Assembly (NCBI GenBank): GCA_001785725.1 | Contig: MFUQ01000003.1 | Span: 1-33,144 of the forward strand | Length of the DNA: 33,144 nt | Source of the DNA: Candidatus Nomurabacteria bacterium RIFCSPLOWO2_01_FULL_36_10b | GTDB taxonomy: Bacteria > Patescibacteriota > Minisyncoccia > Phycocordibacterales > UBA1006 | Direction: 5' to 3' | In this document: one piece after another, positions 1-33,144 of the stretch | Layout: each line of letters opens with the position of its first letter | How positions within the stretch are numbered: the first letter of the stretch is position 1 | Program-made: the position numbers and the translations under genes | The notes under the pieces: model-generated | Databases searched by the model: none | The model's input: only the letters and a program-made list of their open reading frames with translations | Told to the model about the DNA's origin: nothing

Positions 1-176
1 TTCCCGCCAAACCTGTCAAATTCTTTCAACGTAAAAATACATAGAAAAAATAGAATAACTGAAAAAATAATCACTTCAGCATCTTTTGCGACAAGTCCGT
101 CAAAAACAGATGCAATAATTCTGGACTGAATTACAGAAAGAACGGTTACAAACACAACTACAATCAAAAAGTACAA
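1..176 (-). CDS. Possible 5' end of a membrane-protein gene running off the window (partial, start unresolved)
   Basis: The minus-strand frame is open from 212 down to base 1 with no stop. The translation ..YTLYFLIVVVFVTVLSVIQSRIIASVFDGLVAKDAEVIIFSVILFFLCIFTLKEFDRFGG looks like transmembrane helices, loosely like the N-terminus of an ABC-exporter permease. There is no ATG, only TTG candidates at 176 and 167. It is not in the supplied ORF track. Confidence 0.2.
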   Translation of the reverse strand, partial: MYFLIVVVFVTVLSVIQSRIIASVFDGLVAKDAEVIIFSVILFFLCIFTLKEFDRFGG

Positions 177-238
177 AGTGTATTTTTTAGATTTAATTAG
201 AAAACTAGATTTTTATTTTTAATTTATTGTAAATAAAT

Positions 239-1315
239 TTAATTTCTTGTTGAAGTTTCAAAATTAAATAATTCTTGAATAATACCATTTCTATCACTTC
301 TTACTGAGGTTGGGGCTTCTTCTATTACTTTTACTCTCTCTGGTGCTGGTACTGTTGTACTAGATGTAACATTGCTAATTGCTGGAAGTTCTGGTTCTGT
401 TCTTATTGAACAGTGATTTGTACATGCTTCTTTTGCATATTGATTCCACAATTCAACAGATTTACAGGAAGTTCTTTCTCCTAATGTAATTTCAAAACCA
501 TCGTAACATTGAGCATATACATTTCTATACATACCATTACCACATTCATTATTAACCTTAAATGTGTTTACTCCACATTTTGCGTTTGGTGAAGTAGTAA
601 CTGTTGGCACTTTATATGGTTTTAGGGAACTAGGCACTGTTGTTGATGATACATCTGATGTTATAACTGTAGGAAGAGGAGCAGAAAAATCTTTTCCATA
701 AGATGGGACAGTTGTTTCATTAACATTATTTCTGCTTTCTAATTCTCTAATTTTTGCTTCAAGTTCAGCGATTCTATTCAAAAGGGCTTGGATTTTTGCG
801 TCTGTGATATCTTTAACTTCAACTTGCTTTTCAATAGCTTTTCCTATAGCTTCTTTTGCGGTAACATTTTGGACTTTCTCCATAACATCCGTTAACACAG
901 TAGCTCTTGTAGTAACCGTAGCCGATACGCCACTTAAGGCCTCTTCTTGTTTCTTCTCATCTCGTATTTTAGAAATTGAATCTGTTGCTTTGTTGATATT
1001 TTTATCAGATTCTTGGAAAAGAGTTGTCGCTATTTCAGTATTACCTTCACTAATTTGCTCTTTAGCTAGTTCAAAGTTTCTACTTGAAAAATCTTGAAGA
1101 ATTTCTGCTTTCTTTTCTTTATCAAAAGTGAATATAAGCTTAACTTTTTCAAAGAATTTAACTGGCTCTACTTTAGCTTCATAAGAATAAGATACAGCTT
1201 CTTCTGTATTAGCTTGTAGTGGCTCAACTGTAGTTACTTGAGCATTTACCACATTTACCCCTAAAAATATAGCGAATATTGATAATATGACCAAACCAAA
1301 TGTTATTTTTTTCAT
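239..1315 (-). CDS. Secreted or membrane-anchored coiled-coil protein (DUF5667-like N-terminal half) with a C-terminal 6-Cys module
   Basis: ORF 239..1339. The likely start is the ATG at 1315, giving MKKITFGLVILSIFAIFLGVNVVNA-Q, a typical signal peptide or anchor. It has K/E-rich helical segments and a heptad-like stretch, KIQALLNRIAELEAKIRELESRN. S/T/P/V-rich linkers flank KCGVNTFKVNNECGNGMYRNVYAQCYDGFEITLGERTSCKSVELWNQYAKEACTNHC. Confidence 0.6.
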   Translation of the reverse strand: MKKITFGLVILSIFAIFLGVNVVNAQVTTVEPLQANTEEAVSYSYEAKVEPVKFFEKVKLIFTFDKEKKAEILQDFSSRNFELAKEQISEGNTEIATTLFQESDKNINKATDSISKIRDEKKQEEALSGVSATVTTRATVLTDVMEKVQNVTAKEAIGKAIEKQVEVKDITDAKIQALLNRIAELEAKIRELESRNNVNETTVPSYGKDFSAPLPTVITSDVSSTTVPSSLKPYKVPTVTTSPNAKCGVNTFKVNNECGNGMYRNVYAQCYDGFEITLGERTSCKSVELWNQYAKEACTNHCSIRTEPELPAISNVTSSTTVPAPERVKVIEEAPTSVRSDRNGIIQELFNFETSTRN

Positions 1316-1373
1316 ATATTTATATATTAACATAATCAATAATTTTTGACAAGTTCTCTAGAATTTATCTTTT

Positions 1374-1389
1374 CCGCCCTAACTGGCGG
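1374..1389. repeat. Short GC-rich hairpin between tgt and the downstream secreted-protein gene
   Basis: CCGCC-ctaact-GGCGG, a 5-bp stem (plus a G-U). No U-run follows on either strand, so it is not a canonical intrinsic terminator. Confidence 0.3.
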
Positions 1390-1410
1390 GATGTTAGTAG
1401 AAAATAAATA

Positions 1411-2643
1411 CTAACTATAATAATCTTTCAAAAAATTTTCTTTAAATAAATTAAAATTACCATCAATAATTGATTGCCTAATATCTTTCATTAATTGAAC
1501 AAGAAAAAATATATTATGTTGCGACACAATCATAGAAGCAAGCATTTCGTGCGAATGATAAAGGTGAGAAATATAAGCACGAGTATATTGCATTGAAACT
1601 GGCGATGAAGTTGTTATATCAAGTTTAGACATATCGCTTCTATATTTAGAGTTTCTTAAGTTCACTATTCCATTTTTTGTATACATGTGGCCATGACGAG
1701 CAAGACGTGTTGGAATTACGCAATCAAATGTGTCACATCCCGCTTCAACGGCAAGAAAAATATCAATAGGTTCACCAATTCCAAGAAGATGCCGTGGTTT
1801 CTCTTCTGGCAGTTCTTCATTTACCCATCGTACAGCAGTGCCAATATCATCTTTCGTAAATGACCCGCCAATACCAAAACCATCAAAATCCATAGCACCA
1901 AGTGTACGTGCTGATTCGCGACGCAAGTCCTCATATTGGCCACCCTGCACAACACCAAAGATGGCCTGATAGAAACGTGTGTCATCAGGTGGCACATTAG
2001 ATTTTAAACGTTTATGTTCACGTAATGATTGCTCTGCCCAACGATGAGTGCGCGCAAGAGCTTCTTCTTGATAATCACGAGGGACTTGCGGAGATGTACA
2101 TTCATCAAATGCAAAAATAATATCAGCCCCAAGATTCCATTGAATTTGCATTGATTTTTCTGGAGTAAAACGATGTTCGGAACCATCAATGTGAGATTTG
2201 AATGTTACTCCTTCTTCATCAATAGCGCAGAGTTTTTCTGTCCCCTCCTGCCCACGCTTAGCGTGGGCATCCTCCCCAGAATTTGGGAGGATTAGAGAAG
2301 AAGCCATAATTTTACTTACCTTCTTGCCATAAGCCTCTCCTAAAGAAAAAACTTGAAATCCGCCCGAATCAGTGAAAATTGGGCCAGACCAATTCATAAA
2401 AGAATGAAGACCACCTGCACGAGAAACAATATCATCACCCGGTTGTAAATATAAATGATATGTATTTGCTAATACAGCTTGCGCTCCTGTCGCGAGTATC
2501 ATATCTGACGTCATTGCTTTTACTGTTGCTTTCGTGCCAACAACAATAAGGGCGGGGGTTTCTATATCACCATGTTGTGTATGAATAACGCCAGCACGAG
2601 CGTTGCTACCCTTCATTTTTTGTTGGATGTTAAATGAAAACAT
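1411..2643 (-). CDS. tgt: tRNA-guanine transglycosylase (queuine tRNA-ribosyltransferase family), divergent
   Basis: The 410-aa ORF carries the family motifs VGTKATVKA, LANTYHLYLQPG, TDSGGFQVFSL, FAFDECT, FGVVQGG, LLGIGEP, FDCVIPTR and TRAYISHL...QHNI. It has a 34-aa net insertion after FSLG. The Zn-site cysteines are absent (see findings). Confidence 0.9.
   Translation of the reverse strand: MFSFNIQQKMKGSNARAGVIHTQHGDIETPALIVVGTKATVKAMTSDMILATGAQAVLANTYHLYLQPGDDIVSRAGGLHSFMNWSGPIFTDSGGFQVFSLGEAYGKKVSKIMASSLILPNSGEDAHAKRGQEGTEKLCAIDEEGVTFKSHIDGSEHRFTPEKSMQIQWNLGADIIFAFDECTSPQVPRDYQEEALARTHRWAEQSLREHKRLKSNVPPDDTRFYQAIFGVVQGGQYEDLRRESARTLGAMDFDGFGIGGSFTKDDIGTAVRWVNEELPEEKPRHLLGIGEPIDIFLAVEAGCDTFDCVIPTRLARHGHMYTKNGIVNLRNSKYRSDMSKLDITTSSPVSMQYTRAYISHLYHSHEMLASMIVSQHNIFFLVQLMKDIRQSIIDGNFNLFKENFLKDYYS
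2241..2292. repeat. GC-rich compound-hairpin repeat (family 1, copy C) embedded in frame in tgt
   Basis: tCCCCTCc-TGCCCACGC-tta-GCGTGGGCA-t-CCTCCC-cagaattt-GGGAGG-at. The 9-bp and 6-bp stems are read directly. The core CCACGCTTAGCGTGG differs at one base from 30452-30466. Confidence 0.6.
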
Positions 2644-2673
2644 TTTAATAGGGGGAGAAGAAGAGATAACAAT

Positions 2674-3468
2674 CTACTTACTTATCTGCACATATCTCAA
2701 TGATGATAACGAAACTGGAACACGCGCATATATTTTCTGCGATGGGTCACGCGGGTCAGATACAATTGAAACAACAACAGCTATAATATTTCTAGAACTT
2801 GATTGGTCTGTAATTATATCACCAACACTTATTTCCATTTGTTGTGAAACTTCTGTTTTAAAACTACCACCACCGCGACCATACAAAGTAATAACTGATT
2901 GTGATGGACTATGATATCCTACAATTTCATTACTTGGTGCAGAATATAATACTACATGCGATGTTGTTGCCATACTTTTTGTAACAACACCTAAAATAAT
3001 TTTATTTGAAGCAAACACGCGATCTCCAACAATTACACCATCATATGAACCACGATCAAGAATAAGACTATCATATGGTATTTGTGGCGGTCGTGATGTA
3101 ACAAGAGCTATTGATTTAGGCATAATTTCATATCCTGTAGGAGTTGAATCACTTAACCCAAATAATGCTCCACTACGTGCGATATCAGTTGCTATTTGAA
3201 TATGAGATGACTGTTCAGCTTCTAAAACTTTGATACGTTCATTAATTTCATTTAGAGAACGTTGCATTTCTTTTTTTGATTTAAAAATAGTATTCGCAGT
3301 ATCAATAATTTTATATCGTGTTTGCCAAACTGTTTCATCAATACGAGAAACAGGACCAGTAAGAAGTGGCGCTAAAAGAAGCACTGCAATAATTAATACG
3401 CCTATAATAAGAATCGTTGACGTATATGATGAGGATTGTTTAGCGTGGTGGAAGTTCGTCATATTCAT
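2674..3468 (-). CDS. mreC: Rod shape-determining protein MreC
   Basis: It lies directly downstream of mreB. It has an N-terminal TM segment (ILIIGVLIIAVLLLAPLL), a coiled-coil stretch (KKEMQRSLNEINERIKVLEAEQ) and a C-terminal beta-rich domain with GDRVFAS...GVV and GDIITD-type motifs. The start is taken as the ATG at 3468; the track start at 3495 is a TTG. It overlaps the mreB 3' end by 29 nt. Confidence 0.8.
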   Translation of the reverse strand: MNMTNFHHAKQSSSYTSTILIIGVLIIAVLLLAPLLTGPVSRIDETVWQTRYKIIDTANTIFKSKKEMQRSLNEINERIKVLEAEQSSHIQIATDIARSGALFGLSDSTPTGYEIMPKSIALVTSRPPQIPYDSLILDRGSYDGVIVGDRVFASNKIILGVVTKSMATTSHVVLYSAPSNEIVGYHSPSQSVITLYGRGGGSFKTEVSQQMEISVGDIITDQSSSRNIIAVVVSIVSDPRDPSQKIYARVPVSLSSLRYVQISK

Positions 3469-4501
3469 GTAGGAGAACGCCTCTATATAATTCAAGGTCC
3501 TCCAATATCATTCCTGCCCCACGCGCAACCGCTGATAATGCATCTGGAGCTACGTGAACCGGTATATTTAATTCCCTGTTTATTAATACATCAAGATTAT
3601 GGATAAGTCCTCCTCCTCCAGATAAAAATATGCCACGTCGCATTACATCGGCTACAATTTCTGGCGGAGTCCTTTCCAGAACTTCTTTTATACTATCAAT
3701 CAATATACGTATTGATGAATTCAATGCCTCACGCACATCAGTATCAGTAACAATTATTTCTCGTGGAAGACCAGTGATAAGGTCTCTCCCACGTATATTC
3801 ATCTCAAGCGGTTCACGTGGGACAATAGAGCTCACTTTTATTTTTATATCTTCGGCGGTTTTTTCGCCTATGAGAATTTTAAATTCATTGCGAATATGAT
3901 TAATAATATCACGATTAAGATGATCGCCGGCAATTTTTAGATTTTTTGATTGCACAATTCCACCCAACGAAATAACCGCAATATCGCTTGTCCCTCCTCC
4001 AATATCAACAACCATAGAGCCAACCGGGTCATTTACTGGTAAACCAATACCAATTGCGGCTGCCATTGGTTCTTCCACAATATAAACCTCTCTTACGCCT
4101 GCTGATTTTGCGGCATCAATGACAGCTCGTGTTTCAACATTAGTTATTCCAGAAGGAACACCCACAACAACACGCGGTCGTATAAATTTACTCTGACGCT
4201 TACTTAATCTCTCTGCTTTATTAATTAAATAATGAAGCATCTCTTCAGTAACTTCAAAATCAGAGATTACACCATCAACAAGCGGACGTATAACATCAAT
4301 GTGACCCGGTGTGCGTCCTAACATTTTTTTCGCCTCGCTACCAACAGCGACGACACGACCAGTTTTTTTATTTATCGCAACAATAGATGGTTCATCAATG
4401 ATGATTCCGTGCCCTCTTACCCACACAAGAGTATTAGCGGTACCTAGATCAATACCAATATCATTAGAGAATTTTTTGTATATGTCATCCAGAAATTTCA
4501 T
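3440..4501 (-). CDS. mreB: Rod shape-determining actin homologue MreB
   Basis: DIGIDLGTANTLV, EPSIVA, GRTPG, PLVDGVISDF, VVVGVPSGITNVETRA, YIVEEPMAAAIG, VDIGGGTSDIAVISLGG and GIFLSGGGGL are all canonical MreB/actin-fold motifs. Confidence 0.95.
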   Translation of the reverse strand: MKFLDDIYKKFSNDIGIDLGTANTLVWVRGHGIIIDEPSIVAINKKTGRVVAVGSEAKKMLGRTPGHIDVIRPLVDGVISDFEVTEEMLHYLINKAERLSKRQSKFIRPRVVVGVPSGITNVETRAVIDAAKSAGVREVYIVEEPMAAAIGIGLPVNDPVGSMVVDIGGGTSDIAVISLGGIVQSKNLKIAGDHLNRDIINHIRNEFKILIGEKTAEDIKIKVSSIVPREPLEMNIRGRDLITGLPREIIVTDTDVREALNSSIRILIDSIKEVLERTPPEIVADVMRRGIFLSGGGGLIHNLDVLINRELNIPVHVAPDALSAVARGAGMILEDLELYRGVLLHEYDELPPR

Positions 4502-5757
4502 TATGAATTAAATTTATTAAGTACTTCTTCAATACTCATAACAGTGCTCTCCGCGCCATTCCGCGCCTTAACTTCAACGCCCCCCGCTTCTCGTGAACGC
4601 TTACTCATTACAACGCGCCACGGAATGCCAATGAGATCAGCGTCACTAAATTTTTCACCAGCGCTTATATCACGCCTATCATCAAAAAGCACCTCAACGC
4701 CTCGCTTACATAAACTAATGTAAAACTCTTCTGCTTCTTTCTGCAATTCATCGTCTCCACCATCAAGTGATAGCAAATGTACTTTAAATGGCGCTACACT
4801 TTCAGGCCATACAATACCACCATCATCAGCAAATAATTCTACAATAACGCCCATAATACGTGATAACCCAATACCATATGAACCCATAAAAATAGGATGA
4901 GTAGCACCTTTTTCATCAGTATACACAAGATCAAGTGGCTTGGAGAACTTTGTGCCAAGCGTAAAGATGTTGCCGACTTCTGCGGCATTTACTTTCTGCA
5001 TTTTATTTTTATCTAATCCAATGTTAGACAAAACTTCATCCGTATACACTTCCTCATTCACAGCTAATTTTTTATCATAATCAACGTATATAGAATCTTC
5101 TCCTGATGGCATTATTGTTTGAAATTCGTGTGAGAACTTAGCGAATGACCCACCTGAAGAAAAAGTTATAAACGTTTTCTCGCCAATTCCTAAACGTTCA
5201 TAAACACGATTATATACTTCTTTCATTTTGTCATAAAAAATTTGATGCTCCGCTTCGCCACGAGAAAAAGAATATAAATCTTTCATCAGAAATTCTCGTC
5301 CACGCAAAAGACCTGATTTAGCGCGCATTTCGTTACGAAACTTTGTTTGTATTTGATATATGAAAACTGGAAGGTCACGATATGATGAAATGTGATGTTT
5401 AACTAAAGCAGTCAATGGTTCCTCATGAGTAAAACCAAAACCAACTTGCCCTCCAGCTTTAAGTTCACTCTTAAACCAATTATCAACAACTTTATCATCC
5501 CAACGTCCAGTTGCTTGCCATGTTTCTGGGTTTTGTAATGCAGTCATATAAATCTCTTGCCCGCCAGCACTATTCATTTCCTCGCGAATAATATTATTAA
5601 TTTTTGAGAGTACTCTTAATCCAAGCGGTAAAAAAGAATATGCTCCGGCTACTTCCTTATGTATATATCCAGCTCGAACCAATAATTGCGCGTTTTTGGC
5701 AACTTCGTCCGTTGGTATCTCATGACGTGTTTTAGTAAAAAGTTGTGATTGTTTCAT
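4501..5757 (-). CDS. proS: Proline--tRNA ligase, bacterial-like but lacking the INS editing domain
   Basis: Start taken at the ATG at 5757 (MKQSQLFTKTRHEIPTDEVAKNAQLLVRAGYI...). Class II motifs are present: FRNEMRAKSGLLRGREFLMKDLYSF and GSYGIGLSRIMG. The C-terminal anticodon-binding domain is present. At 418 aa there are only ~45 residues where the ~180-aa INS domain sits in E. coli ProRS. The stop overlaps the mreB ATG (TAATG). Confidence 0.9.
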   Translation of the reverse strand: MKQSQLFTKTRHEIPTDEVAKNAQLLVRAGYIHKEVAGAYSFLPLGLRVLSKINNIIREEMNSAGGQEIYMTALQNPETWQATGRWDDKVVDNWFKSELKAGGQVGFGFTHEEPLTALVKHHISSYRDLPVFIYQIQTKFRNEMRAKSGLLRGREFLMKDLYSFSRGEAEHQIFYDKMKEVYNRVYERLGIGEKTFITFSSGGSFAKFSHEFQTIMPSGEDSIYVDYDKKLAVNEEVYTDEVLSNIGLDKNKMQKVNAAEVGNIFTLGTKFSKPLDLVYTDEKGATHPIFMGSYGIGLSRIMGVIVELFADDGGIVWPESVAPFKVHLLSLDGGDDELQKEAEEFYISLCKRGVEVLFDDRRDISAGEKFSDADLIGIPWRVVMSKRSREAGGVEVKARNGAESTVMSIEEVLNKFNS

Positions 5758-5928
5758 ATTCTCTATAGTACTCAAAATAATGAAAAAAGCAAAAAAAATG
5801 GGGTCTTGCCTTCTATAGAACACTCAACAATGTTGTTCACTATTTTAGTACTATTGTCTTTACACAAATATTTTGGGGTTTGCTATTTTACACAAACTTG
5901 TTTGTAATAATCTAGATATATGATATAC

Positions 5929-6417
5929 TTATATTACTTTTGGGGTATTCCCATCGATCTCAGCATTTGCTGAGTGATGATTTTCTAAGAAAAGCTCGAG
6001 TAATTTCTCGAGTTTTTCTTTTACTCTAAACATGCCCTTCTCATCAAGTTGCCCTAACTTACGTTGGAAACGTTTCGTATGTAACATACGTATCTGATAT
6101 AACAGAACATATCTTTTGTGCTCTTGAAATGTGACGTCAATAAACCATGTACCTATTTTCTCTTTTGAAGATAGTGGTAATATAATGCAGATATCACTTG
6201 ATAATTTTTTAAAAACAAGAATAGGACGTCTAAATTCTTTCCCTTTCCCATACGATTCTCTACCAACATTCAAACCCAATGAACACCACCAAATGTCACC
6301 CTCGCGAAAATATATATTTCTAAACGATGGAAAAGCGATATCTTTCTTACGCTCATTCCACTCATCATACAAAGAGATGAGAATATCATTCTTGTCTTCA
6401 GTAATTTCAGTCTTCAT
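5929..6417 (-). CDS. PemK/MazF-fold toxin-like protein, solitary
   Basis: The 162-aa ORF contains GDIWWCSLGLNVGRESYGKGKEFRRPILVFKKLS...CIILPLSSKEK...YVLLYQIRMLHTKRF. This matches the MazF/PemK core pattern: GD-hydrophobic, G-x-E, RP-hydrophobic-V/L, then a P-L/C-T/S-S strand. It has a 38-aa N-terminal extension and a helical C-terminal tail. Confidence 0.6.
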   Translation of the reverse strand: MKTEITEDKNDILISLYDEWNERKKDIAFPSFRNIYFREGDIWWCSLGLNVGRESYGKGKEFRRPILVFKKLSSDICIILPLSSKEKIGTWFIDVTFQEHKRYVLLYQIRMLHTKRFQRKLGQLDEKGMFRVKEKLEKLLELFLENHHSANAEIDGNTPKVI

Positions 6418-6672
6418 AACAGAAAATCACTACAAATATAATATACTATTTTCTAATCACAAACAATACTAATATGTAATAAATACCACTTGTCTTCACA
6501 CAAATATATGCTAGTATAACCCAGTCACCCTGTTTAAGCTTATTATCCAATATTATTAAATAAGATAAGCTCATTTCTCTTCTTTTAAGGGACATGCAAA
6601 CGATTCTTTTTTCCCTTTTTCGCATACAGCGAAAAGAGACAAGAAATAGAATTGTGCAGGAACACCAATTAT

Positions 6673-7353
6673 ATGTCAGATATAAATAATTTAATTGAGC
6701 AGATGTATACTGCAGGTCTTCAGACAGGATATACTCGTAGTCGTAGACATCCAAGCACACAAGACGCAATCTATGCTATTAAAAATCGCATAGATATTAT
6801 TGACCTTACACAAACCGCAAAAGTCCTTGTTGAGGCACAAGAATTTCTCGCTGGTATAAAACGAGCAGGTAAGAAAATTCTATTCGTTGGTACAAAACCA
6901 GAAATCAAGCGCCTGATTACAGAAGCGGCGGAGCATGCTGATATGCCATATATTACAAAACGTTGGGTCGGTGGCATTCTTACAAATTTCAAAGAAATTC
7001 GCGGACGAATTAACATATTAGATGACCTTGAAGACCGCAAAGCAACAAATCGTCTTATTTATCGCACGAAGAAAGAGCGTCTGCTTCTTGAAAGAACAAT
7101 TGATAAACTCAATGCGAACTTTGGCGGTATAAAAGATATGAAAGATTTACCTGGAGCTCTAGTTATTATTGACCCTCTTAAAGAAAATAATGCAGTGAAA
7201 GAAACGCGAATAAAAAATATACCGATTGTAGCGCTTGGTAATACTGATTGTGATATGAGTGTTATTGAATATCCAATTATTGGTAATGATGCTACGCAAG
7301 CAAGTGTTTCATTGATATTAAATGCTTTAGTAGAAGCAATGAAGACCATCTGA
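6673..7353 (+). CDS. rpsB: 30S ribosomal protein S2
   Basis: Start at the ATG at 6673; the track start at 6652 is a TTG. Motifs: LIEQMYTAGLQTGYTRSRRHPS, IIDLTQT, ILFVGTKPE, RWVGGILTNF, PGALVIIDP and IPIVALGNTDCD, a typical S2. It sits directly upstream of tsf, the conserved rpsB-tsf pair. Confidence 0.93.
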   Translation: MSDINNLIEQMYTAGLQTGYTRSRRHPSTQDAIYAIKNRIDIIDLTQTAKVLVEAQEFLAGIKRAGKKILFVGTKPEIKRLITEAAEHADMPYITKRWVGGILTNFKEIRGRINILDDLEDRKATNRLIYRTKKERLLLERTIDKLNANFGGIKDMKDLPGALVIIDPLKENNAVKETRIKNIPIVALGNTDCDMSVIEYPIIGNDATQASVSLILNALVEAMKTI

Positions 7354-7362
7354 TCAAATTCT

Positions 7363-7381
7363 TCTTCGCCGGAGGCGAAGA
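7363..7381 (+). terminator. GC-rich triloop hairpin 10 nt after the rpsB stop (attenuator/terminator-like)
   Basis: t-CTTCGCC-gga-GGCGAAG-a, a 7-8 bp stem followed by an AU-rich tract (tataaattattt) without a clean U-run. Confidence 0.4.
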
Positions 7382-7442
7382 TATAAATTATTTAAATATT
7401 ATATTTCTGCCATTGGCAAAACATAATATAATTACAACTCTT

Positions 7443-7898
7443 ATGATTACAACAGAACAAATAAAACAACTCCGCGACGAAACAAGTATTTCTATTAGCA
7501 AGTGTCGTGAAGCACTTGAACAATCTGAAGGGGATATGGATAAAGCTCGCGCAATTCTTCGCGAACAAGGCGCATCATCAGCCGAAAAAAAAGCAGGCCG
7601 TGAACTAAAAGCAGGACTTATTGTGTCATATATTCATAGTAACCAACAAATGGGGGCGATCCTTGAGATGAACTGCGAAAGTGATTTTGTCGCAAAGACA
7701 GAGGATTTTATTACGCTCGCCAACAATATCGCGCTTCACATTACAGCAATGAGTTCTCCTGACAAAGAATCGCTCTTGGCGGAATCATTTGTAAAAAATC
7801 CTGAAATGACAGTATTGCAAATGATAGAAGCAGTAACACAAAAAACTGGCGAACGTATTGATGTCGGGACTTTCAGCCGCATTGCAGTTTTAGGATAA
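7443..7898 (+). CDS. tsf: Elongation factor Ts, short form (151 aa)
   Basis: ATG at 7443: MITTEQIKQLRDETSISISKCREALEQSEGDMDKARAILREQG is the EF-Ts N-terminal UBA-like domain. It is followed by GLIVSYIHSNQQMGAILEMNCESDFVAKTEDF, the core motif. It lies downstream of rpsB. Confidence 0.85.
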   Translation: MITTEQIKQLRDETSISISKCREALEQSEGDMDKARAILREQGASSAEKKAGRELKAGLIVSYIHSNQQMGAILEMNCESDFVAKTEDFITLANNIALHITAMSSPDKESLLAESFVKNPEMTVLQMIEAVTQKTGERIDVGTFSRIAVLG

Positions 7899-7934
7899 GC
7901 GATATACACTATTTTATATGAGATGTTTTTATTC

Positions 7935-7953
7935 TTCTGCGCGAAGCGCAGAA
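7935..7953 (+). terminator. GC-rich triloop hairpin after tsf
   Basis: TTCTGCGC-gaa-GCGCAGAA, a perfect 8-bp stem 37 nt after the tsf stop, followed by AU-rich sequence. It lies inside the 5' part of track ORF 7923..8312, which argues for the later start at 7974. Confidence 0.5.
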
Positions 7954-7973
7954 ATACTAATATTTATTATCTT

Positions 7974-8312
7974 ATGTTAATTTTATTTATAATTTTTATA
8001 GGAAGTCTAGCAATAGTTGGAGTAATGATTGGGTGGAAGCTCGTAACTCTTCCAAAACACCCGTCTGAACAAGCCACGAACTTTCATTCTGCCCCATTTC
8101 TGTTTCGTCATCACGATGAACCAATAATTGACCTTATAACTCTGCAAAAAAATATATGGCGTTATGTATTTTATTATCTCCGTGAGATTTTAATTCTAAT
8201 TATTGTTTATCCACTTCTAGGCGTTGAACAACTCTCTCGTTTTTTATCAAAACACATTCACTACTTCATAGAGCAAACGTTGGGGTATCATCATACGCAT
8301 ATTAAGCATTAA
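7974..8312 (+). CDS. Hypothetical small membrane protein
   Basis: ATG at 7974 gives MLILFIIFIGSLAIVGVMIGWKL (TM1) and a second hydrophobic segment, ILILIIVYPLLGV. I recognise no family. A terminator follows. Confidence 0.4.
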   Translation: MLILFIIFIGSLAIVGVMIGWKLVTLPKHPSEQATNFHSAPFLFRHHDEPIIDLITLQKNIWRYVFYYLREILILIIVYPLLGVEQLSRFLSKHIHYFIEQTLGYHHTHIKH

Positions 8313-8323
8313 TGGTAAACAAC

Positions 8324-8365
8324 GAAACCCCACCCCGTTTGACGGGGCGAGGTTTCAAATTTTTA
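8324..8365 (+). terminator. Intrinsic terminator-like hairpin (family 2, copy a)
   Basis: GAAACCCCACCCCG-tttga-CGGGGCGAGGTTTC pairs at 12 of 14 positions and is followed by aaattttt. Its 5' arm AAACCCCACCCCGT is identical to 10404-10417. Confidence 0.65.
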
Positions 8366-8374
8366 GGGAAATGA

Positions 8375-8402
8375 TTGAAGATTTTTAAAAATAGTGTAAT
8401 AT
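8375..8402 (+). promoter_or_regulatory. Candidate sigma-70 promoter for tRNA-Thr (and tag)
   Basis: TTGAAG (8375-8380), a 16-nt spacer, then TAATAT (8397-8402). The -10 element ends 12 nt before the tRNA 5' end. Confidence 0.35.
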
Positions 8403-8414
8403 AAACGTGCATAT

Positions 8415-8487
8415 GCCACCTTAGCTCAGTTGGTAGAGCAACGGTTTTGTAAACCGTAGGTCCTCGGTTCAAGCCCGAGAGGTGGCT
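8415..8487 (+). tRNA. tRNA-Thr (anticodon UGU), 73 nt, CCA not encoded
   Basis: The cloverleaf was folded by hand. The acceptor GCCACCT pairs with AGGTGGC. The D arm is GCTC-agttggta-GAGC. The anticodon stem ACGGT/ACCGT carries the loop ttTGTaa. The variable loop is aggtc, the T arm is CTCGG-ttcaagc-CCGAG and the discriminator is T. The next bases are cag. Confidence 0.95.
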
Positions 8488-8508
8488 CAGCAATTAAAAC
8501 CCGATGTT

Positions 8509-9084
8509 ATGAATAAAAAAATGTACAACAAAAATCGCTGTCTGTGGGTTGACGATGACGAAAGAATGAAGATTTACCACGACACAGTTTGGGGAATCCC
8601 AAAGAAAAAAGATATGGACATTTTTGAGGCGATTGTTCTAGACACTCAACAAGCTGGTCTGTCTTGGAAATGCATTTTACATAAACGCAATAATTTTGCT
8701 AGGGCTTTTTGCAATTTCGATCCGAAAAAGATAGCTAAAATGACTAAGAAAGATGTTGCGAGACTGATGAAAGATAGTGGAATTATTCGTAATCGTCTAA
8801 AGATAGAAGCGACGATTGAAAACGCAAAAAGATTTCTTGAAATTCAAAAAGGATTTAAAACTTTTTCAAAATACATCTGGTCTTTCACTGGCGGAAAAAG
8901 TATTGTCGGCCATCCGAAAAACTTGAAAAATTATCGCTCTCACTCCACTGAATCTATATTAATGAGCAATGACCTTAAAAAACGCGGTTTTAAATTTGCC
9001 GGTCCAACTATTTGTTACGCTTTTATGCAAGGAATTGGAATGGTCAAAGACCACACGGTGAATTGTTGGAAGTATAAGAAATAA
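8509..9084 (+). CDS. tag: DNA-3-methyladenine glycosylase I
   Basis: ATG at 8509; the track GTG start at 8482 lies inside the tRNA. Motifs: CLWVDDDERMKIYHDTVWGIP, QAGLSWKCILHKR, IIRNRLKIEA, LKKRGFKFAGPTICYAFMQGIGMVKDH..C. This is the Tag family with its Zn-site Cys/His pattern. Confidence 0.9.
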   Translation: MNKKMYNKNRCLWVDDDERMKIYHDTVWGIPKKKDMDIFEAIVLDTQQAGLSWKCILHKRNNFARAFCNFDPKKIAKMTKKDVARLMKDSGIIRNRLKIEATIENAKRFLEIQKGFKTFSKYIWSFTGGKSIVGHPKNLKNYRSHSTESILMSNDLKKRGFKFAGPTICYAFMQGIGMVKDHTVNCWKYKK

Positions 9085-9122
9085 AAGTAAAATTTCTATA
9101 ATCAGAATTAAGTGCAAGTAAA

Positions 9123-10376
9123 TTAAGAATAATATTCTTCCTTTACTTTTCTCATAACAAAATATGAAATAAGAACAAGAACTCCCAGTGAACCGATCGC
9201 AAATCTATACTTTGTTTCTTCGCCAGCAAAAGCAAAAATAATAGTGGAAAAAGACCAAATCAATGGGCCAAGAATTGAAGCAAATCTTTCAAACAAAACA
9301 TACATACCAAAATATTTTGCTGGTTCATCTTTTGGAATAATTTTTGAATAGATTATCCTTGACAAGCTAAATAGTATTCCAAAAGCAAGCCCATTTAAAC
9401 CGATTATAATCGTCATTTGTGTTGGTGTAATCGCGAGAGCTAGAACAAAAAGTAATAGAGACCAAATAACAATTATTATACTGATGGCCCTTTTCAAATT
9501 GCCAATTTTTTTATGGAACCATGGCGTTAACAGCGCGCCAATTACTGCAGTAAGCAACCCAATAGAAAATGCGACGGTTCTTAATCCAGAATCCAAAAGC
9601 CCAACTTTATCAAGATATAGCGAAGCAAATAATTGAAGTGTTAGTATCGCATCGGCAAATAAATAATATGCTATTAAATACCAGAGAACATTTTTTTCTT
9701 TCTTGAGAATAGTAAATTGCGCAAATAACTCTTTGAAAGATCTTGGTAAAAAACTTACTTGCCTATCAATATGGTAATCTTCTTCCTTAAATTTCTTATT
9801 GAAAATAAAGAAAAATATCAAAAACAAAATCGCGCCAAAACAAAAAGCTAACGGGATTTTACTTAATCCAAGAATGTTTAGGTCTGAACCAACTATGAAA
9901 AAAGCTATAGCTAACCCAACTATATTACCAAGTTGCCCTATCGCAAGGCCGAGACTAGCAACAAAATCACGTGAATGTCTTTGCGAAAGACTCTGCAAAA
10001 AAGGAAGGTAGAAGGCCATTGCAATTTGATAAAAATATTGAAAGAGAAAATAGAAAATTATGACAAAAATAAATAGATTAGAATTCAATATAATTTTTGA
10101 CGCAAAAATTCCTAGCAGTATCAAAGCACAAATGGCTAATATCGTTGTAGTGTATAAAGCTGGTTTATATCTTTTTACTTTATCTATAACTGATCCTAGA
10201 AATGGCAGTGTCGCAAGTAATAGAAATGTTGTTATAGCGACAGGAACACTTACCCAAACATCACTTTTACCCAATTGACTAACAACAAACAATGAAAAAT
10301 AGAAAGAAACAATTATAGATGCTAATGAATTAGCAAAATCATATAAACTCCATATCCAAGGATTTGATTTTTCCAT
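9123..10376 (-). CDS. MFS transporter, UMF1/Atg22-like family
   Basis: The 417-aa ORF has about 12 hydrophobic segments. The N-terminal WSLYDFANSLASIIVSFYF is characteristic of the UMF1 family (YDFANS motif). Confidence 0.75.
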   Translation of the reverse strand: MEKSNPWIWSLYDFANSLASIIVSFYFSLFVVSQLGKSDVWVSVPVAITTFLLLATLPFLGSVIDKVKRYKPALYTTTILAICALILLGIFASKIILNSNLFIFVIIFYFLFQYFYQIAMAFYLPFLQSLSQRHSRDFVASLGLAIGQLGNIVGLAIAFFIVGSDLNILGLSKIPLAFCFGAILFLIFFFIFNKKFKEEDYHIDRQVSFLPRSFKELFAQFTILKKEKNVLWYLIAYYLFADAILTLQLFASLYLDKVGLLDSGLRTVAFSIGLLTAVIGALLTPWFHKKIGNLKRAISIIIVIWSLLLFVLALAITPTQMTIIIGLNGLAFGILFSLSRIIYSKIIPKDEPAKYFGMYVLFERFASILGPLIWSFSTIIFAFAGEETKYRFAIGSLGVLVLISYFVMRKVKEEYYS

Positions 10377-10402
10377 AAAGAGTTATTTTAGCACAGCATT
10401 TT

Positions 10403-10450
10403 AAAAAACACTAAAACCCCACCCCGTCAGACGGAGTAGGGCTTTAAATG
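10403..10450 (-). terminator. Intrinsic terminator-like hairpin downstream of the DUF378 gene (family 2, copy b)
   Basis: AAAACCCCACCCCGT-cag-ACGGAGTAGGGCTTT is an imperfect hairpin. On the minus strand it is followed by ttttagtgtttttt, and on the plus strand by aaatgttttt. Confidence 0.55.
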
Positions 10451-10472
10451 TTTTTAAATAAAGTGCTATTTG

Positions 10473-10796
10473 TTACATTGAACTTCCCCCCATAGAAGCG
10501 CTTGAACTTGCGCTACTAGATGGGGAACTTGCTTGCGTATTTGGATGGCATTCTTTGCATCCAGATTGACCGCAATGGCAACCACCTGCACTACCAGATT
10601 TCATATCAACAAGCATCCATAACGCACTAACGCCAACAAGGATATATATTATGCGAGTAACAACGCCCATATCACCAAATATCGTGGCAATAATATCAAA
10701 ATTAAAAATGCCTACCAATCCCCAGTTGAGAGCGCCGATAATAATAAGTATCCATGCTATCAACATAGGAATGTTTTTCTTTCCTGTTTTCATCAT
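10473..10796 (-). CDS. DUF378-family small membrane protein with a Cys/His- and Ser-rich C-terminal tail
   Basis: ATG at 10796 or 10793. IAWILIIIGALNWGLVGIFNFDIIATIFGDMGVVTRIIYILVGVSALW is the DUF378 signature (GALNWGLVG). The tail is SGSAGGCHCGQSGCKECHPNTQASSPSSSASSSASMGGSSM. Confidence 0.75.
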   Translation of the reverse strand: MMKTGKKNIPMLIAWILIIIGALNWGLVGIFNFDIIATIFGDMGVVTRIIYILVGVSALWMLVDMKSGSAGGCHCGQSGCKECHPNTQASSPSSSASSSASMGGSSM

Positions 10797-10937
10797 ATTT
10801 AATAACGTGTATGTACACAAAACTACATATTCACTAGAACTTTCTCTCATTTTAAGAGAAATAGCAGAGAATATATAATGCGACATACGCCATAGACTAG
10901 ATTATTAATGTTCTAACTTATGTAGTATACCACAAAA

Positions 10938-12230
10938 TCAGTAGTCAAGTAACTTCTTTACTTTCTCATTATTACGTATTTTATCATGCACTTTTGCCTC
11001 AATTTGACGTATACGCTCGCGAGTAACACCAAATTTGCTTCCAACTTGTTCAAGTGTATGATTAACACCATTATACATACCAAGACCATAACGCATTTCA
11101 ATAATGCAACGCTCTTTTTCGGGTAAATCAGAAAGAATTTCTTCAATCTGGTCATGAAGAATGCGTTTAGAAACATCAACAGTCGGTGGCGCTACTTGGT
11201 CGTCAGCAATAAAATCACTACGAGCCGACTTTTCGTCGCTATCATCTGATAATGGCTCTTCCAGCGACAATGTGGATTGATTAATTTTTTCAATCATGTA
11301 AATTTTCTCAACTTCAATTTCCATCTCTGCGGCTATTTCTTCAGGCAGTGGTTTGCGACCAAGATCTTGAGAAAGGCGACGATAAACCTGTTTGTACTTT
11401 GAAATTGTTTCAACCATGTGCACAGGAATACGAATCGTACGCGATTGATCAGCTAGTGCGCGAGTGATTGATTGGCGAATCCACCACATTGCATATGTTG
11501 AAAATTTATATCCTTTTGTCCAGTCAAACTTATTAACTGCCTTGAACAAGCCAAGATTCCCTTCTTGTATAAGGTCAAGGAGCGTTAAGTCGGGAGTACG
11601 GCCAACATATTTCTTTGCGACAGACACAACAAGACGCAAGTTCGCATTTGCTAGAAGATTTTCTGCTTCTTTGTCGCCCGCTTCAATGCGTTGAGCAAGC
11701 TCTCTTTCTTCTGCCGCTTTTATAAGTGGGTATCTACCAATTTCTTTTAGATACATCTGAATTGAGTCATATGGACTTGATGATAACTCTATTTCTTTTA
11801 AATTAATGAGTTCCTCATTACTTCCTAAATCAGATATTTTTGAAAGGTCTAAAAGATCAGCTCCTTCTGATATTTCAACTCCGGCATCCTCTAATGCTCT
11901 ATATACCTCATCCAAAAACATTATGTCATTCTCAATATCAGGAAATGCTTTTAGCATTTCGTCGTATGTGATGAAATGACGTTTTTTGCCTTTTTCAATA
12001 AGTTGATTGAGAACTACATCACGACTAATCGGTTTTTCTGTCTTCTTTATTTTACTTGAAGAACGTGGCAAAACTTTTATATGGGATTGTCGCTTTGAAG
12101 ATGACGCTTGTTTTTTGGTCATTTTCCAACCCTTTTTATTTCGAGCAGATAGCTTGCTCGTAGCACGTTTCAACACATATGTTGATTTTTTTGACTTTTT
12201 TGGTTTTTGCTTGTACGCTTTTTTTCGCAT
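10938..12230 (-). CDS. rpoD: Primary RNA polymerase sigma factor (sigma-70/RpoD) with a basic N-terminal extension
   Basis: Region 1.1-like [16 protein letters not shown]. Region 1.2 [16 protein letters not shown]. Region 2 [53 protein letters not shown]. Region 3 IRIPVHMVE. Region 4 [20 protein letters not shown]. The start could be the ATG at 12230 or at 12122. Confidence 0.95.
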
Positions 12231-12296
12231 GTACTTTTGTAGTATAACAGAAATTAATGTCAGTGTCTGCCTACAGCAGATGGCCTAATAATATAT

Positions 12297-14108
12297 TTAT
12301 AAATACTCTTGATTGATTTCCTTTTTTATATCATCAAGAGAACGCGTTAATGATTCAAGTTCTGCAACAAGTAATAAATATTCCGGAGAATTTTTGTCAC
12401 AACTCATTAAATTATGTCGTATATCTGCGCGTTTCTTTTCTATCATATCTTTTTCGTAAAGAAATAGTGCGCCATTAAGTAATTGCTTTTGATTCTTTTC
12501 ATCTTGTTTTTCAAGACGTATACCCATACGTGTGATTAAAACATCTGTTAATCCTCCAAGCTCATTAATGCATATTTGATATGGAGTTATGCCGACAGGA
12601 CGAGATTCTTTTTCAGAAGAAGAAATATATTTATCATATATCACATTAAATTTCTCATGATACGGTGATTGGTCTTTTTCTGGATATAATGACTTTATAT
12701 ATTCAATTATTCCTATTATCATATCGCGAGGCGATATATTATCTTGCGTTATTTTTATGTCGTCATCAGATTTTGATTCCACTTGCTTCGCAAGTGGTGA
12801 AGTAATTCTTGTTGTATGTTTCTGACTTGCCATCCAACGCTCATATTCAGTACGCACGCCTGATACTTCAACGCCCAAGATATCAGAACATTTTTGTAAG
12901 TAACGGTCACGATACACAGCATTCGGAACCATTTCTATAAATGGGAAAATATGTGAACGAATTGCTCCATATTTTTCCTGAATACGCTTATCTACATTTT
13001 CTATACGAATTAAATCAAGACGAACTTCTATATAATCACAAGCATTAGTAAGAGCATTATGCCATTCATCTGGATTGCTAGCGATAACATCTGCTGGATC
13101 TTTTCCAGAAGACATTAGGGCAACACGCATATCAAGTTCTTTTTCATACCCAACCATAACACTACGTTCTGTTGCTGTGATGCCAGCATCATCATGGTCA
13201 AGAGCAAGAATTACATTGTCAGTAAAACGCTTTATTAGCTTGCAATGTTCTGGTGTAAGAGCAGTGCCAGATAATGCGACTGCTTCAATTGTACCAACTT
13301 GATGAGCCATAAGTAAATCAATTTGCCCTTCAACAATAATAACGCGAGATTGCGACAACATGGCGCGTTTAGCGCGGTCATACCCGAATAAAATATTTGA
13401 TTTGTTATATAACTTGCCTTCCGGACTATTTATATACTTCCCTGTTTTTGCTGTATCTGTCTTTGACACTGATAACGGAAATATTCTTCCGGAAAAAGCA
13501 ACCGTACGTCCTTGTGTGTCATTTATAGGAAACATTATTCTTTCTCGGAAACGGTCATAATATTTTCCTTCTCCTTTAGCACATATTCCTGCCATTTCAA
13601 TGTCGCGGTCATTATATCCTTTTTCTTTTAGAACACGATATACTGTATCACCGCCAGCTGTAGCATATCCAACATGAAAATTTGTAAGTGTTTCTTTTGT
13701 TATGCCACGACTAAGCAAATACTCAACAACTTCTGGTGTTTGACGCAGATTTACTTCATATAATCGTCTTACAAAATCTAAAATATCATATAAAACGTTA
13801 GCTGGATATTCAGAATTAAATTCTTTAGTAAGAGAAATGCCCGCTTTACTTGCTAAGAGTTTTAACGCACCAAAAAAATCCAAACCTTCTATTTCTTCAA
13901 CAAATGAAAAAATATCTCCGCCTTTCCCGCATCCAAAACATTTATATATACCAATATCTGGAGTTACATAGAATGATGGTGTTTTTTCATTATGAAATGG
14001 ACACCGGGCACGATAATTTTTACCAGCTCTTTCAAGCTTAATATATGACCCAACGACCTCTTCTATAGGAAGAGATTCTTTGATGTTGTTTACTGTATCA
14101 GATGACAT
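12297..14108 (-). CDS. dnaG: DNA primase
   Basis: Zinc ribbon CPFHNEKTPSFYV...YKCFGCGKGGD. RNAP-like domain RIMFPI.D..GR.VAFSGR. TOPRIM motifs VIIVEGQIDLL and ILALDHDDAG. ATG at 14108; the codon at 14111 is a TTG. It starts 5 nt after the rpoC stop. Confidence 0.93.
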   Translation of the reverse strand: MSSDTVNNIKESLPIEEVVGSYIKLERAGKNYRARCPFHNEKTPSFYVTPDIGIYKCFGCGKGGDIFSFVEEIEGLDFFGALKLLASKAGISLTKEFNSEYPANVLYDILDFVRRLYEVNLRQTPEVVEYLLSRGITKETLTNFHVGYATAGGDTVYRVLKEKGYNDRDIEMAGICAKGEGKYYDRFRERIMFPINDTQGRTVAFSGRIFPLSVSKTDTAKTGKYINSPEGKLYNKSNILFGYDRAKRAMLSQSRVIIVEGQIDLLMAHQVGTIEAVALSGTALTPEHCKLIKRFTDNVILALDHDDAGITATERSVMVGYEKELDMRVALMSSGKDPADVIASNPDEWHNALTNACDYIEVRLDLIRIENVDKRIQEKYGAIRSHIFPFIEMVPNAVYRDRYLQKCSDILGVEVSGVRTEYERWMASQKHTTRITSPLAKQVESKSDDDIKITQDNISPRDMIIGIIEYIKSLYPEKDQSPYHEKFNVIYDKYISSSEKESRPVGITPYQICINELGGLTDVLITRMGIRLEKQDEKNQKQLLNGALFLYEKDMIEKKRADIRHNLMSCDKNSPEYLLLVAELESLTRSLDDIKKEINQEYL

Positions 14109-14113
14109 CAATA

Positions 14114-17100
14114 TTATTCTATCACATCACTAGATTCTGCTGTTGTTGTGCGAATACCAGTCATATCAACAAAGTTCGCGTCAAACCCAGTGCCAGCAGG
14201 TATTAATCCACCTATGATTACATTTTCCTTTAGGCCTCGCAAAGTATCTACCCTTCCTTGAATAGCGGCAGTAATAAGAACACGATTTGTATGCTGGAAT
14301 GATGCTGATGATAACCAACTCGTAGTTGAAAGTGCTACATCAGAAATTCCCATAAGCATTATTTCCGCTTTGGCTGAGAGTTTGCCTTCTTTTTCAAGAC
14401 GAGTATTATTTTCAGCAAGAACTGAATTTTCCACTATTTCTCCTGTGCTAAACAGAGAGTCGCCTGGCTCTGTTACTTTTCTACGAGAAAACATCTGACG
14501 GATAATAAGATCCAAGTGTTTCCTATCAACAGGAGTGCCATGCAATTCATAAACTTTAGCAACTTCATTTACAATGTACGACTCTGTAATTTTCTTCCCA
14601 GCTACACGGAATAATTCTAATGTGTCAATTGAACCATCAGTCAATGTTTGGCCAGCAGTAACTTCTTGGCCTTTCTTTATAATTGGAACACGCCTAGCAT
14701 CAACAACATAGTCAACAGATTTTGAACTAGATGCTGATTTACCAGAAGCGTCCGCTGTTAAAGTAATTACAAACTTACCATCAACTTTCTTCAAGTCAGT
14801 AATCATACCATTATCATGAGCTATAACAGCAGGAACTTTCGGTATACGACGTTCAAATATTTCTTCAACACGAGGCAAACCTTGTGTAATATCGCGTCCA
14901 GTAACACCACCGCTATGGAATGTACGAAGAGTAAGCTGTGTCCCCGGTTCGCCAATAGCTTGTGAAGCAACTGTTCCCACGGCCTCTCCAAGACGAACTA
15001 AACCATTACGTCCAAGATCCATACCATAACAGTGACGACACAATCCATGGAACATAGAACACGTAAGTGGAGAACGCACGGAACATGATTTTATGCCAGA
15101 TGTTTCAATTTCACTCGCAAGTTCCTTTGTTATAAGAGTATTACGTTTTGCAATTACATTTTTAGAATTATCAACTATATCTTCCGATACAACACGACCA
15201 TATATAAGGTCAGACAATGACCGTTCAATACCATCAACGTTTTGAGAAGAGATAAGAATGCCATCCTTTGTCCCACAATCCTCACTCATAATAACCACAT
15301 CTTGCGCAACATCATGTAAACGTCGTGTTAGGTAACCAGCTTTCGCTGTATTAAGCGCTGTGTCAGTAAGACCTTTACGCGCGGTTGTTGTGTTAATGAA
15401 ATATTCAAGAGGAGTTAATCCTTCCTTGTATGATGAGATAATTGGAAAATCTAGCTCCTGACCTTTAGCGTTAACAATAACGCCTTTCATACCAGAACTT
15501 TGGTTTAGCTGGCTTAGTGTACCTCTTGCACCAGACACAAGCATGTCATTAATTGATTGTATATTTGGGACTTCTTTTTCTAATATACTCTGAATTTTGC
15601 GTGTTATATCAGACCATACTTCAATAGTCATGCGATATCGTTCTTGGTCAGATATAAGACCTTCAGAAAACTGGTCATTTATTATATCAACACGTTTCTT
15701 TGCGTCTATAACAAGAGCTTTTTTCTCTTTTGGAACAGTTGGTTCATCAATACCAAAAGTGGTACCTGATAATGTAGCATATTGATTACCAAATGCTTTT
15801 ATGCGATCCAACATTGGAGGAGTAGCATCAATACCATATTGATTAATAACTTTCTGTATCGTTTTATTAAGAATTTTTTTTGTGACAGAACCATCAACAA
15901 ATGGGAAATCATCGGGAAAAATACTATTAAATAGTAGACGGCCAACCGTTGTTGGGAATAACTCTCCTTTAAACGCGAAATATTTAGGAGTATTGCTTCC
16001 ACGAACCATAATCTTAGCGCGAAAATTAATCATACCAAAATCATATGAAGTAATTGCCTCATTCACACTACCAAATATACGTCCTTCGCCTAGAGATCCT
16101 TCAACAACAGACGTCATCCAATAACAACCTAGAACAATATCTTGAGATGGTGTCGTAACTGGTTCACCTGTTTGAGGACGTAATAGATTTTTATTTGCCG
16201 CGATAAGTTCACGCGCTTCACGTTGTGCTTGGTCAGAAAGAGGGACATGGACGGCCATTTGGTCACCGTCAAAGTCGGCATTGAATGCTGAACATACTAG
16301 CGGGTGAATCTGAATAGCCTTGCCTTCTATTAGAACAGGGTTAAATGCTTGAATTGATAATCTGTGGAGTGTCGGAGCGCGGTTTAAAAGAACATATTTG
16401 CCTTTTATAACTTCTTCTAAAATTTCCCACACAATAGGGTCTGTATCTTCAACTAATTTACCTGCGCCACGAATATTAAATGCAAGTTCGCGTTTAATAA
16501 TTTCTGACATTACAAATGGTTTAAAAAGTTCCAGAGCCATATATTTTGGTAAACCACATTCGTTAAGTTTAAGATTTGGCCCAACAACAATTACGGAACG
16601 TCCAGAGTAATCAACACGTTTACCTAAAAGATTTGACCTGAAAAGTCCCTGCTTCCCTTTCAAATTATCAGCAAGAGATTTTAGCTGTCTTCGTTGCGCT
16701 TGGCTCATTGCGGCACTTCCTGATGTTTTTCTAATTGTATTGTCAATCAATGAGTCAACCGCTTCTTGTAATATACGTTTTTCATTACGAAGAATTACAT
16801 CAGGAGCTCCTATTTCTTTAAGCTTTTTTAAACGATTATTACGATTGATAACACGACGATACAAATCATTTACATCAGATGTCGCATGACGTCCGCCTTC
16901 AAGAGCAACCATTGGTCGCAACGCTGGAGGAATAATAGGAATTACAGTTAAGAACATCCATTCCGGACGCACGCCAGATCTTAACATTGAACGAACGAGG
17001 ATTAGGCGTTTTTCAATTTTATCACGAGTTGCTTTTTCTGTTTTCTCAAGCTCATGTTCAAGTTCTGCCTGGACTTGCTCCAAATTCATTGATTTAAATA

Positions 17101-17755
17101 TATGATGCACGGATTCAGCACCAATACCAGCTTCAAATAAAGTACTATATTTCATTGAAAATGAATTATACTCAATTTCATTTAATACTTTATGAACACG
17201 AATATTAGTAATTTCATTACGTGTTTTCTGATAAAGGGTTTTAAACTTTTCTTGTTCATTTTCATCAATCAAAGTTTTAAGTTTAGATTTATATTCAACC
17301 TCAAGTTCTTTAAGAATTTTTATACGCTCACCCTCATCAACATGCGTAACAATGTATCCAGCAAAATAAATTACTTTTTCAAGTTGTGTAACTGATACAT
17401 CAAGCAACATGCTCATACGTGATGGAATGCCACGCAACATCCAAATATGAGCAACTGGGCTTGCAAGTTCAATGTGACCCATGCGTTCACGACGTACAAT
17501 AGAACGTGTTATTTCTACACCACATTTTTCACATATAATACCTTTATAACGGATTCCTTTATACTTACCACAGTAACATTGGAAATCTTTTTCAGGGCCG
17601 AATATACGCTCATCAAATAGACCGCCACGTTCACTGCGCCCTGTACGATAATTAATTGTCTCTGGCTTTTGAATTTCGCCTCGTGACCAACTTCGTATAA
17701 TGTCTGGAGATGCAAGACGTAAAGATAAAGCATTAAGATGTTCATTGGTTTTCAT
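14114..17755 (-). CDS. rpoC: DNA-directed RNA polymerase subunit beta'
   Basis: Zn-finger CYCGKYKGIRYKGIICEKCGVE, the catalytic NADFDGDQMAVH motif, and bridge helix and trigger-loop regions (GARGT..QL, GLTPLEYF). The ATG at 17755 is preferred over the TTG at 17800, which would overlap rpoB by 29 nt. Confidence 0.97.
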   Translation of the reverse strand: MKTNEHLNALSLRLASPDIIRSWSRGEIQKPETINYRTGRSERGGLFDERIFGPEKDFQCYCGKYKGIRYKGIICEKCGVEITRSIVRRERMGHIELASPVAHIWMLRGIPSRMSMLLDVSVTQLEKVIYFAGYIVTHVDEGERIKILKELEVEYKSKLKTLIDENEQEKFKTLYQKTRNEITNIRVHKVLNEIEYNSFSMKYSTLFEAGIGAESVHHIFKSMNLEQVQAELEHELEKTEKATRDKIEKRLILVRSMLRSGVRPEWMFLTVIPIIPPALRPMVALEGGRHATSDVNDLYRRVINRNNRLKKLKEIGAPDVILRNEKRILQEAVDSLIDNTIRKTSGSAAMSQAQRRQLKSLADNLKGKQGLFRSNLLGKRVDYSGRSVIVVGPNLKLNECGLPKYMALELFKPFVMSEIIKRELAFNIRGAGKLVEDTDPIVWEILEEVIKGKYVLLNRAPTLHRLSIQAFNPVLIEGKAIQIHPLVCSAFNADFDGDQMAVHVPLSDQAQREARELIAANKNLLRPQTGEPVTTPSQDIVLGCYWMTSVVEGSLGEGRIFGSVNEAITSYDFGMINFRAKIMVRGSNTPKYFAFKGELFPTTVGRLLFNSIFPDDFPFVDGSVTKKILNKTIQKVINQYGIDATPPMLDRIKAFGNQYATLSGTTFGIDEPTVPKEKKALVIDAKKRVDIINDQFSEGLISDQERYRMTIEVWSDITRKIQSILEKEVPNIQSINDMLVSGARGTLSQLNQSSGMKGVIVNAKGQELDFPIISSYKEGLTPLEYFINTTTARKGLTDTALNTAKAGYLTRRLHDVAQDVVIMSEDCGTKDGILISSQNVDGIERSLSDLIYGRVVSEDIVDNSKNVIAKRNTLITKELASEIETSGIKSCSVRSPLTCSMFHGLCRHCYGMDLGRNGLVRLGEAVGTVASQAIGEPGTQLTLRTFHSGGVTGRDITQGLPRVEEIFERRIPKVPAVIAHDNGMITDLKKVDGKFVITLTADASGKSASSSKSVDYVVDARRVPIIKKGQEVTAGQTLTDGSIDTLELFRVAGKKITESYIVNEVAKVYELHGTPVDRKHLDLIIRQMFSRRKVTEPGDSLFSTGEIVENSVLAENNTRLEKEGKLSAKAEIMLMGISDVALSTTSWLSSASFQHTNRVLITAAIQGRVDTLRGLKENVIIGGLIPAGTGFDANFVDMTGIRTTTAESSDVIE

Positions 17756-17771
17756 ATATAGTGTTATGAGA

Positions 17772-20700
17772 TTAATATCTATAATTTCTTTCTTCTTCAA
17801 TTCGACTTTCGTGAAATTCTACATCTAATGCTAATCCTCTAAGATAATTCACTAAGACATTGAATGACGCTGGTATTGTTGGAGTACTAATATTGTTTCC
17901 TTTGATTATTGCGTCAAATGCTTGTGAACGACCAATAATGTCATCTGATTTAACTGTAAGCATCTCACGCAATGTATACGCCGCACCATATCCTTCTAAT
18001 GCCCATACTTCCATTTCTCCAAAACGCTGTCCACCGGATTGACTCTTCCCACCTAACGGTTGTTGTGTAATAAGAGAGTAAGGGCCAATCGCTCGCGCAT
18101 GCATCTTATCATCAACCATGTGATGAAGTTTCATAATATACATGTATCCGACAGCAACTGGTTGAGCATATTCTTCACCAGTTTGACCATCATACAATTT
18201 TACTTTCCCACTTCTATCAAACCCCGCCTTTTCAAGTTCATCTTTAATTTCGTCTTCTGTTGGGCTTGCAAATGAAGGGACAATCGCTTGATAATTCAAA
18301 GAGTTTGCGGCCATACCCATATGCATTTCCAATATCTGCCCTATATTCATACGCGACGGCACACCCATCGGAGTTAAAATTATATCAATAGGAGTACCAT
18401 CAGCCATATATGGCATATCTTCTTCTGGAAGAACAATTGAGATCACTCCTTTATTCCCGTGACGACCAGCAAGTTTATCTCCAACTTGAACATTCCGCAT
18501 TTCTGCAACTTCAATATAGATTTTCTTTATAATACCAGATTCAAGTTCGTGCCCTGATTCACGAGAAAAAACTTTTACTCCAATTACACGTCCCCTCTTT
18601 CCATAATCAAGACGAAGTGACGTATCTTTAACATCTCGTGCTTTTTCACCAAAGATTGACCTAAGAAGACGTTCTTCTGGAGTTAATTCTGACTCTCCCT
18701 TTGGAGTAATCTTGCCAACTAGAATATCATTCTCGTGTACTTCTGCGCCAACACGAATAACTCCGTCTTCATCAAGATCTTTCAATTTTATTTCACCAAC
18801 ATTTGGAATATCATGCGTTGTCATTTCTGGTCCTAGCTTTGTATCGCGAACAATTGACTCATATTCATGAATACGAATGCTAGTAAAAGTGCTGTCCTTT
18901 ACTAAACGCTGTGAAATCACAATCGCATCTTCAAAATTTTGGCCACGCCAACACATAAATGCCGTGAGAACATTTTGCCCTAAAGCAACTTGCCCGCTAT
19001 CAGTAGTTGAAGCATCGGCTAGCACATCATTCTTTTTTACTTTCTGATTAATATTAACTATTGGACGCTGGTGCATAACAGAGTAATCATTGCTACGCAC
19101 ATAGTTTACTAATTTGTATTTTGTTTCTTTATCTTTATTCCCAGTAACTATAATATGACGACCATCAACAGCTGTAACAATTCCATCATGCTCAGCAATT
19201 ACCATGCGCCCAGTATCGCGAGCCGCCTGCTCTTCAATTCCAGTAGCTACAATCGGCGCAGCAGGAATAATACAAGGCGTAGCTTGCTTCTGCATGTTAG
19301 AACCCATCAATGCTCTGTTAGCCGCATCGTTTTCTATAAAAGGAATAAGTGCTGAAGCCACAGAAAATGTCTGATTTGCTGCAACATCAATATATTGAAC
19401 ATCTTTCTTAGGCACAACACGTGGTTGTCCTCCTAGACGTACTTCAATATACGCACTCGTGATTTCTCCCTTATCATTATAACTAGTATTAGATTGTGTA
19501 ATCGCATATTTCTCTTCCTCATACGCATTCATATACACCACTTCGCCAGTAATTTTACCGTGTGTAACTTTAACATATGGGGTTTCCATCATCCCAAACT
19601 CATTAATACGAGCATATAGCGACATGTGAAGAATAAGACCAATATTCGGTCCTTCTGGTGTATGCACAGGGCAGATACGTCCATAATGTGATGGATGAAT
19701 GTCTCTCACTTCAAAACCAGCGCGTTCACGAGTAAGCCCGCCAGGACCAAGCGCTGATAACTGTCTAACGTTCTCAATTTCACTCAAAACATTTTCCTGT
19801 TCCATGAATTGTGACAGTTGATTTGTTGAAAAGAATTCTTTAATACGCGCCTGCAAAGGTCTTTGATTTACAACTTGAATAGGCATTGTTGTTTCATTGT
19901 CCATCGTAGACATTTTGTCTTGAATATTACGCTTCATCTGTGTCATCCCTTTTCTTATTTTTTGCTGTAGAAGCTCTCCAGCATAACGAATGCGACGGTT
20001 TCCTAGGTGGTCAATATCATCTGCGACTGAACCTGGAGTAATATTCAATTTAGCGATATATTCAACAATAAGAACTAAATCATTTTTTGTAAGAAGAGTT
20101 TTTTCTAATGAAGCGTCACTTGTATCAAGCTCAAATCTCTTATTAAATTGATACCGGCCAACACGAGATAAGTCATATCGTTCAGCAGTCCATAACGCAT
20201 TAACGAAATCTCTTACATTTTCAATGGTTGCTTGTTCACCTTCTCGTAACTTTCTATAAATTTCTATATATGAATCATTAAGCGAGTGCGCAGAATCTTT
20301 TTTGATTGATTTTCCAATAAAAGCACGGATATCTTCATTCTTAAATGCTTTTAGAATCTGCTCATCCGTTTCAAAACCAAAAACACGCAATAACGATGCC
20401 ACTGAAAACTTTCTCTTACGATCAATACGCACATAAATTACACCATCTTTTTCAGCTTCAAATTCCAACCATACCCCACGTGAAGGAATAACTTTTGCGC
20501 CAAAGAAATGTCCCTGTTTTGTATCTACTTCTGTAAAAAATATTCCATAACTGCGCGCCAACTGAGGAACTATGACACGCTCAGAACCATTGATAATAAA
20601 TGTCCCATGGCTTGTCATAACAGGAATATCAGCTAAGAATATCTCCTGCTCATGTTCTGAGTGAAGAATTTTATTAGTCAATTTAACTCGTGCTTTGATA

Positions 20701-20966
20701 GTAGCTTGATATGTCAATTTATTAAATTTGCAGTGGTGCTCATCATTTTCTGGATTAAGTACGCTAAAATCAAGAAATTCAAGAATAAATTTCTTATTCG
20801 CATAATCAGTTATCGGAGAAAACTCTGCTATAGCTTCTTTTATACCTTCTTGCAAAAATTTACTATATGAATCAACTTGAGTTTCTACTAAATTAGGGAC
20901 TGGAATTAACGGCTTATGATACCGAGAGAAATATTTTTTCTCTCTTCCTACAGTTGAAATGGCCAT
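17772..20966 (-). CDS. rpoB: DNA-directed RNA polymerase subunit beta
   Basis: FMEQENVLSEIENVRQLSALGPGGL (rif region), GRICPVHTPEGPNIGL, GRHGNKGVIS, NIGQILE, MYIMKLHHMVDDKMHARA.GPYSLITQQPLGGK.Q.GGQRFGEMEVWALE. ATG at 20966; the track GTG is at 20984. Confidence 0.97.
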   Translation of the reverse strand: MAISTVGREKKYFSRYHKPLIPVPNLVETQVDSYSKFLQEGIKEAIAEFSPITDYANKKFILEFLDFSVLNPENDEHHCKFNKLTYQATIKARVKLTNKILHSEHEQEIFLADIPVMTSHGTFIINGSERVIVPQLARSYGIFFTEVDTKQGHFFGAKVIPSRGVWLEFEAEKDGVIYVRIDRKRKFSVASLLRVFGFETDEQILKAFKNEDIRAFIGKSIKKDSAHSLNDSYIEIYRKLREGEQATIENVRDFVNALWTAERYDLSRVGRYQFNKRFELDTSDASLEKTLLTKNDLVLIVEYIAKLNITPGSVADDIDHLGNRRIRYAGELLQQKIRKGMTQMKRNIQDKMSTMDNETTMPIQVVNQRPLQARIKEFFSTNQLSQFMEQENVLSEIENVRQLSALGPGGLTRERAGFEVRDIHPSHYGRICPVHTPEGPNIGLILHMSLYARINEFGMMETPYVKVTHGKITGEVVYMNAYEEEKYAITQSNTSYNDKGEITSAYIEVRLGGQPRVVPKKDVQYIDVAANQTFSVASALIPFIENDAANRALMGSNMQKQATPCIIPAAPIVATGIEEQAARDTGRMVIAEHDGIVTAVDGRHIIVTGNKDKETKYKLVNYVRSNDYSVMHQRPIVNINQKVKKNDVLADASTTDSGQVALGQNVLTAFMCWRGQNFEDAIVISQRLVKDSTFTSIRIHEYESIVRDTKLGPEMTTHDIPNVGEIKLKDLDEDGVIRVGAEVHENDILVGKITPKGESELTPEERLLRSIFGEKARDVKDTSLRLDYGKRGRVIGVKVFSRESGHELESGIIKKIYIEVAEMRNVQVGDKLAGRHGNKGVISIVLPEEDMPYMADGTPIDIILTPMGVPSRMNIGQILEMHMGMAANSLNYQAIVPSFASPTEDEIKDELEKAGFDRSGKVKLYDGQTGEEYAQPVAVGYMYIMKLHHMVDDKMHARAIGPYSLITQQPLGGKSQSGGQRFGEMEVWALEGYGAAYTLREMLTVKSDDIIGRSQAFDAIIKGNNISTPTIPASFNVLVNYLRGLALDVEFHESRIEEERNYRY

Positions 20967-21123
20967 ACCATATACAACGCACACAATAACTCAGGGCAAA
21001 GTATATTTGCGCGGCTCTTATGATTTTTGATTAATGGACGGAAGCCAACAATAACTAAATCATTACTATAGCAGTCAAGTATACATAGAATTAATTCTTA
21101 GTCAAAGAGATATGCACAGTTAT

Positions 21124-21765
21124 TTATAATGATTTCTTCCAATTCTCAATATCCTTATGATTACCAGAAAGTAGGACATCTGGGGTACGATGCTTCTTCC
21201 CTTTCCATATTAATACTTCTGGCCGTGTGTAAACTTCATGAGAAGAAATTCGCTCTTCTTCTAATGATTCATATTTACCAAGAACACCTTTTATTTGACG
21301 CGCGATGGCATCTACAATAATCATGGCCGGCAATTCGCCCCCAGTCACAACATAATCGCCAATGGAAATTAATTCCGCTTTTAGAATTTTCTCTACACGC
21401 GCGTCTATACCTTCATATCTTCCGCAGATTAATATAATGTCAGTATATTTCTTTTCATATTCACGAGCGCGAGTATTAGTAAAATAATTTCCACCCGGCG
21501 AAAGTATTATTATTTTAAATTTCTTCTTCTGTGACTTACCGCGCGCTTTTGCGACTGCTTTAAGAACTGGTTCAGCATACATAACCATACCTGGACCACC
21601 GCCATACGGACGATCGTCGGCTTTGTGATGTTTATCCGTTGTATAATCGCGAGGATTATAAAATTTAATTTGTATCTTCTTATTACGAACAGCAACTCCA
21701 ATAACCGAGTCACTGAAGTATGACTGCATAATATCTGGGAATAACGTAACTATATGAAATATCAT
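21124..21765 (-). CDS. trmD: tRNA (guanine37-N1)-methyltransferase
   Basis: FHIVTLFPDIM, DDRPYGGGPGMVM, IILSPGG, LICGRYEGIDARV, SIGDYVVTGGELPA and LLSGNH are canonical TrmD motifs. Confidence 0.93.
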   Translation of the reverse strand: MIFHIVTLFPDIMQSYFSDSVIGVAVRNKKIQIKFYNPRDYTTDKHHKADDRPYGGGPGMVMYAEPVLKAVAKARGKSQKKKFKIIILSPGGNYFTNTRAREYEKKYTDIILICGRYEGIDARVEKILKAELISIGDYVVTGGELPAMIIVDAIARQIKGVLGKYESLEEERISSHEVYTRPEVLIWKGKKHRTPDVLLSGNHKDIENWKKSL

Positions 21766-21776
21766 TATTTATATAT

Positions 21777-21807
21777 GCAATCATCCGCGCTAAGCGCGGA
21801 TGATTGC
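21777..21807. repeat. Perfect 14-bp-stem, 3-nt-loop palindrome between the KH gene and trmD
   Basis: GCAATCATCCGCGC-taa-GCGCGGATGATTGC, read directly. It lies 10 nt after the KH stop and 12 nt before the trmD ATG. Confidence 0.8.
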
Positions 21808-21816
21808 AAAGATATA

Positions 21817-22155
21817 TTAAACAACTCCGACATCATCTTTAAGGTCAGCAATAGCAGCGTCAACATCATCAGCATTTGCGGCATGACTTGTCGTATTACC
21901 ACGATAACCGCCAGACGGTTCATTGATTTTCATATTTACGCGCTGTTGATATTTCATACCAACAACACGAAGAATGATACGTAGAGCTTTTGCGGTAGCT
22001 CCACTGCGACCAATAATTTTACCCATATCATCTTGACCCACATCTACAGTGAGAAGAACCCCCATCTCATCTACTTTACGATCAACTTTAACTAACTCTG
22101 GCTTATCAACTAGTGCTTTTAATACATAATCAAGAAATTCTTGTACAGGATCCAT
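21817..22155 (-). CDS. KH-domain RNA-binding protein (YlqC/UPF0109-like) with a C-terminal extension
   Basis: LVDKPELVKVDRKVDEMGVLLTVDVGQDDMGKIIGRSGATAKALRIILRVVG contains the KH GxxG motif (GRSG). It sits between rpsP and trmD, as in many bacteria. About 45 extra C-terminal residues are present. Confidence 0.85.
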   Translation of the reverse strand: MDPVQEFLDYVLKALVDKPELVKVDRKVDEMGVLLTVDVGQDDMGKIIGRSGATAKALRIILRVVGMKYQQRVNMKINEPSGGYRGNTTSHAANADDVDAAIADLKDDVGVV

Positions 22156-22289
22156 ATATATCTAGAAGTGAAAACAAGGGCTTATACTACAACACTCTTA
22201 TAGTCACAACATGTGTACTGATTATTAGTAAATAACAGATCGTCCGAATACTAACGACATCTGTTGTCTAAAATAGTATACAGTAAAGA

Positions 22290-22652
22290 TCAATTTTGTT
22301 CAACTGGGGCTTCCTCCACAGCAACTTCAGTTTCTTGTATTAAAGGTGAAATGATTTCTTCTTTCTTGTCTTTTTTAATAACCGTCTTCTTTGGTAATGC
22401 ATTAACTTTCTTTCCTTCAATTACTTTCTGAGAAATAAGTATATTATGAACTGTATCAGATGTTTGAGCGCCCATTGATAACCAATATTTTATACGGTCA
22501 CTAACAAGAGACGTATTCCCTGCTTTCGCATCATATGAACCAACAACTTCAATAAACTTCCCTGTCTTAGGGCCACGACTAGCCTCCGTAACAATCACAC
22601 GGAACTTTGGGTCGTGTCTCCGACCAATACGCTGTAGACGAATCTTTAACAT
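22290..22652 (-). CDS. rpsP: 30S ribosomal protein S16
   Basis: ATG at 22652: MLKIRLQRIGRRHDPKFRVIVTEASRGPKTGKFIEVVGSYD is the canonical S16 N-terminus. The C-terminal tail is K/E-rich. The longer track ORF (to 22730) runs into the repeat element. Confidence 0.93.
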   Translation of the reverse strand: MLKIRLQRIGRRHDPKFRVIVTEASRGPKTGKFIEVVGSYDAKAGNTSLVSDRIKYWLSMGAQTSDTVHNILISQKVIEGKKVNALPKKTVIKKDKKEEIISPLIQETEVAVEEAPVEQN

Positions 22653-22704
22653 ATAAAAGAAGATAGTAGCGAAAGTATTATGAAAAGTCAAATTATATAT
22701 TACT

Positions 22705-22768
22705 ATACCCCTCAGTCCTACTACGCTCAAGAGAGCTTCGTAGGACAGCTCCCCTACACTAGGGGAGC
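22705..22768 (+). repeat. GC-rich compound-hairpin repeat (family 1, copy A) in the rpsP/rnr divergent intergenic region
   Basis: ataCCCCTCA-GTCCTAC-tac-GCTC-aaga-GAGC-ttc-GTAGGAC-a-GCTCCCCT-acact-AGGGGAGC. Its ends match the reverse complement of 30418-30492. Confidence 0.8.
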
Positions 22769-22784
22769 AAAAAATTATGAATTA

Positions 22785-22793
22785 TGTTATACT
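22785..22793 (+). promoter_or_regulatory. Candidate extended -10 promoter element for rnr
   Basis: TGtTATACT at 22785-22793, 27 nt upstream of the ATG at 22820. There is no good -35. This placement argues against the upstream ATG at 22784 as the start. Confidence 0.3.
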
Positions 22794-22819
22794 CAAATTC
22801 CATAAAACACACATATTGT

Positions 22820-24745
22820 ATGAAACAAGAACAAGACACTCTAGTTGTAGGTAGTCAAATTGAAGGAACATTCTACTTTGGCAAAAATGGCGTTGGCTTC
22901 GTCCGCAATCGTGAAATAGAGCATGTAATTGAAATACCTGCCCATGCCACCGGACACGCTCTTCACAAAGACCGTGTATGTGTAACTATTACAGATATTT
23001 CAACTACAACTGGATATGTTGGGGCAGTAACAAGTATTTTACGCCGTGATAAACACGGATATATCGGTACATTGGAAAAAAAATCTGACCGTTATTTTAT
23101 TGCTTTAAGCGACCGCTATAATACAATAGAATTTACTATCCCAGAAAACGATATTGGCAAGGCTAGTGTTGGTGACCGAGTATTCGTGACTCTCACATCT
23201 TGGGAAACATTGCCAGTCGCAAAAATAGAAAAAATACTGCCACCACTTTCATCTATTGATGGGCACATGAAAGGATATGCCCTTGAACGTGGCTTTGATG
23301 AAGAATTTCCTGATAATGTATTAGCTGAAGCGCAAGAATTATCTGAACGTGGGATTACTGATGATGATAGAAAAAACAGACGTGACATGCGAGAAATTGC
23401 GACATGTACTATTGACCCTGATGACGCTAAAGATTTTGACGACGCTCTTTCTTTTGAATATCTTCCTGACGGAAACTACAGTGTAGGAGTACACATTGCT
23501 GATGTGGCTCATTATGTAATACCGGGCACAGCTCTTGACCAAGAAGCGCAAAAACGCGCGACTTCGGTTTATCTTGTTGACCGCACAATACCAATGCTAC
23601 CAGAAGCTCTGTCTAATAATCTCTGTTCTCTTAGACAAGATGAGGAAAAACTTGCTTTCTCTGTTATTGTTACACTAAATCCTAAAGGAGAAATAAGCAA
23701 TACATGGTACGGCCGTACAATAATAAAATCCAATAAAAGATTTACGTATGACGAAGCGCAGGTAGGAATTGAGGAAGGAACAGGACCTTATGCAAAAGAA
23801 TTACAAATACTTAATAACTTAGCAAAAATATATCGTGATGAACGAATTGCTTCTGGAGCGCTTACGCTTGAAAAAGAAGAACTGCGTTTCGTGCTTGATG
23901 AAGATGGACATCCTCTTGAGGTACGCAAGAAAATTCGCAAGGATGCTCATAAAATGATTGAGGAGTTTATGCTTCTAGCTAATAGATTAGTTGCTGAGTT
24001 TATGTCGCAACAATCAGGGGGTCTAATGGTATATCGTGTGCATGACAGACCAGAATTAAAACGTGTAAAAGAACTACAACAATTTCTATCAACAATGGGA
24101 TATGTCGTTCCAATTGAAGATGGCGTTGTCCCATCACATGAATTACATCGCATAATTGAAGAAGCGCCAAATAATGATGTTCGTGACGCCTTATCAATAG
24201 CGATAGCGAGATCAATGGCAAAGGCGGTGTATACAATAGATAATATTGGACACTATGGGCTTGGCTTTGAAGATTATACACACTTTACATCCCCTATTCG
24301 TAGATACCCAGACATAATGGTTCATCGTTTATTGGATTTGGCTCTTCGTGGCCATAATCTTGACCAATCAGAAGTAGAGGCGTACGAAGAATTAGCAGAA
24401 CATTCTAGTCAGCGCGAAGGCGATGCAGCTGAAGCGGAACGTACATCAATACACTATATGCAGGCGCAGTATATGCAATCCAAAGTAGGCCAAATATTTG
24501 AAGGCATGATCACTGGATTGACTAAAAATGGTATGTTTATTTCAGAACGTGATACCAAAACAGAGGGAATGGCGCTTTATCGTAATATAAAAGGCGACCA
24601 CTTTACATTTGACCCAAAACAAAATGTTGTTATCGCTGACACAAGCGGATGGACATTCCATGTTGGTGATATTGTAAAAATAAAACTTCTAAGCGTTGAC
24701 GTGGACAATAGATTGATTGACTATACCGTTCTTACAAGAAATTAG
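22820..24745 (+). CDS. rnr: Ribonuclease R / RNase II-family 3'-5' exoribonuclease
   Basis: An N-terminal OB/cold-shock-like region (GTFYFGKNGVGFV). RNB catalytic motifs IDPDDAKDFDDALS, VHIADVAHYV, TSVYLVDRTIPMLPE, HYGLGFEDYTHFTSPIRRYPD. A C-terminal S1 domain (GQIFEGMITGLTKNGMFI). The start could be 22820 or 22784. Confidence 0.9.
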   Translation: MKQEQDTLVVGSQIEGTFYFGKNGVGFVRNREIEHVIEIPAHATGHALHKDRVCVTITDISTTTGYVGAVTSILRRDKHGYIGTLEKKSDRYFIALSDRYNTIEFTIPENDIGKASVGDRVFVTLTSWETLPVAKIEKILPPLSSIDGHMKGYALERGFDEEFPDNVLAEAQELSERGITDDDRKNRRDMREIATCTIDPDDAKDFDDALSFEYLPDGNYSVGVHIADVAHYVIPGTALDQEAQKRATSVYLVDRTIPMLPEALSNNLCSLRQDEEKLAFSVIVTLNPKGEISNTWYGRTIIKSNKRFTYDEAQVGIEEGTGPYAKELQILNNLAKIYRDERIASGALTLEKEELRFVLDEDGHPLEVRKKIRKDAHKMIEEFMLLANRLVAEFMSQQSGGLMVYRVHDRPELKRVKELQQFLSTMGYVVPIEDGVVPSHELHRIIEEAPNNDVRDALSIAIARSMAKAVYTIDNIGHYGLGFEDYTHFTSPIRRYPDIMVHRLLDLALRGHNLDQSEVEAYEELAEHSSQREGDAAEAERTSIHYMQAQYMQSKVGQIFEGMITGLTKNGMFISERDTKTEGMALYRNIKGDHFTFDPKQNVVIADTSGWTFHVGDIVKIKLLSVDVDNRLIDYTVLTRN

Positions 24746-24777
24746 GTATACTACATATGATTTTTAATTTAAAATTC

Positions 24778-24805
24778 ATTTTGGCATTGCCAAAATATAT
24801 TTTTT
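24778..24805 (+). terminator. Intrinsic terminator after rnr
   Basis: ATTTTGGC-att-GCCAAAAT, a perfect 8-bp stem followed by atata and TTTTTT. It begins 33 nt after the rnr stop. Confidence 0.6.
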
Positions 24806-24812
24806 GCTTTTA

Positions 24813-25760
24813 ATGAAATCAATTATTAGATTCACAAATTATATCGTATGGGGAATGTTTTCTATTGGGATAGGTGCAGGTCTTAGTATCGGTGTTTTTA
24901 TTGGTGGCTCTAAACTTGCCGATATTTATAACAATAATTCTTCTACATTTCTTGCACAAGCAAGCTCTGCATTGGATATGACTGAAGAAGAATCTATACT
25001 ATCTGACGATACAAATCTTTTTAATACTGAGTCTGAAGAAATAATATCAGATTCTCTCGCAACGCGAGAGAATTCATTTAAGAACATAATTCCTCAACCG
25101 CGCGCACTCATAACACCAACACATTATGTTGAAGTTCCTCTCATTGATAGCTACTTATTTGATAAAGGATCGTGTCCTTCCAAAGATGTTCTTGAACAAC
25201 CTCGTTATTTTGCTCCAATGAGTCGTGGTTTTGACATTGGGAAATATGTACCAAGTTTTCTTGTGAAAATAGAAAAAGAAATACCAACAAAAGACAATAG
25301 GTCAATTTGTATTGATGAAACAACAGCAGTTAATTTATTAACTATGCTAAGAGATGCGCGTGATGCTGGGCATCATATAGTTATAACATCAGGATATCGC
25401 TCACGAACAGAGCAGAAAAGTCTTTATGCTGACAATATTGCCGAACATGGTAAAGGTGAATTACTACGTGTTGCTGAACCAGGACATTCGGAACATCAAT
25501 TAGGCACAACGGTTGATTTGGCAGCCGCTTCGGATGACTACGCTTCAGCGTCACTTGCTTTTGCAAAATCACCAGAGGGAAAATGGATTACAAAACACGC
25601 TTCACAATATGGTTTCGTTATGAGTTACCCAAAAGGATACGAGGATGAAACTGGCTATATCTATGAGCCATGGCACTGGCGTTTTGTTGGAACAGACAAT
25701 GTGGATATATTTAATAAAGATACTAATGATACATACGTGCAAGTTCAATATCTCAACTAA
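24813..25760 (+). CDS. Membrane-anchored D-alanyl-D-alanine carboxypeptidase-family peptidase (M15B, VanY-like)
   Basis: ATG at 24813. An N-terminal TM segment (YIVWGMFSIGIGAGLSIGVFIGG). The catalytic domain motifs are ITSGYRSRTEQ, EPGHSEHQLGTTVDL and YEPWHWRFVG, the Zn ligands H-x6-D...H of the VanY/M15 fold. Confidence 0.85.
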   Translation: MKSIIRFTNYIVWGMFSIGIGAGLSIGVFIGGSKLADIYNNNSSTFLAQASSALDMTEEESILSDDTNLFNTESEEIISDSLATRENSFKNIIPQPRALITPTHYVEVPLIDSYLFDKGSCPSKDVLEQPRYFAPMSRGFDIGKYVPSFLVKIEKEIPTKDNRSICIDETTAVNLLTMLRDARDAGHHIVITSGYRSRTEQKSLYADNIAEHGKGELLRVAEPGHSEHQLGTTVDLAAASDDYASASLAFAKSPEGKWITKHASQYGFVMSYPKGYEDETGYIYEPWHWRFVGTDNVDIFNKDTNDTYVQVQYLN

Positions 25761-25761
25761 C

Positions 25762-25791
25762 AAAAACCAGCCTTACAGGGGCTGGTTTTTT
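25762..25791. terminator. Bidirectional intrinsic terminator in a convergent gap
   Basis: AAAAACCAGCC-ttacagg-GGCTGGTTTTTT has an A-tract on one side and a T-tract on the other. It starts 2 nt after the peptidase stop. Confidence 0.8.
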
Positions 25792-25819
25792 GAGCCAAGA
25801 TGACCTCTTTACTTGGCTC
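25792..25819 (-). terminator. Second hairpin in the convergent gap, proximal to the orphan minus-strand ORF
   Basis: GAGCCAAG-(12 nt)-CTTGGCTC, a perfect 8-bp stem 13 nt after the orphan ORF stop codon. It has no U-run of its own; the adjacent bidirectional terminator would supply one. Confidence 0.4.
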
Positions 25820-25831
25820 GGAGGCAAAAAT

Positions 25832-26167
25832 TCATGGCGTGGTAACAACTGAAGAAACAATTCCTATTGCTCCAGTTATTATCTTAATCAAAAAATTGCT
25901 TGCTTCCGAAACAGGACAAGGCACTAGCCCGCCCTTTGTTTCAGAATATCTTACATTTTCGTGAATTGACAAATCATGACTGCCAATCACGTTAGTTGCT
26001 TTCAGGAAAGCTACCATTTCTGAAACTCCCGCTGTGTTCGCCACGACTCCTTTCCGAAATAATACATTTCCGTGGACATTTTTTTCCGGTTCAGAACTGG
26101 AGCAGATGGCCAAGCAAATTTTATTTCGCTCAGGCCTGTGGCCGATAAAAACAAAAAGTTTTTCCAT
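25832..26167 (-). CDS. Orphan hypothetical protein, 111 aa, possible C-terminal tail anchor
   Basis: A clean ATG..TGA ORF with terminators on both sides. The C-terminus FLIKIITGAIGIVSSVVTT is hydrophobic. I recognise no family motif. Confidence 0.4.
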   Translation of the reverse strand: MEKLFVFIGHRPERNKICLAICSSSEPEKNVHGNVLFRKGVVANTAGVSEMVAFLKATNVIGSHDLSIHENVRYSETKGGLVPCPVSEASNFLIKIITGAIGIVSSVVTTP

Positions 26168-26259
26168 TATTTAAAAAATTTAGTGTTTTTGAAATATTCA
26201 AATGAAGAATACTCTTATTTATAAGAAAGACAAGTTAGATATGAACAGATGAAACAAAT

Positions 26260-26290
26260 AAAAAATCTCGCAGAGCGAGATTTAAAAAAA
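26260..26290 (-). terminator. Intrinsic terminator after smc
   Basis: ATCTCGC-aga-GCGAGAT, a 7-bp stem flanked by A-runs on the plus strand. On the minus strand the hairpin is followed by TTTTTT. Confidence 0.7.
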
Positions 26291-26305
26291 TATATTACAT
26301 AAAAA

Positions 26306-28648
26306 TTATTTTGCATATTGAACTGCGTCTTCTAGCTTAACTGATAGAAGTTGCGATGAATTATCTGAACCAAGAGTTACGCCATAAAGTACGTGAGCGC
26401 GTGACATTGTCTCACGATTATGAGTAACTATTATTAATTGTGAAACTGATGATAGATTTTGAATCATATCTCCATAACGCTGGCTATTTGCCTCATCAAG
26501 GGTTGCGTCTGTTTCGTCTAATACAAGAAATGGCGGTGGGTTAACTTGTGTAAGAGCAAATAGAAATGCAATTGATGTAAGCGAACGCTCACCACCAGAA
26601 AGCATTTGCAAATCTTGAACACGCTTACGTGGCAACTGCACTATAACATCAATGCCTTCTTCTTTAACCAAATCTTCACTATCTTCATCAAGATTATCCT
26701 CATTGCTATTATTGCCATCAATATCTTCTTCTGTAATTTCATCTTCTAATATAGATTTGCGACGACGTTGTTCAATTGGGGCAATATTAACGCGCGCGTT
26801 TCCACCACCAAACATAGTTTTAAATAAATCATTAAAGCGTATATTTATATTTTCAATGCCTTTCTCAAATTCACTTCGCAATTTCATCGTTAAATCATTC
26901 ATCATGTCTTCAAGCGATTTCATTGATGCCTCAAGGTCATTTATTTCTCTTTCAAGAAACTTATCACGTTCAGTTACTTCATTATATTCTTGAATAATGT
27001 CTGTACCAGACCCTCCTCCAATTTCTTCTATTTTGATTTTTATTCGTTCTATAGAACGTCTTTCATTTTCAAGATGACTTGTAACCGCGCCCATATCAAG
27101 TGCCGATGGCGTAGTAAAATCAAATGATGGTTTCTCTTTACTATATGTTTTTATATCTGGCCCAATAAGTGTTTCCGCTTCATCAAGTTCTTCTTGAAAG
27201 GCGCGTTCTGCTGTTTCTTGCGCTTCCAAGCGAAGTGTCAGCATATTTAATTTTGACTGCAATTCATTGTGTTGCGTGTGCAAAGCGAAAAGGGATTGCT
27301 CTCTATCTCTGTTTAAACGCACGTGTTCCTCATTATGCGCAAGCAACTCTAGCTCTTCGGTGCGCAAATCATTTTCACGGCTAACTAGAACACTTAGCTT
27401 CTCGCTTAGTGTCGCATACTCTGATTTTAATTCTATTAAACGTTTATTTGCGTCATCACTTATGGCTGATTCTTTATCTGTATATGTCTGCTCATCTCTG
27501 TGTGTTGTTTGTAAAGTTCTAAGTTTCTTTTGTAATTTTTTAAGTCCAGAAATAATTTCATCAACGGACTTTAATGATTGAAGTGTCACAATTTCACGGT
27601 CTATGTCTGTCATCCATGTAACAACAGTTCCCCATGAGATTCGTATTAGAGTTTTTTGAGAAGTTGATGGCAAAACTTGTGTCTGTATTGCTTCAAGTGT
27701 TCCTTCAACCCGCCCAATTAGACGTGTTATTTCGTCCTTATCATGACGAAGAGATTCATATTCTTTAGCAATATCTTTTAATCTGTTTTCTTCTTTTGAA
27801 AAAACATTATCCATTTTAGATTTTTGCTCATCTAATGTTCGCCCAATAGTAATGATGTCATAATTTACTTTTTCATATGAGTTTTCTAACTCTTCACGCT
27901 GGAATCTTAAATATGCTTCTTCCGTACTACAATATGTAAGCATTCTTTCAAGAAGATCTTTACGCAACGTTATTGCTTTTTCAATTTTATCAACCTGATG
28001 TTTAAGAAAATTCATGTGAGGAGCTATTTCGCGTCTCAATGATTTTGCCTCTTTCATATGTTCTCGCGTTTTATCCAATTTCCTTTGAGCTTCTTTTATA
28101 CGATAATGATATATTTTCAATCCTAACGCATCTTCAAGCATAAATCTTCTTTCTCTTAAATTTGCATTTAACAATCTGTCTGCCTCACCTTGAGAAATAA
28201 TATGATACCCGGACGCTCCGATATTTACTGACGATATCACTTCCATGATGTCTCGCAATCGCACAATGTGCCCATTTATTGAATATGTATTTTGCCCGTC
28301 GCTAAAAACTTCACGTGTAATAGTTATCTCATCAAAATCTAAAGATATTTTATTATTGTCACTTGTTGTAAGATGAAATATACGGTCAGAATTATCAAAT
28401 ATAAGTGACACTGATGCTCTATTTAATGACCTTCCCCCACCAGAACCTTTGAAAATAAGATCAGGACCAGAACCGCCACGCAAGGACTTCATTGATTGCT
28501 CTCCTAGAACGAAACGTAGCGCTTCAACAATATTGGACTTGCCTGAACCATTTGGGCCAACAATAGCTGTTATTGGAGTGTCAAAAATTAACTCATTACT
28601 ATGAGCAAATGACTTAAATCCTTGGAGTTGCAAACTCTTTAGTTTCAT
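26306..28648 (-). CDS. smc: SMC-family chromosome segregation ATPase, unusually short with no recognisable hinge
   Basis: ATG at 28648: [15 protein letters not shown]....[33 protein letters not shown] is the SMC N-terminal head with Walker A. The C-terminal head has [17 protein letters not shown] (signature motif) and [12 protein letters not shown] (Walker B). Long heptad-rich K/E/L/R sequence lies between them. The rnc-smc synteny matches many bacteria. The alternative ATG at 28663 overlaps rnc. Confidence 0.8.
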
Positions 28649-28650
28649 AA

Positions 28651-29346
28651 TTATTTCTTCCATCCCATCTTTATTAGAGCGGCGCGAGCGGCTTTTTGCT
28701 CAGCGTCTTGTTTGCTGTGCCCTGTTCCTTCCGCAACAAGGTCATCGCCAAAAGCTATGCCAACTGTGAAAAGCTTGTCGTGGTCGGGGCCTACCTGATT
28801 AAGAACTATATATGATGGAGTTACTGAAAAAATATCTTGCGCTTTTTCTTGAACAAGCGATTTTGGGTCTTTCCATGTTCCTTCTTCAACAATTTGTATA
28901 ATATTTGGCCAAAGATATTTACCAATAAATTTTTCTGCTTCATTATATCCTTGGTCTAAATATAAAGCCCCAACGAATGCTTCAAATGTATTAGCAAGAA
29001 TATAATCACGTGCTTTCCCTGTATCTTTAGCTTCTCCTTTAGATAATAAAAGATAATCATCAAAATTGAGTTTACGTGCCACATCAGAGATTGATTCCGT
29101 ACGAACCAGCGCGGCTCTATATGCTGTTAATTCTCCCTCGGGAGTATTTGGATATGTATGAAAAAGATATTGCGTAATAGAAAGCTCAAGAACGGCATCG
29201 CCAAGATATTCCAATCTCTCATTATGTGATAAACCACTATCAGGATTTTCATTAATATATGAACGGTGTGTAAATGCTTGCTTTAGCAAGTCCTGATTAT
29301 CAAATGTTATACCAAGTGTTTGTTTTAGATCAGAAAAGTTTTTCAT
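28651..29346 (-). CDS. rnc: Ribonuclease III
   Basis: The signature NERLEYLGDAVLEL, then FEAFVGALYLD, and a C-terminal dsRBD (DPKSLVQE...GPDHDKLF...G.GHSKQDAEQKAARAAL). Confidence 0.93.
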   Translation of the reverse strand: MKNFSDLKQTLGITFDNQDLLKQAFTHRSYINENPDSGLSHNERLEYLGDAVLELSITQYLFHTYPNTPEGELTAYRAALVRTESISDVARKLNFDDYLLLSKGEAKDTGKARDYILANTFEAFVGALYLDQGYNEAEKFIGKYLWPNIIQIVEEGTWKDPKSLVQEKAQDIFSVTPSYIVLNQVGPDHDKLFTVGIAFGDDLVAEGTGHSKQDAEQKAARAALIKMGWKK

Positions 29347-29430
29347 ATCATTCTATATTTGATTTAATTACTACAGAATTTGGTTTGATTGTTGCAAAGC
29401 AATTATTATGATTATTCAAACACTAACAAA

Positions 29431-30330
29431 TTACTTATTACCAAGCAACTTTTCTGCGGCAATTGCTACAAAATTAGTTATATTCTCATACATTCGTAAT
29501 TCTGCGACATCAGTCAAAGGAAACCATTTTGCATCATCAAGCCCACCAGATTTTCCTAATGTTACAGGTGTATATTCTGATTCCGCTAAAAAATAATGGA
29601 CTTGCTTACGAATTTTCCCTTTTTCCGGATGATTAGCAACATATTCACTTTCTCCTAATTTATCTACAATCTTAATATCAAGATTCATCTCTTCTTTTAT
29701 TTCACGAATAGCGGCATTTTCTGGTGTTTCGTTATCTTCTATGCCTCCTTTTGAAAGTGTCCAAAAACCAAACACGTCATGGAGCATAGCTAAATAGTAC
29801 TGTCCTTCATGCAATGAATATACAATAGCACCGGCCTTTTTTTCAATAGGCATTTCATCGTAAGAAATTTCTTTTGGAATTTTACGTTTACTTAATTGCT
29901 CCTTCCCCGGTTCGCCAATTTCTTTATACACGGCGCCAAGTACTCCGTTAACGAAACGACTGCTAGATTCTCCGCCAAATGATTTTGCAAGTTCTATTGC
30001 TTCATTAATTGCAACTTTTGGTGGGACATTGCTATGGTCGCCAAAAAGTAACTCGTATAAACCAAGACGTAAAATATTTCTATCAACGGCATTAATTTTA
30101 TCAATGGGCCATTCTGGAGCTGCTTTTTGTATTACTTCATCAATGATAGATTTCTTTCCAATAACGCCAATAAGAAGATTCATAATGAATTGTTGATTTT
30201 CTATACCCGGAGCAAATTCTTGTATATTATATTCTAGAATATCTTGAGCAGAGGACTCAAGAGAGGGATTGAAGTCAAATGCAAACAATGTTTGCATAAC
30301 AACTGAACGCGCTAAATGTCGATTTGCCAT
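29431..30330 (-). CDS. nusB: NusB (transcription antitermination) - Nudix hydrolase fusion protein
   Basis: ATG at 30330; the track start at 30357 is a TTG. The N-terminal ~140 aa look like NusB: ARSVVMQTLFAFDF, VDRNILRLGLYELLF...VPPKVAINEAIELAKSFGGESSSRFVNGVLG. The C-terminal ~150 aa carry a Nudix box, GGIEDNETPENAAIREIKEEMNL (G-x5-E-x7-REUxEExGU, with only the last G replaced by N). It is one uninterrupted ORF. Confidence 0.8.
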   Translation of the reverse strand: MANRHLARSVVMQTLFAFDFNPSLESSAQDILEYNIQEFAPGIENQQFIMNLLIGVIGKKSIIDEVIQKAAPEWPIDKINAVDRNILRLGLYELLFGDHSNVPPKVAINEAIELAKSFGGESSSRFVNGVLGAVYKEIGEPGKEQLSKRKIPKEISYDEMPIEKKAGAIVYSLHEGQYYLAMLHDVFGFWTLSKGGIEDNETPENAAIREIKEEMNLDIKIVDKLGESEYVANHPEKGKIRKQVHYFLAESEYTPVTLGKSGGLDDAKWFPLTDVAELRMYENITNFVAIAAEKLLGNK

Positions 30331-30417
30331 ATACAGCAGTAATAAATAATGAAACAATAATTATTAAGAGTATAGCATGACATAAAAGAAAAGCTAGTGC
30401 TACCTCTTTTCTTTTAT

Positions 30418-30492
30418 GCTCCCCTAGTTGTAGGGGAGCTCTCCTGCGAAGCCACGCTTGGCGTGGCGAAGCAGGAGTGAGGGGTATGGTAT
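30418..30492 (-). repeat. GC-rich compound-hairpin repeat (family 1, copy B), inverted relative to copy A, abutting the rpmF stop
   Basis: GCTCCCCT-agttgt-AGGGGAGC-t-CTCCTGC-gaa-GCCACGC-ttg-GCGTGGC-gaa-GCAGGAG-tGAGGGGtatggtat. It ends 3 nt from the rpmF TAA (30496-30498). Confidence 0.8.
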
Positions 30493-30495
30493 CCT

Positions 30496-30726
30496 TTACC
30501 CTTCGCGCTTTTTAATTTTAGCTTGACGTTTTTTAGTTTTAGCAACTACATCAATAACATTTTTGCCACGATACGTGCCACATTCCATACACGCTCTATG
30601 AGGAAGCTTCAATGCGGAACAATTCTCGCACTTACGAAGTGTTGGAGTTACTAAAGCATGATGTGAGCGACGATTTGCTGTGTGCGCTCTTGTATGTCGC
30701 ATTCGTATAACCATATGTTGAGCCAT
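30496..30726 (-). CDS. rpmF: 50S ribosomal protein L32
   Basis: RMRHTRAHTANRRSHHAL followed by a CxxC...CxxC zinc ribbon (CENCSALKLPHRACMECGTYRGK). Size and layout fit L32. The start is the ATG at 30726 or at 30714. Confidence 0.85.
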   Translation of the reverse strand: MAQHMVIRMRHTRAHTANRRSHHALVTPTLRKCENCSALKLPHRACMECGTYRGKNVIDVVAKTKKRQAKIKKREG

Positions 30727-30849
30727 TATACATACACTTTGAGAAAATACAAGTCGTATGAACTTGCGCTATCGCAATGCGGGATATAGTAATATTGCTT
30801 TCATTCTAATGCAAAGTGTGTTAATATTATTATATAATTTTCTGTATAT

Positions 30850-33051
30850 ATGTATATGTGTTTTCGCTGTATTTCTCATATCTATTTTAAACATATTTTT
30901 TATTGTCTGGGAATTTTATTTCTAGTCATCATATTTTTTGCAAATACAAAATTAAATATAACAGAAGCGGCAATTATAACTGTTGATGAAGTTGCTTGTA
31001 CACTATCTGATGCCATCACAGCAAGTAATAATGATGCCGACCAAGGCACATGTACTGTCGCTGGTGGTGATGTAAGTGGTAGTTATGGAGATGACACAAT
31101 TAATATAACAACAGATAGCGCTGGAGGATGGTCAGTAATAAATGACCCAAATAGCAACATTACCATAGAAGGGAATGACCATACTTTAAATTTAGGTGGC
31201 TTAACACAAATTACTGTAGAAAGTCCAAATGCAGTAACTTTCCAAAATATTATACTAAGTAACGGATACGGGCTTAGTGGTGGCACAATTTATGCTCCAG
31301 AAACTTCAGCAAACCGTGAAATAATACTTGATAATGTAACAATTGAAAATGGTAATGCTGACATATTTGGAGGAGGAATATATATGATATCTGGTATTCT
31401 AACAATAACTGATAGCACATTTGATAATAACAGCGCGCCTTGGGGCCCAGCTATATTTGCAACAACAAATTCATTTCCACTTACAGTATCTATATCCGAT
31501 ACAACAATATCAAATAATAGTGGGGGATTTTACACTATAAGTTTAGGCCAGTCAAATGATGAAAATACACCACAAGATATAACGACAACATTTGAGAACA
31601 TTGTTTTTTCTGATAACACAGCCTATGGATCTGGGGTTGTAATTGGATCAGAATCTTTTTACAGTAGCGGTGCAACAGCAGACGCAACATTTGAAAATAT
31701 TGTTTTCAAAAATAACGAATCCATATCATCAGACCCAGTTGGTTTTGACATTTGGTGGGAAGGAACATATACATTTGAAAATATAACTATGCATGGGAAT
31801 TCATCAGCAAGTGGAATAGTTGGATTTAGTTTCCAAAACCAGCTTATGGATATAACAATAAAACACGTAACGCTCGCGGAAAATGATGCTACGGGAGTTG
31901 GCATTTATATGGAAGAAAATAACCACACATGGGAACCAATTAATATAAGTATAGGTAACAACATAATATACGACAACACAATTGATACGTCTGGAGAGTA
32001 TTTTTATACGTGCGCGGAAGAAAATTCTCCTATATTTGGAGATTTTACATTACTTGGAGGAAATATGTTTGAGTCCACTGATGTGGGGGGTGGTTTGGAA
32101 GAATGTACTTCTGATTGGGATGAGCCAATCAATACTATTGGAGTTGATCCTATGTTGGACTCCCTAACACTTGATAATGAAACATACGTTGTTCCACTTC
32201 TGCCTGGCTCACCAGCTATTGATTTCGGCCTTGATTTAGATGTTGATGAAGACCAACGTGGGGAATCTCGCCCATTTGATGGCGATGGCGACGGGATTGA
32301 AGGATATGACAGTGGAGCGTATGAATATGCAGTAGAAGAAGATGACCAGTTATTAGAAGAACAGTGCACGAGTAGAGATTGCCTTCCTCAATATTATCGT
32401 TTTGCGTGTAAGAATCCTTCTGCTGACCCATACTTAACTAATTTTTTCCTAAGGCCATCAGACCCTCGTTTCTTCTTCTATGTAAATAATCCATTTTTTT
32501 GTAGATTCGCAGAATTTGATTTTGACATATTGCCTTCTGACGAAGATATTATTAAGAATGAAGAATTGCTAGATTTATTTTATACAACTCTTGATTTACC
32601 AAGAATCATTGAAGAACTTGCGAAACTTCTTAAAGAAGATGAAACTGTTCTTGAAAATGCCGCGTGCCCAGTTTTCAGTGGTTCAATTAGACCAGGACAA
32701 AAATTAGAGCCACGTGATGGACATCAGGTTGCTCGTTGGCAACTATTCTTGAAGAAGTACTATAGTGAGCCATTAAAAGTCAGTGGAATGTACGTGACAG
32801 AAACACAAAATGCAATAGAGCGTTTTCAAGAAAGATACGCCGAAGCTATTCTGCGTCCATGGACATGGGGACCTAGTACTTTACAATTCCGTCCTACACG
32901 ACGTATATATAAACTAACAAATGCAACTGGCAATTATCTCATGGGATGCCCAGTTGAGAATCAGTGGATAGAAGATGCAAAATTATTTTTTGACATTAGT
33001 GAGGCCTTAAAAAACATTTATAATCTTGTTCCATTTAGAACACTTCCGTAA
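30850..33051 (+). CDS. Large secreted or membrane-anchored right-handed beta-helix protein with a C-terminal peptidoglycan-binding-like domain
   Basis: An N-terminal hydrophobic anchor (FYCLGILFLVIIFFA). A CSLREA-like motif, CTLSDAITASNNDADQGTC. Repeated beta-helix rungs: FQNIILSNGYGLSGG, LDNVTIENGNADIFGGGIY, ITDSTFDNNSAP, FENIVFSDNTAYG, FENIVFKNNES, FENITMHGNSS. A choice-of-anchor-Q-like end: DPMLDSL..LLPGSPAIDFG...DQRGESRP...GYDSGAYEY. A PG_binding_1-like motif: GHQVARWQLFLKKYY...VSGMYVTETQNAIERFQERY. Confidence 0.75.
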   Translation: MYMCFRCISHIYFKHIFYCLGILFLVIIFFANTKLNITEAAIITVDEVACTLSDAITASNNDADQGTCTVAGGDVSGSYGDDTINITTDSAGGWSVINDPNSNITIEGNDHTLNLGGLTQITVESPNAVTFQNIILSNGYGLSGGTIYAPETSANREIILDNVTIENGNADIFGGGIYMISGILTITDSTFDNNSAPWGPAIFATTNSFPLTVSISDTTISNNSGGFYTISLGQSNDENTPQDITTTFENIVFSDNTAYGSGVVIGSESFYSSGATADATFENIVFKNNESISSDPVGFDIWWEGTYTFENITMHGNSSASGIVGFSFQNQLMDITIKHVTLAENDATGVGIYMEENNHTWEPINISIGNNIIYDNTIDTSGEYFYTCAEENSPIFGDFTLLGGNMFESTDVGGGLEECTSDWDEPINTIGVDPMLDSLTLDNETYVVPLLPGSPAIDFGLDLDVDEDQRGESRPFDGDGDGIEGYDSGAYEYAVEEDDQLLEEQCTSRDCLPQYYRFACKNPSADPYLTNFFLRPSDPRFFFYVNNPFFCRFAEFDFDILPSDEDIIKNEELLDLFYTTLDLPRIIEELAKLLKEDETVLENAACPVFSGSIRPGQKLEPRDGHQVARWQLFLKKYYSEPLKVSGMYVTETQNAIERFQERYAEAILRPWTWGPSTLQFRPTRRIYKLTNATGNYLMGCPVENQWIEDAKLFFDISEALKNIYNLVPFRTLP

Positions 33052-33084
33052 TTAACCCCCATCTGCTCAAGCAGGATGACTTAC

Positions 33085-33144
33085 TCCGAAGAAAAAAGGC
33101 CTCCCCTTAACCCTATCCGAAGAAAGGCCTCCCCCTAACCCTAT
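33085..33144. repeat. Tandem direct repeat (2 units of ~29-31 nt) truncated by the window end
   Basis: TCCGAAGAAAAAAGGCCTCCCCTTAACCCTA (33085-33115) is followed directly by TCCGAAGAAAGGCCTCCCCCTAACCCTAT (33116-33144). The units differ only in homopolymer run lengths. Confidence 0.7.

What the first reader, a model, noticed from the sequence alone, without database searches (positions are those of the whole stretch)
2241..2292. GC-rich palindromic repeat sitting in frame inside tgt (RPE-like coding-sequence colonisation)
Bases 2241-2292 have the same layout as the intergenic repeats at 22705-22768 and 30418-30492. There is a CCCCTC head and a GC-rich hairpin closed by CGC-TTA-GCG (9-bp stem 2249-2257 / 2261-2269). 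A second CTCCC...GGGAG hairpin follows (2271-2276 / 2285-2290). The core CCACGCTTAGCGTGG differs by one base from 30452-30466. On the tgt coding strand it reads ILPNSGEDAHAKRGQEG. It sits in the middle of a 38-residue segment between FSLG and IDEEGVTF, where E. coli Tgt has only four residues (FSLG-DIRK-ITEQGVHF). The reading frame is preserved. In-frame insertion of palindromic repeats into housekeeping genes is established for Rickettsia palindromic elements. I am not aware of it being described for this kind of genome.
Basis: partly seen in the sequence, partly recalled or inferred. Interest (0 to 1): 0.7.

Follow-up and report, generated by a model that had tools for sequence, protein, structure and literature searches.

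The report
Palindromic repeat inserted in-frame in tgt
A roughly 55-base GC-rich double-hairpin repeat sits in frame inside an essential tRNA-modification gene (tgt) of a tiny Nomurabacteria (CPR) genome; it belongs to a small repeat family also found in other CPR genomes, a Deinococcus plasmid and phage contigs, so selfish repeats can colonise coding sequence in these minimal genomes much as they do in Rickettsia.

Summary
Bases 2242-2291 (+) are a CCCCTCC box followed by two adjacent hairpins. They are 63-70% GC in a 36.6% GC genome and fold far better than shuffles (z about -5.7). They lie antisense and in frame inside tgt and are built mostly of codons that are rare in this genome.

The long Tgt loop itself is not the insertion: every Patescibacteria Tgt examined has a hypervariable loop there, and only about 17 central residues come from the repeat.

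The repeats at 22700-22774 and 30412-30492 are canonical "L-type" members of a widespread family: TACCCCTCA, a variable hairpin, then GCTCCCCT..AGGGGAGC. The tgt copy is the sister "R-type": CCCCTCC, a hairpin, then CCTCCCC..GGGAGG. A covariance model trained only on R-type copies from other genomes ranks the tgt copy second in the window (15.6 bits, E about 0.003; the next chance hit scores 5 bits). A near-identical intergenic paralogue exists in a related contig.

Canonical copies sit in frame in valS (very probably the same MAG), in a Doudnabacteria M24 peptidase, and in M16 and PHP genes elsewhere. The closest relatives (66-67% identical) lack the tgt and valS copies. The element-encoded residues have pLDDT below 50. 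How the element moves is unknown.

The parts
1411..2643 (-). tgt (queuine/preQ1 tRNA-ribosyltransferase), 410 aa, intact ORF that hosts the element
   Evidence: ORF list. Pfam PF01702 E=1e-130. PDB TGT chains E about 1e-93, with the match split at query residues 102/141. The protein is identical to cluster member OGI84086.1 of Candidatus Nomurabacteria.
2224..2337 (-). Coding region of the Patescibacteria-specific hypervariable Tgt loop (residues 103-140). Its flanks GEAYGKKVSKI.. and ..KLCAID are conserved across the clade.
   Evidence: Alignment of 30 Patescibacteria Tgt. The loop is 17-57 or more aa in 23 CPR loci and 7 aa (9 in one) in the roughly 55 non-CPR loci where it was located. AlphaFold2 pLDDT is below 50 at residues 98-109 and 119-134.
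2234..2298 (+). Element C: an R-type copy of the two-hairpin repeat family, antisense to tgt. It encodes about residues 118-134 (ILPNSGEDAHAKRGQEG).
   Evidence: CM R2, trained only on 20 copies from other genomes: 15.6 bits, E=0.0028, full-length match, next chance hit 5.0 bits. CM R1: 13.5 bits, E=0.019. Exact match to CCCCTCC-N8-38-CCTCCCC-N2-12-GGGAGG with 0 expected. Paralogue at L154:3355-3421. GC3 is 11/17 against 0.234 in the rest of the gene, p=3e-4.
2242..2248 (+). Head box CCCCTCC (R-type box; L-type copies have CCCCTCA)
   Evidence: The seventh base of the box co-varies with the outer pair of hairpin 2 across the copies.
2249..2269 (+). Hairpin 1 (the variable hairpin of the family): TGCCCACGC-TTA-GCGTGGGCA, perfect 9-bp stem
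   Evidence: The same hairpin with one compensatory pair change is at L154:3371-3389. A strain variant with H126N would, if the change is CAC to AAC (inferred from the protein only), break one stem pair.
2270..2291 (+). Hairpin 2 (the conserved hairpin of the family): TCCTCCC-CAGAATTT-GGGAGGA
   Evidence: The family consensus is ACCTCCCCT-loop-AGGGGAGG.
22700..22774 (+). Element A: canonical L-type copy, intergenic between rpsP (-) and rnr (+)
   Evidence: CM R1 65.8 bits (it is in that model's training set). CM R2 19.3 bits, E=2.6e-4, independent model. Fold z=-6.5.
30412..30492 (-). Element B: canonical L-type copy, starting about 10 nt after the rpmF stop codon and upstream of the nusB-NUDIX gene and rnc
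   Evidence: CM R1 61.6 bits (in training). CM R2 10.1 bits, E=0.098. Fold z=-8.8. Two compensatory pair changes relative to A in hairpin 1.

Best explanation
Bases about 2242-2291 are a somewhat decayed copy of a small (about 50-65 nt) non-autonomous palindromic repeat. Each unit is a pyrimidine head box (CCCCTCA or CCCCTCC), a hairpin of free sequence, and a conserved hairpin (G/C)CTCCCC(T)-loop-(A)GGGGAG(C/G).

The family is dispersed in this Nomurabacteria genome. It is also found in other CPR genomes, a Deinococcus plasmid, phage contigs and many metagenome contigs of very different GC content.

One copy landed, antisense, in the part of tgt that encodes a hypervariable, probably disordered surface loop peculiar to Patescibacteria Tgt. 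Only insertions that keep the frame open and fall in a tolerant loop of an essential gene survive selection, so the copy is read through as about 17 extra residues.

Shown:
- family membership;
- dispersal of the family;
- in-frame copies in other genes;
- absence from the nearest relatives;
- codon usage foreign to the host;
- low model confidence over the insert.

Inferred:
- that this was an insertion event rather than some other origin;
- that the peptide is translated and neutral.

Unknown: the mobilising enzyme. My favoured guess is REP/REPIN-like mobilisation that recognises single-stranded hairpins and inserts next to CCCCTC-like sequence, but the support is weak.
For: Family membership.
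- A model built from 20 R-type copies of other genomes ranks A, C and B as the top three hits in the window. C scores 15.6 bits, E about 0.003, full length; the next hit scores 5.0 bits.
- The L-type model gives C 13.5 bits, E about 0.02. In 1.3 Mb of unrelated loci only two scores of that size arise by chance.
- The R-type pattern hits C only in the window, 27 sites in 17 element-bearing loci, and none in the 80 Tgt loci.
- L154:3355-3421 shares box, hairpin 1 (with one compensatory change) and linker with C. It is intergenic and lies next to a canonical copy.

Dispersal in the same organism.
- A and B are in the window.
- The valS copy (L224:11769-11835, 65 bits) is on contig k141_1948012 of the same ENA assembly, ERZ4903055, that holds this species' Tgt contig.
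- That contig's tetranucleotide correlation with the window is 0.86, against about 0.5 for relatives at 66% amino-acid identity.
- A ValRS cluster member is OGI83292.1 of Candidatus Nomurabacteria bacterium RIFCSPLOWO2_01_FULL_36_10b, and the window's Tgt is OGI84086.1 of Candidatus Nomurabacteria.

In-frame copies elsewhere.
- valS carries a 27-aa insert that is absent from 12 relatives.
- A Doudnabacteria M24 peptidase has 49 aa where PDB 1wn1 has 9.
- M16 peptidase and PHP-domain genes also carry copies.

Different locations in relatives.
- The tgt loops of L205 and L206 have no element.
- L222 has an empty valS site but carries its own copy after hsp20.

Nucleotide-level signal in C.
- 63-70% GC against 38% for the rest of the gene.
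- 11 of 17 codons end in G or C, against 23% elsewhere (p=3e-4).
- Rare codons ATC, CTC, GGG (three times) and GCC.

Tolerance.
- pLDDT is below 50 at residues 119-134 in a model with mean pLDDT 84.
- The loop varies in length and sequence across the whole clade.
Against: - No empty tgt site from a close relative is available. The nearest relative, at 67% identity, has a loop of the same length with unrelated sequence, so replacement or long divergence cannot be told apart from a clean insertion.
- C is only a moderate match: hairpin 2 has lost a G, and the E-values come from a shortened calibration.
- The insert is fixed in all sampled strains, so no presence/absence polymorphism was seen.
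- No transposase or RAYT-like gene is annotated in the roughly 70 kb of this organism that I could read.
- Unrelated perfect palindromes also occur in frame in the Tgt genes of other CPR genomes (L019, L015, L025). This loop may therefore acquire hairpins by more than one route.
Confidence: 0.8

Rival explanations
1. The palindrome arose on the spot. Template-switch (quasipalindrome) mutations in an unconstrained loop created the two hairpins, and the resemblance to the repeat family is coincidence or reflects this genome's general preference for CGC-TTA-GCG-capped hairpins.
For: - Other CPR Tgt genes carry unrelated perfect palindromes in frame at variable sites. L019 has 10-bp and 20-bp stems, L015 a 7-bp stem, and L025 two extra hairpins relative to L009/L010. 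No second copy of these was found in their loci.
- Almost every GC-rich hairpin in about 49 kb of this genome, including those in RNase P RNA, is capped CGY-triloop-RCG.
Against: - Two adjacent hairpins plus the correct head box, in the correct order and spacing, match a model trained on other genomes at E about 0.003.
- A paralogue with the same flanks and a compensatory change exists elsewhere.
- The exact R-type pattern is absent from 1.3 Mb of control loci.
Confidence: 0.07
2. The structure is kept because it does something for tgt or its neighbours. Possibilities include an RNase III or other processing site, a translational pause site in the mRNA, or a terminator or stabiliser for an antisense transcript. 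In other words, it is a domesticated or convergent functional RNA element rather than neutral selfish DNA.
For: - Family members often sit just after stop codons and point the same way as the gene. Examples are B after rpmF, L088, and the copies in phage contig L209. Some are followed by T-runs, which is terminator-like.
- A and B precede ribonuclease genes (rnr; nusB-rnc).
- The copy is fixed in all strains.
Against: - No hairpin is conserved at this site in 23 other CPR tgt genes or in the closest relatives.
- The gene context of about 30 family copies is not conserved.
- C has no U-tract on either strand.
- One strain variant carries H126N inside hairpin 1, which probably breaks a stem pair; the nucleotide change is inferred from the protein.
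- Hairpin 2 is already degenerate relative to the consensus.
Confidence: 0.08
3. Assembly or binning artefact: a chimeric join or a collapsed repeat placed a repeat copy inside tgt.
For: Repeats do break assemblies here. The window ends inside a 28-nt tandem repeat whose copy number differs between assemblies.
Against: - The identical insert is found in independent assemblies from several samples and assemblers: ERZ4903055, JGI, NCBI OGI84086.1 and further ENA records.
- The reading frame is intact and the flanking loop residues are conserved.
Confidence: 0.01

Closest known systems
Rickettsia palindromic elements (RPEs; Ogata et al. 2000, as summarised in PMC10969869)
   Same: Both are dispersed palindromic repeats that are found in frame inside unrelated housekeeping genes of a small, AT-rich, reduced genome. 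They are read through as extra peptide, presumably in surface-exposed regions. Copies also occur between genes.
   Different: RPEs are about 100-150 bp, confined to Rickettsia, and each family encodes a conserved peptide in one orientation. This element is about 50-65 nt. Its middle hairpin is free in sequence, so the peptides differ between copies. It occurs in both orientations relative to the gene. It is shared by CPR genomes, a Deinococcus plasmid and phage contigs. Sequence relatedness to RPEs was not tested.
REP / REPIN elements mobilised by RAYT (IS200/IS605-like Y1 transposases)
   Same: Both have a short conserved head followed by a GC-rich imperfect palindrome. Singlets occur, and so do inverted doublets: an L-half plus an inverted R-half in Deinococcus pDEGR-1 and in phage contig L209. 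Both are high-copy, non-coding and lack classic target-site duplications. The valS empty site already carries a head-like sequence (TATCCCCTCACC), as expected for insertion next to a specific short target.
   Different: The head is CCCCTC(A/C), not GTAG or CGTC. There are two hairpins per unit. Copies occur inside genes. No RAYT gene was seen in the roughly 70 kb available. REP families are normally specific to a species or genus, whereas this one crosses phyla.
Pneumococcal BOX and SPRITE elements, enterobacterial ERIC, and Coxiella QMITE1 (small modular repeats or MITEs, sometimes intragenic; PMC10969869, PMC5896051)
   Same: The build is modular, with tandem duplication of sub-modules: 5' boxes repeated 2-6 times and 3' GGGGAGCAG units repeated (L169, L180, L158). 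Placement is terminator-like. In-frame fusions with host ORFs occur occasionally.
   Different: The sequences are different. The unit is much shorter. No terminal inverted repeats or target-site duplications were demonstrated for the single units.
Mobile GC clusters of yeast mitochondria (in frame in var1) and the 'byp' elements of Magnusiomyces mitochondria (from my own knowledge, not checked here)
   Same: Both are GC-rich hairpin elements that spread in a very AT-rich small genome and end up inside coding sequence.
   Different: Those are organellar. The byp elements are skipped by the ribosome rather than translated. Nothing here suggests bypassing: the frames are open in all in-frame copies seen.

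Membership tests
CCCCTC-box two-hairpin repeat family (defined here; models R1 = L-type, R2 = R-type) | Head box CCCCTC(A/C) 5' of the hairpins | tested here: met
   CCCCTCC at 2242-2248. It is aligned to the box columns by both models.
CCCCTC-box two-hairpin repeat family (defined here; models R1 = L-type, R2 = R-type) | A variable hairpin directly after the box, with compensatory variation between copies | tested here: met
   9-bp stem at 2249-2269. The L154 paralogue differs by a compensatory A-T to G-C change.
CCCCTC-box two-hairpin repeat family (defined here; models R1 = L-type, R2 = R-type) | A conserved second hairpin (G/C)CTCCCC-loop-GGGGAG(C/G), whose outer pair matches the box type | tested here: met
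   CCTCCCC..GGGAGG at 2271-2290, with one G missing. The box C pairs with the C..G type, as in 23 of 26 unselected R-type copies.
CCCCTC-box two-hairpin repeat family (defined here; models R1 = L-type, R2 = R-type) | A significant score against a model that excludes this genome | tested here: met
   R2: 15.6 bits, E=0.0028, rank 2 of the window. E-values are rough because the calibration was shortened.
Rickettsia palindromic elements (RPE) | Sequence membership in one of the RPE families; length about 100-150 bp; a conserved encoded peptide | tested here: not met
   The length is about 50-65 nt, and the peptides differ between copies (VPLTPAPDDAGELPYSRGAK, IPLSQPQAVASSPSLGEQS, ILPNSGEDAHAKRGQEG). 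Direct sequence comparison with RPEs was not done because no RPE sequences were at hand.
Rickettsia palindromic elements (RPE) | In-frame insertion of a dispersed palindromic repeat into unrelated protein-coding genes | tested here: met
   tgt, valS, and M24, M16 and PHP genes.
REP / REPIN | A GTAG or CGTC head tetranucleotide next to the palindrome | tested here: not met
   The head is CCCCTC(A/C) in all of about 55 copies.
REP / REPIN | A cognate RAYT (Y1 transposase) gene in the genome, usually flanked by copies | not testable with these tools
   None is among the precomputed Pfam annotations of about 70 kb (L001, L003, L224). The rest of the MAG could not be read.
REP / REPIN | Inverted doublets as the mobile unit | tested here: inconclusive
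   L plus inverted-R doublets exist in Deinococcus pDEGR-1 and in phage contig L209. In this genome, however, A, B, C and the valS copy are singlets.
MITE (derivative of a DDE transposon) | Terminal inverted repeats and target-site duplication | tested here: inconclusive
   Composite copies end in inverted boxes (ACCCCTCAG ... GGAGGGGT). The single units have no second end, and no duplication is visible at the valS site.
Intrinsic terminator | A GC-rich hairpin followed by a U-tract on the transcribed strand | tested here: not met
   C is followed by TTAGAGAAG on the + strand and GGAGGGGACAGAAAAAC on the - strand. Some family members elsewhere do have T-runs.
Any Rfam family | A score at or above the gathering threshold | tested here: not met
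   Only tRNA was found in the window and in 18 element-bearing loci.

The most novel reading that the evidence does not exclude
The tgt copy may be one instance of an undescribed family of about 55-nt two-hairpin elements that spans several phyla: Patescibacteria, Deinococcota, phage contigs, and contigs that look like Bacteroidota and Clostridia.

- The family comes in two co-varying subtypes, CCCCTCA/GCTCCCC..GGGGAGC and CCCCTCC/CCTCCCC..GGGGAGG.
- It pairs up as inverted doublets and duplicates its sub-modules in tandem.
- It inserts next to pre-existing CCCCTC-like sequence.
- It is tolerated in frame in essential genes of minimal CPR genomes.
- The head box is a mirror repeat of the pyrimidine arm of hairpin 2. 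It has the right polarity (5'-CCCCTC parallel to 5'-GGGGAG) to lie in that hairpin's major groove as a pyrimidine-motif triple helix. That could be the feature recognised by whatever machinery moves the element, and it might explain why the same 6-7 bases are conserved across phyla.
Probability: 0.3. Interest if true: 0.8.

Novelty: new member of a known kind. Interest (0 to 1): 0.6.

Why it matters
CPR/Patescibacteria genomes are among the smallest and most streamlined known. They are usually described as poor in mobile DNA.

This finding shows a dispersed selfish repeat surviving inside essential translation-related genes (tgt, valS) and peptidase genes. [quoted passage not shown]

It also offers a concrete mechanism for part of the unexplained length variation in CPR proteins, and possibly in their structured RNAs: hairpins nearly identical to that of element B sit in this organism's RNase P RNA.

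The family's presence in distant phyla and in phages makes it a candidate marker of horizontal traffic. It is also a tractable system for asking how such short elements move, because the conserved parts are only about 25 bases long.

Practically, such inserts inflate apparent protein divergence and can break assemblies and alignments of CPR genomes.

Tried and rejected
- **A and B as cis-regulatory leaders of ribonuclease genes (rnr; nusB-rnc).** Rejected. About 30 family copies have unrelated neighbours, and several lie inside genes.
- **A known RNA family (preQ1 or other riboswitch, ribozyme, leader).** There is no Rfam match at gathering score in the window or in 18 element-bearing loci.
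- **Full-text search for the conserved words (TACCCCTCA, GCTCCCCTA, TAGGGGAGC and so on).** It found only primers and unrelated sequences. Searches on in-frame palindromic elements, CPR and Deinococcus repeats found reviews of known families but nothing that matches this element.
- **BLAST of consensus copies against annotated plasmids and phages.** This gave one informative hit, an unannotated intergenic region of Deinococcus grandis pDEGR-1, and two meaningless partial hits.
- **An nhmmer profile of hand-aligned R-type copies.** It failed to detect the tgt copy at all. The method does not suit a short motif split by a variable insert, so I used Infernal instead.
- **The genome-contig scan for Tgt relatives.** The closest relatives were fetched by exact-protein look-up instead.
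- **An exact look-up of the window's own Tgt.** It failed because the record differs by two residues.
- **The metagenome pattern scan.** About 70% of its hits were noise and had to be filtered by requiring the second hairpin.
- **The hope that 401-aa cluster members lacked part of the insert.** They are only alternative start calls.
Full report
**What is in the sequence**

- The window is 36.6% GC.
- tgt is the ORF 1411..2643 on the minus strand, 410 aa. Pfam TGT gives E=1e-130 and solved TGT structures give E about 1e-93.
- Inside tgt, bases 2235-2290 form one of only three GC peaks of at least 0.68 in the window.
- Read on the plus strand, the stretch is a CCCCTCC box (2242-2248), a perfect 9-bp hairpin TGCCCACGC-TTA-GCGTGGGCA (2249-2269), and a 7-bp hairpin TCCTCCC-(8 nt)-GGGAGGA (2270-2291).
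- Both strands fold about three times better than dinucleotide shuffles: z = -5.6 and -5.9, with 0 of 200 shuffles as good.
- On the coding strand it reads ILPNSGEDAHAKRGQEG. Eleven of these 17 codons end in G or C, against 23% in the rest of the gene (binomial p=3e-4). They include ATC, CTC, GGG (three times) and GCC, which this genome rarely uses.
- The same sequence is present in an independent assembly that is 99.9% identical over 12.6 kb and in all eight full-length protein variants of the 90% cluster. It is therefore not an assembly artefact.

**The Tgt loop is old; only its centre is special**

- PDB alignments split at query residues 102 and 141, which correspond to residues 111 and 116 of the Zymomonas enzyme.
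- This expansion is not peculiar to this genome. All 30 Patescibacteria Tgt proteins aligned have a long loop here, with conserved flanks (GEAFGxxVSK[VI]A ... KL[AC]xIDEEGV) and a centre that varies in length and sequence.
- At the DNA level the segment is 17-57 or more aa in 23 CPR genomes. It is 7 aa (9 in one) in the roughly 55 non-CPR genomes where it could be located.
- Most CPR loops fold no better than shuffles (z near 0). This one is an outlier at z = -4.7.
- The closest relatives that could be fetched are P0002 (67% identical, locus L205) and P0005 (64-66%, locus L206), both in the same proS-mreB-mreC-tgt synteny. Their loops are unrelated to this sequence, show no GC3 excess and give no model hit.
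- An AlphaFold2 model has mean pLDDT 84 and pTM 0.86. It drops below pLDDT 50 at residues 98-109 and 119-134, and the second stretch coincides with the element-encoded residues.

**The two intergenic repeats belong to a widespread family**

- Elements A (22700-22774, +) and B (30412-30492, -) share ATACCCCTCA, a hairpin with a 7-bp outer stem, a 3x3 internal loop and an apical stem (two compensatory changes between A and B), and then AGCTCCCCTA-loop-TAGGGGAGCA.
About 30 of the hits had the full architecture, although the pattern did not ask for either the hairpin or the 3' arm. Their contigs range from 36% to 65% GC.
- No Rfam family matches.
- Gene neighbourhoods are unrelated from copy to copy. 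That rules out a conserved cis-regulator.
- A second, sister type emerged from composite copies in Deinococcus grandis plasmid pDEGR-1 and in a phage contig with terminase and baseplate genes: (A)ACCCCTCC, a hairpin, then ACCTCCCCT-loop-AGGGGAGG. It often faces an L-type unit as an inverted doublet.
- The seventh base of the box goes with the outer pair of hairpin 2. A goes with G..C (41 copies; these were selected by the search pattern). C goes with C..G (23 copies; not selected). Only about 6 copies are mixed.

**The tgt copy is an R-type member**

- The pattern CCCCTCC-N8-38-CCTCCCC-N2-12-GGGAGG hits the window once, at 2242-2290, with none expected. It hits 27 sites in 17 of the loci that had been fetched for L-type copies, and none of the 80 Tgt loci from other genomes.
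- A covariance model built from 20 R-type copies, none from this genome, was run over the window with filters off. Its three best hits are A (19.3 bits, E=2.6e-4), the tgt copy (2234-2298, +, 15.6 bits, E=0.0028, full length) and B (10.1 bits, E=0.098). The next hit scores 5.0 bits.
- The L-type model, whose training set includes A and B, gives the tgt copy 13.5 bits, E=0.019. Over 1.3 Mb of unrelated loci that model produced only two spurious scores of similar size, plus one real member in a Doudnabacteria genome.
- Contig L154 has 37.5% GC and a tetranucleotide correlation of 0.79 with the window. It carries, between genes and next to a canonical copy, GTACCTCCTC-TGCCCGCGC-TAA-GCGCGGGCA-TC.... 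This is the same box, hairpin 1 (with one compensatory change) and linker as the tgt copy.
- E-values from these models are rough, but the independent lines of evidence agree.

**The family does colonise coding sequence**

- A canonical L-type copy lies in frame in a Patescibacteria valS gene...GTIE-VPLTPAPDDAGELPYSRGAK-ENMY.... Twelve relatives at up to 67% identity all lack a 27-aa segment there.
- That valS is on contig k141_1948012 of ENA assembly ERZ4903055, which also holds this species' Tgt contig. Further links to the window's organism:
  - its tetranucleotide correlation with the window is 0.86, against about 0.5 for the 66%-identity relatives;
  - it shares a further repeat, GGCCTCCCCC.AACCCCC.TCCAAAGGAGGGGG, with the right end of the window;
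  - a member of its protein cluster is OGI83292.1 of Candidatus Nomurabacteria bacterium RIFCSPLOWO2_01_FULL_36_10b, while the window's Tgt is OGI84086.1 of Candidatus Nomurabacteria.
  - The same MAG is therefore very likely, though this is not proven.
- At the empty valS site the nearest relative reads GAC TAT CCC CTC ACC, which is already box-like. This hints at insertion next to CCCCTC-like sequence. That relative has its own copy after hsp20, where this organism has none.
- Other in-frame copies:
  - a Doudnabacteria M24 aminopeptidase, with 49 aa where PDB 1wn1 has 9;
  - an M16 peptidase and a PHP-domain protein on contigs of higher GC.

**How it most likely works**

- Shown:
  - the tgt segment is a member of a dispersed repeat family;
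  - the family occurs between genes and, repeatedly, in frame within genes;
  - related genomes carry copies at different places;
  - the tgt copy has composition and codon usage foreign to its host gene;
  - it lies in a loop that is hypervariable and modelled with very low confidence.
- Inferred:
  - a copy inserted into the loop-coding region, antisense to tgt;
  - it survived because it kept the frame open in a tolerant, probably disordered loop;
  - it is now decaying. Hairpin 2 has lost a G, and one strain variant has H126N, which would break a stem pair if the change is CAC to AAC (the nucleotide change is inferred from the protein).
- Unknown: what moves it. These features resemble REP/REPIN elements more than classical MITEs:
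  - singlets and inverted doublets;
  - a short conserved head next to hairpins;
  - tandem duplication of sub-modules;
  - the box-like empty site;
  - no visible target duplication.
  - Against that, the head is not GTAG or CGTC, and no RAYT gene is annotated in the roughly 70 kb I could read.
- Many copies sit just after stop codons and point the same way as the gene, and some are followed by T-runs. The units may therefore also act as terminators or RNA-end stabilisers. The tgt copy has no such tract.
- An untested idea: the box 5'-CCCCTC(C) is the mirror of the pyrimidine arm of hairpin 2. It has the polarity needed to bind the purine arm 5'-GGGGAG(G) as a third strand. The box/hairpin co-variation is compatible with this, but equally with simple descent of two subfamilies.

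**Rivals**

- De novo palindromes do arise in CPR tgt genes. L019 has perfect 10-bp and 20-bp stems in frame, and L025 has two extra hairpins relative to its close relatives. This route cannot explain the match of box, order, spacing and hairpin 2 to copies from other genomes, nor the L154 paralogue.
- A selected function in tgt is not supported. The hairpins are absent from all relatives, and one strain variant probably carries a pair-breaking change.
- An artefact is excluded by the independent assemblies.

**Comparison with what is known, and novelty**

- In-frame survival of small palindromic repeats is established for Rickettsia RPEs. It is reported occasionally for BOX, ERIC, Coxiella QMITE1 and Anabaena MITEs (PMC10969869; PMC5896051).
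- Neither that review nor my searches turned up a CPR example or this sequence family.
- The finding is therefore a new member of a known kind of phenomenon. It involves an apparently undescribed and unusually widespread element. I cannot exclude that the element has a name in literature the tools do not hold.

Noticed in passing
L001:20744-21196 (+), about 8 kb to the left of window position 1 in the same genome: RNase P RNA gene that scores below Rfam's gathering threshold (RF00010, 82 bits against a cut-off of 100, E=3e-25). It carries extra hairpins CUGC-GAA-GCCACGU-UUG-ACGUGGC-GAA-GCAG (one complete, plus a second copy lacking the 5' GAA), and a CCCCGC-UUA-GCGGGG branch. The complete hairpin is almost identical to hairpin 1 of element B (30440-30476). 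The element's hairpin module may also have been inserted into, or borrowed from, a structured RNA gene.
   Followed up: partly
window:33080-33144, continuing in L002-L005: The window ends inside a 28-nt tandem repeat, CCGAAGAAAGGCCTCCCCCTAACCCTAT. Its copy number (2 or 3) differs between strains. It is followed by the hairpin CCCCCTCC-AAA-GGAGGGGG. A near-identical GGCCTCCCCCCAACCCCCCTCCAAAGGAGGGGG occurs at L224:14905-14940. This is probably a third relative of the CTCCCC/GGGGAG repeat family and the likely reason the contig broke here.
   Followed up: partly
window:1411-2643 (-), Tgt residues about 344-352: This Tgt and its nearest relatives lack the three zinc-binding cysteines of bacterial TGT: TTSSPVSMQY where Zymomonas has ECHCAVCQKW. 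The later histidine and the catalytic Asp residues are kept. More distant Patescibacteria Tgt proteins in the same alignment keep C-x-C-x-x-C.
   Followed up: no
L019:7061-7083, 7511-7531 and 7747-7789; L025:8424-8600; L015:10333-10349: Other CPR tgt genes carry unrelated perfect palindromes in frame. A Paceibacterota MAG (L019) has a 10-bp stem in the same loop and a 43-nt perfect palindrome (20-bp stem) encoding a 12-17 aa insert near the former zinc site. L025 has two extra GC-rich hairpins (DPEGKQASYGAN and RPAPYQAEGFGSG) that its close relatives L009 and L010 lack. No second copies were found within their loci.
   Followed up: partly
L014:3698-4030: A Saccharibacteria-labelled MAG has a 69-codon tgt loop that folds very strongly (z = -5.6) and contains an in-frame TAG. 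It could be a pseudogene, a recoded codon or an intervening sequence.
   Followed up: no
window:8317-8364 and 10406-10453; also 21767-21817; composite positions about 37233 and 37283 (L003:3330-3500): Nearly all GC-rich hairpins of this genome are capped CG(C/T)-triloop-(G/A)CG. The two at 8317-8364 and 10406-10453 are about 75% identical to each other (AAACCCCACCCCGT-TTG-ACGGGG...). CGCTTAGCG/CGCTAAGCG occurs at least 5 times in about 49 kb, where roughly 0.1 would be expected (my own estimate from base composition). This is a lineage-specific hairpin style shared by terminator-like sites, RNase P RNA and the repeats.
   Followed up: partly
L209 (IMG/VR phage contig, 14.7 kb): 2810-2854, 4867-4911, 6364-6408, 8137-8181, 10244-10288, 11853-11947: A phage contig with terminase and baseplate genes carries six R-type units and one L-type unit at gene boundaries, mostly pointing the same way as the flanking genes. 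One is preceded by a (GAATGCC)n microsatellite. Phages may spread the family, and the units may act as punctuation or terminators.
   Followed up: partly
L169:770-890, L180:2040-2230, L158 (reverse strand) 820-1000: Sub-modules of the element are duplicated in tandem. There are 4-6 copies of ATACCCCTCAGTC(A..) on the 5' side and repeated ..GGGGAGCAG units on the 3' side. In L158 the repeated 3' units are translated in frame (SSPMLGEQRNGDNRVSH...). This is a BOX-like modular expansion.
   Followed up: no
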